From Actinomycetota bacterium (lineage in GTDB: Bacteria > Actinomycetota > Acidimicrobiia > IMCC26256 > PALSA-610), in the NCBI GenBank assembly GCA_052390615.1, contig JBQTGT010000010.1:4639-68638 (forward strand): a stretch of 64,000 bases of DNA, written 5' to 3'. The notes under the pieces were generated by a model. The model had not been told where the DNA came from. It saw only the letters and a list, made by a program, of their open reading frames with translations, and made no database searches. Shown one piece after another: positions 1 through 64,000 of this stretch (the first letter of the stretch is position 1; the number at the start of each line of letters is the position of its first letter). The translations under genes and the position numbers were made by a program.

Positions 1-504
1 GTATTCCGCGGGTGGCTCGGCGGACAGATCGCGTGCGGGCGCTCGTTCGCGTGGATGTTTGCGCCCACGGTGAACTCGTACAAGCGGTACCAACCCGAGT
101 CGTGGGCGCCGACCGCGCTCGCGTGGAGCGTCGACAACCGGACCTGCGGGTTCCGCGTGGTCGGCCATGGTTCGTCGTTCCGCCTGGAGTCGCGAATACC
201 GGGCGCGGACGTCAATCCGTATCTCGCGTACGCCGCGACGATCGCGGCCGGGCTGTACGGCCTCGAGCAGGGCCTCGAGCCTCCGAAATGCTTCCATGGC
301 AATGCGTACGCCGCCGACGAGCTGCCGCGCGTACCGACGAGCATTGTGGATGCGATCAGCGCGTTCGAACAGTCGAAGGTCGCAGTCGACGCGTTCGGTG
401 AGGAAGTGCACGAGCACCTGTTGCACACGGCTCGCCAGGAGTGGCTGGCGTTCTCGCGGGCGGTCACGGACTGGGAACGGCGCCGCAACTTCGACCAGTG
501 GTGA
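1..504 (+). CDS. Glutamine synthetase family protein, C-terminal part (5' end lies outside the window)
   Basis: Frame 1 is open from base 1. The translation FAPTVNSYKRY...WAPTALAWSVDNRTCGFRV...ESRIPGADVNPYLAYAA matches the conserved C-terminal catalytic region of GlnA-type ligases. Stop TGA at 502-504. Confidence 0.85.
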   Translation, partial: VFRGWLGGQIACGRSFAWMFAPTVNSYKRYQPESWAPTALAWSVDNRTCGFRVVGHGSSFRLESRIPGADVNPYLAYAATIAAGLYGLEQGLEPPKCFHGNAYAADELPRVPTSIVDAISAFEQSKVAVDAFGEEVHEHLLHTARQEWLAFSRAVTDWERRRNFDQW

Positions 505-511
505 CCCGGTC

Positions 512-1219
512 GTGGTGATCGTGGCCGTCACGGGGCGCCGGCTCGGTCGTACCGATCGGTGGCCGTACTCGCGCGCCGCAGCACTCCCACGCGCGTACCT
601 CGATGCGGTAACCCGGGCGGGGGGCCAACCGATGATCGTCGACGACGCACCCGACCCGAAGGCGCTGCTCGCGCGCGTCGACGCGCTCGTGCTCACCGGC
701 GGCCCCGACGTCGATCCCGCGTTGTACCAACAGGTGCCGCACGCGTCGGTGTACGGCGTCGATCGCCGCGCCGATGAGTTCGAGGCGGCGCTCGCCGACG
801 TCGCGCTGGCCCGGGGGATCCCGACGCTGGCAATCTGTCGCGGGACACAGATCTTGAACGTCGCGCGCGGCGGCACTCTGTTCCAACATATTCCTGACGT
901 CCCGGGCGTCGTTGCGCATGGACAACCCGGTGAAGCGGGCGGCGCCCGCCTCCACGACGTGCGCGTCGAGCCCGAGTCACTGCTCGCCGAGGTGCTCGCC
1001 ACGACGACCGTTGCCGCGTCGTGCCATCACCATCAGGCGGTCGACACCCTCGGCGACGGCCTCCATGTCACCGCGCGCGCGGGCGACGGCATCGTCGAAG
1101 GACTAGAACTCGACGGCGCATTCACGCTCGCCGTGCAGTGGCACCCCGAGGACACCGCCGCTACCGACCGCGTGCAACAACGCCTCTTCGACGCCCTCGT
1201 CGACACCGCCGACGCCTAG
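512..1219 (+). CDS. Class I glutamine amidotransferase, gamma-glutamyl-GABA hydrolase (PuuD / peptidase C26)-like
   Basis: This is the real part of ORF 167..1219. It has the LAICRGTQILNVARGG motif (nucleophile Cys) and VQWHPE. The start is placed at the GTG cluster 512-523 right after the upstream stop; the exact start is uncertain. Confidence 0.8.
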   Translation: MVIVAVTGRRLGRTDRWPYSRAAALPRAYLDAVTRAGGQPMIVDDAPDPKALLARVDALVLTGGPDVDPALYQQVPHASVYGVDRRADEFEAALADVALARGIPTLAICRGTQILNVARGGTLFQHIPDVPGVVAHGQPGEAGGARLHDVRVEPESLLAEVLATTTVAASCHHHQAVDTLGDGLHVTARAGDGIVEGLELDGAFTLAVQWHPEDTAATDRVQQRLFDALVDTADA

Positions 1220-1232
1220 TCACCCCCGACCT

Positions 1233-1344
1233 CGAACCTGCGCCGCAAACCGGGAATAGTTCCCGTTTCGCGGCGCAGGTTCGTGTGGCCGGCCGAACCT
1301 GCGCCGCAAACCCGGAATAGTTCCCGTTTCGCGGCGCAGGTTCG
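1233..1344. repeat. Two tandem copies (61-bp period) of a ~51-nt near-perfect palindrome; probable bidirectional terminator or REP-like element
   Basis: Copy 1 (1233-1283) and copy 2 (1294-1344) differ by one base. Each folds with a 14-bp outer stem CGAACCTGCGCCGC/GCGGCGCAGGTTCG, inner stems AAAC/GTTT and CGGGAA/TTCCCG, and a TAG loop. The element lies between convergent stops at 1219 and 1353. Confidence 0.8.
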
Positions 1345-1352
1345 GCCGGTGG

Positions 1353-2864
1353 TCAGTCGAGGAGGCGCCGCCGGAGCTCGTGCTTGGGGATCTTGCCACT
1401 GGGGTTGCGGGGCATCGCGTCCAGGATCTCGATGCGTTCGGGCATCTTCTGCATCATCAGCCCGACGCCCTTGCAGTGCTCGACGACGTCGGCGAGTCGC
1501 GGCGGGTCGGCGGGGTCCTTGGGCACGACGAACGCGACGACCATCTCGCCCCGGTCGGCGTCGGGGAGCCCGAGCACCGCGACCTCCGCGACCTTTGGAT
1601 GACCGTAGAGGACGTCCTCGACCTCCTTGGCCGAGACGTTCTCACCCTTGCGGATGATGATGTCCTTGATTCGGCCGGTGATCAGCACGGCACCGTGCTC
1701 GTCGAAGCGGGCCATATCGCCCGTGTGGAGCCAGCCGTCGGGTGTGAACGCCTCGGCGTCGAGGGAGGCGTCCACGTAGCCGCGCATGACCTGCGGGCCT
1801 TTGACGACGAGCTCTCCGTTGTCGAGAATCTTGAACTCGACACCTTCGGTGGCGGTGCCCTCGCCGCTGCGCTTAGACTCGTCGGGCGCGCCGATGTCGG
1901 TTTGACTCACGATCGGCGCTTCGGTCATCCCGTAGCCCGACGTGATACCGACACACGTGGGTACCGCGGCTATCAGATCGTCGTGCAGCGCGGGCGGCTT
2001 CGTCGAACCGCCGCTCGGAAATGCGCGGATCGACTTGTACACGTCTGGATTTGCTCGTGCCTCGGTGAGCAGCGCGGCGTGGATCGCGGGCGCGCCGTTG
2101 CCGAGCGTGATCGCGTGCCGGCGGATCAGTTCGGTTGACGCCGCCGGCGTCCACGCTTCCATCAGCACCGCGCCCGAGCCGGTCAACAGGGGCGTGAACA
2201 CGCCGATGATGATCCCGCCGACGTGCGTAAACGGGAACGCGACGAGCGCGATGTCGTCGTCGACGACTCGTGTCTTCTTGGCATATCCGATCGCGCCCGC
2301 CATGACGGACCGGTCGGTGTGCTGGGCGCCCTTCGGGTCGGCGGTCGTCCCAGACGTGTAAAAGATCCAGCGGATCGGGTCGTCCGCCCGCCGATCGCGC
2401 CCGACCGGTGGCGGCGGCAACGTCGCGGGATCGCCGTCGGGAACCCAATGGTCGGCGACCAGGGTGTGCATGCCGTCGTTCTCGCCGGCAACCTGATCGG
2501 CGAGCGCCGCGTAGTCGAACTTGTTCCACGTCGAGGGCGTGATCAGCAACGCGCAGCCGGTCTGGCGCGCGATGAACGACACCTCCTTGTGTCGGTAGAT
2601 CGGCAGCATCGGGTTCTGCGCTGCACCCAGCCGAGACAGCGCGCCGACCAGCACCGCCGACTCCGTCCACGTCGGGAGCTGCCACGACACGTTGACACCT
2701 TCGGCGACGCCAAGGGAGTGCAATCCCGCCGCAGCCCGTTCGACCATCGCGCGGTACTCCGAGAACGTCGTCTCGCGGTCGCCGTCGAAAAGCATCACCT
2801 TGTCGGGCGACGCCTCCGCCCGCCGCTCGATCAGTTCCCACACTGTTCGTGCGTCGTCAAACAT
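1353..2864 (-). CDS. AMP-dependent acyl-CoA synthetase/ligase
   Basis: Motifs IFYTSGTTADPKGAQH (AMP-binding signature), GYGMTE, HTGDMARFDEHG and a C-terminal PSGKIPKHELRR. The start ATG at 2862-2864 (MFDDARTVWE) lies 14 nt after the upstream SDR stop. The longer annotated ORF N-terminus is Arg-rich shadow sequence. Confidence 0.9.
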   Translation of the reverse strand: MFDDARTVWELIERRAEASPDKVMLFDGDRETTFSEYRAMVERAAAGLHSLGVAEGVNVSWQLPTWTESAVLVGALSRLGAAQNPMLPIYRHKEVSFIARQTGCALLITPSTWNKFDYAALADQVAGENDGMHTLVADHWVPDGDPATLPPPPVGRDRRADDPIRWIFYTSGTTADPKGAQHTDRSVMAGAIGYAKKTRVVDDDIALVAFPFTHVGGIIIGVFTPLLTGSGAVLMEAWTPAASTELIRRHAITLGNGAPAIHAALLTEARANPDVYKSIRAFPSGGSTKPPALHDDLIAAVPTCVGITSGYGMTEAPIVSQTDIGAPDESKRSGEGTATEGVEFKILDNGELVVKGPQVMRGYVDASLDAEAFTPDGWLHTGDMARFDEHGAVLITGRIKDIIIRKGENVSAKEVEDVLYGHPKVAEVAVLGLPDADRGEMVVAFVVPKDPADPPRLADVVEHCKGVGLMMQKMPERIEILDAMPRNPSGKIPKHELRRRLLD

Positions 2865-2878
2865 GAGACAGGGCCCCC

Positions 2879-3622
2879 TTAGATCGTGATGCCGCCGTCG
2901 ATCGACACGACGGCGCCGGTCATGTAGCGCGCCGCGTCCGACGCGACGAACAGCACGACGCCCGCGATCTCCTCCGGTGTCGAGTTGCCGAGCGGCGACA
3001 TGACCTTGCGGAAGGCCTTCCAGTCGACGCCCTCCGGCATCTTCATGAACTCTTGCTGCAGCGGCGTTTCGATCCCGCCCGGAGCGACGCAGTTCGCGCG
3101 GATGTTGCGTTTCAGGTACTCGTCCGCGATGCACCTCGTGAGATGCACGACGCCGGCCTTCGACGCGCAGTACGCGGCGCTGTAGGGCTGCGACTTGATG
3201 CCCGCGTTGGACGCGATGTTCACGATCGCGCCGCCGCCCTCGAGGAGGTGCGGGATCGCGGCCTGGCACACTAGAAATGTGCCGGTGAGATTCACGGCGA
3301 GCGTGCGCTGCCAGTCCTCGAATGCCACCTGGTGGGTGTGCTCGAAGCGGCCGATGCCGGCGCAGTTCACCACCAGCTGCGGCCGGCCGAGATCGCCAGC
3401 CGCGGCCCGGACGGCGGCCCGCACCGACTCCGGTTCCGCTACGTCGACCTGATACGCACGGGCGTCACTGTCAGCGTCCGCGGCCGTGTGGCCCGCGGCG
3501 TCGGCCGCGATGTCGAGGCAGGCCACCCGCGCCCCCTCGGCCGCCAGCGCCAGCGCGGTCGCCCGTCCCAACCCGGAACCGGCGCCTGTGACCAGCGCCA
3601 TTCGTCCGGCGAAGCGTGTCAT
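2879..3622 (-). CDS. SDR family oxidoreductase
   Basis: Motifs MALVTGAGSGLGRA (TGxxxGxG), NIASNAG and YCASKAG (YxxxK). Start taken at the internal ATG 3620-3622 (MTRFAGRMALVTG). Confidence 0.9.
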   Translation of the reverse strand: MTRFAGRMALVTGAGSGLGRATALALAAEGARVACLDIAADAAGHTAADADSDARAYQVDVAEPESVRAAVRAAAGDLGRPQLVVNCAGIGRFEHTHQVAFEDWQRTLAVNLTGTFLVCQAAIPHLLEGGGAIVNIASNAGIKSQPYSAAYCASKAGVVHLTRCIADEYLKRNIRANCVAPGGIETPLQQEFMKMPEGVDWKAFRKVMSPLGNSTPEEIAGVVLFVASDAARYMTGAVVSIDGGITI

Positions 3623-3673
3623 CAGCGCCAAATCTAACTCGGCGCCCGATTCTGGAGTCGGGCGCACAGACCA

Positions 3674-3705
3674 ACGGCCCGTCGGCGCGCGGACCGACGG
3701 GCCGT
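3674..3705. promoter_or_regulatory. 12-bp perfect inverted repeat with an 8-nt spacer in a divergent promoter region
   Basis: ACGGCCCGTCGG (3674-3685), cgcgcgga, CCGACGGGCCGT (3694-3705). It lies between the SDR start (3622, minus strand) and the DUF202 gene (plus strand). Confidence 0.3.
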
Positions 3706-3811
3706 CTCGCCTCGCGCCCCTGGGGGGTGGGGGCCGGAAGCGGTTCTGCGCTCACATCGGCGGCATTTCGCCCAACGTGAGCACATCGAATCGTCCCGGC
3801 GGACGCGCAGC

Positions 3812-4261
3812 GTGGTGCGGGCGGAGACCCGCGGCGGTCGCGTGGCCGAGTGCGCGCCGCGGGCTCGGTCCACCGATAGGGTCGATCGCGTGGTCCGTCG
3901 CTCGCACCGTCCGCCGCTGCGCGAGGTCGGTACCGACCCGGACCCGCGCTTCACTTACGCGAACGAGCGCACGTTTCTCGCCTGGAACCGGACGGCGTTG
4001 GCGCTGATCGCGGCTGGGCTCGCGGCGACGGCGCTGCTGCCGGAGTTCGAGCTCGAGTACGGGCGGCGGATCATCGGCGTTCCGTTGATCGCGCTCGGCG
4101 CGGTCCTCGCGTATACCTCGTATCGGCGGTGGGAGGACAACGAGCGGGCGATGCGGCTGGGCGAGCCGTTGCCGGAGTCGAACTTGGCGCGCATCCTCGC
4201 GACCGGTGTCGCGATCGCGGCGGTGCTGGCGGCGATCGTCGCCGCGTTCGGATCGGAATGA
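3812..4261 (+). CDS. DUF202 (YidH-like) membrane protein
   Basis: ANERTFLAWNRTALALIAAG motif followed by two more hydrophobic helices. The start is uncertain: ATG at 3812 or in-frame GTG at 3890. Confidence 0.7.
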   Translation: MVRAETRGGRVAECAPRARSTDRVDRVVRRSHRPPLREVGTDPDPRFTYANERTFLAWNRTALALIAAGLAATALLPEFELEYGRRIIGVPLIALGAVLAYTSYRRWEDNERAMRLGEPLPESNLARILATGVAIAAVLAAIVAAFGSE

Positions 4262-4605
4262 GCGCGCAGCCGCCGATCGTCGACGACGAGGAGACACCCG
4301 GTCTCGCGGGTGAGCGCACGGACCTCGCGTGGAGCCGCAGCGGGCTCGCGATCGTCGCGGTCGTGGCCGCGATACTGCGGCGTGTACTCGACGCCGACCG
4401 GCACGGCGCGGCGGTGATCACGGCCGCGCTGCTCGCGGGGGCGGCGGTCGCGTGGGTGTTGGCGATGGGCCACGCCCGGGCCGTCACCATCCCGGCGTTG
4501 GCGGGTCGGGCGCACGCGGATCGGCGCGAGCTGCGGGCGGTGGCCGCCGGGACCGCCCTCCTTGGGGTCGGGGCTCTCGTCCTCGCCCTCGTGCCCGATG
4601 AGTAA
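4258..4605 (+). CDS. DUF202 domain membrane protein (second of a pair)
   Basis: The ATG at 4258 overlaps the upstream stop (ATGA). Contains AGERTDLAWSRSGLAIVAV and further TM helices. Confidence 0.7.
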   Translation: MSAQPPIVDDEETPGLAGERTDLAWSRSGLAIVAVVAAILRRVLDADRHGAAVITAALLAGAAVAWVLAMGHARAVTIPALAGRAHADRRELRAVAAGTALLGVGALVLALVPDE

Positions 4606-4644
4606 CTCGGGAACTGGCGACGGAACTCGGATCGTCGAACCGGC

Positions 4645-6771
4645 ATGACCCTGTGGAGGTGCTCGATGCGCGGGACTCGATGCATGGCGGCCGTGGCGGC
4701 CCTGGCGGTGGTGGCGACTGGCTGCTCCGGCGACGACGACAGCGGCGCCGGCCCGTCTGAACGCCGGCTGCCGGCCGACGTCACGTTGGCCGCGAGCCTG
4801 CGCCGGTTCGACGACTGTGAGGGCGTGCGCGCGTGGGCGCGCGACGAGCTCGCGCCGCGTGTCGGTGCGTACGGGTGGCCCGGCGGCGGCAACTTCTTCG
4901 TCGGCTTTCGAGGCGACGCCGCAGTTTTAGAAGCGTCACGCGATCCCGAGGACTCGGACGATCTCGCGGTCGATTCCGCCGCGCCCCAAGCAACGGGCGG
5001 CGACGGTGGCGAGCCCGCGTTCTCGACAACCAATGTGCAAGTCGAAGGTGTCGACGAGCCCGACTCGGTGAAGACCGACGGCGAAAAGATCGTCGCGGTC
5101 GCGCAAGGCTCGGTGCACCTCGTCGACCCCGCGAGCCAACGGGTGCTCGACTCGGTCACGCTTCCGGACGGCATGTACGACGCGCAGCTGCTGCTCGCGG
5201 GTGAACGCGTGCTCGCGTTCGGCAACGGGTCGTCCGGGCCGCGCGTCACCATCGAGGATGACATCGGGCGCCCCAGTCCCGAGATTCCGGGGACGCGCAC
5301 GCGCATCGTGCAGCTCGACATCGACGGCGAATCCCTGTCGATATCCGACTCGTTCCTCCTCGACGGCACCTATGTGTCGGCCCGCATGACGGGCGACGTC
5401 GCCCGCCTCGTGTTGCACGCCGACCCGGCCGGGCGCCTCGGGTTCGTCACGCCCGCGGTGCCGACCGAGGACGCGCAGACGCGCGCGACCGAAGCGAACC
5501 GCGAGGCCGTCGAGCAAGCCGAGGCCACCGACTTCTTGCCGAAGTGGCGGGAGCTGGACGACGGCGGCGACATCGCCCACGAGGGCGACCTGCTCGCGTG
5601 CGACGATGCCCACGCGCCCAACACGTTCTCCGGCTTCGGCATGGTGACCGTCGTCAGCATCGACATCTCGGACGGCCTGCGCGACGGCGTCACGTCGGCC
5701 AACGGTGCGGGCGTGATGGCCGGTGGGCAGACGGTGTACGCGTCGGCTGAGCGCCTTTACGTGGCGGCACCGGAATGGCAGGACTGGCAGACGCTCGATG
5801 GCGACGCGCTGCGCCAAGCGGAAGAACGGCACGGCACCGACATCCACCGCTTCGACATCACCGATCCGAACCAGGCCGAGTACGAGATGTCGGGCCACGT
5901 CGACGGCGATCTGCTCAACCAGTTCGCGATGGACGAGTTCGACGGCAACCTCCGCGTCGCCACCACCACCGGCTTCCCGTGGAGCGAGGGCGCCGACACG
6001 TCCGAGAGTCACGTCGTCGTGCTCGCGCCCGGCGACGGCCAGCTCGTCGAGGTCGGGAAGGTGTCGGGTTTGGGGAAGGGCGAGACGATCCACGCCGTGC
6101 GCTTCATCGGGGCCGTCGGCTACGTGGTCACGTTCCGCCAGACGGACCCGCTCTACACGATCGACCTGTCCGACCCCACCGACCCGCGTGTCGCCGGTGA
6201 GTTGAAGATCCTCGGCTACTCCGCGTATCTGCACCCGATCGGCGACGGGCGACTCATCGGCGTCGGCCAGGATGCCGACGAAACTGGGTCGACGATCGGC
6301 ACGCAGGTCGCGCTGTTCGACGTGCGCGACCCCGCCGCACCGACCCGCGTCGCGCAAACGACGCTGCCCAACGGGTTCTCTTCGGCGGAATGGGACCACC
6401 ACGCGTTCTTGTGGTGGGCCGATACCGGCCTGGTTGCAATCCCGGTCGAGACGTACGACGACCAGTCGTCGTTCCAAGGCGTCGTCGGGTTCACCGTCGA
6501 CACCGAAGGCGCGACGGTGACCGAACTCGGTCGTATCCGTCACCCCGGCGAGGAAGAGGTATTCCTCGACTCGCAGCCGCTGCCCGTCGAACCGGGATTC
6601 GAAGGCGACGATGTCATCGCGCCCGACACTTCAGAGTCGTCGTTCGTCTACACGCCGCCGATCACCCGCACGCTCGTGATCGGCGACAAGGTGTGGACGC
6701 TCTCGGATTCCGGCCTCGGAAACAGCGACCTCGCGACGCTCGGCCAGACCAGCTTCATCCCGTTCGGCTGA
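4645..6771 (+). CDS. Secreted lipoprotein of the bacterial/archaeal beta-propeller-domain family
   Basis: Signal peptide with lipobox AVVATGC (Cys27). The body contains YLHPIGDGRLIGVGQD, VALFDVRDPAAP and WDHHAFLWW, which are typical of the 'beta propeller domain' secreted family. Confidence 0.75.
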   Translation: MTLWRCSMRGTRCMAAVAALAVVATGCSGDDDSGAGPSERRLPADVTLAASLRRFDDCEGVRAWARDELAPRVGAYGWPGGGNFFVGFRGDAAVLEASRDPEDSDDLAVDSAAPQATGGDGGEPAFSTTNVQVEGVDEPDSVKTDGEKIVAVAQGSVHLVDPASQRVLDSVTLPDGMYDAQLLLAGERVLAFGNGSSGPRVTIEDDIGRPSPEIPGTRTRIVQLDIDGESLSISDSFLLDGTYVSARMTGDVARLVLHADPAGRLGFVTPAVPTEDAQTRATEANREAVEQAEATDFLPKWRELDDGGDIAHEGDLLACDDAHAPNTFSGFGMVTVVSIDISDGLRDGVTSANGAGVMAGGQTVYASAERLYVAAPEWQDWQTLDGDALRQAEERHGTDIHRFDITDPNQAEYEMSGHVDGDLLNQFAMDEFDGNLRVATTTGFPWSEGADTSESHVVVLAPGDGQLVEVGKVSGLGKGETIHAVRFIGAVGYVVTFRQTDPLYTIDLSDPTDPRVAGELKILGYSAYLHPIGDGRLIGVGQDADETGSTIGTQVALFDVRDPAAPTRVAQTTLPNGFSSAEWDHHAFLWWADTGLVAIPVETYDDQSSFQGVVGFTVDTEGATVTELGRIRHPGEEEVFLDSQPLPVEPGFEGDDVIAPDTSESSFVYTPPITRTLVIGDKVWTLSDSGLGNSDLATLGQTSFIPFG

Positions 6772-6779
6772 TCCCCCAT

Positions 6780-6817
6780 GCGTCGATAGACCCGAAGAAC
6801 TTAGGGGCTATCGACGC
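6780..6817. terminator. Hairpin between convergent genes; the left 29 nt are also repeated at 60002-60029
   Basis: GCGTCGATAG (6780-6789) pairs with CTATCGACGC (6808-6817), with an inner CCCGAAG/CTTAGGG stem. The right arm overlaps the last codons of the regulator gene. Confidence 0.45.
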
Positions 6818-7455
6818 ACCAAGGGGGTGATGCGGTAGGCGCAGTGCCGATCACCCGAGAGCAGGTGCTGCGTGCGTTCGACGTGGACCTTTGGTCCGAG
6901 CACGTCCCGGAACAGCTGAAGCTCCGACGAACACAAGCTTTGACACGCGGTCGCGGCCGCGCAGATCGGGCAATGGTGCTCGACCAGCAGCAGCCCATCG
7001 TCCTCGATCACCTCGCCGACGTACCCCTCCGCGGTTCGGATCGCGGCCAGCGCGTCGACGCGCGCGCGGAGACTCGCGCGCGCGGGGACCGCGCGGCGGT
7101 ACGCCGCGAGTTGCCGAGCGGTGCGCTCGTCGATGACGCGCGCCAGACCGTCGTCGCCGAGGGCAGTGCGCAGCGCGCCGAGCAGCTCGACCGTGAGATC
7201 CGCGTGGCGGTCGGGAAAGAGGTCGCGCGCGAGATCGGTGAGCGCCCACGCCGACACCGGGCGGCCACGGCCGACCGGCGGGAGCGTCTGGCGTTCCACG
7301 AGCCCGTTGCGCTCGAGCGCGTCGAGGTGCTGGCGGACAGCCGCCTCGGTGATCCCGAGCGCGGCGGCGAGTTGTGGCACGGTCGCGTCGGCCCGCTTGA
7401 GCCGGTCGACGATCGCACGCTTGGTCTCGCCCAACTCGTGCTTGACGGGCGCCAT
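6808..7455 (-). CDS. ArsR-type winged-helix regulator with a C-terminal Cys cluster (SufR-like)
   Basis: N-terminal HTH (VPQLAAALGITEAAVRQHLDALERNGLV). The C-terminal EHHCPICAAATACQSLCSSE...GDRHCAYRI resembles Fe-S-sensing SufR-type regulators. Confidence 0.8.
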   Translation of the reverse strand: MAPVKHELGETKRAIVDRLKRADATVPQLAAALGITEAAVRQHLDALERNGLVERQTLPPVGRGRPVSAWALTDLARDLFPDRHADLTVELLGALRTALGDDGLARVIDERTARQLAAYRRAVPARASLRARVDALAAIRTAEGYVGEVIEDDGLLLVEHHCPICAAATACQSLCSSELQLFRDVLGPKVHVERTQHLLSGDRHCAYRITPLVRR

Positions 7456-7504
7456 CAGGAAGCAGAATATCGCGAGAGTTCGATTGCGTAAATAGGAGAA
7501 CCCG

Positions 7505-9247
7505 ATGGCCCCGGAAGTGCACGCCGGCCCGCTCGCCGACCTTCAGCGCGACGGGCGCCTCCTGTTGAAGGTGGGCGACCTGCCGGTTGTCGTGTTCTGG
7601 CACGAGGGCACCGCGCTCGCGATCGAGGACCGGTGTCCGCACATGGGCTTTCCATTGCATCAAGGGACGGTGGAAGCGGGTCTCGTCACGTGCCATTGGC
7701 ACCACGCGCGATTCGACCTCGTGTCCGGCTGCACGCTTGATCTGTGGGCCGACGACGCGCGCGGCTTCGACACGGAGGTGCGCAACGGCGAGGTGTACGT
7801 CCGTGCGCGCCCCGAAGGCGATGTCGTCGCGCATCTGCAAAGACGGCTGCGGGAGGGGCTCGAGGAGAACGTCACGCTCGTAACCGCGAAGTCCGTGCTC
7901 GGGCTGCTCGCGGTCGGCGTGCCCGCCGGCGACATCGTCCGCACCGGCGTCGAGTTCGGGACGCGCTACCGCGATCAGGGATGGGGAGCCGGACTCACCA
8001 CGTTGGTCGCGATGGCCAACCTCCTTCCGCACCTCGACGAGGCGGACCGAGCCCTCGCGTTGGTGCACGGCCTCGCGTTCGTCGCCGGCGATACCGCCGG
8101 AAGGCCCCCGCGATTTCCCGTCGGTCGGCTCGCAACCGCCGACGTCCCATCCGATCGCCTCGCGCGCTGGTACCGGCGCTTCATCGACACCCGGTCGGCC
8201 GACGCCGCGGAACGCGTGCTCGAAACGGCGATCGAGGGCGACCACGACGCGGTCGAACGGATGATGTTTGCGGCGGTCACCGACCACGTGTTCATCGACG
8301 AGGGCCATACGATCGACTTCACGAACAAGGCCGTCGAGGCGCTCGCGCACGTCGGCGCCGACGCGGCGGCCGCGGTGCTGCCCACCGTCGTGCGCCAGAC
8401 GGCCGGCGCGCTGCGATCCGAGGAGGCGGGCGAATGGCGCCACCCGCACGACCTCGCGAGCCTATCGGCGCGCACGATCGCTGCGTTACCCGGCGCGTAC
8501 GCGCAGGGCGAGAACCGGCGGGGCGAGTTCACCGACGTCGCCAAGCTGGCGTGGCAGTTCCTCGAGGACGATCCGGACGCGGTGACGGCCGCACTCCTCG
8601 ACGCGCTGCGCAGCGGCGCCGACGCCGAACAGCTCGGCCGCGCCCTGACGTACGCGGCCGTGTTGCGAATCGCCCGGTTCCACATTCAGAACGACCACGC
8701 GGACTGGAACACGGTTCACCACTCGTTCACGAGCGCGCACGCGCTGCATCAGGCACTGCGGCGCAACCCCACTCCGGAACTCCTGCGAGGAGCCGTGCAC
8801 CAGGCGCTGCGGATCTACCTCGATCGGTTCCTCAACGTGCCGGCCGCCCGGCTGCCGACGCGCACGAGCGCCACGCTCGCCGAGCTCGCGCAATGCTTCG
8901 AACAACAGGGTGCCGTCGACGACGCCGGTGCCGCCGCGTACGGTTTCCTCCACGCCGGCGGTTCCCGCGCCCAGTTGCTCGCGGTACTGGGTCACGCCCT
9001 CATCGCCGAGGACGCCGGTTTCCACTGGTACCAGACGGTGGAAGCGGGCGTGGGTCACGCGCTCGCGTGGCCGGACGATTCCGAGGAGAGCGCGCTGACG
9101 CTCGTTGCAGTTGCGCGCTTCGTGGCGGCCCATACACCGACGCGTCGCGAACTCCCAACGATCGTCAGGATCGCGACCCGCTTACGCCGCGGCGAACCCC
9201 TCTACGCAGACGAGACCTACGAAGATCCGCCAATGTCGACGTCGTAG
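7505..9247 (+). CDS. Rieske [2Fe-2S] domain protein fused to a large uncharacterised C-terminal domain
   Basis: Rieske boxes CPHMGFPL and CHWHHARF lie in residues ~40-70, followed by ~470 aa of helical, His-rich sequence. A GGAGA Shine-Dalgarno precedes the ATG. Confidence 0.8.
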   Translation: MAPEVHAGPLADLQRDGRLLLKVGDLPVVVFWHEGTALAIEDRCPHMGFPLHQGTVEAGLVTCHWHHARFDLVSGCTLDLWADDARGFDTEVRNGEVYVRARPEGDVVAHLQRRLREGLEENVTLVTAKSVLGLLAVGVPAGDIVRTGVEFGTRYRDQGWGAGLTTLVAMANLLPHLDEADRALALVHGLAFVAGDTAGRPPRFPVGRLATADVPSDRLARWYRRFIDTRSADAAERVLETAIEGDHDAVERMMFAAVTDHVFIDEGHTIDFTNKAVEALAHVGADAAAAVLPTVVRQTAGALRSEEAGEWRHPHDLASLSARTIAALPGAYAQGENRRGEFTDVAKLAWQFLEDDPDAVTAALLDALRSGADAEQLGRALTYAAVLRIARFHIQNDHADWNTVHHSFTSAHALHQALRRNPTPELLRGAVHQALRIYLDRFLNVPAARLPTRTSATLAELAQCFEQQGAVDDAGAAAYGFLHAGGSRAQLLAVLGHALIAEDAGFHWYQTVEAGVGHALAWPDDSEESALTLVAVARFVAAHTPTRRELPTIVRIATRLRRGEPLYADETYEDPPMSTS

Positions 9248-9702
9248 GCCTCGTAGACCAGGTCGGCGCCACGCTGGCGGTGACGGGCGAGCGAGCACAA
9301 CAACCCGGTCAGCTCGACGCGCACGTCATTGGTCCAGTCGTCGTCGATCTGAACCCGCAGGAGCTGTTGTTCGACGCGCAGCAGCGTCGACAGGGTCTCA
9401 CCGTGCTCCTCGCGCAGGCGCGCGACCTGGTTTGACAGGCGCGGCGACTCCGCAAGGATGTCGTCCAGGAACGCGCCGGGTGCCTCGGTCTCCACGACGT
9501 GGCGCGTCCACACCTCCTGCAGCACCGACAGCGAAACGCGCACGCCTTGCGCCCACTCCCCAATGCGGCCCGGCGCCGGCGCCGCGATCGCGAGCTCGAG
9601 CCCGCTCATCGCCGACTTCAGGCCGGCCCGGCGCAGCCGCACCGACGTCATCTGGTCAGTGTCGTCGCGCGTCCGCAGGTCGAAACGACGGTAACGAGCC
9701 AT
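9217..9702 (-). CDS. Hypothetical protein (helical, 161 aa)
   Basis: GC3 is about 87% by hand count and the composition is balanced. Its 3' end overlaps the convergent Rieske gene by 31 nt. Confidence 0.65.
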   Translation of the reverse strand: MARYRRFDLRTRDDTDQMTSVRLRRAGLKSAMSGLELAIAAPAPGRIGEWAQGVRVSLSVLQEVWTRHVVETEAPGAFLDDILAESPRLSNQVARLREEHGETLSTLLRVEQQLLRVQIDDDWTNDVRVELTGLLCSLARHRQRGADLVYEAYDVDIGGSS

Positions 9703-9758
9703 CGAGCACCTCGTTTTCGGGCCGGTCCCTCGACGGTACCGGGCGCGCGGGTTTCTCG

Positions 9759-10739
9759 CTAGAGGGGCGGAGTGCGCAGTTCGGGCAGGACGCGCGTTGC
9801 AAACAGCTCCAGGCTGGCCCAGGCCAGGTCGGGAGGCAGGCCGCCGGCCAGCGGATGGAAGTTGAGCGCCGCGGCGGGCGGGAGCTCACGCGCCCGGGCG
9901 AGGATCTCGGCCGGCGTGCCCACCCACAACTGATCGGCTCGCTTCAGGTCCGCAACCGACTCGGCGTCCACCCGGGGGGTGGAGTGCTGTCCGGGGGTCT
10001 GGAAGGACGCGTATGTCTGGGTTTCGTAGAGCAGGAAGGGCGCGATCTCGTTCCACGCCTGGTCGGGATCGTCGGTGACGTGCAGGAACGTCGGGCCCTG
10101 CGGGTTCATCACGAACCCGCCGGTGAAGCCGATCTTCGCGGCTTCGTCGTGGTACGCGACAACGAGCGCGGCGTCGGAGTTCATCGGCAGCATTGGGAGC
10201 CGCAGTCGCGCCGCGCGGCGCGCCGCGGCGGGCACCCCCCCGCCGACGAGTACCGTCGGGTGCGGTTGCGACGCGGGTCGCGGCGTGACCCGCACGGTCC
10301 GGCCCTGGAACTCGAACGGCTCGCCGGTCCACGCGCGCAGCAACACGGCGACGAACTCCTCGAGGATCGGGCCGCGACGCGCGTGCTCGACACCGGCCAT
10401 CGCGAACTCGTGCTCGCGGTAGCCCGCGCCGAACACAGTCCAGAGCCGCCCCGGGAAGGCGTTGTCGATCACTGCGATCTGCTCGGCGATGCGGACGGGG
10501 TCGTGCAACGGGAGTATCGACGCCGACAGCAGTACCGGCGCGCGCGTCGTCGCCGCGAGCAGGATGCCGGCGATGGTCAGCGGAGACGGCATCCATCCGT
10601 CGTCGATGCCGTGATGCTCGGACAGCACCATGAAATCGAAGCCATGCGTGTCGGCCCAACGCATCTGTTCGATGGCCGCCGCGTAGACCTCGGCGGTCGA
10701 CGCGGGACCGAACGCCGGTGCGCGGAAATCCTGGCGCAT
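9759..10739 (-). CDS. LLM class flavin-dependent oxidoreductase
   Basis: The translation from MRQDFRAPAFG... (FDFMVLSEHHG, ILPLHDPVRIAEQIAVID) is typical of luciferase-like monooxygenases. Start ATG at 10737-10739. Confidence 0.8.
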   Translation of the reverse strand: MRQDFRAPAFGPASTAEVYAAAIEQMRWADTHGFDFMVLSEHHGIDDGWMPSPLTIAGILLAATTRAPVLLSASILPLHDPVRIAEQIAVIDNAFPGRLWTVFGAGYREHEFAMAGVEHARRGPILEEFVAVLLRAWTGEPFEFQGRTVRVTPRPASQPHPTVLVGGGVPAAARRAARLRLPMLPMNSDAALVVAYHDEAAKIGFTGGFVMNPQGPTFLHVTDDPDQAWNEIAPFLLYETQTYASFQTPGQHSTPRVDAESVADLKRADQLWVGTPAEILARARELPPAAALNFHPLAGGLPPDLAWASLELFATRVLPELRTPPL

Positions 10740-10764
10740 GGTCAGCAGGGGCACGGCAACTCCT

Positions 10765-11736
10765 CTACGGCGCTGGTCGGCGCTCGAGGTGCGGGCCGAC
10801 CTCGGCGCCGAACGCCGCAATCTGGTCGCACAGCTCCGCCGCGGATCGGCTCGCGAACCGGAGCTGGAGATGGCTGACTCCAATGACGCCCAACTCGTTG
10901 AACGAGTCGACGAGGCGCTGCGACGAACCGGACACGGAGTAGCGCGGCATGTCCCACACGGGCTCGCCGACGTACACGTACTCGGTGATGTACCCGATCT
11001 CGAGGTTTGCGTTCGGGCGCACGGCCTCGCGGTGGCGCGTGATGTACGCGATGTCGTCGGGGAGCTGCGCACGCGGTGTTCCCTGCGGGATCCAACCGTC
11101 GCCGCGTGTTGCGACGCGGCGCAGCGCCGGCTTGCCCGATCCGCCGATCCAGATCGGCGGACGCGGCTGCTGTACCGGACGCGGCCGTTGACCGACGTCC
11201 GAAAACTTCCACCGCGCGCCCGCGTGCTGCGGCCACTCGTCGGTCAGCGCCCGGGTGATGGCGTCGATGGCCTCGTCGGTGATGCGGCCCCGTTCGCGGA
11301 ACGGGACGTCGAGCGCGTCGAACTCGCCTTCGACGTGACCGACACCGACGCCAAGGATCACGCGGCCACCCGACAGCGCGTCGAGCGTCGCGAACGCCTT
11401 GGCGGTTTGGAGTGGGTGCTGGTAGCCGACGACGTACACGTTGGTCATCAGCCGCGTGCGGGTCGTGTGCGCCGCGAGATAGGCGAGGGTCGGGAGCGGG
11501 TCGAACCACTGCGTGCTCATCATCTCGGCCGATTCGCGTGGTATCGCGACGTGGTGGCACACCGCGACATACAGGAACGACGCGTCGTCACACGCTTGTG
11601 CGACGCCGACCATGTCGTCGATGGTGGCGTCGTCGCGCTCCCACGGCGCCGAGGTTCGTACTGACAGCGCCTGAACGGGGAGCTGCAGCCCGTATGCGAG
11701 GACGCCGTCGGGAATGATCGAGACCGTGTCGGCCAT
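10765..11736 (-). CDS. LLM class F420-dependent oxidoreductase
   Basis: Contains LATLDALSGGRVILGVGVGH, IWIGGSGKPALRRVATRGDGWIP and a C-terminal EVGPHL, matching the luciferase-like TIM-barrel family. Confidence 0.8.
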   Translation of the reverse strand: MADTVSIIPDGVLAYGLQLPVQALSVRTSAPWERDDATIDDMVGVAQACDDASFLYVAVCHHVAIPRESAEMMSTQWFDPLPTLAYLAAHTTRTRLMTNVYVVGYQHPLQTAKAFATLDALSGGRVILGVGVGHVEGEFDALDVPFRERGRITDEAIDAITRALTDEWPQHAGARWKFSDVGQRPRPVQQPRPPIWIGGSGKPALRRVATRGDGWIPQGTPRAQLPDDIAYITRHREAVRPNANLEIGYITEYVYVGEPVWDMPRYSVSGSSQRLVDSFNELGVIGVSHLQLRFASRSAAELCDQIAAFGAEVGPHLERRPAP

Positions 11737-11744
11737 GAGCGCTG

Positions 11745-13205
11745 CTAGCCCGGCCAGACGACCGACTGCATTTCGGTGTACGCGTGCAGCCCGAATACGC
11801 CGCCGTCGCGTCCGACACCGCTGTACTTCATGCCGCCGAACGGCGCGTAGTGATTGCGCTGGGTCGTGTTGATGCCGACGTTCCCGGCGCGGAGGCGACT
11901 GCTCACACGAAAAGCACGGTTCGTGTCGGAACTGAACACGTAGTCGTAGAGGCCGAAGTCGGTGCTGTTGGCGATTGCGACGCCTTCGTCCTCGTCGTCG
12001 AACGGTATCGCGATGATCACCGGACCGAATATCTCTTCCTGTGCGACCTTCATCTGCGCGTCGCAGCCGGCGATCAAGGTCGGGGCGACATAGAACCCGC
12101 GGTCGGGCTTCTCCGGTCGTTCGCCGCCGGCGCGCACGTCACCGCCTTCGGTGCGTCCGGCCTCCACGAAGCCTTCGATGCGGTCGCGGTGCGCGGCGGT
12201 GATCACCGGCCCCACGACCGTATCGGGCGCGAATGGGTCGCCGACCTTCAGCACGTTCGCCATCTTGGCGAGGCCCTGCACGATCGGCTCGTACAGCTTG
12301 CGTTGGATGATCGCGCGCGTCGGTGCGGTGCAGATCTGGCCACTGTGGAACGTCCACACCGATCCGATCATCGTGACCGCGGTCTTCACGTCGGCGTCGT
12401 CGAACACGAGCGCCGCGCCCTTGCCGCCGAGCTCCAGCAGCATCCGCTTCATCGTGCGGCCGCCGGTTTCGGCGATGCGCAGGCCGACCCCGGTCGATCC
12501 GGTGAACGAGATCATGTCGACGTCACGACTCTCGACCAGCGCCTCCCCGGTGGCGGGCGTCGACCCGGTGACGACGTTGACGACCCCGTCGGGGAAGCCG
12601 ACCTCGTGCATGATTCGCACGAGCTCGATCACAGCGAGCGGATTCTGTGACGCGGGCCGCACGACGACCGTGTTGCCCATCGCCAGCGCGGGACCGAGCT
12701 TGCCGGCCATGTTCACGATGGGGAAGTTGTACGGCGTGATACACGCGACGACACCAACCGGAGCGCGCCGCACGAGCGCGCCCATGAGTCCCCCGGGCGC
12801 GAGCGCGGTACCGGGCATCTCCTGCGGCGGGAGCGGAATCGTGGCGTGTGGTTCCCGCGCCAGCTGCGCGTAGGTCTCGAAGCGTGTCCACGCCGTGGGG
12901 ACCTGCATCTGTTTGCCGACGGTCGCGGTACAGCCGGTCTCGGCGATGACGAGTGGCAGAAGGTCCTCGAACCTGGCTTTGATCGCATCGGCTGTCTTGT
13001 CGAGCAGCGCCGCGCGTTCGGCCGGTGTCGTCTGCGACCATGAGCCGAACGCGGCGCGCGCGGCGCGCGCCGCGTCATGGGCCTGGGCGGCCGACGCTTC
13101 GGGCGCGGCGTCGACGACCTCTTCGGTCGCGGGGTTCACGACGTCGTAGCCGCCGTTCGCGCCGTCGACCCACTCCCCGCCGATCAAGAGCTGCCGCGCC
13201 TTCAT
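11745..13205 (-). CDS. Aldehyde dehydrogenase family protein
   Basis: Contains ELGGKGAALV (catalytic Glu), HSGQICTAPTR (catalytic Cys) and FGGMKYSGVGRDGG. Confidence 0.9.
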   Translation of the reverse strand: MKARQLLIGGEWVDGANGGYDVVNPATEEVVDAAPEASAAQAHDAARAARAAFGSWSQTTPAERAALLDKTADAIKARFEDLLPLVIAETGCTATVGKQMQVPTAWTRFETYAQLAREPHATIPLPPQEMPGTALAPGGLMGALVRRAPVGVVACITPYNFPIVNMAGKLGPALAMGNTVVVRPASQNPLAVIELVRIMHEVGFPDGVVNVVTGSTPATGEALVESRDVDMISFTGSTGVGLRIAETGGRTMKRMLLELGGKGAALVFDDADVKTAVTMIGSVWTFHSGQICTAPTRAIIQRKLYEPIVQGLAKMANVLKVGDPFAPDTVVGPVITAAHRDRIEGFVEAGRTEGGDVRAGGERPEKPDRGFYVAPTLIAGCDAQMKVAQEEIFGPVIIAIPFDDEDEGVAIANSTDFGLYDYVFSSDTNRAFRVSSRLRAGNVGINTTQRNHYAPFGGMKYSGVGRDGGVFGLHAYTEMQSVVWPG

Positions 13206-13426
13206 GACGACGAAGTGTAACGCGTTCTATTTTCGCTCGACCAGCGCAGTCATTGCTCCAGATGCAACCGTCGAGCACATCACCATGTCATTGACCAGCG
13301 CGTGCGGCGCGCGTTACGAATCCGACGCTCCTCACGCTCATGCCAGCTGCGTGGCCGCGACTCAAGCAGATCAAGGCCTTGCTTCGTCGCGAACTCAGGC
13401 GGGCACGGTGAGCCGGACCGAGTTGG

Positions 13427-14638
13427 CTACGCGGGGAGGTCGAGCGACAACATCCTGATCGCGTTGCCGCGACAAACCTTGTCGACCGTCTCTTGGTCGA
13501 GATCCTTCATGATCTCTTCGGCGATCTTCTTGGTGTGCGGCCAGGTCGAGTCGCTGTGCGGGTAATCGGTTTCGAAGGTGACGTTGTCGCGCCCCACCGC
13601 ATCGATGTTCTTGAGGCCATGCGGGTCGTCGAAGAAGCAACCGTACACGTGCTCGAAGTAGTACTCCGACGGTCGACGCTTTACCCTGTCGGCGACACCG
13701 CCCCAGCCGCGGTTGTCCTCCCACACCTTGTCGGCGCGTTCGAGCACGTAGGGGATCCAGCCGATCTGGCCCTCGCTGTACGCGACCTTCAGGCGCGGGA
13801 ACCGTTCGAACACACCCGACATCAGCCAGTCGGTGAGCGACATCGCCGCGTTCATGTACGTCAGGGTCGAACCGACCGCGGGCGGCGCGTCCGCGGATGT
13901 CGACGGCATCTTCGACGACGATCCGATGTGCATGTTCACGACGGTGTCCGTCTCTTCACACGCGGCGAGGAACGGATCCCAATAGCCGTCCGCGTCGTGG
14001 ATCGACGGGAATCCGAGGAATGGTGGGATTTCCGAGAACGTGACCGCGTGGCACCCTCGCGCCGCGTTGCGCCGAACCTCACCCGCGGCCAGCTTCGCAT
14101 CCCAGAGTTGGACGATGATCAGCGGGATCAGCCGACCACTCGAACCCGCGCACCACTCGTCGATCATCCAGTCGTTGTACGCCTTGACGCACAGGTCGCC
14201 GAGCGACTTGTCCGCGCGCTCAGCGAACGTCTGACCGCAAAAGCGCGGGAAGCTCGGGAAGGCGAGCGACGCTTCGACGTGGTTCACGTCCATGTCCTCG
14301 AGGCGTTCCCTCTGCTTCCAGCACCCCGGGCGCATGGCGTCCATCGTGATCGGACTGACGGTGATCTCGCTGCGCGGGTAGCCCGCGGCCGCTGACAGTC
14401 GCGTCAACGGCGACGCCAGATCCTCGACCAGCCACCAGTCGCAGTAGGTGCCATCCTCGTTCGGGCCCGCCTGCTCGTACGAGAAGATGCCGCCGACGAA
14501 GGTCATCGACTTGATCTTGCGGCGCTCGATCCGCGGCCCGGTCGCCTTGAACTTCTGGGGCAGGCGGTCTTGCCACACGTTCGGCGGCTCGATGACGTGG
14601 TCGTCAACCGACACGATCCTCGGGATCACAGGCGCCAT
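13427..14638 (-). CDS. Amidohydrolase-2 (ACMSD/decarboxylase-like) family protein
   Basis: VSVDDHVIEP at the N-terminus and TFETDYPHSDSTWP near the C-terminus are typical of metal-dependent amidohydrolase_2 enzymes. Confidence 0.8.
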   Translation of the reverse strand: MAPVIPRIVSVDDHVIEPPNVWQDRLPQKFKATGPRIERRKIKSMTFVGGIFSYEQAGPNEDGTYCDWWLVEDLASPLTRLSAAAGYPRSEITVSPITMDAMRPGCWKQRERLEDMDVNHVEASLAFPSFPRFCGQTFAERADKSLGDLCVKAYNDWMIDEWCAGSSGRLIPLIIVQLWDAKLAAGEVRRNAARGCHAVTFSEIPPFLGFPSIHDADGYWDPFLAACEETDTVVNMHIGSSSKMPSTSADAPPAVGSTLTYMNAAMSLTDWLMSGVFERFPRLKVAYSEGQIGWIPYVLERADKVWEDNRGWGGVADRVKRRPSEYYFEHVYGCFFDDPHGLKNIDAVGRDNVTFETDYPHSDSTWPHTKKIAEEIMKDLDQETVDKVCRGNAIRMLSLDLPA

Positions 14639-14730
14639 CCGAAAAAGTGTATCCGACCCCGCAATTCCTCAGGCTTTCCTCACTCTCCGCGGAACTCCGG
14701 CCGATCAGAAGGGGAGAAGAGGGGAATGTC

Positions 14731-15456
14731 ATGCCCGAACTCGAGCAACCCGAGACCGGAATGCGCGTCACCGCATGGGAGCATGCGCTCGCCTACCTGC
14801 AACACCTCGCCGACAACGACGTCGTCGCGGCAACTGACATCCTCGACCGCGCCATCGACGCCGAGGGCATCGGCGCCATGAACGATGCACTGAGCGACGC
14901 GTGCCGAGCACTCATGGACCGAGTGACCTTCGCCGCCGGCACGATCGACGTCCATACAGTCGTCGACCGGATCGCGACTCGCGTTGTCAGCGTCAGTCAC
15001 GACGACGACCGCAACGCGATCGACCGTCAGCGCTCGCTCGTCGTGTTCCTCGGGAGCGAAGGATTGCCGTGCGCGGCGCGCGCCGACGTCGCGACGTGGT
15101 CGCCGATCGCGCGGCTCCGTGCAACCGTCGCCTGCACGATCGGCTTGCTCGGCATCGTGGCCGAGGACGACGCCGTTGAGATCACCGAAGTCGTGGCCGC
15201 GCTCGAGCCGCCGCCGACTCCCGAGCCGGCGCGCGGCACCTTCGGGCTCGCGTGGCGCGGACCCGACGTCGACGGGAATGGGTCGCGCGCGGAACCGTTC
15301 GCCGGCGTGGTGCCCCGCGGTTACACAGCCCACATCACGTTCCTCGGCGCGGGCACGTGCTCGCTCCGGTCGATCTTCGCGCGCGTCGCCTCCCTTCGCG
15401 ACGCTCGCGCGCTCAGCGCGCTGCCCAAGCTCGAAGCAGCTCCGCCGTCGACGTGA
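14731..15456 (+). CDS. Hypothetical acidic protein
   Basis: The ATG at 14731 is preceded by GAAGAGGGGA. The composition is Asp/Glu-rich rather than shadow-like. Its 3' end overlaps the convergent hydrolase gene by 44 nt, so the stop region is uncertain. Confidence 0.5.
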   Translation: MPELEQPETGMRVTAWEHALAYLQHLADNDVVAATDILDRAIDAEGIGAMNDALSDACRALMDRVTFAAGTIDVHTVVDRIATRVVSVSHDDDRNAIDRQRSLVVFLGSEGLPCAARADVATWSPIARLRATVACTIGLLGIVAEDDAVEITEVVAALEPPPTPEPARGTFGLAWRGPDVDGNGSRAEPFAGVVPRGYTAHITFLGAGTCSLRSIFARVASLRDARALSALPKLEAAPPST

Positions 15457-16039
15457 GCGTCGCGACGAGCGCGAGCGAGTTGTCGAGCACTGCCGCGGCG
15501 TAGTCGGCCGGCACGCCGGCGACGGCGTCGCGCGGCATGACCATCTGGTAGCCGAGGTTCACGGCGTCGAATGCGAAGTTTGCCATGCCGACGTTCAGCG
15601 ACACGCCCGCACCGACGATCGTCGTCACGCCGAGGTTCCGCAGCATCGGGTCGAGCTGCGTTCCGGCCATCGGCCCGAGACCCTGATAGCGCGCGAGCAC
15701 GACGTCCTCGGGCGCGACGCCGATCTCGTCGGGCACCTGCACCGCGGCGCTCCCCGGCGACAAGCGAACGGCTGCCTTCCGGACACCGGCGAACAGGCGC
15801 GCGTTCCGATTGGCACCGCGTCCGTCGTCGCGGGTCTCGGCGATGCAGTGCACGACCGTGATTCGCGCCACGCGCGCGGCGGCGGCCAGTCGCGCGCAGT
15901 TCGAGATCAAGCCGGTTGCCGCGGCCGCCTTGGCGAGTGCGGGAAGCGCAGACGGCGAACCGACCACACCGTTCTGCACTTCTTGCAATACGAGTGCGGT
16001 GTGCGCGGGCGCGGCCAGTGTCGCGAGGTCGATCGGCAT
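15413..16039 (-). CDS. Cysteine hydrolase / isochorismatase family protein
   Basis: Contains ALVLQEVQNG, ITVVHC and TTIVGAGVSLNVGMANFAFDAVNLGYQ, a family-typical layout. Confidence 0.8.
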   Translation of the reverse strand: MPIDLATLAAPAHTALVLQEVQNGVVGSPSALPALAKAAAATGLISNCARLAAAARVARITVVHCIAETRDDGRGANRNARLFAGVRKAAVRLSPGSAAVQVPDEIGVAPEDVVLARYQGLGPMAGTQLDPMLRNLGVTTIVGAGVSLNVGMANFAFDAVNLGYQMVMPRDAVAGVPADYAAAVLDNSLALVATLTSTAELLRAWAAR

Positions 16040-16052
16040 GGCGCTCCAAACG

Positions 16053-16559
16053 CTACAGGCGTCGGATCACGTCGTGGAGGAGCTCGGCGATTTTCGCCGC
16101 GCACGCGACGAACACCTCGAGGTCGCCACCGGCGGGGTCGTAGACATCCTCGTCGGGTTCGAGCATCACCTCGTGCAGCCGCATCGTCGCCAGACGCTCC
16201 CACAGCGGGGCCGGACCCGGTACGAGATCGCGCGCGAGCCGTTTCAGCGTTGCGGTCCTGGGCGCTGCGCTCGGATGGGTGCGCCGCATCCACGCGACAT
16301 GTTCGCGCGCCAGCGCGATCACGAGGTCGGCGGTGTCGAGCTCGTGCGCGGCCGCCTGGCGACTCCGGTGATCGGGCACCGGCAATCCCAGCGCCGCGAT
16401 CGCATCACGGGTGCGCCAGCTCATCGGCATACCCTCGATCACGTGCGTCCCGGAGGTGGTGACGCGCAATCCAGGGACACGCTCGCGCAGGATCGCACCC
16501 GCCATCACGGAGCGAGCCGCGTTGCCGGTACACAGGGTGACGACATGAAGATCGGGCAT
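16053..16559 (-). CDS. Low-molecular-weight phosphotyrosine phosphatase / ArsC-like
   Basis: N-terminal CX5R(S) P-loop VVTLCTGNAARSVMA and a downstream DP general-acid motif (VYDPAGG). Confidence 0.85.
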   Translation of the reverse strand: MPDLHVVTLCTGNAARSVMAGAILRERVPGLRVTTSGTHVIEGMPMSWRTRDAIAALGLPVPDHRSRQAAAHELDTADLVIALAREHVAWMRRTHPSAAPRTATLKRLARDLVPGPAPLWERLATMRLHEVMLEPDEDVYDPAGGDLEVFVACAAKIAELLHDVIRRL

Positions 16560-16837
16560 CGACGTCGCAGACTATGGAACCAGCGCGCGCGCCGCCACGC
16601 TGTCGCCTGCTGGATCGCGACCGACGCGGCGAGAGCGTCAGCGGTTGACGCGAACGCGACCATCAACCCGTCACCCTGGTTCTTGACCTCGCGACCGCGA
16701 TGCTGCGTCAGCGCATCGCGCCAGCCCGCGAAACACGCGCGCCGCAACTGGTCAGCGTCGTCGTCACCCAGACGCGCCCGCAGCGCGGTCGACTCGACCA
16801 GGTCGCAGAACAAGACCGTCACGGTGGCGGACCCCAC
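16505..16837 (-). pseudogene. Truncated class III adenylate/guanylate cyclase domain (N-terminal half only)
   Basis: [23 protein letters not shown]...[16 protein letters not shown]...ASVAIQQA has coding-like GC3 of about 85%. The domain then stops: there is no RIGxHxG or VNxAAR half, and the frame runs into the phosphatase start (16559). It fills the gap between the phosphatase gene and gpmA. Confidence 0.45.
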
Positions 16838-16879
16838 GAAACGCCAGCGTACGGCGGGCACGCGGGGCAGAATGGCTGC

Positions 16880-17641
16880 GTGCCCTTCACCCTCGTGCTG
16901 CTCCGCCACGGGCAAAGCGTTTGGAACCTCGAGAACCTGTTCACCGGCTGGGTCGACGTCGACCTCACCGAGAAGGGACGCGAAGAGGCGCTCGCGGGCG
17001 GAGCCGACCTCCGCGAGGCCGGCATCATGCCCGCGATCGTCCACACGTCGGTCCAGGTACGCGCGATTCGAACGGCCGAGCTCGCCCTCGACGAGTGCGG
17101 CCGCAAGTGGATTCCCGTCCGCCGGTCTTGGCGACTCAACGAGCGTCACTACGGCGATCTCCAAGGTCAGGACAAGAAGGAGACCAGCGCCCGATTCGGC
17201 ACCGAGCAGGTCAAGATCTGGCGTCGGTCCTACGACGTGCGGCCGCCGGCGCTCGACATCTCCGATCCGCGATGGGGCTACGACGATCGCTACGCGTCAC
17301 TGCCGCGCGACGTCCTCCCCGCGTCCGAGTGTTTGAAGGACGTCCTCGGACGCATGCTCCCGTGGTGGGAAGACGTCATCGTCTCCGACCTCCGCACCGG
17401 CGCCACAGTACTCGTCGCCGCGCACGGCAACTCGCTGCGCAGCCTCGTGAAGCACCTCGATGGGATGACTGAACAACAAGTCGTCGACCTGAACCTGCCG
17501 ACGGGCGAGCCGCTCGTGTACGAACTCGACGACGACATGCACCCGATCAACAAGGTGGGGCCGGGTGGCGTGAAGGGCCGGTACCTCAACGCCACGCGCG
17601 CGCTCGCCAACGCCGACGCCGTCGCCCAGCAAGCCGGCTGA
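16880..17641 (+). CDS. gpmA: 2,3-bisphosphoglycerate-dependent phosphoglycerate mutase
   Basis: Contains [38 protein letters not shown] and [11 protein letters not shown]. Start assigned to the GTG at 16880 (253 aa, the normal length). Confidence 0.9.
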
Positions 17642-17665
17642 CATCACTTCGATGGACAGGCGCTG

Positions 17666-18940
17666 ATGGACCGGCGGCGGTTCGCGCGAGTGCTCGCCGC
17701 GATCGCGACAGCCGGGCTGCTCGGTCGGATCGCGTACATCCTCGCGGTCACTCGCGACCAGAAGCCGTACATCGACGAGATCTACTACGCCGACACCGCC
17801 GTGCACCTCGCCCGTGGAAACGGATTTCGGACTCCGTTGTTCTTCGGTCCGCCGGCGGGCGAGATCGCCGAGCACCCCCCACTGACCTCGTTGGTGCTGG
17901 CGCCGGCGGCGTGGATCACCGACGAGAGCCGGCTCGCAATGCGCATAACGATGGCCATGGCCGGTGTTGCGGTCGTCGTTCTCGTCGCACTCGTCGCCGC
18001 CCGGATCGCGGGCCGGCGCGCCGGACTCATCGCAGCGGTGCTCGCGGCGTGTTCCCCCAACCTATGGGTGAACGACGGCCTGCTCATGTCCGAAACGCTG
18101 GCGACGTTGGCGACTGCGGGCGCGGTGCTCGGCACCTACGTTCTCGTGACGACGCGACGCATCGCGGCCGCGATCGCGACAGGTGGCGCGTGCGCGGCGG
18201 CGATGCTGACGCGGGGCGAACTCGCGCTCCTGTTGCCGTTGATGGTGCTCCCGGCGTTGGCCCTCATGGGGAACGTCGTCACCCGAGACCGGCTGCGCCT
18301 CGCCGGTGTGACGCTCCTGGCCGCCGCAACCCCGGTCGTTCCATGGGTCGCGTACAACCTCGCGCGGTTCGAAGATCCGGTCCTGTTGTCCCACGGCGAT
18401 GCGGGCGTGCTGCTCGGCGCGAACTGCGACGAAACATACGGCGGACACGACCTGGGTTACTGGAACGGTCTTTGTGCGCTCACCGACCGTGCCGGCGACG
18501 CGTCCGTGGACGCCGGCGAGAAGCGTGACGCGGCGTTCGAGTACATGCGCGAGCACGCCGAACGACTGCCGGTCGTCGTCGTTGCGCGGGTCGGTCGGAT
18601 GTGGGGCGTCTACCGTCCGTTCGAGATGGCCGAGCGCCACCGGGAAGAAGGCCGCCCTGAATGGGTCTCGATCGCGGGATGGGCGTCGACGTTCCTCTTC
18701 CTTGCCCTCGCCGTCCAGGGCCTGCGCGTGCTGCGGAGACGGGAAGTGCCGCTGCTCCCGCTGGTCGCGCCGGCTGCGATGGCAACGCTCGTCGCGGCAA
18801 TGTTCTACGGACACCCCCGCTTCCGAGCCCCCGCCGAGGTCGGAATCGTCGTGTTGGCGGCCGTCGGTATCGATGCGTATTGGTCACGCCGGCGGGGTTC
18901 CGTCTCCAGCGAGGCACCGCCCGAACCGACAATCGCGTGA
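17666..18940 (+). CDS. Polytopic membrane glycosyltransferase (GT39 / ArnT-PMT-like)
   Basis: It has an N-terminal TM, then DEIYYADTAVHLARGNGF (the DE/loop motif of PMT_2-type enzymes), then more than 8 predicted TM helices. Confidence 0.65.
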   Translation: MDRRRFARVLAAIATAGLLGRIAYILAVTRDQKPYIDEIYYADTAVHLARGNGFRTPLFFGPPAGEIAEHPPLTSLVLAPAAWITDESRLAMRITMAMAGVAVVVLVALVAARIAGRRAGLIAAVLAACSPNLWVNDGLLMSETLATLATAGAVLGTYVLVTTRRIAAAIATGGACAAAMLTRGELALLLPLMVLPALALMGNVVTRDRLRLAGVTLLAAATPVVPWVAYNLARFEDPVLLSHGDAGVLLGANCDETYGGHDLGYWNGLCALTDRAGDASVDAGEKRDAAFEYMREHAERLPVVVVARVGRMWGVYRPFEMAERHREEGRPEWVSIAGWASTFLFLALAVQGLRVLRRREVPLLPLVAPAAMATLVAAMFYGHPRFRAPAEVGIVVLAAVGIDAYWSRRRGSVSSEAPPEPTIA

Positions 18941-19863
18941 TGCCCTCCCGGTTCGCCGCCCGCGCCGCCCTTGCGTTCGGCTTCTTCGCGGCCAGCGTCG
19001 CGTATGGCTGTTGGATCGCGCAACGCACGGCGCTCGACCCGGGCGCGACCGGCGAGGTCGCGCGGGCATTGCTCGAGTCACCGCCTGTGCGCGATGCGCT
19101 GCAGGATCAGATCGCCGACCAGATACGCGCCGCCAACTACCAAGCCGAGGACGCCGAACTCGATCCGCAAACACTCGCCGCAATCGAAACGGCGGTTGTC
19201 GACCCGCGCTTCGTCAATGCGTTCGCGGATGGCCTCACCGAGATCCACCGCCAGCTGCTGAGTGGAAGCAGCGGCCAGCTCACGCTCGACGTCAACTCGG
19301 TGACGGCGGCCGTGCAAGAGTCGCTCGCCGAGTTCGACCCCGCGCTCGCCGACCAGCTGGCCGCCCAGCCGCTCCAGATCGACCTCGGCGACGCCCGTCT
19401 CCCGCAGCTCGGGGACGCCCGGTCACGGGCTCGCAGCACGATGGTCGTCGCGCTCGCGTGCGCGCTGCTCCTTCTCGCCAGCGGCGTCGCGCTCGCCGAA
19501 CGGACGCGCGACGCGCTGGCGCGGATCGGCCGTCGACTGGCGCTGCTCGGACTCAGCCCGATCCTCGTGTTCGTCGTCGCGCCGTGGGGGCTCGCCAGCT
19601 TCGGCGATGGCGGCACTGTCGCCGCCGACGTGCTCGGCGTGTACCGCGGACGCGTGATCCCGTCAGTCGTCGCGCTGATCGTCGCCGGCATCGGGTTGTG
19701 GATCGGCGCGCGCGTCTGGCCGGCGGACGCGGTCGGGACACCGAAACCGGGTGAGCGGCCCCGAGCCCGCACGCGCGGCATACCTGGGCTCACGCGGCCG
19801 AACATTCCGGTCGGACCGCGCCGCACTCCCGGCGAACGCCCCACCGAACGGCTGTACCTCTAG
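18940..19863 (+). CDS. Hypothetical membrane protein
   Basis: The ATG at 18940 overlaps the upstream TGA. It has an N-terminal TM, a soluble acidic region, three C-terminal TM helices and a basic Pro-rich tail. Confidence 0.6.
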   Translation: MPSRFAARAALAFGFFAASVAYGCWIAQRTALDPGATGEVARALLESPPVRDALQDQIADQIRAANYQAEDAELDPQTLAAIETAVVDPRFVNAFADGLTEIHRQLLSGSSGQLTLDVNSVTAAVQESLAEFDPALADQLAAQPLQIDLGDARLPQLGDARSRARSTMVVALACALLLLASGVALAERTRDALARIGRRLALLGLSPILVFVVAPWGLASFGDGGTVAADVLGVYRGRVIPSVVALIVAGIGLWIGARVWPADAVGTPKPGERPRARTRGIPGLTRPNIPVGPRRTPGERPTERLYL

Positions 19864-19955
19864 CGCAACTTCGGTGCTGTTTCGTCACACTGCTGGGCGT
19901 CCGAGACCGAGACCGGTAACTTGAACGATTCCGGGCTTGGGAGCGGAGACAGTAC

Positions 19956-21956
19956 GTGGGAGTCGGCACGGCACACGGGCGCGTGCGCGCCCTCGACGGC
20001 GTTCGGGGGCTCGCGGTTGCGGCAGTGCTGTGCTTCCACGCCGAGTTCGGCTTCGCTTCGGGCGGCTTCCTCGGCGTCAGCGCCTTCTTCACCCTCTCCG
20101 GCTTCCTGATCACGAGCCTGCTGCTCACCGAACATCAGGCGACGGGCCGGATCGCACTCGGTGCGTTCTGGGCCCGCCGCGCGCGCCGCCTTCTGCCCGC
20201 TGCCGCGGTCGCGCTGTTCGGCGTGCTCGTGTACGGCGCGACGATCGCGACCACCGACCAACTTGGTGACCTGCGCGGCGACATCCTCTCTGCGGTCGGT
20301 TACGTCGCAAACTGGCGGTTCGAGGCGAGCGGAAACGAGTACTCCGAGCTGTTCGAAGCGCCGTCACCCGTACTGCACTTCTGGTCGCTGGCGATCGAGG
20401 AGCAGTTCTATGCGTTGTTCCCGCTCTTCGTCGTCGGTGCGATCGCGCTCGGCCGGGGCCGCACTCGCGCCCTGACGTGGATGCTTGCGGCCGGGATTGC
20501 CGCATCGGTCCTGGCCACCGTGCTCGCCCGTGACACCAGCCGCGTCTACTACGGCACCGACACCCGCGCGTCCGAGCTGTTGGTCGGCGCGCTCCTCGCG
20601 TGCGTGCTCTTTCACCGGTCGCTCCCCACTTCGAAAGCCGCCCGTTCGATCGTCGGCACTGCCGGCGCGCTCGCGCTGGCAGTGCTCACGTGTTGGTGGG
20701 TCACGGTCGACCAAGGCGACGAGTGGTTGTACCGAGGCGGGTTCGCAGTCCACGGCGCGCTCGTCGCGGTGGTGCTCGTCGCCGCGCTCTCCGGCACGCG
20801 CGTCGCACGCGCACTTGGCGCTTCCCCGCTCGTCGGGCTCGGATGCATCTCCTACGGGGTGTATCTGTATCACTGGCCGATCTTCTTGTGGCTGTCGCCC
20901 GAGCGCACCGGCCTCGCGGCCGCGTCGCTATTCGCGTTGCGTGTCGCGTGCACGCTCGCGTGCGCGATCGCCTCGTACTACTTCGTCGAACAGCCCATCC
21001 GGACGGGGCGCCGCATCCGCGGTTCGTGGCCTCGGCTCGTGGCGCCCGCCGCGACCGGCGCGCTCGTCGTGGCGTTGATCGCGGTGACGGCGTCGCCACC
21101 GGCGCCCGCATTTCGGCTCGAGGCGGTACAAGCGCATGCGCCGGTCGCGGCCGACGCGCGGGTTGCGCTCGTCCCGATTGCGGAGACTCCGACCCCAGCA
21201 CCGGCGACCGCTCCCGCCGCGGTCGTGCTCGCGCCGTTCCACCGACCGCTCGATGCGCCGCGACAGCTGCGCGTGATGGTCGTAGGCGACTCCGTGGGGC
21301 TCTCGCTCGGACGCGGACTCGAGTTATGGGGCGAGGAGACGGGACGCGCGGTGGTCCGCAACGAGGGGATGCTGTGGTGTGCGCTCGGTCGCGACTTACC
21401 GCGCATCGCGGGCTACGGCCCTGACGAGCAAGGCGCAGGCTGTAACGAATGGGACCGGCGTTGGACGCGCGCGATCGATCGGTTCGACCCCGATGTCGTC
21501 GTCGTGTTGTTCACACTCTGGGAGATGTCGTTGCGCCAGCTCCCGGGCACCGAGGAGTTCGTCGGTCCGGGTAACCCTGGTCTCGACGCGTGGCAGCTCG
21601 GCGAGTACCAAGCCGCCGCCGACGTGTTGTCGCAGCGCGGCGCGGCCGTGGCGTGGCTCTCAGTCCCGTGCGCCCAAACCGACACGAGCACGCCGGGCAC
21701 TGCAATTGCGTTGGTCAATCGCACGGTCACCGAGCTCGACCGCTCGCGCCGCGCGGTGCGGGCGCTGGATCTTGACGGTGCGCTGTGCCCGGACGGGGAG
21801 TTCGTGCGCGCGTTCGGCGGCGTCGACCCCGCGCGCCCCGACGGCTGGCACTTCTCCGACGATGGTGCGATCGCTGTCGCGCGCTGGATCATGCCGCAGG
21901 TGTTCGGCGAGGTCCCGATTCCGGAGCTGGCGGAACCACCGCACCGCGCGCGCTAG
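19956..21956 (+). CDS. Acyltransferase-3 (OafA/YrhL-like) membrane domain fused to a C-terminal SGNH-type domain
   Basis: Contains LDGVRGLAVAAVLCFH, FFTLSGFLIT and HFWSLAIEEQFY, followed by MVVGDSVG (GDS block) and a C-terminal GWHFSDDG. Confidence 0.8.
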   Translation: MGVGTAHGRVRALDGVRGLAVAAVLCFHAEFGFASGGFLGVSAFFTLSGFLITSLLLTEHQATGRIALGAFWARRARRLLPAAAVALFGVLVYGATIATTDQLGDLRGDILSAVGYVANWRFEASGNEYSELFEAPSPVLHFWSLAIEEQFYALFPLFVVGAIALGRGRTRALTWMLAAGIAASVLATVLARDTSRVYYGTDTRASELLVGALLACVLFHRSLPTSKAARSIVGTAGALALAVLTCWWVTVDQGDEWLYRGGFAVHGALVAVVLVAALSGTRVARALGASPLVGLGCISYGVYLYHWPIFLWLSPERTGLAAASLFALRVACTLACAIASYYFVEQPIRTGRRIRGSWPRLVAPAATGALVVALIAVTASPPAPAFRLEAVQAHAPVAADARVALVPIAETPTPAPATAPAAVVLAPFHRPLDAPRQLRVMVVGDSVGLSLGRGLELWGEETGRAVVRNEGMLWCALGRDLPRIAGYGPDEQGAGCNEWDRRWTRAIDRFDPDVVVVLFTLWEMSLRQLPGTEEFVGPGNPGLDAWQLGEYQAAADVLSQRGAAVAWLSVPCAQTDTSTPGTAIALVNRTVTELDRSRRAVRALDLDGALCPDGEFVRAFGGVDPARPDGWHFSDDGAIAVARWIMPQVFGEVPIPELAEPPHRAR

Positions 21957-21970
21957 TACTCCCGAGGTCT

Positions 21971-22014
21971 GTTTGGTCAGCAACCGGGGCCATGACCCCG
22001 GCGCGTGACCAAAC
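21971..22014. terminator. Compound hairpin between convergent genes
   Basis: Outer stem GTTTGGTCA (21971-21979) / TGACCAAAC (22006-22014). Inner stem CCGGGG/CCCCGG with a 6-nt loop. Confidence 0.5.
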
Positions 22015-22113
22015 ATGATGAGGATCCGACGGCAGCGCGTTGACCGCGGCAGCTAGATGTCGAGCGGCACGCCGCGAGCACGATGCCGAGGAGCGGCACC
22101 ACGGTGCGGACAC

Positions 22114-22626
22114 TCACTCTATCGGTACCGCCCGGACCAACGGCACCGGCTCGGCGAAGCCGCGGACGAACACCGGCCCGAGCGGTTCGTAGTCGACGCC
22201 GGGCAACGCGCCGACCTCGACCGCGGTCGCTTCCGACAACAGCACCTCGCCCGGCCCGGCGAGATCCACGATACGCGACGCGAGGTTCACGTCACGGCCG
22301 ACGATGTCGTCACCGCGCTGGCGGGGACAGCCCCAATGCATGCCGATGCGCACCCACAACGGCAGGTCGTCGTCACTGTCGCCCTCGAATTGCTGTTGGA
22401 GTCGAAGACAGGTCCGGAGCGCCTCACGGGCATCGTCGAACCACAACAGCAGGCCATCGCCGAGCTCCTTCACGACGCGACTGCACTCGGGCAACGACGC
22501 CCGCACGAGCTGTTCCTGGCGTTCGACGAGCGCGAGCGCGACATCGTCACCGTGCGTGTCGGTGAACTCGGTGAACCCGACGATGTCGGTGAACACGATT
22601 GCCCCGCTGGTCGTTGTCACCGGCAT
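22114..22626 (-). CDS. Stand-alone class III adenylate/guanylate cyclase catalytic domain (170 aa, no sensor domain)
   Basis: Contains IVFTDIVGFTEF, KELGDGLLLWF, VRIGMHWG and GRDVNLASRI. The start ATG overlaps the upstream gene by 10 nt. Confidence 0.85.
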   Translation of the reverse strand: MPVTTTSGAIVFTDIVGFTEFTDTHGDDVALALVERQEQLVRASLPECSRVVKELGDGLLLWFDDAREALRTCLRLQQQFEGDSDDDLPLWVRIGMHWGCPRQRGDDIVGRDVNLASRIVDLAGPGEVLLSEATAVEVGALPGVDYEPLGPVFVRGFAEPVPLVRAVPIE

Positions 22627-23297
22627 GCGACTCGAATCGTGCCGCTGACGGTCTTCACCTCGACCTGACCGTCAGTGCCCTGTGCGCAATCGCAGCGCAC
22701 CGAGCCGCTCAGCGACTTCAGGCGAGTGGCCGGAGCACGCCGCTCGGGCACGGTCACCTCGACGGTGCCCGACACGCTCTTCACCGCGACGCGGCCCGTC
22801 GCCGTCGCGCCGATCCTGACGGTGCCGCTCACCGTCTTCATCTCCGCGCCGTCAACTTCGTCGGCGCGGATCGATCCCGATACAGCGGCGACGGCGGCGT
22901 GCGCGGCATGGCCGATCTCGACGCTCCCACTCACCACGACCACACGGCAGCCGCCCTCGCACACCCCGACCGTCACGCTCCCGGAGTGGGTGCGGGCATC
23001 GATCTCGCTCGCGTGTTCAACGCGAATGCTCCCGCTCTTGCTGGCAACCCTGATTCCGGCGACCACCCCGCGTACCTCGACCGACCCGCTCGCGGTGCCG
23101 ATCACGACGTCGGCGCCCGCGGGAATGCGCACGTCCAGCGCCTTCGAACCACCCTTCGCGCCACGTACGAGGACGGTGCCGTCGGGCCGGGCTTCGACTT
23201 CGCCGCCCTGCACTGCAATCTCGGCCCCGGGATCGGCGTGCACGTGCACGGCACCGCTGCGATTCTCGATGCGAAGGCGCGCAACCTGTGCGTTCAC
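22617..23297 (-). CDS. DUF4097-type beta-strand repeat protein (putative adhesin fold)
   Basis: Nine repeats of the (V/K/H/L)SG(S/T)(V/I)x(V/I) motif spaced ~20 aa apart. GTG start at 23295-23297. Confidence 0.7.
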   Translation of the reverse strand: MNAQVARLRIENRSGAVHVHADPGAEIAVQGGEVEARPDGTVLVRGAKGGSKALDVRIPAGADVVIGTASGSVEVRGVVAGIRVASKSGSIRVEHASEIDARTHSGSVTVGVCEGGCRVVVVSGSVEIGHAAHAAVAAVSGSIRADEVDGAEMKTVSGTVRIGATATGRVAVKSVSGTVEVTVPERRAPATRLKSLSGSVRCDCAQGTDGQVEVKTVSGTIRVACR

Positions 23298-23311
23298 GGG
23301 CGGTGAGCCTA

Positions 23312-23752
23312 ATGTCGCCTTCGATGGCCATGAGCGACACCGAACAACGGGAATGGCGGGAGCGCATGCGTGACGTCATGGTGCGAACGCGCTTCATCGC
23401 CGCGATGGGCACCGTCGTCGAAGAATGGGGCGACGACGGCGTCCGGCTGCGGGTTCCGTTCGCCGAGCACCTCACGAACGATGGCAAGGAGTACCACGGC
23501 GGCGCGATCGCGGCGTTGATGGACACTGCCGGCGCGTCGGCGGTGTGGGCCGGGCACGACTTCGATCGCGGGCTCCGGGCGTCGACGGTCTCCATGACCG
23601 TGAACTACACCGGGCGCGCGCAAGGTGACTTGATCGCGATCGCGCGCTGCGTCAAGCGCGGCCGGGACACGCATTTCTCCGAGATCCGCGTCGAGGACCC
23701 ACAGGGCACGCTCGTCGCGACCGGAACCCTCGTCTACCGCATCACTCCGTAG
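23312..23752 (+). CDS. PaaI-family hotdog-fold thioesterase
   Basis: Contains YHGGAIAALMDTAGASAV and STVSMTVNY. The ATG at 23312 is preceded by GGTGAG. Confidence 0.8.
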   Translation: MSPSMAMSDTEQREWRERMRDVMVRTRFIAAMGTVVEEWGDDGVRLRVPFAEHLTNDGKEYHGGAIAALMDTAGASAVWAGHDFDRGLRASTVSMTVNYTGRAQGDLIAIARCVKRGRDTHFSEIRVEDPQGTLVATGTLVYRITP

Positions 23753-23758
23753 CCCGCG

Positions 23759-23905
23759 ATGCGTCATTGCGAGATGCTGCACTGCGCGTCACGCTCCCAG
23801 CCCGCATGAACATGCGTCACTTGACGTCTCCAGGGCCGCAAGGTGACGCAAATTCGCAGGCGGGGGGCGATCTTGCACGCGCTGTGAACAATTTCTAGGG
23901 TGACG
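23759..23905. promoter_or_regulatory. Cluster of GCGTCA(C/T)/GTGACGC motifs upstream of the TetR gene (candidate operators)
   Basis: Core motifs at 23761, 23786 and 23814, reverse copies at 23843 and 23899, and a 12-bp palindrome CGTCACTTGACG at 23815-23826. TGCGTCAC (23813-23820) and GTGACGCA (23843-23850) form a perfect 8-bp inverted repeat. Confidence 0.35.
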
Positions 23906-23910
23906 CCCCG

Positions 23911-24525
23911 ATGACGGCAGCTCCCTTGCGCAGCGGACGGGCGACCGACGGTCGCAGCGCCCGGTCGCAGCGGACGCGGCTCGCCGTTGTCGATGCGCTG
24001 CTCGATCTGCTGCGCGCCGGCAACCCCCGGCCGACCGCCAAGGAGATCGCCGAGCGCGCGGGCGTGTCGCTCCGTTCGGTATACGTCCACTTCGACGACC
24101 TCGACGACCTGTTCGTGGCCGCCGCACGCCGCCAGATCCAGTTGGTGCGAGACCTGATCGTCGTCGTCCCGGCAACCGGTTCGGTCGCGTCGCGGGCCGA
24201 GACGATGATGCGCGTCCGCAGCCAGATCTTCGAACAGATCGGGCCGGTGCGGCGCGCGGCCGAGCTCCAGGAGCCCTTCTCGGCCGCGCTCGCCGCTCGG
24301 CTCCGCGAAATCCGCGACGCGGGGCGCAACGACCTGGAACGCGTGTTTGCCGCCGAGCTCGACCGCCTCGCCTCCGACGAGCGCGTGCGCCGCCTGGCGG
24401 TGCTCGACACGCTGTGCGGATCGATCACCTGGGACCAGCTGCGCCGGAACTCAAAGCTCGAGGTCGCCGCGGCATGCGCCGCGGTCGTCGAGGCCATGAT
24501 CGCGGTCCTGGAACCGCGATCATGA
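23911..24525 (+). CDS. TetR/AcrR family transcriptional regulator
   Basis: N-terminal HTH region TAKEIAERAGVSLRSVYVHFDDLDDLF with a helical C-terminal ligand domain. Confidence 0.85.
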   Translation: MTAAPLRSGRATDGRSARSQRTRLAVVDALLDLLRAGNPRPTAKEIAERAGVSLRSVYVHFDDLDDLFVAAARRQIQLVRDLIVVVPATGSVASRAETMMRVRSQIFEQIGPVRRAAELQEPFSAALAARLREIRDAGRNDLERVFAAELDRLASDERVRRLAVLDTLCGSITWDQLRRNSKLEVAAACAAVVEAMIAVLEPRS

Positions 24526-26867
24526 GCGCGCTCGCGCTGACACTCCGCCGCAGCGAGAATCGTGAACGGGTCGCCCCGATCGCGGGCGCGATCGGGGTTG
24601 GCGCGACGGTCGTGTTGCTCGTCAGCGAATCTTCATTCCGGTTCGCGCTGGCGCTGCTCGCGGTCGCGCTCATCGGGTTGCTGGCGTTCGACCTTCTCGC
24701 CGAAGGAGCGCTCGCGCGCGCGACGGCACTCGTCCCGCTGCTCGCGCTGCTCGCACTCGCGGAGACGTTCTGGTTGCAGGGCGACGCCATGCGCCCCGAC
24801 GTCGGCGTGATCCTCCAAGGCGCGCTGGTGGGCGCGCTGAGCGCGCTCCTCGCCGTCGGTCTGGCGCTCGTCTACCGCGCCAACCGGGTGATCAACTTCG
24901 CCCAAGGCGACCTCGGTGCCGTACCCGCCGTCCTCGCCATCCTGCTCCTCGCGGGCGACGCGCCCGGCGGCGCCCCCGATTGGATGACCGGCCTCCCCTA
25001 CGTCGTCGTGCTGGTCGTCGGTCTGGCGGCAGCGATCCTGCTCGGCTTCCTCGTCGAGCGTCTGATCGTCAACCGGTTCGTTCGGGCACCGCGCCTCGTC
25101 CTCACCGTCGCCACCATCGGCGTTGCGCAAGTGCTCACCGGCCTCGCGCTCTTCATGCCGCGGTGGTTCGGTTTCAAATCGCTCATCGTCCCCGATGTCC
25201 GTCCGCCGTTCGAATGGCAGTGGGAAGTCGGCGGGACGATCTTCCACGAGAACGACCTCATCGTCATGATCGCGGTCCCGTTCATCCTCGCGGGCCTGAC
25301 CGCCTTCCTCCGGTACTCGCGCGTCGGTATCGCGATCCGGGCAACGGCCGAGCGCTCCGACCGGGCCGCGTCCTTGGGTGTCCCGACCGGGCGCATTCAA
25401 ACCAGCGTGTGGGTCATCACGACGATCCTCGCGTTTGTCACCGTGTTTCTCCGTGCCGGCGTCGCGAGCTTCCCGATCGGATCTGCGCTCGGGGTGACGG
25501 TCCTCATCCGCGCGTTGGCAGCAGTCGTGATCGGCCGGCTGGAGGATTACCCGCGTATCGCGTTGGCCGCGCTCGCACTTGGCGTCGTCGAACAAGCGGT
25601 CGTGTTCGACACCGGTCGCGACCTGTACGTGTTTCCAGTCCTGTTCGCGATCGTCGTCGTCGCGATGACGTTGCACCGCCGCCGACGCGGGAGCCGCGTC
25701 GAGGATCAGGCCGTGTCGAGCTGGCAGGCCGCTCGCGAGCTGCGACCGGTCCCCCGCGAGCTGCGATCGCTGCCCGAGGTACAGATCGCCCGTGGCGGCA
25801 TCCTCGGCGCAATCGCGGTGTTCCTCATGACGCTGCCGCTGTGGATGTCGGGCTCGAACCTCAGCATCACCACCGACACCGGTATCATCGCGATCATCGC
25901 CGTCTCGCTCGTCATTCTCACGGGCTGGGCCGGTCACGTGAGCCTCGGCCAGATGGCGTTCGCGGGAGTCGGCGGCGCCGTCAGCGCGTGGATCACCCAA
26001 ACCGCCGAACTGGACTTCGGCTTCGCGCTCCTCTGCGCGGGGCTGGTCGGCGCCGCCGTCACCGTCGTCGTCGGGATCCCGGCCGCGCGCGCGGGTGGGC
26101 TCACGCTCGCGGTCTCGACGCTCGCACTCGCTGCCGCAGTGATGTATTGCCTGTTGAACCCCGATTTTTTCGGGTGGCTCCCTCGCGGCCGTTTCGATCG
26201 GGACCCCGAGCTGTTCGGGCGCGTCGAGATTGCCTCGCAAATGAGCTTCTACTACATCACGCTCGGCGTGCTCGCGTTGAGCATCGCGGTCGCGCTCCGC
26301 ATCCGTCACACTCGGACCGGCCGCGTCCTCATCGCACTGCGCGAGAACCCGCGCGCGGCGCAAGCGTACGGCGTGAACACGACGCGCACGATGCTCGCCG
26401 CGTTCGCCTTCTCCGGCTTCATCGCCGCGATGGCGGGGGCACTGTCCGTGCACCATATGCACGCGATCCCGCTGAACTTCTTCGGCCACCCGTTCTCGCC
26501 CGAAGCGAGCGTCGTCGTGTTCGCCACCGTCGTGATCGGCGGGCTCGCGTCGATCCCCGGCGCCGTCCTGGGCGCGGTCTATGTCTACACGGTGAAGTAC
26601 CACCTGCCCGAGGAGTGGGAGTTCCTCGCGACCGGGTTCGGGCTGCTCATCATCTTGTTGCTCCTCCCGGGCGGGCTCGGCGCCGCACTCGCCGAGGTGC
26701 GCGACGCGCTCTTGCGGTGGCGGGCGCGTGCGCGCGGGATCGTGGTACCGAGCTTGCTCGCAGACCGCCGCGTCGAAGCCGTGGAGGTCACGCCGGCGAT
26801 GGCGGCCGCGGTCGCGGAAGCGGTCGAGCTCCCGCAGTTCGAAGAGATCGCCGACATCCGCCAGTGA
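24522..26867 (+). CDS. Fused LivH-like + LivM-like branched-chain/HAAT ABC permease
   Basis: The ATG overlaps the TetR stop (ATGA). The first half has VYRANRVINFAQGDLGAVPA (LivH-type). The second half has LTGWAGHVSLGQMAFAGVGG (LivM-type). Total 781 aa. Confidence 0.85.
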   Translation: MSALALTLRRSENRERVAPIAGAIGVGATVVLLVSESSFRFALALLAVALIGLLAFDLLAEGALARATALVPLLALLALAETFWLQGDAMRPDVGVILQGALVGALSALLAVGLALVYRANRVINFAQGDLGAVPAVLAILLLAGDAPGGAPDWMTGLPYVVVLVVGLAAAILLGFLVERLIVNRFVRAPRLVLTVATIGVAQVLTGLALFMPRWFGFKSLIVPDVRPPFEWQWEVGGTIFHENDLIVMIAVPFILAGLTAFLRYSRVGIAIRATAERSDRAASLGVPTGRIQTSVWVITTILAFVTVFLRAGVASFPIGSALGVTVLIRALAAVVIGRLEDYPRIALAALALGVVEQAVVFDTGRDLYVFPVLFAIVVVAMTLHRRRRGSRVEDQAVSSWQAARELRPVPRELRSLPEVQIARGGILGAIAVFLMTLPLWMSGSNLSITTDTGIIAIIAVSLVILTGWAGHVSLGQMAFAGVGGAVSAWITQTAELDFGFALLCAGLVGAAVTVVVGIPAARAGGLTLAVSTLALAAAVMYCLLNPDFFGWLPRGRFDRDPELFGRVEIASQMSFYYITLGVLALSIAVALRIRHTRTGRVLIALRENPRAAQAYGVNTTRTMLAAFAFSGFIAAMAGALSVHHMHAIPLNFFGHPFSPEASVVVFATVVIGGLASIPGAVLGAVYVYTVKYHLPEEWEFLATGFGLLIILLLLPGGLGAALAEVRDALLRWRARARGIVVPSLLADRRVEAVEVTPAMAAAVAEAVELPQFEEIADIRQ

Positions 26868-26907
26868 CCACGCCGCCGCGCCCCGCAACGACAAGAAGGG
26901 GGTCCGC

Positions 26908-29900
26908 GTGACCACCGGAGGTGTCGCGGACGGCCGCGAGGCACTGTTCACGCTCGGGCGCCTGACCATGCACAAGCCGCGCTCGCCGCGGCGCTACCTT
27001 GCCGAGATCACCGCCGGGCAGGCGGCGTTCCCGCTGCTCGTCCTGTTCGGGCTCAACGCGGTCGACGAGCTCGACCGCACGGTGTTCGGCATCCTCGGAC
27101 CCGAGATCCGCGATCACTTCGGCCTGAGCAACCAGGGCTACCTCTCGATCATCGCATTGACGTTGCTCGGCGGATTGCTGTTGGAAGTCCCGCTCGCGTT
27201 CTACGCCGACCGCGTGCCCCGCGCCCGCATCGCCGTGACTGGCGCCGCGATCTGGGCAGTGTTCGGCGTGCTCACCGGCCTCGCAACGACGGTGCTCGTG
27301 CTCGTCATCGCGCGCGCGGGAACCGGGCTGGGTCGAGCCGTCGTGACTCCGACGCACAACTCGTTGCTCGCGGACTACTACCCGATCGAAGTCCGGCCGG
27401 AGATTTACGGTTTCCACCGGATGGCCAACGCGGCGGGCCAATTCGCGGGCCCGCTGATCGGTGGCGTACTCGCAGAGCTGTACGGCTGGCAGGTGCCGTT
27501 CTTCGTCTTCGTCGTGCCGACTCTGATCCTCGTGGTCATCGGGCTCCGTCTCACCGATCCCGGACGCGGGCACTTCGAGCGCGCCGCGGGCGGGGCGGCA
27601 GCCGACATCGTCTCCACCGAGGACACACCGCCGTCGTGGGCGGAGTCGGTGCGGATCCTGTGGCAAGTCCGCACATTGCGTCGGATCTGGTTTTCGCTCC
27701 CGTTCCTTGCCGCGTCGATCATCGGGCTCATCACGCTGACGTCGTTGTACTACGACGAGGTCTTCGGGCTTTCCGAGTCCGAGCGCGGGTTCGTCGCGGC
27801 CATGGCCGAACCGGCGCAGTTCTTCGGCATCTTGCTCGGGATCCCGCTCGCGTCGCGGTTGATGTTGCGCGACCCCGGCGCCGGGTTGCGCTACCTGTCG
27901 CTGATCGCCGTGGCCATCGCCGGCGCGTGGGTCGTGCTCGCCACCGCCCCGGTACTCGGCGTTGCGATCGCGGCCAACGTTGCGATCTCCGGCTTGGCCG
28001 CGCTGCTCGCGCCCGGCATCTTCGCGTCGTTGTCGCTCGCAATCCCGCCGAAGGTGCGTTCGCTCGGATACTCGATGGCGAGCCTGTTCGTCCTGCCCGG
28101 CCTCATCGTGTTGTACATCGTCGGCGGGATCGCCGACAGGTACGGCATCCGCCAGGGCCTCATGGTGATGGTCCCGGTCTTCCTCCTCGGCGCGTTCATC
28201 CTGTCGTCCGCGTCCATGTTCGTGAAGGCCGACATCAACCGCGTCTGGACGTCGACCGCCGCGCAGGCCGAGGTGAAGTATCAGCGCGCACGCGGTGAAG
28301 TAAAGCTGCTGCTCGTGCGCAACGTCGACGTGAGTTACGACGACGTCCAAGTCCTCTTCGGCGTCAACCTCGAGGTCGACGAAGGTGAGATCATCGCGTT
28401 GCTCGGCACGAACGGGGCCGGAAAGTCGACGTTGTTGAAGGCGATCGCGGGGATCGTCCCGGCTGACGCCGGCGCCATCGTCTTCGACGGGCGCGACGCC
28501 ACGTACGCGCCGCCGTACGAGATCGCGGCACGCGGCATCGTCATGGTGCCGGGCGGCCAGGGCGTGTTCCCGTCGCTATCGGTCGCGGAAAACCTGCGCA
28601 TCGCGGGTTGGCTCGACAAAGACCGCCGCAGCCGTGCCGACGCCGTCGAGCGCGCGCTCCAGCGGTTCCCTGTGCTGCGCGACCGGGTGCAGGAGCCGGC
28701 CGCCAATCTCTCGGGCGGCCAGCAGCAGATGTTGACGCTCGCGATGGCATTGCTGTCGCGTCCGCGGCTGCTGATGATCGACGAGCTGTCGCTGGGATTG
28801 GCGCCGTCGATCGTGGCGGAGCTGCTCGACGCCGTGAAGCTGCTGAAAGAACAGGGCACGACGGTCATCCTCGTCGAGCAGTCGGTGAACGTCGCACTCA
28901 CGATCGCCGACACCGCGTACTTCATGGAGAAAGGCGAGATCCGGTTCAACGGGCCGACCGCCGAGCTGCTCGCCCGGCCCGACGTCCTGCGGTCGGTATT
29001 CCTGGAAGGCGCCGCGACCGTCGATCTCACCCCCACCGATCAGGCGATACGCACTCGCGACGCCACGCCGGCAGGGCCACCGTCGGGGAACGGCTCGAAA
29101 CCGCAGCCCCGTCTTTCCGTCGAAAGCGTCGCCAAACGCTTCGGTGGCATCGCCGCGTTGCACGACGTCTCCTTCGACGTCCATGCGGGCGAGATCCTCG
29201 GCTTCCTCGGGCCGAACGGCGCCGGCAAGACGACGCTGTTCGACGTGCTGTCGGGCTTCTTGGCGGCCGATCAGGGCGACGTGCTCCTCGACGGCACGTC
29301 GATCGTGCGGCTCGGGCCCGACGCGCGTGCTCGCCGCGGCCTCGGCCGTTCGTTCCAGGACGGCCGGCTGTTCCCGGCACTGACCGTCTCCGAGGCGATC
29401 GCGGTCGCGTGCGAACGCAGCGTCGACGTGCGCGATCCGGTCGCGGCCGCGTTGTTCATGCCGTCGGTCGCGGCTTCCGAGGAGAAGGTCGCCGTTCGCG
29501 TCGAGGAGTTGATCGAGCTTCTCGGTCTCGGCGCGTACCACGACAAGTACGTGCGCGAGCTGTCGACCGGCAGCCGCCGCGTCGTCGATCTGGCGTGCGT
29601 TCTGGCCCACCGACCGAGCGTGCTGTTGCTGGACGAACCGTCTTCTGGCATCGCGCAGCGCGAGACCGAAGCACTGGGGCCGTTGTTGTTGCGCATCCGC
29701 GCCATGACGGGCGCGTGCCTGCTCGTCATCGAGCACGACGTTCCGCTCATCACATCGATCGCCGATCGGATGGTCGCACTCGACCTCGGTGAGCTCGTCG
29801 CGATCGGATCACCGTCCGAGGTCGTACACGACCCGCAGGTCGTCGCCTCGTACCTCGGAAACACAGAAGCTGTCGTGGCCCGCAGCGGAATACGCGTCGG

Positions 29901-29931
29901 GCCCTCTGACGGGGGGGAACCCAATGGCTGA
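26908..29931 (+). CDS. MFS-like 12-TM domain fused to two ABC ATPase domains (LivF-like then LivG-like)
   Basis: GTG at 26908 with GAAGGGGG 5 nt upstream and a continuous frame. Motifs in order: MFS-type LAFYADRVPRARI loop; Walker A GTNGAGKST, LSGGQQQ, LLMIDELSLGL; then GPNGAGKTT, LSTGSRR, LLLDEPSSGI. Confidence 0.8.
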   Translation: MTTGGVADGREALFTLGRLTMHKPRSPRRYLAEITAGQAAFPLLVLFGLNAVDELDRTVFGILGPEIRDHFGLSNQGYLSIIALTLLGGLLLEVPLAFYADRVPRARIAVTGAAIWAVFGVLTGLATTVLVLVIARAGTGLGRAVVTPTHNSLLADYYPIEVRPEIYGFHRMANAAGQFAGPLIGGVLAELYGWQVPFFVFVVPTLILVVIGLRLTDPGRGHFERAAGGAAADIVSTEDTPPSWAESVRILWQVRTLRRIWFSLPFLAASIIGLITLTSLYYDEVFGLSESERGFVAAMAEPAQFFGILLGIPLASRLMLRDPGAGLRYLSLIAVAIAGAWVVLATAPVLGVAIAANVAISGLAALLAPGIFASLSLAIPPKVRSLGYSMASLFVLPGLIVLYIVGGIADRYGIRQGLMVMVPVFLLGAFILSSASMFVKADINRVWTSTAAQAEVKYQRARGEVKLLLVRNVDVSYDDVQVLFGVNLEVDEGEIIALLGTNGAGKSTLLKAIAGIVPADAGAIVFDGRDATYAPPYEIAARGIVMVPGGQGVFPSLSVAENLRIAGWLDKDRRSRADAVERALQRFPVLRDRVQEPAANLSGGQQQMLTLAMALLSRPRLLMIDELSLGLAPSIVAELLDAVKLLKEQGTTVILVEQSVNVALTIADTAYFMEKGEIRFNGPTAELLARPDVLRSVFLEGAATVDLTPTDQAIRTRDATPAGPPSGNGSKPQPRLSVESVAKRFGGIAALHDVSFDVHAGEILGFLGPNGAGKTTLFDVLSGFLAADQGDVLLDGTSIVRLGPDARARRGLGRSFQDGRLFPALTVSEAIAVACERSVDVRDPVAAALFMPSVAASEEKVAVRVEELIELLGLGAYHDKYVRELSTGSRRVVDLACVLAHRPSVLLLDEPSSGIAQRETEALGPLLLRIRAMTGACLLVIEHDVPLITSIADRMVALDLGELVAIGSPSEVVHDPQVVASYLGNTEAVVARSGIRVGPSDGGEPNG

Positions 29932-31675
29932 GGGAGGTAGTCGAGCCAAGCTGGCGAAGCGCTACGGGCCGATCGTGCTCGTGGTCGCGCTCGTCGGCGG
30001 CGTGATCGCGTTCGCGGGGGATGGCGGCGATGACGACGATGTCGTGCCGACCGACACGACCCCCGACGGTACGGGTGACGGCGACGGCCCGGCCAACCCC
30101 GATCTGCCCATGACCTTCCAGGAGGCCCAAGCGGCGGGCACCGAGGAGGACATCGACTGGGGACCGGGGTGCGACACCGAGCTCGGGCGCATGATGATCC
30201 CGATCACCAGCGCGGCCCCGTGCGTCGAGCCGTGGGACGAATCGCAGGAGAACGGCGGCGCGACTTCGGAGCAAGGCGTGACCGCCGAAGAGATCGTCGT
30301 CGCGGTCTACCAAGGCCGGCCCGATCCGCTCGCGCAGGCGATCGTCGAAGGTGCGGGTGCTGACACCGATCCGAACGACATTCGCCAGGTCGCGGTGAAC
30401 TACCTGACGATGTTCGAAGACGTGTACGAGACGTACGGCCGGCGGTTGCGCATCGAGGTGATCGAGGCGACCGGTGGCCCCGAAGACGCCGTCGCCGCGC
30501 TCGCCGACGCGCAGAAGGTCATCGACCTTGAGCCTTTCGCCGCCATCGGCGGTCCGCCGCAGACGTCGGTGTACTGGCAGGAGCTCGTGAACGCCGGCAT
30601 CGTGTGCGTCGGGATCTGCTCATTGGCGGAACCGTGGGACGTCGTCGAGGAGGCGGCGCCGTACCTGTGGCCGACGGGCCCCTCACCTGACCAGGCCGAC
30701 ATGCACCTCGTTGAGATGCTCGAGAAGCAGATCATCGGCCAGCCGGTCTCGTTCGCGGGTGATGCCGCGCTGAACGGCGAGGAGCGCGTGTACGGCTTCA
30801 TCCAGGCCGAACGGATCGCGGGTGAGTTCACCGAACGCAACGAGGCCTTCCTCGACTCGCTCCGCGACAAGGGCGCGAACATCGCGACCACGTTCACCTA
30901 CCTGTTCGACGTCAGTCGGGCGGGCGAAACGGCGACCAATGCGATCGCGCGCATGAAGGAAGCGGGTGTCACCACCGTCATCATGAGCGTGGACCCGATC
31001 ATTCCGTCCAACATCACCAAGGAAGCAACTGCCCAGAACTACGCGCCCGAGTGGATCCTCGGCCCGAACGTGTTGATGGACACCACGATCTTCGGACGCC
31101 AGACCGACCAAGAACAGTGGTCGCACATGATTGGCCTGTCACTGCCGGCGGCGCGCGCCGAGCGGGAGCTGGGCGACTCGTACCTCTCTCATCTGTGGTA
31201 CTTCGGAGAGGAACCGCCCGTGAACAGCCAAGGGGTGTTCTTCCCGGGACCGGAGCGGTTGCTCCTGGGCATCCACCTCGCGGGCCCGAACCTCGATCCG
31301 GAGAACTTCCGCGACGGCCTGTTCCGGTACCCGGCCAGCGAGCAGGGCGTCACGTACGCGACCGACTCGTGGGGCGACGACCTCTGGGGCCGGCCCGACT
31401 ACAACGCGGCCGACGACGTCGCGACGATCTGGTGGGACCCCGACGCAGAGGGCGAGGACGAAGCCGGCAACATGAGCGTGCCGGGCGAGGTCGGTAAGAC
31501 CGGCATGGTGCGCTACGTCGACGGCGGCCGCCGGTACATGCCGGGCGACTGGCCGACCGATCCGATCCCGTGGTTCGAGGAGGAAGGCTCGGTCACGATC
31601 TACGACGAGAGGCCGGACGCGGCGCCCGACTATCCGCCGTGGCCCGGCTCCCCCGGCGCCGCCGCCGCCGGATGA
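29924..31675 (+). CDS. Membrane-anchored solute-binding protein (distant type I periplasmic-binding fold), 583 aa
   Basis: The ATG overlaps the upstream gene by 8 nt. It has an N-terminal TM (IVLVVALVGGVIAFA), then an acidic GDGGDDDD...DGTGDGDGP linker, then a large soluble domain. The operon position fits a binding protein. Confidence 0.65.
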   Translation: MAEGGSRAKLAKRYGPIVLVVALVGGVIAFAGDGGDDDDVVPTDTTPDGTGDGDGPANPDLPMTFQEAQAAGTEEDIDWGPGCDTELGRMMIPITSAAPCVEPWDESQENGGATSEQGVTAEEIVVAVYQGRPDPLAQAIVEGAGADTDPNDIRQVAVNYLTMFEDVYETYGRRLRIEVIEATGGPEDAVAALADAQKVIDLEPFAAIGGPPQTSVYWQELVNAGIVCVGICSLAEPWDVVEEAAPYLWPTGPSPDQADMHLVEMLEKQIIGQPVSFAGDAALNGEERVYGFIQAERIAGEFTERNEAFLDSLRDKGANIATTFTYLFDVSRAGETATNAIARMKEAGVTTVIMSVDPIIPSNITKEATAQNYAPEWILGPNVLMDTTIFGRQTDQEQWSHMIGLSLPAARAERELGDSYLSHLWYFGEEPPVNSQGVFFPGPERLLLGIHLAGPNLDPENFRDGLFRYPASEQGVTYATDSWGDDLWGRPDYNAADDVATIWWDPDAEGEDEAGNMSVPGEVGKTGMVRYVDGGRRYMPGDWPTDPIPWFEEEGSVTIYDERPDAAPDYPPWPGSPGAAAAG

Positions 31676-31689
31676 ACGACCTTCCCGCC

Positions 31690-31738
31690 GAACTGGCGTG
31701 ACAAAAGCGCGCTACACGCGCTTCAGTCACGCCAGTTC
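31690..31738. terminator. Long compound hairpin at convergent gene ends
   Basis: 13-bp outer stem GAACTGGCGTGAC/GTCACGCCAGTTC and 7-bp inner stem AAGCGCG/CGCGCTT with a 5-nt loop. The right arm covers the last codons (NPANWRD) of the minus-strand gene. Confidence 0.55.
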
Positions 31739-32364
31739 GCAGGGTTGGACGCCACCCAGCCTGACCCCGGCTCGTAGCGGCGTACGACGCGCGCGGGGAT
31801 ACCCGCGACGACTGAACAGCTCGGGATCACGCCGCCGGTGACGATCGCGCCGGCCGCGACGACGACGTGCTCGCCGATTCGGGCGCCCGGCAGCACGACT
31901 GCGCCGTGGCCGAGCCACGAGCCCGAGCCGATCGTGACCGGCTCGTTCTGCCACATCTGCACGCCGATCGGCAGCGCGACGTCCTCGTACCCGTGGTTCT
32001 GGTCGGTGATGTAGACGTAGTGACCGGTCCAGATGTCGTCGCCGATGTGGATCCGCTCGTGACCGACGATGCCGATGCCCTTGCCGAGCATGCACCGATC
32101 GCCGATCGTGATGATCGGCCCGCCGCGCTCGTGCATCTGTGACGGCATGCCCGCGCTGAGGCTCGCGAGGGGCCCGATCGTCGTGTTGTCGCCGATCGAG
32201 ATCCGCCCCTCACCGAAGATCACCGTGGGCGGGAACGCGACGAGGCTGCCCGCGCCGAACGCGCCGAACTTGCGAGCCCGGCCGTGGCGCGGACCGAGCG
32301 CGCCGTAGCGCACGACGCGTTCCCACGTCGCGTGGATGAAGTCTCCGCCGATGCGACCCAACAT
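31723..32364 (-). CDS. Hexapeptide-repeat (LbH) acyl/acetyltransferase
   Basis: Repeated [LIV]G-x4 hexapeptides: IGDRCMLGKGIGIVG, IGSGSWLGHGAVVLPGARIGEHVVVAAGAIV. Confidence 0.8.
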   Translation of the reverse strand: MLGRIGGDFIHATWERVVRYGALGPRHGRARKFGAFGAGSLVAFPPTVIFGEGRISIGDNTTIGPLASLSAGMPSQMHERGGPIITIGDRCMLGKGIGIVGHERIHIGDDIWTGHYVYITDQNHGYEDVALPIGVQMWQNEPVTIGSGSWLGHGAVVLPGARIGEHVVVAAGAIVTGGVIPSCSVVAGIPARVVRRYEPGSGWVASNPANWRD

Positions 32365-32419
32365 CGGCCGCGACCCTACCGACTCGACCGCGACCGGTAC
32401 TTCTCGTAGGTTCGACTCG

Positions 32420-33445
32420 ATGCGAGCTCGGCCGCCGCGTATCGGGGTGCTGTACGACTATCCGCAAGGCGACGGCTTGTTCGTCGACACGCTCCGCCTG
32501 GGACTCGACGCGGGGGGTGCGCGTGACGTCGACCTCGTCGAGCGCGAGGTACTGGGCCTGCCGGCGGGCACGCGCGAAGCAATCGTGGAGGGTTTCGAGG
32601 CGCTGGTCGCGGACCGAGTCGCCGCGATCGTCGGACCGTCGATCTCCGACAACGCACTCGTTGCCGCGCCGCTCGCGGACGCGCACGAGATGCCGTCGAT
32701 CAACTACTCCGGCAGCGAGCAGACGCGATCCGAGTACATGTTCCACTACCAAGTGGGTTCACTCGAGGAGGAGCCACCCGTCCTTGCGCAGCGAATGGCT
32801 GACCGCGGCCTCACGCGTGCGGCGGTCCTGTACGACGATTCCGAAGTCGGTCACGGCTACCAGCGCGCGTTCGAGCTAGCGCGGCACCGCTTCGGGATCA
32901 CGATCGCGGCCTCGGCGTTTGTCGCGCCGCTGATCGAGGACGCCGAGACGATCCTGGATGATCTCCGCGCGGTCGCTCCCGACGCGCTGGTCTATTTCGG
33001 GTTGGGTGTCGCGTCGCGCGCTGTCGCCGTCGCGCGCGCCGCACTGGCGTGGGACATTCCGGTGCTCGCGAACTCGGCACTGATGTTCGGCTACGCGCGC
33101 CCCGACTGGCGCGACGGGTACGCGGGCTGGGAGTACATCGATACGATCGCGGATGACAACACGGTGCGCGCCGAGCTGCGGGCGACGTCGAAGCGGGCCG
33201 CGGGCGGGCCGATCGGATGCGCCGCGTACGACATCGGCCGCATTGTCGGCGCCGCGATCGCGTCGTGTCACGACAACGACGCGGGTCCCACGGTCGCAGC
33301 AGCGCTGCGGCGCGTGAAACGACTCCCCGCCGCGAGCGGCTACGACGGCACGCTCATGGGCTTCGGCCAGTGGGACCACGCCGCGCTGAAGGGCCACTTT
33401 CTCGTGTTGCGCGAGTGGCGCGCGGGTCGCAGCGTTCAGGTCTAG
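32420..33445 (+). CDS. LivK/AmiC-like type I ligand-binding protein without a signal peptide
   Basis: It starts MRARPPRIGVLYDYP with no hydrophobic leader. AAIVGPSISDNALV and AAVLYDDSEVGHGY are typical of Peripla_BP_6-type proteins. Confidence 0.7.
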   Translation: MRARPPRIGVLYDYPQGDGLFVDTLRLGLDAGGARDVDLVEREVLGLPAGTREAIVEGFEALVADRVAAIVGPSISDNALVAAPLADAHEMPSINYSGSEQTRSEYMFHYQVGSLEEEPPVLAQRMADRGLTRAAVLYDDSEVGHGYQRAFELARHRFGITIAASAFVAPLIEDAETILDDLRAVAPDALVYFGLGVASRAVAVARAALAWDIPVLANSALMFGYARPDWRDGYAGWEYIDTIADDNTVRAELRATSKRAAGGPIGCAAYDIGRIVGAAIASCHDNDAGPTVAAALRRVKRLPAASGYDGTLMGFGQWDHAALKGHFLVLREWRAGRSVQV

Positions 33446-33457
33446 TGTGCGGCCGCG

Positions 33458-34546
33458 ATGGCCACGGATCGGGATCAGGCGCGCGCGGAAGTCGCCCGGC
33501 GGGGACATTCGAACCGGGCGGTCGGGAGCATCGGTCGGCACGCGTTCGCCCAGATGCCTCCGCAGATGGTCGAGCGCGCGCGCACGCAACTGGCCCGGCT
33601 GTTCACCGATGCTCCGTGGACGGCGCCCGACGACGCCGCGCTCGCCGCGCTGGTCGGGCCGGGCGCAGGCTGGGTGGTCGAGGAGCTCGAGCCGGGTCTG
33701 ACCATCTCCCACGGTTGGCGCGGCGGCGCGTTCCGCGTCGACGTTGACTGCCGATCGGGTGATGAGGCACCGGTCGTGGAGCAACCGGCCGCGGCGGGCG
33801 CGCCCGCGCATCCGCGGAATCTGGGCGACACGTTCGACGAGCCGCTCGTGCTCGAGTCGGGCCGCGCGCGCGAGCAAGCGCGCTTTCTCACCGGTCCGCG
33901 CCCGGGCCCGGCGGTGCACGCCACGCGCGACCAGCAGGGCGTCGACCTCGCCGTACGCGTGCTCTTCGAGACGTTCTCGCCAATCACGGCGATCGATCTC
34001 GAGCCGGGTGTCGTCACGGTGACGATCGCCGACCGCGCGCAGTGGCCCGCGTGCCTGCTCGGCGTCTTCGACACGGTCGCGGCCGCCTTCCTCCCGCCGC
34101 GCCCGCCGAATCCCGACCGCCAGCTCGAGCGGGCGGAGGCGGCGATCGCCCGCCTCGACCCCACCGACTCCCGCGACCTGGCAAAGATCCTGGACGCGAC
34201 GACGTCACCCGACGCGGCGTTCCGTCTCGTCGCGGTCGCGCGACTCACGCTCGCGGAGACGGTCGTCGCACAACGGCCGTGGGATCGCGCGCTCGAGGAC
34301 TCGTCGCGTCCGGTGCGCCGCGCGGCCGCGCGGGCCATGGCGCTCGCCGACGCGCCCCCGCCGCGAGCGTTGTGCGAGCGCGCGCTCGGCGACAAGGACC
34401 CGTGCGTCCGGTACTACGGCTTGTGGGGGCTGGCTCGGCTCGGCGCGATCCCGAGCATGGACGCGGTGGAGCGGTGCCGCGCCGACGAGGACCTTCGGGT
34501 TCGTCTCGCCGCCGACGCGGCCGCACTGGGAATCCCCGTTCCGTAG
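33458..34546 (+). CDS. Hypothetical protein with C-terminal HEAT-like repeats
   Basis: The C-terminus (DSSRPVRRAAARAMA...DKDPCVRYYGLWGLARLG...DEDLRVRLAA) looks like PBS-lyase/HEAT repeats. The N-terminal part is unassigned. Confidence 0.55.
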   Translation: MATDRDQARAEVARRGHSNRAVGSIGRHAFAQMPPQMVERARTQLARLFTDAPWTAPDDAALAALVGPGAGWVVEELEPGLTISHGWRGGAFRVDVDCRSGDEAPVVEQPAAAGAPAHPRNLGDTFDEPLVLESGRAREQARFLTGPRPGPAVHATRDQQGVDLAVRVLFETFSPITAIDLEPGVVTVTIADRAQWPACLLGVFDTVAAAFLPPRPPNPDRQLERAEAAIARLDPTDSRDLAKILDATTSPDAAFRLVAVARLTLAETVVAQRPWDRALEDSSRPVRRAAARAMALADAPPPRALCERALGDKDPCVRYYGLWGLARLGAIPSMDAVERCRADEDLRVRLAADAAALGIPVP

Positions 34547-34597
34547 CGCCCTCGCCGAACGCGCACGACGCCGACCCGCGTCGCGTCCGAAGCGCGC

Positions 34598-35524
34598 CTA
34601 CGCGGTCTTCTTCGAGCGGGCCGTCTTCTTCGCCGTCGCCTTCTTGGTCGCCCTGCGGGCGCGGGTTGCCTTCGCTTGGCCCTCGTCGGCCGCGTTGTCG
34701 GCATCGTCCGCGCGCGCACGGGCCGAGGTGCTCGGATGGCGGTCCTTCGCAGTCGCGGCCTTCGCCAGCGACGCCTCTAATGCGGCGACGAGATCGAGCA
34801 CCTTCGCGGGCGCTTCGACGGCTGGCTCGGCGACGATCTCCTCGCCCGCGGCCTTGCGCTGGATGAGGTCCAGCATCTGCTCGCGGAACTGGTCCGAATA
34901 CTTGCTCGGATCGAACATCTCGCTCGAGAGACTCTCGATGAGCTGGCGGGCCATGGCCAGCTCCTTCTCGGTCAGCTCGACGTGTTCGTCCGACAGCAAT
35001 GCTTCGCGCGGGACGACCTCGTCGGAATAGCGCATCGTCTCGATGCACAGCATCCCGTCGAGGGGACGGATCGCGACGAGCCGCTCCTTGGACCGCATCA
35101 CAATGCGTCCGACGGCGACCTTGTTGAGCTCGGCCATCGCTTCGGCGAGCAGCTGGTACGGCTTGAGACCCCGCGCGTCCGGCACGAGGTAATACGGTTG
35201 CTCGAAGTACAACGGGTCGATGTCGTCGAGATCGACAAACTCCTCGATATCGATCGTGTGGCCGCCCTTCGGACGCAAGGTCTGCATCTCATCGTCGTCG
35301 ACGATGACGTAGCGCCCCTTCGAGATCTCGTACCCGCGCTGGATGCGCTCGGGCGGGACCTCGTCACCCGAGGCTTCGGAAACCTTGCGGTACCGAATGC
35401 GGGCGCCGGTGTCGGCTTCGAGCTGGTTGAAGCTGACGTCCTTGCTCTTGGTGGCGCTAACCAGACGGACAGGTACTTGTACGAGGCCGAAGCTGATCGC
35501 CCCGGCCCAAATCGCGCTGGGCAT
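34598..35524 (-). CDS. ku: Non-homologous end-joining protein Ku
   Basis: Starts IWAGAISFGLVQVPVRL and contains YFEQPYYLVP, with a Lys/Ala-rich basic C-terminal tail as in actinobacterial Ku. Confidence 0.9.
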   Translation of the reverse strand: MPSAIWAGAISFGLVQVPVRLVSATKSKDVSFNQLEADTGARIRYRKVSEASGDEVPPERIQRGYEISKGRYVIVDDDEMQTLRPKGGHTIDIEEFVDLDDIDPLYFEQPYYLVPDARGLKPYQLLAEAMAELNKVAVGRIVMRSKERLVAIRPLDGMLCIETMRYSDEVVPREALLSDEHVELTEKELAMARQLIESLSSEMFDPSKYSDQFREQMLDLIQRKAAGEEIVAEPAVEAPAKVLDLVAALEASLAKAATAKDRHPSTSARARADDADNAADEGQAKATRARRATKKATAKKTARSKKTA

Positions 35525-35550
35525 AGGGTCAGTCTAGAGAGGGGGTCGGG

Positions 35551-36459
35551 GTGTCAACCCGAAGCAGGGTCAGTGTCGAGATCGAGGGCCGGGAGCTGTC
35601 GCTCTCGAACCTCGACAAGGTGCTGTACCCCGCCGCGGCCTTCCGCAAGGCCGATGTCATCGACTACTACCGGCGCATCGGCCCCCACATGCTCCCGCAC
35701 CTCGCGGGGCGGCCTCCGACGCTGGTCCGAGCTCCGGACGGTCCGGCCGGCCAACGGTTCTTCGAGAAGCGCTGTCCGCCTCATCACCCCGACTGGGTGC
35801 CGACGATCGTCAACGTCGCCGCGGCCGGCGCGCAGGCCTGTGTGGTCGAGGAGCTCCCGGCGTTGGTCTGGCTCGCGAACCTCGCCGCGCTCGAGATCCA
35901 CACCCACCAATGGAAGGTCGACGATCCTGAGCACCCGACCGCGATGGTGCTCGATCTCGACCCGGGCGAGCCGGCAACGATCGTCGACTGCTGTCGCGTC
36001 GCGCTGGAGCTGCGCGAGCTCCTTGACCAGCTCGGACTGCGCGCGGTCGTCAAGACCTCGGGTGGGAAGGGACTGCACATCTCGGTGCCGTTGAACTCCG
36101 GCATCGCGACGGACGACGACACGAAGAACTTCGCGCTCGCGCTGGGCCAGATGCTCGAGTCACGCGATCCGAAGCGAGTCACCGTGGACATGGCCAAGGA
36201 GAAACGGCGACGACGCGTGTTCATCGACTGGAGCCAGAACGACAATCACAAGACGACCGTGTGTGCGTATTCACTCCGGATCCGTGACCAGCCCACCGCG
36301 TCGACCCCGATCGCGTGGGACGAGGTGGAAGCCACCGCCGGACACGGGGCGCCGGAGGACTTGACATTTGTCGCGCCGGCCGCGCTCGAACGAGTGAATG
36401 CGCTCGGCGACCTCTACGCCGATGTGCTGACCGTGCGGCAGGAGCTCCCCGCGATCTAG
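35551..36459 (+). CDS. LigD polymerase/primase (PolDom) stand-alone protein
   Basis: Contains LSLSNLDKVLYP, FFEKRCP, VLDLDPG, KTSGGKGLHI and VFIDWSQN, the AEP-primase motifs of the NHEJ polymerase domain. No ligase or nuclease domain is attached. Confidence 0.85.
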   Translation: MSTRSRVSVEIEGRELSLSNLDKVLYPAAAFRKADVIDYYRRIGPHMLPHLAGRPPTLVRAPDGPAGQRFFEKRCPPHHPDWVPTIVNVAAAGAQACVVEELPALVWLANLAALEIHTHQWKVDDPEHPTAMVLDLDPGEPATIVDCCRVALELRELLDQLGLRAVVKTSGGKGLHISVPLNSGIATDDDTKNFALALGQMLESRDPKRVTVDMAKEKRRRRVFIDWSQNDNHKTTVCAYSLRIRDQPTASTPIAWDEVEATAGHGAPEDLTFVAPAALERVNALGDLYADVLTVRQELPAI

Positions 36460-36470
36460 CGTCCAGGAGC

Positions 36471-37289
36471 GTGAAGCTCGACGGAAAGGTTGCAATCGTC
36501 ACCGGCGCGAGCCGCGGCGTCGGGGCCGCGATCGCCGTGTTGCTCGCGGAACGCGGCTGCAAGGTCGCGTGCGCGGCGCGTGCCACCGACGAGACGCCGC
36601 TTTCACTCGCGGGCACGATCGACGGCACCGTGCGCCGCATCGAAGACGCTGGCGGCGCAGCACTCGCGGTGCCGACCAACCTTGCGCACGACGACGAGAT
36701 CAACGCCATGGTCGCGACGACGGTCGAGCACTTTGGCCACGTCGACGTGCTGGTCAACAACGCCGCGATCACCTTTCCGGGTGACCTCGACCTGTCGATG
36801 AAGCGGTTCGATCTCGTCATGCAGGTCGACCTGCGAGCACCGCTCGTGGCGATGCGGGCGGTCTTGCCGGCGATGAAAGCGCGCGGTGACGGCGCGATCC
36901 TCAACGTGTCGTCGTTGGCGGCGCTGAACTACTTCCCCGGCCTCATGGCCTACGGGATGGCGAAGGCGGCGTTGGAGCACATGACGACCGCCGCCGCGCA
37001 CCAAATACGGCCGTTCGGAATCGCAGTCAACACGTTCCGCATCGACGTCCCGGTGGCGTCGGAGGGTTTCCTCGCCAATGTTCCCGGTGCCGACACTTCC
37101 GACTGGGAGCCGTGCGAGGTCGCGGCCGAAGGCTGCGTGTGGATGCTCGAACAACCGCCCTCGTACACGGGCCACAACGCGGGTATGGCCCGCCTGCGCG
37201 CGGAGCACGGGATCATGCGGTCGCGCACGTCGCGCCCGCACCGCCTGGCGCCCACAGTCGTCACCGAGACGCACCTGCGTCCCGCGTAG
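36471..37289 (+). CDS. SDR family oxidoreductase
   Basis: GTG at 36471 with AGGAG at 36465-36469. Contains VAIVTGASRGVGAA, NNAA and YGMAKAA. Confidence 0.85.
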   Translation: MKLDGKVAIVTGASRGVGAAIAVLLAERGCKVACAARATDETPLSLAGTIDGTVRRIEDAGGAALAVPTNLAHDDEINAMVATTVEHFGHVDVLVNNAAITFPGDLDLSMKRFDLVMQVDLRAPLVAMRAVLPAMKARGDGAILNVSSLAALNYFPGLMAYGMAKAALEHMTTAAAHQIRPFGIAVNTFRIDVPVASEGFLANVPGADTSDWEPCEVAAEGCVWMLEQPPSYTGHNAGMARLRAEHGIMRSRTSRPHRLAPTVVTETHLRPA

Positions 37290-37313
37290 TCGGCCGGCGT
37301 CGCCCGGAATGCG

Positions 37314-37589
37314 TCAGCGCGCGAGTAGGTCGACCGCGGCGCGGTAGGTCGACACCGCGGCGCGCATCGCGGCGGTGTTGGCGGCGTGTACCTGGCTCGC
37401 GACCATCATCGTCGTGAGCTGCTCGGCGACGTCGATGCCGGGCGTGACGGGCGTCGCGTCGGGGGTCGCGGTTGTGTCCGGGTCAGGGGTGCGCGGGAGG
37501 TCGGCGCCGGACACTGCCACCGCCGCCGTGTCGAACGAAGCCCGCGCGCGGGCCGCGCCGGCGAGCAGTGCGTCAATTGCCATATCCAT
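37314..37589 (-). CDS. Small hypothetical protein (91 aa)
   Basis: GC3 is about 90% by hand count, the same as neighbouring genes. It has an Ala-rich N-terminal helix, a Pro/Thr linker and a C-terminal amphipathic helix. Confidence 0.6.
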   Translation of the reverse strand: MDMAIDALLAGAARARASFDTAAVAVSGADLPRTPDPDTTATPDATPVTPGIDVAEQLTTMMVASQVHAANTAAMRAAVSTYRAAVDLLAR

Positions 37590-37940
37590 CAGCGCATCAC
37601 ATCCATTTGGTTAGACACGGTTCTGTTCGTACGCGCGTCGGGCGGCAGCCGCGAGTGCACCGTTTCGTCTCGGGTGGGCAGGCCGGAGCATCACCGCCAA
37701 ACGTTCCGTCGTGCTGGCCTCCGGCGGCAGCGGCGCGCGAGGAGGCGGAAATCGCTGTGTGCCGACATGGTGCGAGAGGTTGTCGGTCCGAGGATCAGTA
37801 GTCGGGCGCGCGCGAGCGACAGCGAGGACACGCGCGGAGTGGTCGAGCGCATCAGTTGCGGTCGTGACTTGCGCCAGGGCGCGCCTCCAAAAGACGCCCA
37901 GCACGCCCACCCCGAGTAACGACGGGCGGCGCCCCCTCCT

Positions 37941-39143
37941 TTAGGAGAGCCGCTCCACGATCATCGCCATCCCCTGGCCGCCGCCCACGCACATGGTCTC
38001 GAGACCGAGGGTTTTGTCCTCGGTCTGGAGGCCGTTGATCAGCGTCGTCATGATGCGGGCGCCGGTCATGCCGAACGGGTGGCCGAGCGCGATCGCCCCG
38101 CCGTGCACGTTGAGCTTGTCCATCCGGATGCCGAGATGCTTGGCCGAGGGAAGCACCTGCGCCGCGAACGCCTCGTTGATCTCGACGAGATCGATGTCGT
38201 CGGCGGTCATCCCCGCCCGCTTCAGCGCCTGGCGACTGGCCTCGATCGGACCGAGCCCCATGATCTCGGGGTTGAGCGCGCTCACACCGCTGGCCACGAC
38301 CCGCGCCAGTGGCATCACGCCGAGCTGGCTCGCCTTGGTGTCGCTCATGACAACCACCGCGGCGGCGCCGTCGTTCAGGGGGCACGCGTTCCCGGCGGTG
38401 ACCGTGCCGTCGGGACGGAACACGGGTTGCAAGGTCGCGAGCTTCTCGACGGTCGTGCCAGGGCGCGGCCCATCGTCCTTGCTGACGACCGAACCGTCGG
38501 TCAACTTCACAGGCGTGATCTCGCGCTCGAAGAATCCGTTCTCCTGCGCGGCGACCGCGCGCTGTTGCGAGCGCGCGCCGAACTCGTCCATCTCCTCGCG
38601 CGTCACGCCTTCGGCCTCGGCGACGTTCTCGGCGGTTTGGCCCATCGCGATGTACACATCGGGGAGCCCGGTCGGCGGTGTCCACGGCGGCTGGCCACCG
38701 CCCGTGCGCGCCTTGGTGCGCTCGCGTGCGTCACCGAACGCCTCGTTGAGTCCGCCGGTGTCGGCCGCCCCCGCGGCATAGCGGCTGACGGTCTCGACGC
38801 CGCCGGCGACGAACACATCGCCCTCACCGGCCTTGATCGCGTGCGCCGCGATGCGGATCGTCTGCAACGACGAGGAGCAGTAGCGATTGACCGTGACGCC
38901 AGGAACGTCGACACCCGCGAGGATCGCGGCGATGCGCGCGACGTTGAATCCGCCCTCGCCGGCCGGCTGGCCGCACCCCCAGATCACGTCCTCGACCTGC
39001 GCCGGGTCGAGCTGCGGGACCTTGTCGAGCACCGAGCGCAGGATCAGCGCCGACAGGTCGTCGGGCCGACATTCGACGAGCGAACCCTTGTTCGCGCGCC
39101 CGATTGGCGTGCGGGCAGTCGCGACGATCACGGCTTCGGGCAT
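37941..39143 (-). CDS. Acetyl-CoA C-acyltransferase (thiolase)
   Basis: Contains VIVATARTPIGR, NRYCSSSLQ (active-site Cys), NEAFAAQ, GGAIALGHPFG and CVGGGQG. Confidence 0.9.
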   Translation of the reverse strand: MPEAVIVATARTPIGRANKGSLVECRPDDLSALILRSVLDKVPQLDPAQVEDVIWGCGQPAGEGGFNVARIAAILAGVDVPGVTVNRYCSSSLQTIRIAAHAIKAGEGDVFVAGGVETVSRYAAGAADTGGLNEAFGDARERTKARTGGGQPPWTPPTGLPDVYIAMGQTAENVAEAEGVTREEMDEFGARSQQRAVAAQENGFFEREITPVKLTDGSVVSKDDGPRPGTTVEKLATLQPVFRPDGTVTAGNACPLNDGAAAVVVMSDTKASQLGVMPLARVVASGVSALNPEIMGLGPIEASRQALKRAGMTADDIDLVEINEAFAAQVLPSAKHLGIRMDKLNVHGGAIALGHPFGMTGARIMTTLINGLQTEDKTLGLETMCVGGGQGMAMIVERLS

Positions 39144-39221
39144 GACGGCCTCCGGAGGCAGGGAGCGAGCGCGCGATCGACCCCATCGATTCGAATCGGC
39201 GTCACACTAGCGTTCGGTCCT

Positions 39222-39920
39222 GTGGCGCACCCCATTGGCGCCGAGCATCACAAAAGCCACCGGTCGCCATGGCTGCGGGCCGCGGTGCTCGGCGCAAACG
39301 ACGGCATCGTGTCGACCGCAAGCCTCGTGATCGGTGTGGCCGCGGCGGACTCGTCCCGCACTGCGATCGTCACGGCCGGCCTGGCGGGACTGATCGCCGG
39401 CGCGATGTCGATGGCGGCGGGCGAGTACATCTCGGTGAGTTCGCAACGCGATGCCGAGGAAGCCGACCTCTGGATCGAAGCGGCGGCGATCGAGGAGAAT
39501 CGCCTCGCCGAACTGCGCGAGCTCGCCAAGATCTATGAGCAACGCGGCGTCGAACCGGGCCTGGCGCGACTGGTGGCCGAGCAACTCATGGTCCACGATC
39601 CGATCGGCGCGCACGCGCGCGACGAGCTCGGCATCACCGAGCACGCGATCGCGCGGCCGTGGCAGGCTGCGTGGACCTCCGCCGTCTCGTTCACCGTCGG
39701 CGCCGCGCTGCCGTTACTGGCGGTCGCGTTCGCACCCTCGGGCGCGCGCATCGCGATTACCGCGCTCGTCGCCCTGCTCGCCCTGATCGGACTCGGAGCG
39801 CTCGGCGCGACCCTGGGCGGGGCCCCGTGGAAACGTGCCGCGGCGCGGGTCGCCGCGTGGTCGTCGGTCGCGATGGCCCTCACGTACGCGATCGGCAGCA
39901 TCGTCGGCGCCAACATCTAG
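39222..39920 (+). CDS. VIT1/CCC1 family iron/manganese transporter
   Basis: Contains WLRAAVLGANDGIVSTASLVIGVA, AGAMSMAAGEYISVSSQRD and C-terminal TM helices. GTG start at 39222. Confidence 0.85.
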   Translation: MAHPIGAEHHKSHRSPWLRAAVLGANDGIVSTASLVIGVAAADSSRTAIVTAGLAGLIAGAMSMAAGEYISVSSQRDAEEADLWIEAAAIEENRLAELRELAKIYEQRGVEPGLARLVAEQLMVHDPIGAHARDELGITEHAIARPWQAAWTSAVSFTVGAALPLLAVAFAPSGARIAITALVALLALIGLGALGATLGGAPWKRAAARVAAWSSVAMALTYAIGSIVGANI

Positions 39921-39930
39921 AGTGCTCCGA

Positions 39931-39951
39931 CCCCGAACCAGGGGTTCGGGG
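39931..39951 (+). terminator. 9-bp GC-rich stem-loop just after the VIT gene stop
   Basis: CCCCGAACC-agg-GGTTCGGGG, 11 nt after the stop. There is no U-tract, which is common for actinobacterial terminators. Confidence 0.5.
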
Positions 39952-40059
39952 GCGGCACGCGATCGAGGGGGGCCGCGAGCTTGCCCCCGCGGACACCCCC
40001 CAACGTCGCAAGCGTTCGCGGTCACGGCACTCGGCGCAGCCGCATCTCGACCCGGGATT

Positions 40060-40075
40060 CGTGACGAACGTCACA
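40060..40075. promoter_or_regulatory. CRP/GlxR-type site (cGTGA-N6-TCACA) upstream of the S8 protease gene
   Basis: CGTGACGAACGTCACA matches TGTGA-N6-TCACA at 9 of 10 specified positions. It lies 60-85 nt upstream of the candidate protease starts. Confidence 0.4.
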
Positions 40076-40158
40076 GTTCGTCCCGCCGGCCGAGAAACGG
40101 AATGTGACATCGGTCCAGCGCCCTCCAAAGACGGGTGCGGCCTGGCGATACCCCCTCC

Positions 40159-42369
40159 GTGACCAAACGCAGCATCGTTTCCCGCGTCGTCCGCCGCGTG
40201 CGGGTACTCCTCGTCGGCACCGTCGCTCTGGCCGTGCTCCTCCCCGCCGGCTCGGCGGGCGCGGCCGCCCAGTGGACTGCCGCCAGCCCGTCGATGACGA
40301 CCGTCTTCGTGGACGCCAACGGCGACCCGGCAACCGCGCAGCTGTTCGTGCGCTACATCGGCGGCCGGGTCATTCGCGAGTTCGACGTGCCCGGCACGTT
40401 CCTCGCCGACGTCCCCGCCCAGCACGCCTGGCTTCTGAGCAGCGCCGGCCTCGCGCCGTACATCTCTTGCTCGAAGCCGCTCAGTGCGGACCAGGTGCTC
40501 GCCAGCTCCACGTTCCGCGCCGCGTTGCAGCCGCCCGCGGCCTACGACGCGGCGACCGACCCGTACTCGATGCTGAACATCGCCCGGGCGATGGGCGCCG
40601 ACTCGTTCTGGAACGCCGGTGCCCGCGGCACGCAGACCGTCGGCGGCGTGACGAAGCAGGTCGACGTCGCGATCATCGACACCGGTGTCGCTCCGGTCGG
40701 CACCCTCGCCTCCCCGGGTGCGCTGATTCACGGCCCCGACCTGTCTTTCGACTCGCAGGTGGCGGAGCTCGCCCACAACGACACGTACGGGCACGGCACC
40801 CACATGGCCGGCATTATCAACGCCGTTGCGCCCGAGGCCCGCATCGTGAGCCTCAAGGTCGGCGACGTGAGCGGCGCCGTCGACGCCACGCAAGTCATCG
40901 CCGCCATCGACTGGGTACGTGAGCACCGCAACGACTACGGGCTCAACATCCGGGTCCTCAACCTGTCGTACGGCCTCGAGTCGGCCAACGGCTGGAAGGA
41001 CGACGAACTCTCGCTCGCCGTCGAGGCAGCGTGGAAGGCCGGGATCGTCGTCGTCGTCTCCGCCGGCAATGGTGGCAAGGCGGCCACGAAGGCCGACCCG
41101 GGTGTACTGGCACCGGCGTACAACCGAAACGTGCTAGCAGTGGCCGCCTACGACACCGGCGCCAACTGGTCGTCGCGCGCCGACGACAGCACGGCGCTGT
41201 TCACGAGCGGTGCGCACAGCACTGGCTTCCGCAACCCCGACGTCTCGGCGCCGGGCAAGTCGATCGCCAGCTACAACGTCAAGAACTCCGAGGCCAACAA
41301 CCGGGTCACACAGATGTTCTGCGACGGCCTGGCGCAGCCGATGCAGCACTCGGTGCTCGACGGCGGCCGCCTGATCCGCGGCAGTGGCACATCGCAGTCC
41401 GCGGCCGCCGCCAGTGGCGCGGTGGCGCTGATCCTCTCGAAGTACCCGACCCTGAACCCCGACTCGGTCAAGCTCCGGATGCGGGGTACCGCGGATACCC
41501 TCGGGGACCGCGTCCTGAGCGGCCGGGGCTCGATCAACCTGGCCAAGATCGCGGCGAGCACGCCGCCGAAGCAGTCCCAGAATTACGAGCCCGTGCTCGG
41601 CGAGTCGGCGATCTCACAGACCCGCAACGGTGGTCTGCTGTTCGACCAGAGCACCTACGACCGGGTGTACGCCGAGACATACCCGGCGAAGTACAACGAG
41701 CGTCTCGCCACCGGCCTGACCCCGGAGTCGGCCGCGGCCTTGGCCGCCACCGACGCCAAGTTGGTGGCGACGGCGCAGGCCTCGCTCGACGGTGACCGCG
41801 ACATCTTCGGCCAGCGGTTCTCGGCCTTCGAACACGCGTACAAAGTGAAGCTCTGGATAGCGTGCGACGAGGGAGCGCTTGCGCCAACCCACGCGTTGTG
41901 CGCGCCGTCGTATACGGACACGTGGTTCGACACCCCGCAGGGTCAGGTGTGGCGGTCGTGGGGCGGCATGCAGAACGCTCCGCGCACGGCGTCGGAGATC
42001 GTGCCCGGCTACGCCGACGGCGTGCCCTACGCCGGTGCGCCGGTGCCCGGTACTGGCTTCACGACCAACAACCCGGTCCTCGGTGTGGTCTGGCCGACGG
42101 TGGCGTGGCCGCGATCGAGCTTCTCGGGCAGCTGGTGGACCGCGGGCCTGTGGTCCGGCGCTCGGTGGCGGGACGGTGCGTGGGTCGGTGCCCGGTGGCG
42201 CGACGGCGGCTGGGTCGGTGCCCGCTGGCGGGACAACGCGTGGGTCGACGACGTTTGGGAAGGTGCCCGCTGGCGGGACAACGCGTGGGCGGGTGCCCGC
42301 TGGCGGGACGACAGCTGGTCGGGTGCCCGGTGGCGGGACGACAGCTTCGCCACCGTGATGTGGTTCTGA
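40159..42369 (+). CDS. Secreted S8 (subtilisin-like) serine peptidase with a C-terminal Trp/Arg decapeptide repeat
   Basis: The catalytic triad is in context: VAIIDTGV (Asp), HGTHMAGI (His), GTSQSAAAASG (Ser). The signal peptide ends AGSAGAAA. The start is GTG at 40159, or GTG at 40135. Confidence 0.85.
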   Translation: MTKRSIVSRVVRRVRVLLVGTVALAVLLPAGSAGAAAQWTAASPSMTTVFVDANGDPATAQLFVRYIGGRVIREFDVPGTFLADVPAQHAWLLSSAGLAPYISCSKPLSADQVLASSTFRAALQPPAAYDAATDPYSMLNIARAMGADSFWNAGARGTQTVGGVTKQVDVAIIDTGVAPVGTLASPGALIHGPDLSFDSQVAELAHNDTYGHGTHMAGIINAVAPEARIVSLKVGDVSGAVDATQVIAAIDWVREHRNDYGLNIRVLNLSYGLESANGWKDDELSLAVEAAWKAGIVVVVSAGNGGKAATKADPGVLAPAYNRNVLAVAAYDTGANWSSRADDSTALFTSGAHSTGFRNPDVSAPGKSIASYNVKNSEANNRVTQMFCDGLAQPMQHSVLDGGRLIRGSGTSQSAAAASGAVALILSKYPTLNPDSVKLRMRGTADTLGDRVLSGRGSINLAKIAASTPPKQSQNYEPVLGESAISQTRNGGLLFDQSTYDRVYAETYPAKYNERLATGLTPESAAALAATDAKLVATAQASLDGDRDIFGQRFSAFEHAYKVKLWIACDEGALAPTHALCAPSYTDTWFDTPQGQVWRSWGGMQNAPRTASEIVPGYADGVPYAGAPVPGTGFTTNNPVLGVVWPTVAWPRSSFSGSWWTAGLWSGARWRDGAWVGARWRDGGWVGARWRDNAWVDDVWEGARWRDNAWAGARWRDDSWSGARWRDDSFATVMWF
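42151..42345 (+). repeat. Six in-frame 30-nt repeats encoding W-x-G-A-R-W-R-D-x-x at the protease C-terminus
   Basis: Units start at 42151, 42181, 42211, 42241 (with a 15-nt insertion), 42286 and 42316. The peptide reads WSGARWRDGA WVGARWRDGG WVGARWRDNA WVDDVWEGARWRDNA WAGARWRDDS WSGARWRDDS. Confidence 0.85.
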
Positions 42370-42415
42370 TCGGCGAGCTCGACGCGGCTTCACCGGTCGC
42401 GTAGGACGCAGCGCA

Positions 42416-42433
42416 GCGACCCGAGCGGGTCGC
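42416..42433. terminator. Short GC hairpin between convergent genes
   Basis: GCGACCC-gagc-GGGTCGC (7 bp) lies between the protease stop (42369) and the carbonic-anhydrase-like gene stop (42513). Confidence 0.3.
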
Positions 42434-42512
42434 AGTTGCTCGGCGGCGGTCGCGATGGCGGCCGCCGCCTGCGCGTGCACGATCGCGGGTGGCGCGCAGT
42501 TCGCGGACGAGC

Positions 42513-43031
42513 TCAGTCGAGGCGCTGCATTTCCGCGCGGTAGCGCTCCCAGTTCCGCACGTATTCCGTCGCGGGATGCGTGATCATGTCGGGGGTCACG
42601 CTGCCCGGCCGGAGCTGGGCGGGAACACCGAGTGCCATCGCGCCCGTCGGTACTTCCATGCCGCCCGGGACGAGCGCGGCCGCGCCGACGAGCGCTCCGG
42701 TGCGAACGATCGCGTTGTGCAGCACGATCGAGCCGGTGCCGATGAGCGCACCGTTTTCGACGGTGCAGCCCTCGAGGTGCGCGAGGTGCCCGATCACGCA
42801 GTCGTCGCCGATGTGCGTTTCGAGCTGGCGGGTGCAGTGGATCACGGCGCCGTCCTGCACCGACGTGCGCGCGCCGATCACGATGCGGCTCTGGTCGCCG
42901 CGCAGCACGGCCTGCGGCCAGATCGTCGCGCCGGGCCCGACGACGACGTCGCCGATGATCGTCGCTTCGGGGTGCACGAACGCATCGGGGTCGATCTGCG
43001 GGGCGACGTCACCCAGGGCGTAGAGCGGCAT
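42513..43031 (-). CDS. Gamma-class carbonic anhydrase-like LbH protein
   Basis: Starts MPLYALGDVAPQIDPDAFVHPEATIIGDV and contains SVQDGAVIH and VIGHLAHLEGC, matching the family. Confidence 0.85.
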   Translation of the reverse strand: MPLYALGDVAPQIDPDAFVHPEATIIGDVVVGPGATIWPQAVLRGDQSRIVIGARTSVQDGAVIHCTRQLETHIGDDCVIGHLAHLEGCTVENGALIGTGSIVLHNAIVRTGALVGAAALVPGGMEVPTGAMALGVPAQLRPGSVTPDMITHPATEYVRNWERYRAEMQRLD

Positions 43032-43050
43032 GCGGCGTAGTCTGGCCTCC

Positions 43051-43851
43051 GTGAACACCCAGCTCCACGTGGAGGAAGTGGCGGATCAGGGATACACGAT
43101 CATCGAGGGCGCGATCGAACCCGACCTGGTCGACGCGTTGGCCGACGATCTGCGCGCCCTGGAGCGATGCTGCGACGTCCAGCCGTCGCCGAACTCGTTC
43201 GAGGGCCACCAGACGCTGCGCGTCTACAACCTGCTCGCGTTCGGCGAGCTGTACCGCCGGATCCCGGAGCACCCGTCGGTGCTTCCGGTCGTCGACGCGG
43301 TGCTCGATCCGGGGTGTCTCATCTCCTCCCTGTCGTCGATCGCGATACTGCCGGGCGAGACCGCGCAACCAATCCACGCGGACGACCAGCTGATCCCGCT
43401 CCCGAAGCCGCACCCGCCGACGGTGTGCAACTCCATGTGGGCGCTCACCGATTTCACCGAAGCGAACGGCGCGACCCGACTCGTTCCCGGCTCGCACTTG
43501 TGGGACCACAGCCCGAATTACGGCCAGCACTACGACTCGATCGCGGCGGAGATGCCGAAGGGATCGGTGCTGATCTGGCACGGCAGCCTGTGGCACGGCG
43601 GCGGCGCGAACACGACCAACGAGCGTCGAGTCGGTGTGGCGATGAATTATTGCGCGGGCTACATCCGCCAACAGGAGAACCAACAGCTCGGGTTGCCCCT
43701 CGCGACTGTCGCGGAGTTCTCGCCGCGCCTGCGCCAGCTCTGCGGCTTCGGCGTCTACAACATGCTCATCGGTCACATCAACAAGCATTCTCCAGACCAG
43801 CTGTTCTTCTCCGAGGACGACGCCAATGCGATGGTGTGGGACGGCATCTGA
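43051..43851 (+). CDS. Phytanoyl-CoA dioxygenase (PhyH) family Fe(II)/2OG oxygenase
   Basis: The HADD (HxD) motif in AQPIHADDQ, followed by GATRLVPGSH and LWHGGGAN. Start is GTG at 43051 or ATG at 43030. The ATG would overlap the divergent start codon. Confidence 0.8.
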   Translation: MNTQLHVEEVADQGYTIIEGAIEPDLVDALADDLRALERCCDVQPSPNSFEGHQTLRVYNLLAFGELYRRIPEHPSVLPVVDAVLDPGCLISSLSSIAILPGETAQPIHADDQLIPLPKPHPPTVCNSMWALTDFTEANGATRLVPGSHLWDHSPNYGQHYDSIAAEMPKGSVLIWHGSLWHGGGANTTNERRVGVAMNYCAGYIRQQENQQLGLPLATVAEFSPRLRQLCGFGVYNMLIGHINKHSPDQLFFSEDDANAMVWDGI

Positions 43852-44167
43852 GGCGCCGTTCGTCCCCCTCGGGGTTGTACCGGAGGCAGCCGGCAGACTG
43901 CTGATGCCGGCGATCATGGGCAATCAGCGCGCCGCCGTCGCGCTGTATACGGACGAGTGGGTCTCGGCCGCCGACGCGGTGGCCGCCGGCCTGGCCGTGC
44001 GGGCCGTGCCCGCCGACCAGGTGGTCGCCGCGCGCCGCGACGCGGTGCGCGGCGCTCGCGCCCACGAGGACGCGAGGACGCGAGGACGCGAGGACGCGAC
44101 CTTCGCCCGGATGGTCGGCACGGCCGACCATCGCGATGCGCTCACCAGCTTCCTCGGCCGCGACTGA
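43826..44167 (+). pseudogene. C-terminal remnant of an enoyl-CoA hydratase/isomerase (crotonase) gene
   Basis: GVVPEAAGRLLMPAIMGNQRAAVALYTDEWVSAADAVAAGLAVRAVP...TADHRDALTSFLGR matches only the last ~110 residues of crotonases. The ~150-aa N-terminal core is absent, and the remnant contains an 8-bp microsatellite. Confidence 0.45.
44066..44097. repeat. Perfect (GAGGACGC)x4 octanucleotide microsatellite
   Basis: Four exact 8-bp units plus a partial fifth (GAC). The unit length is not a multiple of 3. Confidence 0.9.
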
Positions 44168-44209
44168 AACCGGCCTCAGGGGCCGCAGCGGGATGCCGAT
44201 GAGGACGAG

Positions 44210-45121
44210 ATGACCGACGACGTCGTGGCCCTCCTCCTCGATGACCGGATCCCCGCGGCCCGCTTGGGTGCGTTGTTGCTCGCGGCGCGCAAGCGGCGGG
44301 GCTGGAAGCGGCGGCGGGCCGCCGCCGAAGCCGGGATCTCCATCACCTGCCTGCGCGACTACGAGCGCGGCCTCGAACCCGTCCCGGCCGAAGTGTGCGC
44401 GCGGCTCGCGCAAGCTTACGGCGACGACCTCACCGCGCACGTGCCCTTGCGCATGCCGGTCCGCATCGATGACGGATATCTCGTCGTCGATCACGACGCG
44501 CAGCCCGTCGCGGGCGCGGGCGGCGAGCGCGCGGTACTCGAGTCGTACACCGAACTGCTCCGCCGGTTGCGAACCGTCCGGCCCGGCCAACCGGTGCCGT
44601 TGCGCGCTTGTGACCTGGCCGCGTTGTCCACCGCGCTCGGCACGGACTCGAACGAGATCGAACTCCAGATCGTCGAGCTGTTGGGCTGCAGCCGCGACGA
44701 AGCGGCCGCGCTGCGCATCGAGTTGCTGCGCCGCAAAGTGATCCTGCCCGTCGCCGGACTGGCGGCCGGTATCGCGATGCTGACCGGCGCGCAATGGCAC
44801 CCCGCCGCACACAGCGACGCGCCGGATCAGCCGCCGGTTCCCGTTGCGACCGTCGAATCGCTGCCGGAGACGACCCTGATCGCCGAGCACGCGGTCGCGC
44901 CGGTCGTGGATCTGCCGGCGCCGCCGCCGATCGAGATCGCGCCGCCGGCCACGGCCGATCCCGCGCCGGCACCCGAAGGGCTCCCCGCACCCACGGCCGC
45001 GGTCGAGGCGCCGGAGGAACTGGCACCGCCGGTCGATCCGGGCGTGTCGATCCCCGAGGGCGAGATCGAGTCGATCATCGAGATCGGCGATCCGGACTGG
45101 GCAGGCGACGGCCCGCCGTAG
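44210..45121 (+). CDS. XRE-like HTH protein with one TM helix and a Pro-rich extracytoplasmic tail
   Basis: Contains RKRRGWKRRRAAAEAGISITCLRDYERG (HTH), a TM helix (ILPVAGLAAGIAMLTGA) and a PxP-rich C-terminus. Confidence 0.6.
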   Translation: MTDDVVALLLDDRIPAARLGALLLAARKRRGWKRRRAAAEAGISITCLRDYERGLEPVPAEVCARLAQAYGDDLTAHVPLRMPVRIDDGYLVVDHDAQPVAGAGGERAVLESYTELLRRLRTVRPGQPVPLRACDLAALSTALGTDSNEIELQIVELLGCSRDEAAALRIELLRRKVILPVAGLAAGIAMLTGAQWHPAAHSDAPDQPPVPVATVESLPETTLIAEHAVAPVVDLPAPPPIEIAPPATADPAPAPEGLPAPTAAVEAPEELAPPVDPGVSIPEGEIESIIEIGDPDWAGDGPP

Positions 45122-45136
45122 CGATTTGTGTACGAA

Positions 45137-47110
45137 CTACGACCCGGCGATGAGGTGCCACGCCTTCTCGCGCACGAAGCTGCGAATCCCCGATTCCGAC
45201 ATCGATACGCCCAGGCCGGAGTGGCGCCGCCCCGCCCACGGCAGCCGCACTGTCGACCGATCGGCCGTGTTCCAGTACGCGTTCCCGACGTCGAGCCGGT
45301 CGAGAATGCGCGCCGCGCGTTCGCGGTCACGTGAGAACACCGCCGCGCCGAGCCCGTACCGCGTGTCGTCCATACGCGCGATCGCGTCGTCGTCGTCGAC
45401 GACGCGCGCAAGTCCGATAACGGGACCGAACGACTCGTCGCGCATCAGCCGCATGCCGTCGTCGACGTCGACCAAGACGGTCGGGGCGAACCAGTTTCCG
45501 GGCCGGTCGAGGCGTTCGCCTCCGCACCCCAACCGCGCGCCCCGCTGCACGGCTTCTCGCACCTGGTCGTCGAGCACATCGAGCGCGGCCGCGCGGGCAA
45601 GTGGCCCGATGTCGGTCGCCTCGTCGGTGGGATCGCCGACCCGATACTGCCGTACGACCTCAACGAAGGCGTCGACGAAAACGTCCCATATGTCGGAGTG
45701 GACGTACACCCGCTCGGTCGCGCTGCACGACTGCCCCGCGTTGTAGAACGCGCCGTTGGCGACGCCGATTGCCGCCGCGACGACATCGACGTCGTCGCAG
45801 ACATAGGCGGCGTCCTTGCCGCCAAGTTCGAGTTGGAGTCTCATCAGGCGGTCGGCGGCGGTCGCGACAAGCTGTCCGGTGGCATAGGAACCGGTGAAGC
45901 ACACCATGTCGACGTCTTCGTCGACGAGCGCGGCACCAGTCGCCCCCGGTCCGACGACCGTCTGCACGATGTCGACCGGAACCCCGGCGCGGTGCATCAC
46001 GTCGACGATCCGCAAGCCGGTGAGCGTCGCCAGCTCCGAAGGCTTGTACAACACGGCATTGCCGCAGAGGAGCGCGGGCGCAATCGAATTCAGTGCTACG
46101 AAGTAGGGATAGTTCCACGCGCTGATGTGCACGACGACGCCGACCGGCTCGCAGGTCACTCGCTCTTCCAACTCACCGCCGTGGCGAACGACGCGGACCG
46201 CGGTCACTTCGCCCGCGTGGTCGATATTCCAGTCGATGCGGTCGAGTACCGCGGTGATTTCAGTGCGCGCCTGGCGTATCGGCTTGCCCATCTCGGTCGT
46301 CGTGAGCACCGCGCACTCGTCGATCTCGGCCGCGAGCAGGTCGCGGAACGCCCGCAGCAGGGCCGCCCGCTCCGCGTACGGACGCGCGGCCCAGGCGGAT
46401 TGGGCCCGGCGCGCCCGGGCGAGCTTCTGCGCGATCTCACTCGGTTCGGTGATCGCGACCGCCCGCACGAGCTCGCCGTCGGCGGGATTGTGGATCTCGA
46501 TCGAGTGCGCCACCGCGGGCGTCGGTGCCGATGCGGGCGGGACGGACGCGGCCACGGGCACGATCACTTCGGGAACGGCGGCGGGCGCGGCCGGCGCCGA
46601 CGCCGCCGCGACTTCACCATCGTGGGACATCAGCTCGGCCCAGCGCGACTCCTTTTGGCCGGGTCGGCGCGGGAGCTGCGTGGTGAACGCGCGTGCACCA
46701 AGTCGCGCCAGCACATCCTCGACGTCATCGAGGGAACGGAACCGATGCCACCGCTCGGTGCGCTGTTTAAGCTCCCCCGGTGTCTGCGCGCCGCGCAGCA
46801 ACAGCACACCGATCACGGAGAACTCGGCCGCGTCGATACCGAGCGTCTCGTCGGCGACGTGGCGGTGCTTCACAACCCGCTGACCGGTCGACCGCACTCG
46901 TCGGCTCAGGCCCTTCTCGCGCAGCGACTCGAGCGCATGCTCGACGACATCATCGCCGTAGCGCACGACCGGGTCACGGTTCGTCGTCTGGTTGCAGGCG
47001 GTGACGAGCGCGTTCAGCGACAGGGGATAGTTGTCCGGCGTCGTCACCGCCTTCTCCATGAGACAGCCGAGCACACGCGCCTCCTCGGCCGTCACGAAAA
47101 TCGGCGTCAT
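45137..47110 (-). CDS. YceH (DUF480) domain fused to an aldehyde dehydrogenase domain
   Basis: The N-terminal ~165 aa align along the whole length of E. coli YceH as I remember it (EARVLGCLMEKAVTTPDNYPLSLNALVTACNQTTNRDPV, LLLRGAQTPGELKQR). A Pro/Ala linker follows, then an ALDH domain with ELGGKDAAYV and NAGQSCSATER. Confidence 0.8.
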   Translation of the reverse strand: MTPIFVTAEEARVLGCLMEKAVTTPDNYPLSLNALVTACNQTTNRDPVVRYGDDVVEHALESLREKGLSRRVRSTGQRVVKHRHVADETLGIDAAEFSVIGVLLLRGAQTPGELKQRTERWHRFRSLDDVEDVLARLGARAFTTQLPRRPGQKESRWAELMSHDGEVAAASAPAAPAAVPEVIVPVAASVPPASAPTPAVAHSIEIHNPADGELVRAVAITEPSEIAQKLARARRAQSAWAARPYAERAALLRAFRDLLAAEIDECAVLTTTEMGKPIRQARTEITAVLDRIDWNIDHAGEVTAVRVVRHGGELEERVTCEPVGVVVHISAWNYPYFVALNSIAPALLCGNAVLYKPSELATLTGLRIVDVMHRAGVPVDIVQTVVGPGATGAALVDEDVDMVCFTGSYATGQLVATAADRLMRLQLELGGKDAAYVCDDVDVVAAAIGVANGAFYNAGQSCSATERVYVHSDIWDVFVDAFVEVVRQYRVGDPTDEATDIGPLARAAALDVLDDQVREAVQRGARLGCGGERLDRPGNWFAPTVLVDVDDGMRLMRDESFGPVIGLARVVDDDDAIARMDDTRYGLGAAVFSRDRERAARILDRLDVGNAYWNTADRSTVRLPWAGRRHSGLGVSMSESGIRSFVREKAWHLIAGS

Positions 47111-48151
47111 CTAGCCACCGTGCACCAGCTCGGCAATCTCTCGAAGCTGCGCCGCACCACCCGAAACGAGCATGGTCGTGACGATCGACTCGCGCCACAT
47201 CTCGAGATCGTCGCGGATCTTCTCTTTGGGCCCGACCAACGCGACGTCCTCGACCAGCCGAGTCGGCACCGCCGCGGCCGCTTCCTCCTTCTTGCCTTCG
47301 AGGTACAAGTCCTGGATCGTCTTTGCTTGCGCCTCGTACCCCATGCGCGCGAATACGTCGTTGTGGAAGTTCACGTCGCGCGCGCCCATGCCGCCGATGT
47401 ACAACGCCAGCATCGGCCGGTAGGTATCGGCCGCGGCCTCGATGTCGTCATGGATGATGACGGGCACGATGCACGCAACCTCGAACTCCTCAGGAGTCCG
47501 GCGCGCGCCGGGCCGCGCGAACCCCTCGTCGAGGGCGGCGCGATAGAAGCCGTCGACACGCGGTCCGTAGAACAGTGCGATCCACCCGTCGGCGATCTCG
47601 GCTGTCAGCGCCACGTTCTTCGGACCCTCGGACGCCAAGTAGATCGGCAGGTCGGCCCGCAATGGATGCGTGATCGACTTCAGCGGCTTGCCGAAGCCAG
47701 TACCGCCCCGGCGCGGCATCTGGTAGTGCCGACCCTGGAAGTTCACCGGCTCGTCCCGCGCGAGCACGCGCCGCACGATCTCGACGTACTCGCGCGTGCG
47801 CGCCAGCGGCCGGCTGTAGTCGTCGCCGTACCAGCCCTCCGCGACCTGCGGGCCCGACGCACCCAGGCCGAGAATGAACCGGCCGCCGGACAAATGATCG
47901 AGTGTGAGCGCGGCCATCGCCATCGCGGCGGGCGAGCGCGCGGAGAGCTGGCAGATCGACGTGCCGAGCTTCATCGTCGTCGTCGCCGCGCCCCACCACG
48001 CGAGTGGCGTGAGCGCGTCCGAGCCGTACGCCTCCGCGGTCCAGCACGAGTCGTAGCCGAGTCGCTCCGCTTCGCGCAGCGTGGCCGGGACGTCGACGGG
48101 CGGCTGCGCGCCCCAGTAACCGATCGTGTAGCCGAGCTTGAGATCGTTCAT
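47111..48151 (-). CDS. LLM class F420-dependent oxidoreductase
   Basis: Starts MNDLKLGYTIGYW and contains LDHLSGGRFILGLGASGPQV. Its stop directly abuts the start of the YceH-ALDH gene. Confidence 0.85.
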   Translation of the reverse strand: MNDLKLGYTIGYWGAQPPVDVPATLREAERLGYDSCWTAEAYGSDALTPLAWWGAATTTMKLGTSICQLSARSPAAMAMAALTLDHLSGGRFILGLGASGPQVAEGWYGDDYSRPLARTREYVEIVRRVLARDEPVNFQGRHYQMPRRGGTGFGKPLKSITHPLRADLPIYLASEGPKNVALTAEIADGWIALFYGPRVDGFYRAALDEGFARPGARRTPEEFEVACIVPVIIHDDIEAAADTYRPMLALYIGGMGARDVNFHNDVFARMGYEAQAKTIQDLYLEGKKEEAAAAVPTRLVEDVALVGPKEKIRDDLEMWRESIVTTMLVSGGAAQLREIAELVHGG

Positions 48152-48202
48152 CGCCGCATTATGGCGGCAACCGACGAGCGCGCGCGCCGTAGCCTGCACA
48201 CC

Positions 48203-48883
48203 GTGACGACCCCGCCCGAAGGCTTCCGCCAACACCGCTTCGAAGTGTCGGCGGGCGCGACGATCGTGCTGCTCGTTCGCCACGGCGAGTCGGCGCCCGT
48301 GCATCCCGACCGACCGTTCCCCCTACGCGATGGCCACGGCGATCCGCCCCTCGACCCGTTCGGCGAGAAGCAGGCCGAGCTGCTCGCCGACCGACTCGAG
48401 CACGAGCGCGTCGACGCCATCTACGTCAGCACGCTCCAGCGCACGCACCAGACGGCAGCGCCGCTCGCGGCGCGGCTCGGGATCACGCCTGCCGAAGAGC
48501 CCGATCTGCGCGAGGTATTCCTCGGCGAGTGGGAAGGCGGCGAGTTCCGGGTCCGAGCCGCGGCCGGCGATCCGATCTTTCGCGAGATCTGGGAGCGGGA
48601 GCGCTGGGACGTGATCCCGGGCGCCGAGAACCACGACGAGTTCGACGCGCGAGTCTGGGATGCGCTCCAACGGATCGTCTCCGCCCACCCCGACGGCCGG
48701 GTCGTCGCGGTCGCGCACGGCGGCGTCATCGGCCAACTCCTGCATCGGGTGAGCGGCTCCACGCGCTTCGCCTTCTCGGGCGCGGACAACGCGTCGATCA
48801 GCGAGATCGTCGTCACGCCGGAGCGCATCATGCTGCGCCGCTACAACGACGTCGCGCACCTGCTCCCGCTCGTCAACCTCTGA
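48203..48883 (+). CDS. Histidine phosphatase (phosphoglycerate mutase-like) family protein
   Basis: Contains LLVRHGES (RHG motif) and VAVAHGGVI. GTG start at 48203. Only this tail of the 1061-aa ORF looks coding. Confidence 0.8.
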   Translation: MTTPPEGFRQHRFEVSAGATIVLLVRHGESAPVHPDRPFPLRDGHGDPPLDPFGEKQAELLADRLEHERVDAIYVSTLQRTHQTAAPLAARLGITPAEEPDLREVFLGEWEGGEFRVRAAAGDPIFREIWERERWDVIPGAENHDEFDARVWDALQRIVSAHPDGRVVAVAHGGVIGQLLHRVSGSTRFAFSGADNASISEIVVTPERIMLRRYNDVAHLLPLVNL

Positions 48884-49472
48884 CGGCGGCTGCAAGCGCG
48901 TCAACGAGGAGCGCCAGATCAGGCTCACGGCGCACTCGCGGCGGCAGCTCGATCTGCACGCCTCCGTTACGCGCCCGGTTCACCGGATTCGCCGGGTGCA
49001 GGCCGCGCAAATGCGCAGGAATGACGTCGAGCTCGTCGACCCAGCGGTACTGCGGGAGCGCGGTCCGTAACTCGCGCGTGATCGCCATCGCCAGCTCACG
49101 ATTGCCGCCGCCGAGGAGAGCGGTGGTCCACCGATCGTCGGCGCCGCGCAGCCCGCCAAACCCGTGCACCGATACGACGACGTCGACGTGCGCGAGGAAC
49201 TCGGCGAGTCCGTCGGCATGGTCGGGGTCATAGCGGTGCGACGGAATGTGCCACCGCAGATCCGCGGGCTGCACTACCGCGTAGAACGACGCGCCGGCGG
49301 CGTGCGCGGCGGCGGCCGCGATCTCGGCCGTTCCCTCTTCGAGTCCCCCATGGAGCGCGAGGAACCCGACCCGCGACCCGAATGTCACGCGTTCGACGAC
49401 TCCCGGACACGCGAGCAATTCGGCCAGCAGCACTGCGTCAGTGTACGAGCAGTTGGTCCGAGTCATTGCCAT
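48873..49472 (-). CDS. Poly-gamma-glutamate hydrolase-like (DUF867/YjqB) family protein
   Basis: Contains FLALHGGLEEGT, VSVHGF and NRARNGGVQIELP, matching the phage-related replication/PGA hydrolase family as I recall it. Confidence 0.7.
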   Translation of the reverse strand: MAMTRTNCSYTDAVLLAELLACPGVVERVTFGSRVGFLALHGGLEEGTAEIAAAAAHAAGASFYAVVQPADLRWHIPSHRYDPDHADGLAEFLAHVDVVVSVHGFGGLRGADDRWTTALLGGGNRELAMAITRELRTALPQYRWVDELDVIPAHLRGLHPANPVNRARNGGVQIELPPRVRREPDLALLVDALAAAVRG

Positions 49473-49519
49473 TCTCGGGAACCTGGCCTACCGAACCGGT
49501 GCGCGATGTTCCCGAGAAT
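49471..49519. promoter_or_regulatory. 12-bp perfect inverted repeat (25-nt loop) overlapping the DUF867 start codon
   Basis: ATTCTCGGGAAC (49471-49482) and GTTCCCGAGAAT (49508-49519). On the minus-strand mRNA the 3' arm ends in the AT of the ATG. Confidence 0.4.
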
Positions 49520-50052
49520 GCGCGTCACTCGCCGAGTTGCGCGCCATTTGAGCGAGGATCTCCGGTGGCACGAAGTTGTTCTCGGTTGTCGTTTCGGCTT
49601 CGGTGAGCTCGACCATGCGGGTGACGACTTCGGCGGGATCCATCCGACCGCCAGTGACGAGGTCGCGCATCATCTTGAACATGGGTGTCGCGGGCGCGTT
49701 GAGTGATTCGTCGCCGAACCACTCCCACATCGAGTCCGCCATGCGGTCGTTGAAGCCGGTCAGATACGGACCAGGGTTTCAGCAGCGTCACGTCGATGCC
49801 TTGCGGTGTCAACTCGGCGCGCATGGTCTTGCCCATCGCTTCCAACGCGTGCTGCGTCATCGAATACGGTCCGAACGACGGGCCGCACATGACGCCGGCG
49901 ATCGACGACATGATGATGACCCGACCAGCACCCTTGGCCACCATGCGCGCCAGCACCTGCTGCGTGATGGCCAGCGTGCCGAACACGTTGACCTCGAAGA
50001 GGTGCCGGACGCGATCCAACGGTACGTCCGCGAACGTAGAGGCTGTTCAAGC
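49488..50052 (-). pseudogene. SDR oxidoreductase remnant: 5'-truncated and frameshifted
   Basis: FADVPLDRVRHLFEVNVFG...IIMSSIAGV...YSMTQHALEAM reads in one frame and continues as PGPYLTGFNDRMADSMWEW in another. The shift is in the AAACCC run at 49774-49779. The Rossmann N-terminus (TGxxxGxG) is missing, and there is an in-frame stop at 50053-50055. Confidence 0.6.
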
Positions 50053-50069
50053 CTCAACGTGAACGGCGA

Positions 50070-50771
50070 TCACGCGTCGTGGACGCGGACTCTCAGGCGC
50101 TTGTTGCCCTTGCCCTTGCTTTCGGTCTTGACGACTTCGAAGCGGCCGATCTCGCCCGTTGAGCGGACGTGCGTGCCGCCGTCGGCCTGCTTGTCGAGGC
50201 CGACAATGTCGACGACGCGGATCTCAGTAACCGAATCCGGGATGAGGTTGACCTTGGTGCGAATGAGGTCGTCGTCCTTCAGCGCGATATCGCGCGGCAG
50301 AAACTCGACCTCGATCGGACGGTCAGCGGCGATCTCTGCGTTGACCAGATCCTGCACGCGCGGCGCGAAGCCTTCGGGCAGCGGCTCGAACTCGAAGTCC
50401 ATGCGCGCTTCGAGCGGCTCCATGTTTCCGCCGGTGACCGCCTTTCCCCACTCGTTCCAGATCACGCCGCACAGCACGTGCATCGCCGAGTGCGTGCGCA
50501 TGAGCTGGTGCCGCCGGCCCCACTCGACCACACCGGTCACCGTCGCACCCACGTCGGGGACGGCGCCGTCGAGGGTGTGCCACACCGCGTCACCCTCCTT
50601 GCGCACTTCGACAACCGGCGTACCGTCGAGCGTGCCGACGTCGTGCGGCTGCCCGCCACCGGTCGGATAGAACGCAGTCCGGTCGAGCGCGACGCGCGCG
50701 CCGTCGACCGCAGCGACGGTCGCGCCGAACTCCAACAAGTACGCGTCGCGCAGGTAGAGCAGCTCGGTCAC
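50070..50771 (-). CDS. AlaX-like alanyl/threonyl-tRNA editing domain protein
   Basis: Contains FYPTGGGQPHDVG, the HxxxH motif THSAMHVL, and GGTHV. The GTG start overlaps the upstream stop (GTGA). Confidence 0.8.
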   Translation of the reverse strand: MTELLYLRDAYLLEFGATVAAVDGARVALDRTAFYPTGGGQPHDVGTLDGTPVVEVRKEGDAVWHTLDGAVPDVGATVTGVVEWGRRHQLMRTHSAMHVLCGVIWNEWGKAVTGGNMEPLEARMDFEFEPLPEGFAPRVQDLVNAEIAADRPIEVEFLPRDIALKDDDLIRTKVNLIPDSVTEIRVVDIVGLDKQADGGTHVRSTGEIGRFEVVKTESKGKGNKRLRVRVHDA

Positions 50772-51694
50772 TGCGCGTCGCGACAGATCGTGTTCGCGCT
50801 GCCGATCTCCGTGCGGTCGATCGTGTAGTAGGTGCCGTCGGGGCAGGTGACCGCCGAGCTCAAGTGGCTGAACACACCTTCGGGGCTCTCGTAACCGGGC
50901 ACCACCCACACGTGCAGCAAGTAACCGGTCTGTTGGATGAGGCTGCCGCCGACCGCGGTGCAATCAGCGGGATCGACGTCACGATCGGCGCCGAGCGGCG
51001 TGTCGATGCCGTCGGGTCCCGTCACGATGCAGATGTTCGAGTGCTTGTGCCACGTGTCGTTCGGGCCCGCGAATCCCTCGGGCGCTTCCGACCCGTTCCC
51101 CGAATAGAACAACCCGGCGATGCGAGAACCCGACTCGACGCCGTCGTAAATGTACGCGAGCGGCGCGCGGATGTCGTCGTCGTTCCACACGTCGTCGCCG
51201 CCACCGAACGACGCGGCCGCGTTCCCGAAGTTGATGTAGTGCGCGCCCAGACCGGGTGAGAACGGTCCCGCGCGCCGGTATCCGGCGGCTTCGGCGTCGG
51301 CGACCGTCGGGTACTGCAACGCGACGTCGCGCGCGAGGGCGAGCTGGCGCGCCAGCTCGGTACGCGTCGCCGAGTCGAGCGGCTGGGTGAACGAATGGCC
51401 GTGCTGCTCACCGTTCTCGAGCTCGCTGAACCCGCGGTCGTCGACCTCCTCGTGCGTGGCGGCGTCATCGTGCGCGCCGGCATCGTGGGCGGCGGGATCG
51501 TCGAGAGACGCCACCGCGCCGGCGACGTCGACCTCGGTGCCCGGAGTCGGCGCGGCATCGACCGCTTCGACCCGGCCGCCCTCGTCGTCGTCATCCATCG
51601 CGCGCCCGAGCGCGTACATGCCGAAGACGACCGCCAACGCCGCCAGGATCGCGACGAACACCTCGAATGCGGTTCGGCCTCCTCGTGCGTCCAC
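50768..51694 (-). CDS. Membrane-anchored extracytoplasmic hypothetical protein (acidic/His-rich linker)
   Basis: It has an N-terminal TM (FVAILAALAVVFGMYAL), then an Asp/His-rich linker, then a ~200-aa Cys-containing domain. I do not recognise any family. Confidence 0.65.
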   Translation of the reverse strand: MDARGGRTAFEVFVAILAALAVVFGMYALGRAMDDDDEGGRVEAVDAAPTPGTEVDVAGAVASLDDPAAHDAGAHDDAATHEEVDDRGFSELENGEQHGHSFTQPLDSATRTELARQLALARDVALQYPTVADAEAAGYRRAGPFSPGLGAHYINFGNAAASFGGGDDVWNDDDIRAPLAYIYDGVESGSRIAGLFYSGNGSEAPEGFAGPNDTWHKHSNICIVTGPDGIDTPLGADRDVDPADCTAVGGSLIQQTGYLLHVWVVPGYESPEGVFSHLSSAVTCPDGTYYTIDRTEIGSANTICRDAQ

Positions 51695-51713
51695 GGATCC
51701 CCCTCTTGCACCG

Positions 51714-52961
51714 TCAACGGTTGACGAGCAGCTCGTTGAACGGAGTCTCGCGCGCCGGGCCCGGCTCCTTGGGCAGACCGAGAACGCGCTCGCCCAGGAT
51801 GTTGCGCTGCACCTGGTCGGTGCCGCCGTAGATCGACGGACCGGGCGAGAACAGCGTAACTTCCTGCACCAGTCCCCCGCCGAGCGTGTCCTTGCCTACG
51901 ACCATGCCGTCCGCACCGATGATCTCGTTGCCGACCTCACGCTGCAGACGCAGCAGGTCACTCATCATCAGCTTGGCGATGTTCGCCTCGCCGCCGGTGC
52001 GCTGGCCGGCACTCTTGGCCCGCATCGCCGACATCCGCCCGATCTCCTGGAGCGAGTACAGGCGCGCGAGCTTCTGGCGAATGACGGGCTCGCGGTTGCG
52101 CCGCGCTGTTTGCGCCAGACCGATGAGCCCCGGCGCGGCCGCGCGGCCGCCGCCACCAGTGCCACCCGTACGGACCTGACCGACGCGGTCGCCGGCGCGG
52201 TTGTTCAGCTGACCAGCGAGCGGACCGGCGAACGCGTTCCCAACCGCGCCCGACCCGCCGGTACCGAGCCCGGCGCGCTCGGCCATCAGTGTGGTGTTCG
52301 TCGCAGCCCACCCGTTGTTGAGTCCGCCGATGATGTCGTCGTCGTGGACCCGCGCGCCGTCGATGAAGACCTCGTTGAACATCGCGCGGCCGGTCATCTC
52401 GCGCAGCGGTCGCACTTCGACGCCGGGCTGCGTCATGTCGAACTTGAAGTAGGTGATGCCCTTGTGCTTCGGCAGCGCGCCATCCGTGCGTGCGATCAGC
52501 ATGCCGCGGTTGCACAGCTGCGCGGTCGAGGTCCACACCTTTTGGCCGGTTACGATCCACTCGTCGCCGTCCTTGACGGCTCTGGTGGTGAGGCTGGCGA
52601 GGTCGGAGCCGGCGCCCGGCTCCGAGAACAGCTGGCACCACGCGTCCTGGCCGTTCAGGATGCGGAGCAGGTCCTCGCGCTTTTGCCGAACGTTGCCGTG
52701 CGCCACGATCGTCGGCGCGGCCAGCAGGTACCCGAGACCTGCGGGCGGGCCGATCGCGCCGTGTTCCTTGATGGCGCTGGTGACGACCATCGCGAGGTCG
52801 CGCCCCCACCCCTTGCCCCAGGAGTCCTCGGGGAACGTCGGCGCCGCGTAGCCCGAGCGTGCGAGCACGTCCCACCACTCCCCGACCGTGAGATCAGGAT
52901 TCCAGTTCTCTTCGAGCCACGCCTTGACCTCGGCGCGCACGTCTTCGGCGGTTGGCGTCAT
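51714..52961 (-). CDS. Acyl-CoA dehydrogenase family protein
   Basis: Contains WCQLFSEPGAGSDLASL, GQKVWTS and a C-terminal IYGGTDQVQRNILGERVLGLP. Start ATG at 52959-52961. Confidence 0.85.
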   Translation of the reverse strand: MTPTAEDVRAEVKAWLEENWNPDLTVGEWWDVLARSGYAAPTFPEDSWGKGWGRDLAMVVTSAIKEHGAIGPPAGLGYLLAAPTIVAHGNVRQKREDLLRILNGQDAWCQLFSEPGAGSDLASLTTRAVKDGDEWIVTGQKVWTSTAQLCNRGMLIARTDGALPKHKGITYFKFDMTQPGVEVRPLREMTGRAMFNEVFIDGARVHDDDIIGGLNNGWAATNTTLMAERAGLGTGGSGAVGNAFAGPLAGQLNNRAGDRVGQVRTGGTGGGGRAAAPGLIGLAQTARRNREPVIRQKLARLYSLQEIGRMSAMRAKSAGQRTGGEANIAKLMMSDLLRLQREVGNEIIGADGMVVGKDTLGGGLVQEVTLFSPGPSIYGGTDQVQRNILGERVLGLPKEPGPARETPFNELLVNR

Positions 52962-52983
52962 ACGCGGATCGTACCCGCACGGT

Positions 52984-53469
52984 TTAGCGCCGTTCGATGC
53001 GCTGATCCCCACGATCGGCGTGCCACGACTCGACGACCAAATGGTCAGGCGGGTCGCCCAGCGTCGTCAGCACCAGCTCGGTCACGTCCAACCGGAAGAG
53101 ATGCATCGGCTCCGGCGGCTCTTCTCCCGCCTGCTCTCCGTACGCCGCCGCCCACTGTTGCTTGGCGTCGTCGCTCATCTCGATCGCGCGGCCCGAGATC
53201 TTGGCGTCTCCGCTCGCCATCTCTGGGTCGGCTGTCGCGCTGTGCAGTGAGAAGCGCGGGTCGCGCTGGAGATCGCGTGCCTTACGCGCGTTCCACATCG
53301 ACCCGCACCACGCCTCACCGTCACGAAAATCGACTTCGGTCCCGCTGATCCGTGGCGAGCCGTCGGCGCGCAGCGTCGCCAGTGTCTTGTGCTTGTGGGC
53401 GTCGAAAACCGCGCGTACGCGCGCCGCGAGGTCGGGTGTGAGCCGCTCGACCTCGTCCCACGACGCCAT
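52984..53469 (-). CDS. Pyridoxamine 5'-phosphate oxidase-like / F420-binding split-barrel protein
   Basis: HKTLATLRADGSPRISGTEVDF and FSLHSA are typical of PNPOx-like proteins. The start overlaps the upstream stop by 1 nt. Confidence 0.7.
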   Translation of the reverse strand: MASWDEVERLTPDLAARVRAVFDAHKHKTLATLRADGSPRISGTEVDFRDGEAWCGSMWNARKARDLQRDPRFSLHSATADPEMASGDAKISGRAIEMSDDAKQQWAAAYGEQAGEEPPEPMHLFRLDVTELVLTTLGDPPDHLVVESWHADRGDQRIERR

Positions 53470-53828
53470 CAGTCGAGCAGTTCCAGCACGCGTTCCGACG
53501 GCCGCGCGATCACCGCGCGCGCACCGACGAACACGACCGGCCGCTCCATGACTTCCGGGTGTTCGCGCAAGACCTTGATCACTTGCGCGCGCGTCGCCAC
53601 GTCGGCCTTCGTGAGGCCGGCGTCCTTGAACTTGGCGTCGCCGGTGCGCACCAGCGCCGCCGGTTCGTCCTCGATCGCGTCGAGGATGCGTTCGAGCGTC
53701 GCCCGATCGGGCGGCGTATCGAGATAGCGCACGACGTTCGCGTCGACACCGCGCTCGTGCAAGATCGCGAGCGCGCCGCGCGACTTCGAGCACGACGGAT
53801 TGTGGAAGATCTCGACGGGTTTGGCCAT
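53469..53828 (-). CDS. ArsC/Spx/YffB family thioredoxin-fold reductase
   Basis: Contains IFHNPSCSKSRGAL (N-terminal Cys motif) and ERPVVF, in 119 aa. Confidence 0.85.
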   Translation of the reverse strand: MAKPVEIFHNPSCSKSRGALAILHERGVDANVVRYLDTPPDRATLERILDAIEDEPAALVRTGDAKFKDAGLTKADVATRAQVIKVLREHPEVMERPVVFVGARAVIARPSERVLELLD

Positions 53829-53832
53829 ACTC

Positions 53833-54612
53833 CTAGGACGCTATCGCCGCCGCGAGCAGCTGCATGTAGCGGCGACGCGGGATTTCGATTGCCCCGAGCG
53901 AAGACAGGTGCGGCGTCGTCCATTGCACGTCGAACACGGCCGCGCTGTCGAGCCGCAGCAGGTCGCACGTCGCGCGCAGCGCCACCTTCGACGCGTCGGT
54001 CTGGCGGTGGAACATCGACTCGCCGGCGAACAGCCCGCCGATCCGCACGCCGTAAAGGCCGCCGACCAGCGTGGCGTCGCGCCACGTCTCGACGCTGTGC
54101 GCCCACCCGAGCGCGTGCAGCTCGCAGTACGCGGCGATGAAGGCGTCGTCGATCCAACCGTGGGGACGGGCCAGGTCCGCGCAGGCCCGCATCACCGCCT
54201 CGAACGAGGAGTTGATGCGTATCTCGAAACGCCCGATCGCCCGCCGCAGCGACTGGTGGGTCCGAAAGCCGTCGAGCGGCAGCACGCCGCGGGGATCGGG
54301 CGACCACCATCCCAGCCGGCGGCCGACGTTCATCGGAAACAGCCCGCGGCGGTACGCGGCGAGCAGCGTCCCGGGGGCGAGGTCGCCGCCGACCGCGACC
54401 AGGCCGTGCTCGTCCGCCCGGTCGCGGTCGGGCAGCTCGTAGCGGCTCGGGTCGGGTTCCCGGGGCGGCGGCACGGCTCGATGTTGACATCCGGCCTCGC
54501 CGCCCGCATTCGCGATCGCGGCGCTGTTCATCGGGATCGAGTTGTTGCACAGTTTGGATCCCGCACGCGGGTCGGCACCGCCATTGTTCAGGACGTTCGA
54601 AGCGCTCGCCAA
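53833..54612 (-). CDS. aat: Leucyl/phenylalanyl-tRNA--protein transferase
   Basis: Contains LLAAYRRGLFPM, WWSPDPRGVL, HSVETW, GGLYGVRIGGLFAGESMF and DVQWTTPHL. The start may instead be the ATG at 54531. Confidence 0.8.
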   Translation of the reverse strand: MASASNVLNNGGADPRAGSKLCNNSIPMNSAAIANAGGEAGCQHRAVPPPREPDPSRYELPDRDRADEHGLVAVGGDLAPGTLLAAYRRGLFPMNVGRRLGWWSPDPRGVLPLDGFRTHQSLRRAIGRFEIRINSSFEAVMRACADLARPHGWIDDAFIAAYCELHALGWAHSVETWRDATLVGGLYGVRIGGLFAGESMFHRQTDASKVALRATCDLLRLDSAAVFDVQWTTPHLSSLGAIEIPRRRYMQLLAAAIAS

Positions 54613-54639
54613 CGTCGTCGAAGTATTGATCCGGCCCAG

Positions 54640-55848
54640 CTAAGCGAGCAGCTCGCGCGCGATCTGTCCGATCTGGATCTCGTCGGTGCCCGCGTAGATC
54701 TGCAGCACCTTGGCGTCGCGTGCGAGCTGCTCGACCTCGTATTCGGCCATGTAGCCGTTGCCACCGAACAGCTGCACCGCCTCCAGCGCCACCTCTGTCG
54801 CCGCGCCCGCCGCGTACAGCTTCATCGCGGAGGCCTGCGACAGGCTCATGGGATTGCCGTCTCGCGACGACTCCAGGTGCCGGAACACCAGGTTCTCGAC
54901 GTTCAGCCGCGCGACCTCCATCTTCGCGAGCTTCAGCTGGATGAGTTGGAACTCGCCGATCGGCCGTCCGAATTGCACCCGCTCCTTGGCATAGGGGATG
55001 CACAGCTCCATGCAGCGTTCGATGATCCCGAGCGCCATCGCGGCGACACCCGAACGCTCGATGACGAATGTTGCCTTCGATGCCTCGCGTCCGGCGCGAC
55101 CGCCGTAGGACTCCTCACTCTCGCCGAGAAGTCGGTCGCGTCCAACGCGCACATCGTCGACGAACAGCATCCCGGTGGGCGACGAGTGCAGCCCCATCTT
55201 GCGCAATGGTTTCGACTGCTCGAGCCCGGGCAGGCCGGAATCGAGGACGAACTGCACGACCTTGCGGTCTTGCGGCGCGTTCCCTTCGTCGAGCTTGCAG
55301 ATGAACACGATCGTGTCGGCGTACGGACCGTTGGTGATGAACGTCTTCGAGCCCTTCAACACGTATTCGTCGCCATCGCGGCGCGCGGTCGACTGCATCG
55401 CGCCGAACGCGTCGCTCCCCGAGCTCGGCTCGGTGATCGCCCACGCGCCGATCTTGTCGAGTGTCATCAGGTCGAGCGCCCACCGCTCCTTTTGCTCGAT
55501 CGTGCCCTTCGACATGATCGCGGCGGCCGTGAGCCCAACCGACACACCCATCGCCGTGACCATGCCGACCGAACAGCGCGACAGCTCGATGATCGGGATC
55601 AGCGCGAGACCGCTATTTCCCCCGCCGCTCGATTCGCGCACCGTGCCGTTCCGTTCGGCTTCGACCCGGCGTTTGAACGAATCGCGCTGGATCGCGTCGA
55701 GCCCAAAAGTCGTGTACATCTTGCGCAACAGGTCGTACGGCGGGAGGTCTCCGAACTCGAGCTCCTCGCGGCGGGGGCGCACCTCGTTCTCCACGAACTG
55801 GCGCACCGCGTCCCGCATCATCTGCATTTCTTCCGGCCATTCGTACAT
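54640..55848 (-). CDS. Acyl-CoA dehydrogenase
   Basis: Contains WAITEPSSGSDA, GSKTFITNG, QLFGGNGY and QIYAGTDEIQ. Confidence 0.9.
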   Translation of the reverse strand: MYEWPEEMQMMRDAVRQFVENEVRPRREELEFGDLPPYDLLRKMYTTFGLDAIQRDSFKRRVEAERNGTVRESSGGGNSGLALIPIIELSRCSVGMVTAMGVSVGLTAAAIMSKGTIEQKERWALDLMTLDKIGAWAITEPSSGSDAFGAMQSTARRDGDEYVLKGSKTFITNGPYADTIVFICKLDEGNAPQDRKVVQFVLDSGLPGLEQSKPLRKMGLHSSPTGMLFVDDVRVGRDRLLGESEESYGGRAGREASKATFVIERSGVAAMALGIIERCMELCIPYAKERVQFGRPIGEFQLIQLKLAKMEVARLNVENLVFRHLESSRDGNPMSLSQASAMKLYAAGAATEVALEAVQLFGGNGYMAEYEVEQLARDAKVLQIYAGTDEIQIGQIARELLA

Positions 55849-55965
55849 GACCGGAAGCCTAGGTCACGCTGCGCGCGAAGCCCGTGAACGCCGCCGATTC
55901 GTGTTCAGGGTCGGGGCGGAGTGCGCCGATGACCTACCGCGACGCTTACGGATGGGTCGTCAGGG

Positions 55966-56406
55966 GTGCCAGTCATGGAAGCCGGGAGCAACATCGTGCG
56001 CCGCGCGTTGCCAATCGACGCGCCGCTGCTGAGCGCGGTAGTGTTGCGCATGCGCCGCGACGCGGCGGGTCGTCAGGCGCGATGGTCACTCGGCGACCGC
56101 GGTGCGATGGAGCTCGACGTGCACTTCTCGCCCGTACCGGGCTCGCCCGCCGTGCTCGGGCGCGCGTGGACCACGACGGGGCGGCTCTGGGATCCCGACC
56201 AGCTCGCGATGGCGACCGTGATCGTTGAACTCGAGGCGCGAGCAGCCGATGAGTGTGAGCTCTGGTTGGCGCCGGCCGATGCGCTCTCGCCGTGGTGGCA
56301 GGAGCGGACCGAGGCATTCGACATCCTCGCGAAGGCGGCCGTCGAAGAGCTCGGCGAGGAGCTCTTATGGCACGCGAGCCGCGTCGACATCTCGCAATCG
56401 AGCTGA
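55966..56406 (+). CDS. Hypothetical protein (paralog of the next gene)
   Basis: GC3 is about 82%. It shares VELEARAADECELWLAP...SPWW with the IELELAPWSDHECELVVRP...SPHRW of the following ORF. Confidence 0.55.
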   Translation: MPVMEAGSNIVRRALPIDAPLLSAVVLRMRRDAAGRQARWSLGDRGAMELDVHFSPVPGSPAVLGRAWTTTGRLWDPDQLAMATVIVELEARAADECELWLAPADALSPWWQERTEAFDILAKAAVEELGEELLWHASRVDISQSS

Positions 56407-56491
56407 ACCGACACCTCGTCAGCCAACCGCAATGACAGCTTCACCCAGATGTCGCGGACACGCCGCGGCACCGAAACACGAGAAGACGAGC

Positions 56492-56947
56492 ATGACCCTG
56501 ATGAACGACGCGCAATTCAACGAGCTGCTCGCCGACCGCGGCCAGCTGTCCGCGGCGCGCCGACTCCCACTCTCGCTCATGGCTGCGATCGCAGCCGCGG
56601 CGGGCGCACCGCTCCCGGGGGTGCACGTCGACGGGCCGTGGCGCCGAGACCCGACCGGGCTGTTCGGCCGCAGCGACCTCGCGCCCGCGCGCGTGGCGGC
56701 ACGGCTCACGACGCGACGCCCGACTCCGATCGAGTTGGAGTTGGCGCCCTGGTCGGATCACGAGTGCGAGCTCGTCGTCCGGCCCCCTTCTCGATCGCCC
56801 CACCGATGGAGCGCTCGCCGGCGCACGCGTTGGTATGCCGATGCGCACGCGGTTGCCGACGTGCTGCGCCAACACTTCGTCGCCCGTTCGCATCCGCAGC
56901 CGCTCCTCGCGATGCAAGTCACAGCACGCGACCGACGGGCGGGCTGA
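56492..56947 (+). CDS. Hypothetical protein (paralog of the previous gene)
   Basis: ATG at 56492 and GC3 about 80%. This is the real part of ORF 56225..56947. Confidence 0.55.
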   Translation: MTLMNDAQFNELLADRGQLSAARRLPLSLMAAIAAAAGAPLPGVHVDGPWRRDPTGLFGRSDLAPARVAARLTTRRPTPIELELAPWSDHECELVVRPPSRSPHRWSARRRTRWYADAHAVADVLRQHFVARSHPQPLLAMQVTARDRRAG

Positions 56948-57036
56948 GCGCGCCAACACGGCGATCGTTCACACGTGCGCCGGGTCGTCCACACCCCCCG
57001 GTGAACGGCCCGGCCGCACGTGATCTCACAAGGGGG

Positions 57037-57666
57037 CTAGTCCTCCAGCCACCCACACCTACGGAGCACGGTCAGCGCGCGATCGCGCCGGCCCAGCTCG
57101 ACGTACGCGTAAGTCCGAGTGTCGTCGCCCAGTCGCAGATACACCTTGCGCATCGTCTGCTCGCCGTCGACCGTCGCGCCGCGATCGCGCCGCAGCCGAA
57201 TCGCGGGCCGCCCCGCGACACTGAGACCGAGCTCGTCGGCGCCGATGTCGAAGAACGCGCGCACGGGCCGGCCATCGCTGTCGGTTCGGGCCCGGCAGCG
57301 GAACGATCCCGCCGAGCTTGCGATCCCGCTCACCCAACCCATCGTGCGCAGAACCGCGACCGCGGTCGTGCGCGGCGCAAGCACCATCCGGCCGACGCGG
57401 CCGTCGCGATCGCGCAGCGTGAGGTCGATGCAGGCTCGCCGATCCCTGACCACGACTTCACCGGCCGCGGCGCGGCGGGTTTCCGCGATTACGCCGACGC
57501 CGGTGCGGTGTACGAGCAGGGCGTCGCCAACGGAGTACAAGGTCACCCGGTACCACATCGGGTCCGAGGAGAAGCGCCCGAGACCGGACCATCCCGCGGG
57601 CGTGCCAGCACCAGCGGCCGAGGCGCGCACCGACGCCGCCTCCATGCGTTCCCCCACGCGATCCAT
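57037..57666 (-). CDS. Hypothetical protein
   Basis: ATG at 57664-57666 and GC3 about 83%. It is beta-rich (WYRVTLYSVGDALLVHR, KVYLRLGDDTRTYAYVELG). No family recognised. Confidence 0.55.
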   Translation of the reverse strand: MDRVGERMEAASVRASAAGAGTPAGWSGLGRFSSDPMWYRVTLYSVGDALLVHRTGVGVIAETRRAAAGEVVVRDRRACIDLTLRDRDGRVGRMVLAPRTTAVAVLRTMGWVSGIASSAGSFRCRARTDSDGRPVRAFFDIGADELGLSVAGRPAIRLRRDRGATVDGEQTMRKVYLRLGDDTRTYAYVELGRRDRALTVLRRCGWLED

Positions 57667-57824
57667 CGGTGTCCGAGGGTAGTCATTCGAGGGTGCGCTG
57701 TCACGCTCCGTGTCAAAAGGAAGGCAGCTCGTCCGGGAAACGGCCTGGGATCCTGCACGCACCGCCTCGCCCGTCGATGAGGACATGCGGGCATCGGGCG
57801 GGGTCACCGAGGGGCTGCAATCAC

Positions 57825-58520
57825 ATGGACGACCGCACAGTTCGCGACGACCGTCTCGCCAGACGAGGTCGCAGCATTCGAACGACCGCGGCCAGTGTCG
57901 CGGCGGTACCGATCCTGTTGTTGCTCTTCGCACTGGCCGACTCTCCACCCGGCAACGCGCCGGCGATTCGCGTGCACAGCTTCTCCGCGGAAGCGAGCGC
58001 GCGCGCGGCGCGCGGCCAGACGTTCGCAACCGCGCCGACGGCGCCACCCACGACCGCACCGGCTCCCCCCGCGCTCGAGCCCGTCAACGTGCGCCGAGTC
58101 CCCGGCCCGCCCGCCGACGTTCCCGTCGTCGCAGGGGCGATCGTGCCGGCGGTCGCCGTCGACCCGCCGCCCCCGCCGCCGATTCCGCCCTTCGCGCTCA
58201 CGCTCGACGGTGCGTTTGCACTCGATCCCGGTCAAATCAAGGGTCGTCACTACCCCGTCGCCGCTGGGAACGCGCCGCACATTGTCTGGTCGATCGAGGC
58301 GGCCGCGAACGTGACGCTCACCGGGCCCGGCGTCGCAACGACGGCGAGGTCGGGCGACATCGTTCCCTGCCCGGGCGAGCTCAACATCGAACGGCAGCGA
58401 TGCAAGCCCGAGCGCGGCAACCACGTGTACACGCTCACTGCAACCGACGAGTACGGCCGCTCGGTGACAGGCACATTGACGCTGTCGATCGGCGTCGAGT
58501 ACTGGCCCGAGACTGCGTAG
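57825..58520 (+). CDS. Membrane-anchored Pro-rich hypothetical protein with a C-terminal beta domain
   Basis: ATG at 57825. It has a TM helix (VAAVPILLLLFALA), PPPPPPIPP tracts, and a C-terminus ending YTLTATDEYGRSVTGTLTLSI (Ig-like feel). Confidence 0.55.
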   Translation: MDDRTVRDDRLARRGRSIRTTAASVAAVPILLLLFALADSPPGNAPAIRVHSFSAEASARAARGQTFATAPTAPPTTAPAPPALEPVNVRRVPGPPADVPVVAGAIVPAVAVDPPPPPPIPPFALTLDGAFALDPGQIKGRHYPVAAGNAPHIVWSIEAAANVTLTGPGVATTARSGDIVPCPGELNIERQRCKPERGNHVYTLTATDEYGRSVTGTLTLSIGVEYWPETA

Positions 58521-58523
58521 CTT

Positions 58524-59987
58524 CTAACGCATCGGGACAGCGTCGGGGGTGATGGGCGCGGGGAGCATCGTGTCGCCCATCAAGAATCGGTCGGCGGCCG
58601 CGGCGGCGGACCGACCTTCGGCAATCGCCCACACGATCAGGCTCTGCCCGCGACCCATGTCGCCGCACACGAATACGTTATCGAGGTTGGTGCGAAACTC
58701 CCCGTCACGCTGAACGTTCCCGCGTTCGTTGATCTCGACGCCGAGCTGTTCGAGCAGACCGGCGCGCTGCGGGCCGACGAAACCCATCGCGAGCAGCACC
58801 AACTCGCAGGGCAGCTCGAAGTCGGTGTCATCGATGCGCTCGAACGTCATACGACCGTCCACAAGTTTCTGTTCGACCTCGTGGGCGCGCAACGCTCGGA
58901 GCTTGGCGTCGTCGTCTCCGAGGAAGCATTCGGTGTTGACCGCGTAAACACGCTCGACGCCCTCTTCGTGCGCGGACGCGACGCGGTAGATCATCGGGTA
59001 CGTCGGCCACGGTTGTGAGTCGGGACGCTCGTCGGGCGGGCGGGGCAGGATCTCGAACTGGTGCACGCTCACCGCACCTTGGCGGATCGACGTGCCGAGG
59101 CAGTCGGCGCCGGTGTCGCCGCCACCGATGATGACGACGCGCTTGTCCTTGGCGGTGATCGGCGCTTCGGCGAGGTCGCCCTGTTGCACCTTGTTCGCCC
59201 ACGGCAGGTATTCCATCGCCTGATAGATGCCGTCGAGCTCGCGGCCGGGCACGGGGAGGTCGCGCCACGCGGTGGCGCCGCCGGCCAGCACCACTGCGTC
59301 GTACTCCTCGAGCTCGGCGACCGGGACGTTCGCGCCGACGTTCGCGCTCGTACGAAACTCAGTGCCCTCCGCCTCCATCTGCGCGATGCGACGATCGACG
59401 TGGCGCTTCTCCATCTTGAACTCGGGGATGCCGTACCGCAGCAGCCCGCCGATGCGATCGGCGCGCTCGTAACAGACGACCGCGTGGCCGGCGCGCGTGA
59501 GTTGTTGCGCGGCCGCAAGCCCGGCCGGGCCCGAGCCGACGACGGCGACGCGCTTGCCAGTCGCGTGCGTTGCCAGGACCGGCGTGACCCAGCCCTCTTC
59601 GAAGGCGCGGTCGACGATCTCGACCTCGATCTGTTTGATCGTCACCGGCGGCTCGTTGATGCCGAGCACGCACGCGGCCTCGCACGGAGCAGGGCACAGT
59701 CGACCCGTGAACTCCGGGAAGTTGTTCGTCGCGTGCAGCCGTTCGCTCGCGGCGAGCCACTGGTCGCGGTACACGAGGTCGTTCCATTCGGGAATCAAGT
59801 TCCCGAGCGGACAACCCGTGTGACAGAACGGGATCCCGCAGTCCATGCACCGGGCGCCCTGCGTCCGCACCTTGTCGGGCGGGAAGTCCTCGTAGACCTC
59901 CTGCCAGTCGAGTACCCGCACCGGGATCGGGCGCCGTTTCGGCAGCTCCCGGTCGTACTTCATGAAACCCGTCGTCTCACCCATCAT
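58524..59987 (-). CDS. gltD: Glutamate synthase (NADPH) small subunit
   Basis: Contains CMDCGIPFC, CPLGNLIPEWN, VAVVGSGPAGLAAA and VIGGGDTGADC. Confidence 0.9.
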   Translation of the reverse strand: MMGETTGFMKYDRELPKRRPIPVRVLDWQEVYEDFPPDKVRTQGARCMDCGIPFCHTGCPLGNLIPEWNDLVYRDQWLAASERLHATNNFPEFTGRLCPAPCEAACVLGINEPPVTIKQIEVEIVDRAFEEGWVTPVLATHATGKRVAVVGSGPAGLAAAQQLTRAGHAVVCYERADRIGGLLRYGIPEFKMEKRHVDRRIAQMEAEGTEFRTSANVGANVPVAELEEYDAVVLAGGATAWRDLPVPGRELDGIYQAMEYLPWANKVQQGDLAEAPITAKDKRVVIIGGGDTGADCLGTSIRQGAVSVHQFEILPRPPDERPDSQPWPTYPMIYRVASAHEEGVERVYAVNTECFLGDDDAKLRALRAHEVEQKLVDGRMTFERIDDTDFELPCELVLLAMGFVGPQRAGLLEQLGVEINERGNVQRDGEFRTNLDNVFVCGDMGRGQSLIVWAIAEGRSAAAAADRFLMGDTMLPAPITPDAVPMR

Positions 59988-60001
59988 TCCTGCTCTGGCG
60001 G

Positions 60002-60029
60002 GCGTCGATAGACCCCGAATTCTTAGGGC
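60002..60029. repeat. Second copy of the 29-nt intergenic element seen at 6780-6808
   Basis: GCGTCGATAGACCCCGAATTCTTAGGGC compared with GCGTCGATAGACCCGAAGAACTTAGGGGC. The first 14 nt are identical and the CTTAGGG core is shared. It lies between the gltB stop and the gltD start. Confidence 0.6.
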
Positions 60030-60038
60030 CTCCCGCGA

Positions 60039-63000
60039 TCAGCCACGGGCGGCCGCCATAACGGCTTCGTCGACGTTCACGCCGCGCTCGATCGCATCGC
60101 GCTGGGCTTCCAGCACGCGCTTGTAGTCCTTCGGGAAGATCTTGGTGAAGCTGCCGACGTTGCTCCACCACCGCGACAGGATCCGCTCGGCGACCTCGGA
60201 GCCCGTCTCCTCCATGTGCATGGTGACGATGCCCCGCAGCCAGTCACGGTCGTCGTCGTCGAGCATGTCGATGTCGACCATGTCGCGGTTCATGCGCCGA
60301 TACAACGACTGGTCGGGATCCCACACGTACGCGAACCCACCCGACATGCCGGCGGCGAAGTTGCGACCGGTCGATCCGAGGATGACCGCGCGGCCACCGG
60401 TCATGTACTCGCACGCGTGGTCGCCGACGCCCTCGACGACGGCGGTGGCGCCCGAGTTGCGCACGCAGAATCGCTCTCCGACGATCCCGCGGATGAACGC
60501 GGTGCCGCCGGTCGCGCCGTAAAGGATAACGTTGCCGGCGATGATGTTCTCCTCCGCGACGAACTTCGCCGTACGCGGCGGCCGCGCCACGAGCGTGCCG
60601 CCCGAGAGACCCTTGCCGAAGTAGTCGTTGGCGTCGCCTTCGAGCCGCAGCGTGATGCCACGGGGCACGAACGCGCCGAAGCTCTGACCGGCAGAGCCGA
60701 GGAACGTCACGTCGATCGTGCCGTCGGGGAGCCCCGCGCCTCCGTGTAGCCGCGTCAGCTCGGATCCGAGCATCGTGCCGACGGTACGGTTCGTGTTGCG
60801 GATCTCGTACACGAGCTTCATCGGCTCACCGTCAGCGAGCGCGGGTCTGGCGTCGGCGATGAGCCGCCGGTCGAGCGCCTCCTCGAGCCCGTGGTCTTGG
60901 CCGCGCGAGCAGAAGAACGTCTGGCTGTACTTGTTGTTCGGCTGCGCGAGGATCGGCGAGAGGTCGAGGCCGTGCGCCTTCCAGTGGTCGAGCGCCGTGC
61001 GCGTGTCGAGCATCTCGACGTGACCGATCGCCTCTTGCATCGAGCGGAACCCGAGCGCGGCGAGCAGCTCGCGAACCTCCTGCGCGATGAACTCCATGAA
61101 GTTCACGACGAACTCGGGCTTGCCCGTGAACTTCTTGCGCAGCTCCGGGTTCTGTGTCGCGACACCGACCGGGCACGTGTCGAGGTGACAGACCCGCATC
61201 ATGATGCAGCCGCTGACCACGAGCGGCGCCGTCGCGAACCCGAACTCCTCCGCGCCGAGCAGCGCCGCGATCATCACGTCTCGGCCGGTCTTGAGCTGGC
61301 CGTCGACCTGCACGACGATGCGGTCCCGCAGCCCGTTCAACAACAGCGTCTGCTGCGTCTCGGCTAGACCGAGCTCCCACGGCGCGCCCGCGTGCTTGAT
61401 CGACGTGAGGCGCGCCGCCCCCGTGCCGCCGTCATGGCCAGAGATCAGGACCACGTCCGCGTGTGCCTTCGACACGCCGGCCGCGACGGTGCCGACACCG
61501 ATCTCCGCGACCAGCTTCACGTTGACGCGTGCGCGCGGGTTGGAGTTCTTCAGGTCGTGGATGAGCTGTTTCAGGTCCTCGATCGAATAGATGTCGTGAT
61601 GCGGCGGCGGTGAGATCAGCCCGACGCCCGGCGTCGAGTGCCGCGTCTTGGCGATCCACGGGTACACCTTGTGGCCAGGTAGCTCGCCCCCCTCGCCCGG
61701 TTTCGCGCCCTGCGCCATCTTGATCTGCAGGTCATCGGAGTTGACGAGGTACTCGCTCGTCACACCGAACCGGCCCGATGCCACTTGCTTGATCGCGCTG
61801 CGCGCGGAGTCACCGTTGGGTTTCGGCACGTAGCGGTCGGGATCCTCCCCGCCCTCACCTGTATTCGACCGTGCGCCGAGCCGGTTCATCGCAACCGCGA
61901 GCGTCTCGTGCGCTTCCCGACTGATCGACCCGTAGCTCATCGCGCCGGTCGAGAATCGCTTGACGATCTCGGCGACCGGCTCGACCTCGTCGATCGGAAC
62001 CGGTGGGCGCGTGCCTTCCTTGAAGTTGAACAGCCCGCGCAGCGTTGCCAGGCGCTTCGCCTGGTCGTCGACGAGCTTGGTGTATTCCTTGAAGACCTCG
62101 TAGCGGCCGGTGCGCGTCGAGTGTTGCAGCTTGTAGACGGTCTCCGGATTGAACAGGTGGTACTCACCCTCGCGCCGCCATTGGTACTCGCCGCCGACCG
62201 GCAGCTCTCGATGCGCGAGCTCTTCGGGCCGGTCCGGATATGCGATCGCGTGTCGCGACGCGACCTCTCGTGCGATCACATCGAGGTCGATGCCCTCGAT
62301 GCGTGATGCGCAGCCAGTGAAGTACTCGTCGACGAGCTCCTTGCGAAGCCCGACTGCTTCGAAGATCTGCGCTCCGGTGTACGACGCGACCGTCGAGATG
62401 CCCATCTTGGACATCACCTTGAGGATGCCTTTCCCCGCCGCCTTGACGTAGTTCTTTATCGCGGCCCGTTCGGTGAGTCCTGTCAGAACGCCTTCCCGGC
62501 ACAGATCACGGATCGTGTCGAACGCAAGGTACGGATTGATCGCGCCCGCTCCAAAACCGAGCAGCAGGCAGAAATGGTGTATCTCGCGCGCCTCGCCGGT
62601 CTCGACCACGAGCCCGACGCGCGTCCGCGTCTTCTCGCGCACCAGATGGTGGTGCACGGCGGCAGTGATCAGCAGCGCCGGGATCGGCGCGCTGTCGGAG
62701 TCCGCATAACGGTCCGAAAGGATGACGACGTTGGCGCCCCCACGGATCGCGTCACTGACCTGGGTGCGCACGTTGTCGATCGCCATACGCAGGCCGTCGC
62801 CACCATCGGCCACCGCGTAGTGGCAGTACACCGTGACCGGCGTGAAGCCCGGTACCGCGTTCTCCGGCGCGTCGACGTAGCGCAGCTTGGCGAGCTCCTC
62901 GTTGGTGAGAATCGGGCTCGGGCACACGATCTGTCGGCACGATTCCGCACCGGGCGCGAGCAGGTTGCCCTCGGGTCCGATCGTGGAGTTGAGTGACGTC

Positions 63001-64000
63001 ACGAGCACTTCGAAGTTCGCGTCGAGCGGCGGGTTCGTCACCTGCGCAAACAGCTGCTTGAAGTACTCGTACAGCATGCGGGGCCGATCGGAGATCACCG
63101 GCACCGGCGTGTCTGTGCCCATCGACCCGAGCGACTCGATGGCGTTGCGGGCCATCGGCGCGATGATCAGCCGCAGGTCCTCTTGCGTGTAGCCGAACAT
63201 GCGCTGCTGTTGCACCGCCGACGAATGTTGCGGCACGAGCGGAAACTGCGGGGGCACGTCTTCGAGGTGCACGAGCCCGGCGTCGAGCCACTCTTGGTAC
63301 GGCAGCTCGGCCGCGAGGTCGGCCTTGATCTCCTCGTCGGGGATGATCCGGCCCTTCGTCGTGTCGACGAGGAAGATCTTGCCCGGTTCGAGGCGACCCT
63401 TCTTGACGATGTGCTCGGGCGCGACGTCGAGCACGCCGACCTCGGACGCCATGATGACAAGTCCTGCGTCCGTCACCCAATACCGCGACGGCCGTAGGCC
63501 GTTGCGGTCGAGCACCGCGCCGATCACGGTGCCGTCGGTGAATGCAATCGACGCGGGCCCGTCCCACGGCTCCATCAGCGACGCGTGGTAGCGGTAGAAG
63601 GCCTTGCGACCGGCGTCCATCGACTCGTGGTTCTCCCACGCTTCGGGGATCATCATGAGGATCGCGTGGTGCAGCGGTCGTCCCGCGAGGTTCAACAGCT
63701 CCAATGCCTCGTCGAAGCGCGCTGTGTCGGACGCGCCCGGCGTGCAGATCGGGTACGCGCGCGCCAAGTCGCCCGGCAACACATCCGATTTCATGACGCC
63801 CTCGCGGGCACGCATCCAGTTCTCGTTGCCCTGCACTGTGTTGATTTCGCCGTTGTGGGCGAGCATCCGATACGGGTGCGCGAGCGGCCACGACGGGAAC
63901 GTGTTCGTGCTGAACCGCGAGTGCACGAGGCACAGCGCCGACTCCAAGCGCTCGTCGCGCACGTCGACGAAGAACGCGGGTACCTGGTCGGGCGTTAGCA
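60039..64000 (-). CDS. gltB: Glutamate synthase large subunit (N-terminus lies beyond the window edge)
   Basis: Contains [26 protein letters not shown] and [10 protein letters not shown], with the C-terminal GXGXG-repeat domain. The frame is still open at 64000. Confidence 0.9.

Follow-up and report, generated by a model that had tools for sequence, protein, structure and literature searches.

Can a carrier of the major facilitator superfamily (MFS) and the two ATPases of an ABC importer be parts of one protein, and what would the carrier do there? No transporter superfamilies are larger than the MFS and the ABC transporters, which are taught as alternatives, the former driven by the proton-motive force and the latter by ATP. 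In a stretch of 64,000 nucleotides of actinomycetotal DNA (the window), a single open reading frame of 1007 codons encodes both. The features discussed here are the following.

23911..24525, plus strand: TetR-like regulator, with which the operon probably begins (TetR_N, 27.1 bits, cut-off 24)
24522..26867, plus strand: fused LivH-LivM permease, both importer transmembrane domains in one chain (two BPD_transp_2 domains)
26908..29931, plus strand: MFS - LivF-like ATPase - LivG-like ATPase, one protein of 1007 amino acids (ORF, Pfam, NCBIfam, AlphaFold2)
27028..28218, plus strand: MFS domain, residues 41-437, 12 predicted transmembrane helices (MFS_1, 128.7 bits; AlphaFold2)
28222..28308, plus strand: linker, residues 439-467, predicted long helix leading from TM12 into the first ATPase
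28309..29019, plus strand: NBD1, LivF/UrtE-like ATPase, residues 468-704 (NCBIfam UrtE/LivF stretch 469-687)
29113..29862, plus strand: NBD2, LivG/UrtD-like ATPase, residues 736-985 (NCBIfam UrtD/LivG stretch 736-985)
29924..31675, plus strand: membrane-anchored substrate-binding protein of 583 amino acids with a predicted LivJ-like fold and extra elements (AlphaFold2, Foldseek)

The frame of the fusion gene, which a preliminary description of this DNA had reported as open from 26908 to 29931, was confirmed: it runs from the GTG at 26908 to the TGA at 29929-29931 without an internal stop. The mechanically called ORF extends upstream to a GTG at 26728. Position 26908 is the likely start, since homologue alignments span 96-99% of its product and GAAGGGGG lies directly upstream. 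Scans for promoters and terminators and a scan against Rfam gave no signal exceeding chance.

An assembly, sequencing or gene-calling artefact might have joined an MFS gene to neighbouring livF and livG genes. Some related database proteins are indeed of that sort, for example the 'LivHM-MFS' protein P0376, which has frameshifted downstream ABC genes. We therefore checked 106 related loci, 85 of which contain the MFS, NBD1 and NBD2 modules complete, for frame and stops. In all 85, which come independently from many samples and assemblers, the three modules form a single uninterrupted ORF, and the stop or frameshift near 28290-28330 that the preliminary description had named as a way to split the gene into two ordinary ones is absent. 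The G+C content across the MFS-NBD1 junction is flat (0.67-0.73), the linker contains neither a stop nor a terminator signal exceeding chance, and its residues are kept at the protein level. Because one continuous frame is found in every complete locus, the fusion is not an assembly error, and the chance of an artefact is negligible. The fusion gene is real and widely conserved in uncultured Acidimicrobiia.

The domains predicted for this protein were found in the expected order. The N-terminal part might have failed to score as a transporter; it matches MFS_1 (PF07690) at residues 48-387 with 128.7 bits, far above the cut-off of 33.4 (E 3e-37), over profile positions 3-331 of 347. In the AlphaFold2 model (DSSP assignment) residues 41-437 fold into 12 transmembrane helices with a pLDDT of about 80-93, divided six and six by a structured central loop (residues 213-254), as had been read from the sequence. 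With 12 helices and basic loops on the cytoplasmic side, the C-terminus comes to lie in the cytoplasm, and the ATPases with it. Two ABC_tran stretches follow, the LivF-like one before the LivG-like one, and all motifs quoted earlier (GTNGAGKST, LSGGQQQ, LLMIDELSLGL, GPNGAGKTT, LSTGSRR, LLLDEPSSGI) are present in the translation. The claim that an extra MFS module is covalently tied to a HAAT-type ATPase pair thus holds.

Both ATPase domains have intact catalytic motifs, one being of the LivF type and one of the LivG type, as in HAAT systems. Across 48 homologues the core residues of NBD1 are invariant (Walker A G500-T508, signature L601-Q605, Walker B D625-E626, LivF-type E657-Q658), and so are those of NBD2 (Walker A G768-T776, Q817, signature LSTGSRR at 885-891, D909-E910, H943). 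A BCA_ABC_TP_C match covers residues 963-985. The closest solved chain to the NBD1-NBD2 region is 1ji0 (E 9e-55), with query positions 3-234 corresponding to NBD1. The spacer of about 30 residues between the two domains is predicted to be disordered (pLDDT below 50 at residues 700-731). In the linker between TM12 and NBD1, D442, W447, Q453, R460 and K466 show no variation among close homologues, and the helix at residues 439-461 is predicted with low confidence (pLDDT about 52-61). With a pTM of 0.52 for the fusion model and a pLDDT of about 55 for its linker, the arrangement of the domains relative to each other is uncertain.

The genes around the fusion form a tightly packed operon of four genes that is conserved in Acidimicrobiia: TetR-like regulator, LivH-LivM, MFS-LivF-LivG and LivJ-fold binding protein. 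The TGA of the regulator overlaps the ATG of the permease (ATGA), and seven related loci (among them L004, L009, L010, L011, L023 and L025) have a homologue of the regulator directly before the permease. The fused LivH-LivM permease noted upstream was recovered with two BPD_transp_2 domains (PF02653, 179 bits in two stretches). Residues 133-418 of its ORF are UrtB/LivH-like and residues 534-756 UrtC/LivM-like in NCBIfam, all far below the equivalog cut-offs. It directly precedes the MFS gene in 78 of the 82 loci in which the contig permits this to be seen.

The preliminary description was right about the additional membrane module, but it missed the cognate binding protein in the next gene, which makes the importer complete without the MFS. 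The ATG of this gene overlaps the end of the fusion gene, and it lies immediately downstream of the fusion in 62 of 65 loci; the family is always present in these operons, sometimes in two or three copies. The protein encoded in the window has no sequence match in Pfam, NCBIfam or a PDB profile search, and a few of its homologues carry PF13458. Its AlphaFold2 model (pLDDT 88.6, pTM 0.86, N-terminal helix at residues 9-31) matches the type-1, LivJ-like proteins 4eyg, 4evs, 4n03 and 2liv in Foldseek with a probability of 1.0, a target TM-score of about 0.6-0.7 and 10-15% identity. At this low identity, the structural neighbours bind aromatic acids, fatty acids, branched-chain amino acids or urea. 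By predicted fold only, the protein is assigned to the type-1 binding proteins. Two BPD_transp_2 domains, two ATPases and a LivJ-fold binding protein make up an ABC importer that is complete without the MFS, a HAAT-type importer (TC 3.A.1.4) with two chains where four are usual; the fusion product is the energy-coupling subunit of this transporter operon.

The importer shares with LivJ/LivK-LivHMGF of E. coli (HAAT, TC 3.A.1.4) the BPD_transp_2 permeases, the LivF-type and LivG-type ATPases, with the E-Q pair that replaces the H-loop histidine in LivF and the C-terminal motif of LivG, and a binding protein with the type-1 LivJ fold. Unlike in E. coli, LivH and LivM are fused, LivF and LivG are fused in reversed order (F then G), the ATPase chain bears an N-terminal MFS domain of 12 helices, and the binding protein exceeds its E. 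coli counterpart by about 200 residues, is membrane-anchored and lacks a sequence-family match. The Liv equivalog scores are all far below cut-off (LivG 284 vs 362, LivF 259 vs 441, LivH 75 vs 379). The best NCBIfam matches of both ATPase domains and both permease halves are to the UrtABCDE system, in which again most subunits miss their cut-offs (UrtB 85 vs 250, UrtC 66 vs 296, UrtD 291 vs 304), the binding protein has no match to the UrtA model and no MFS component is known. UrtE reaches 312 with a cut-off of 286. The score refers to the whole protein and draws on two matched stretches; in our reading these are the two ATPase domains, so that the value would be inflated. Assignment as a urea transporter was rejected, UrtE being the only subunit that passes.

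Two ATPase domains in one chain are also found in OppD and DppD, from actinobacterial importers of Mycobacterium tuberculosis. These belong to the peptide-importer ABC family; their ATPase chains have no membrane domain and the permease subunits are separate. They are the top structural matches of the fusion model, as 8wdb_D and 8j5r_D (Foldseek, E about 1e-20); with the whole model, Foldseek returned tandem-ATPase matches solely and none for the MFS part.

The preliminary description could not place the architecture in a described family, and the literature that we searched likewise yielded no description of an MFS-LivF-LivG fusion. The protein is not unique, as hundreds of database clusters carry the architecture, labelled 'MFS transporter' or 'branched-chain amino acid transport ATP-binding protein'. 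More than 120 clusters have equal length and identical Pfam domains at 64-79% identity. A second fused clade has an MFS domain that is only about 32% identical, and it likewise belongs to Acidimicrobiia according to the homologue search; all matches with a named taxon are Acidimicrobiia or unclassified Actinomycetota. With two fused clades so deeply diverged in sequence, the fusion is ancient.

MFS genes of the same kind also occur unfused. Locus L123 has the order LivHM, separate MFS gene, separate LivF, and in the independent assemblies L036 and L037 an extra stand-alone MFS gene is located between LivHM and the fusion. In L039, a contig of only 2.2 kb with incomplete gene order, a stand-alone MFS gene follows directly on a binding-protein gene. 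A free-standing relative with about 45% identity adjoins a MarR regulator. The MFS domains thus constitute a dedicated subfamily whose members are also found as separate genes, some in such operons and some elsewhere, and L123, L036 and L037 show that the MFS is a true component of the transporter system. The pattern of fused and free members in the tree is a quick neighbour-joining sketch, and some 'MFS-NBD1 only' and 'LivHM-MFS' proteins in it derive from frameshifted assemblies. The apparent LivH-LivM-MFS super-fusions, P0376 and P0307, were accordingly dropped as evidence, given the broken downstream genes on the contig of P0376. The nine complete-looking representatives of the 'MFS-NBD1 only' form were viewed cautiously; one that was inspected, L032, has a frameshift within NBD2.

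What kind of carrier the MFS domain represents was analysed with 47 fused and free-standing sequences of the subfamily, which has a distinctive TM1 motif, L-N-x-V-D-E-x-D-R. Motif A (D-R-x-x-R, loop TM2-TM3) is kept almost throughout, with D101-R102 in 46 and R105 in all 47 sequences, and P380 and R384 of its repeat in the TM8-TM9 loop are present in 47/47, as is the TM4 arginine of motif B, R136. Among the acidic TM1 residues D53/E54/D56, D53 is found in 41 and D56 in 43 sequences. TM5 carries a motif C-like element, in the window G177-x3-G181-P182-x2-G185-G186. At these positions the subfamily has G (38/47), G (31/47; A in 13), P (36/47), A (31/47) and G (47/47), giving the form G-x3-G-P-x2-[AG]-G with G186 invariant. 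An extracytoplasmic TM1-TM2 element, P65-x-I67-x-x-x-F71, and the pair R293-G294 are highly conserved throughout the subfamily. The carrier hallmarks are kept to the same degree in fused and free members, and the 47-sequence comparison found no residues inside the MFS core that are specific to fused forms. Mean identity to the window over the 55 loci containing all modules is 58% for the MFS, 51% for LivH, 52% for LivM and 43% for the binding protein. The MFS domain is under strong constraint and better conserved than the LivH-LivM permease.

Motif A, the motif B arginine, GxxxGPxxGG in TM5 and the acidic TM1 residues are shared with DHA1/DHA2 carriers (EmrB, EfpA) and Spns-type MFS proteins. 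The N-terminal half matches DHA2/EmrB, QepA, LfrA, EfpA and Spns, and aligns with 6e8j (E 6e-16), EfpA (E 3e-11) and EmrB. The family scores are far below cut-off. The profiles EmrB/DHA2 (TIGR00711, 49.4 vs 230) and Bcr/CflA (TIGR00710, 31 vs 201) align with the N-terminal half only, and the best full-length family match is to the ACS/D-galactonate symporters (TIGR00893, 102.7 bits vs 395). Judged by sequence, the domain resembles the drug:H+ antiporter families and is not a member of them; fusion to ABC ATPases is not known from any of the MFS drug:H+ antiporter or Spns families. Motif C counts as the hallmark of drug:H+ antiporters within the MFS. As the best full-length match is a symporter family, calling the domain an antiporter draws mainly on motif C and the N-terminal-half matches. 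The TetR-like regulator at the start of the operon and the MarR gene beside the free-standing relative also lean towards an antiporter or exporter.

How the MFS module might work within the importer allows several readings; the preliminary description had named a third translocation or gating domain, a substrate sensor and a hybrid primary/secondary carrier as candidate roles. To the one that we favour, tentatively, we give somewhat less than an even chance: the MFS may work as a secondary carrier, probably as a proton antiporter, in a joint assembly with the importer, where we infer both the direction of transport and the contact with LivH-LivM. An alternative is that a non-transporting MFS passively anchors the ATPase chain at the membrane or stabilises LivH-LivM. 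This would agree with a lineage that favours fusions, LivH-LivM and LivF-LivG both being fused, and with the lack of any substrate that could be named. Twelve helices make an expensive anchor, however, the residues for the conformational cycle and proton coupling are kept at 87-100% across fused members, and the domain is better conserved than the permease, which leaves such a scaffold quite improbable. The conserved motifs seem to favour a working carrier over a decayed scaffold. It is unlikely, too, though less so, that the MFS is a regulatory sensor (transceptor) that binds a cytoplasmic or external solute and switches the ATPase on or off through the LivF linker; in this role it would correspond to the regulatory domains of MalK, MetN, ModC or OpuA, except for being embedded in the membrane. 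The fusion is made directly to an ATPase subunit, the usual site of regulatory domains in ABC importers, close homologues keep the linker helix and its residues without change, and P65-x-I67-x-x-x-F71 and R293-G294 fit recognition of a ligand or partner. Yet free-standing members keep the same residues without an attached ATPase, the core lacks residues specific to the fused form, and the regulatory domains known from ABC importers are C-terminal and soluble. The low confidence of the predicted linker is not suggestive of a rigid transmission element either.

We consider it very unlikely that the MFS is itself coupled to the ABC machinery, so that the carrier would depend on ATP or on the binding protein. 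By analogy with ArsAB, the LivF-LivG ATP cycle might act on it through the TM12-NBD1 linker, or the enlarged binding protein might deliver substrate to it. The predicted covalent link runs from TM12 straight into NBD1, the MFS is retained in operons that always include the binding-protein family, L039 has a binding-protein gene directly before its stand-alone MFS gene, and outer-face elements of the MFS are conserved. On the other hand, the ATPases and the binding protein already find a complete partner in LivH-LivM, no coupling helix for ABC ATPases is known from MFS carriers, the model suggests a flexible linker, members of the subfamily work without ATPases in other contexts, and gene order in L039 is incomplete. 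Membrane proteins of the secondary-carrier or channel type do work with an ATPase in ArsB with ArsA and in KdpA with KdpB (KdpFABC), and carriers work with a binding protein in TRAP and TTT systems. These are functional analogies only; the families are unrelated, and none pairs an MFS with an ABC ATPase.

If the MFS is a working carrier tethered to the importer, it would function by alternating access, most likely coupled to protons and antiporter- or exporter-like, and the linker of about 30 residues to LivF would keep it in the membrane beside LivH-LivM. ATP hydrolysis by LivF-LivG would drive LivH-LivM, while the proton-driven cycle of the MFS itself would move a metabolically related solute. 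This solute may be the imported substrate itself, handled at a different affinity, or else a by-product or counter-solute of it. The fusion would hold carrier and importer in one place at a constant 1:1 ratio and might let each regulate the other. A constant ratio is a poor reason for the tether, since co-expression by itself needs no covalent fusion.

Acidimicrobiia are a bacterial class abundant in soils, lakes and oceans. Throughout the class, an MFS carrier has stayed covalently attached to an ABC importer that is otherwise complete, and this in two or more paralogues that diverged long ago; such persistence suggests a selected functional link between the two. The two-chain complex may be a convenient target for cryo-EM, as a phmmer search with LivH-LivM from the window matched no chain in the PDB copy used. 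Should the coupled reading be true, the protein would be without precedent, either as an MFS-ABC hybrid transporter or as an MFS that depends on a binding protein. Understanding the link could uncover a way of organising transporters that is new in principle, be it coupled import and export, dual-affinity uptake, regulation or energetic coupling. A function could then be given to a large MFS subfamily, to a family of unannotated binding proteins of about 580 residues and to hundreds of proteins that are currently labelled only 'MFS transporter'.

The fusion gene is open from the GTG at 26908 to the TGA at 29929-29931 and encodes 1007 residues, in a single frame as proposed in the preliminary description. 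The mechanical ORF reaches further 5′, to a GTG at 26728. Because alignments with homologues span 96-99% of the product starting at 26908 and a Shine-Dalgarno-like GAAGGGGG stretch lies directly 5′ of this codon, 26908 is likely the true start. Pfam places MFS_1 on residues 48-387 (128.7 bits, threshold 33.4), followed by two ABC_tran stretches and, at residues 963-985, by BCA_ABC_TP_C, a LivG-specific C-terminal motif. NCBIfam assigns residues 469-687 to a UrtE/LivF-type and residues 736-985 to a UrtD/LivG-type ATPase, and the order LivF-like, then LivG-like had thus been read correctly. Every motif quoted in the preliminary description is present in the translation. An alignment of 48 homologues shows no variation in the catalytic residues of either ATPase domain. 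With this alignment as input, AlphaFold2 placed 12 transmembrane helices within residues 41-437 (pLDDT about 80-93), which a structured cytoplasmic loop divides six and six, in agreement with the two six-helix halves anticipated. Residues 439-461 form a long helix of low confidence, and the remainder of the model is arranged as follows:

residues 468-704: first ATPase
residues 700-731: disordered spacer
residues 736-985: second ATPase

The N-terminal end and even-numbered loops of the MFS domain carry basic residues, so that both of its ends, and hence the ATPases, would be cytoplasmic.

There is next to no chance that an artefact produced the fusion. When species-representative genomes were searched with the MFS domain, 26 related loci came up, every one from an Acidimicrobiia-type Actinomycetota MAG; a metagenome scan gave 523 relatives, and the 80 best loci among these were retained. 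Wherever MFS, first and second ATPase are all complete, they form one uninterrupted ORF (85/85 related loci), which speaks against a stop or frameshift at the junction. In addition, G+C content is flat across the MFS-ATPase junction and the linker residues are kept at the protein level among homologues. Four apparent breaks in the fusion ORF were merely alignments overrunning the natural stop codon. Domain matches and unbroken relatives together support the earlier inference of an MFS joined to an ATPase pair, an architecture that is widespread in one bacterial class. One related locus (CAMDCI010000036.1), titled 'MAG: Bifidobacterium breve', carries a full Acidimicrobiia/acIV-type operon with an MFS identity of 47% and is closely like loci of freshwater Actinomycetota MAGs; mislabelling or contamination of the bin is probable.

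The MFS-ATPase gene is part of a compact operon, in which it starts 40 nt past the end of the permease gene and is flanked by:

23911-24525: TetR-like gene, its TGA overlapping the ATG (24522) of the LivH-LivM gene
29924-31675 (+): binding-protein gene, its ATG overlapped by the last codons of the fusion gene

The product of 29924-31675 has no sequence match in Pfam, NCBIfam or PDB. Its AlphaFold2 model is confident (pLDDT 88.6, pTM 0.86) and shows an N-terminal membrane helix, and Foldseek matches it to LivJ-type binding proteins (probability 1.0, 10-15% identity), whose ligands are aromatic acids, fatty acids, branched-chain amino acids and urea. On the basis of model, helix and structural matches, it is predicted to be the cognate substrate-binding protein, anchored in the membrane and larger than its LivJ-type counterparts by about 200 residues. 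It contains a Gly/Asp/Thr-rich spacer. The family comprises 783 homologues of about 570-590 aa, mostly named 'hypothetical protein'; a few carry Peripla_BP_6, and the likeness to LivJ is visible by structure prediction only.

The immediate 5′ neighbour of the fusion gene is LivH-LivM in 78 of 82 loci, and the binding protein is the immediate 3′ neighbour in 62 of 65. With LivH-LivM, the ATPases and the binding protein, the HAAT-type importer is complete without the MFS, in two chains plus a binding protein, and the MFS is a fifth module. Some related loci have two or three binding-protein paralogues, which suggests that several substrates may be delivered to one transporter. In the metagenome loci L058, L066, L079, L086, L087 and L104 the doubled or tripled gene lies directly 3′ of the fusion gene.

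Upstream of the operon, 19956-21956 (+) encodes an Acyl_transf_3 and SGNH fusion (OafA-like membrane acyltransferase) and 23288-23752 (+) a 4HBT thioesterase, which is adjacent in the related locus L004 too. The operon is followed by a hexapeptide-repeat acetyltransferase (31723-32364, -) and by another Peripla_BP_6 binding protein, an orphan (32336-33445, +); this pair also follows the operon in L004, L010, L011 and L025. The stretches 22057-23373 (+) and 33458-34546 (+) hold 203- and 232-aa ORFs without Pfam match, plus a 362-aa protein with HEAT_2 as its sole, borderline Pfam match and a homologue after the operon in L025. The gene at 34598-35524 (-) encodes a Ku70/Ku80 beta-barrel protein (170 bits), a homologue of Ku of bacterial non-homologous end-joining. 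No Rfam family reached the gathering score on either strand of the whole 64-kb window.

Three lines of evidence argue that the MFS truly belongs to the ABC system. Among 55 loci holding all modules, identity to the window averages 71.5% and 64.0% in the two ATPases, 58.2% in the MFS, 50.6% in LivH, 51.7% in LivM and 43.0% in the binding protein; the MFS evolves more slowly than the permease. The fully unfused locus L123 (1-4688) encodes LivH-LivM, a separate MFS (440 aa) and a separate LivF-like protein in the order of the fusion. Here, the start of the MFS gene overlaps LivH-LivM, and a gap of 160 nt precedes the LivF-like gene. The unfused variant gives Rosetta-stone-type support for the MFS as a component of the system. 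In L036 (3827-10286) and L037, two independent assemblies, an MFS-LivF-LivG fusion (968 aa) is separated from the permease by a stand-alone MFS (460 aa); two binding-protein genes come before LivH-LivM, and all stops and starts overlap. This points to one system being able to use two MFS modules. There is also a second fused clade, whose MFS domain has only about 32% identity and whose named members are Microthrixaceae, Acidimicrobiales or Acidimicrobiia MAGs. This distant clade is likewise from Acidimicrobiia, and within the class the fused arrangement is old and diversified.

The MFS domain itself is a member of a separate subfamily. Searched exhaustively, it gave 337 cluster representatives (E below 1e-30), the best 150 of which include full fusions of about 1000 residues with identity down to 32%, proteins with MFS and first ATPase only, and stand-alone MFS proteins of 420-470 residues. 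A quick neighbour-joining tree, a sketch only, shows fused and free forms interleaved; the two have the hallmark residues in common at about equal frequency, and a comparison of them found no MFS-core residues specific to fused forms. The hallmarks are:

TM1: L-N-x-V-D-E-x-D-R
motif A: D101-R102-x-x-R105
TM4: arginine R136 (47/47 sequences)
TM5, motif C-like: G-x3-G-P-x2-[AG]-G
second-half repeat: P380..R384
end of TM12: D442

The best full-length family match is ACS/D-galactonate (103 bits, cut-off 395), and the N-terminal half shows likeness to DHA2 exporters, EfpA and a Spns homologue. These family-level matches are weak; the domain resembles proton antiporters while being a member of none of the curated families. 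One free member adjoins a MarR regulator and an ABC exporter, and further ones are located in other, unrelated contexts, so the subfamily can probably work on its own.

By domain content the system falls into the HAAT family and would work like its members. With scores far below the cut-offs, it does not qualify as a LivHMGF or UrtABCDE equivalog. The lone equivalog pass, UrtE, is scored over the whole protein, with contributions from two matched stretches, in our reading the two ATPase domains. Structurally, the whole fusion model is matched best by mycobacterial OppD and DppD, which likewise have two ATPase domains per chain; a phmmer search with the window permease gave no hit among the chains of the PDB copy used. 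For a carrier that works together with an ATPase or a binding protein there are precedents in ArsAB, KdpFABC and TRAP/TTT; to our knowledge, none of them pairs an MFS with ABC ATPases. The preliminary description could not place the architecture in a described family, and a full-text literature search found no paper on an MFS-LivF/LivG fusion. Database labels of these proteins are 'MFS transporter' or 'branched-chain amino acid transport system ATP-binding protein'.

The MFS carrier domain that is tethered to LivF is intact and under strong constraint. We tentatively favour a reading in which the ATPases serve LivH-LivM and the MFS cycles beside it as a proton-coupled carrier, perhaps on a related solute. 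The conservation of motif A, the TM4 arginine and the acidic residues of TM1 points to proton-coupled cycling, and an antiporter or exporter would be likelier in view of motif C, the likeness of the N-terminal half to DHA proteins and the regulatory contexts (TetR, MarR). No substrate can be named, since the ligands of the binding protein's structural neighbours are chemically diverse. That the MFS is instead a sensor regulating the ATPase seems unlikely. A passive scaffold, against which the conserved carrier residues speak, is slightly more doubtful still, and a true hybrid, with energetic or binding-protein coupling such that ATP or the binding protein drives the MFS, is the least probable of these. 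The functional logic of joining an MFS to the ATPases is potentially important.
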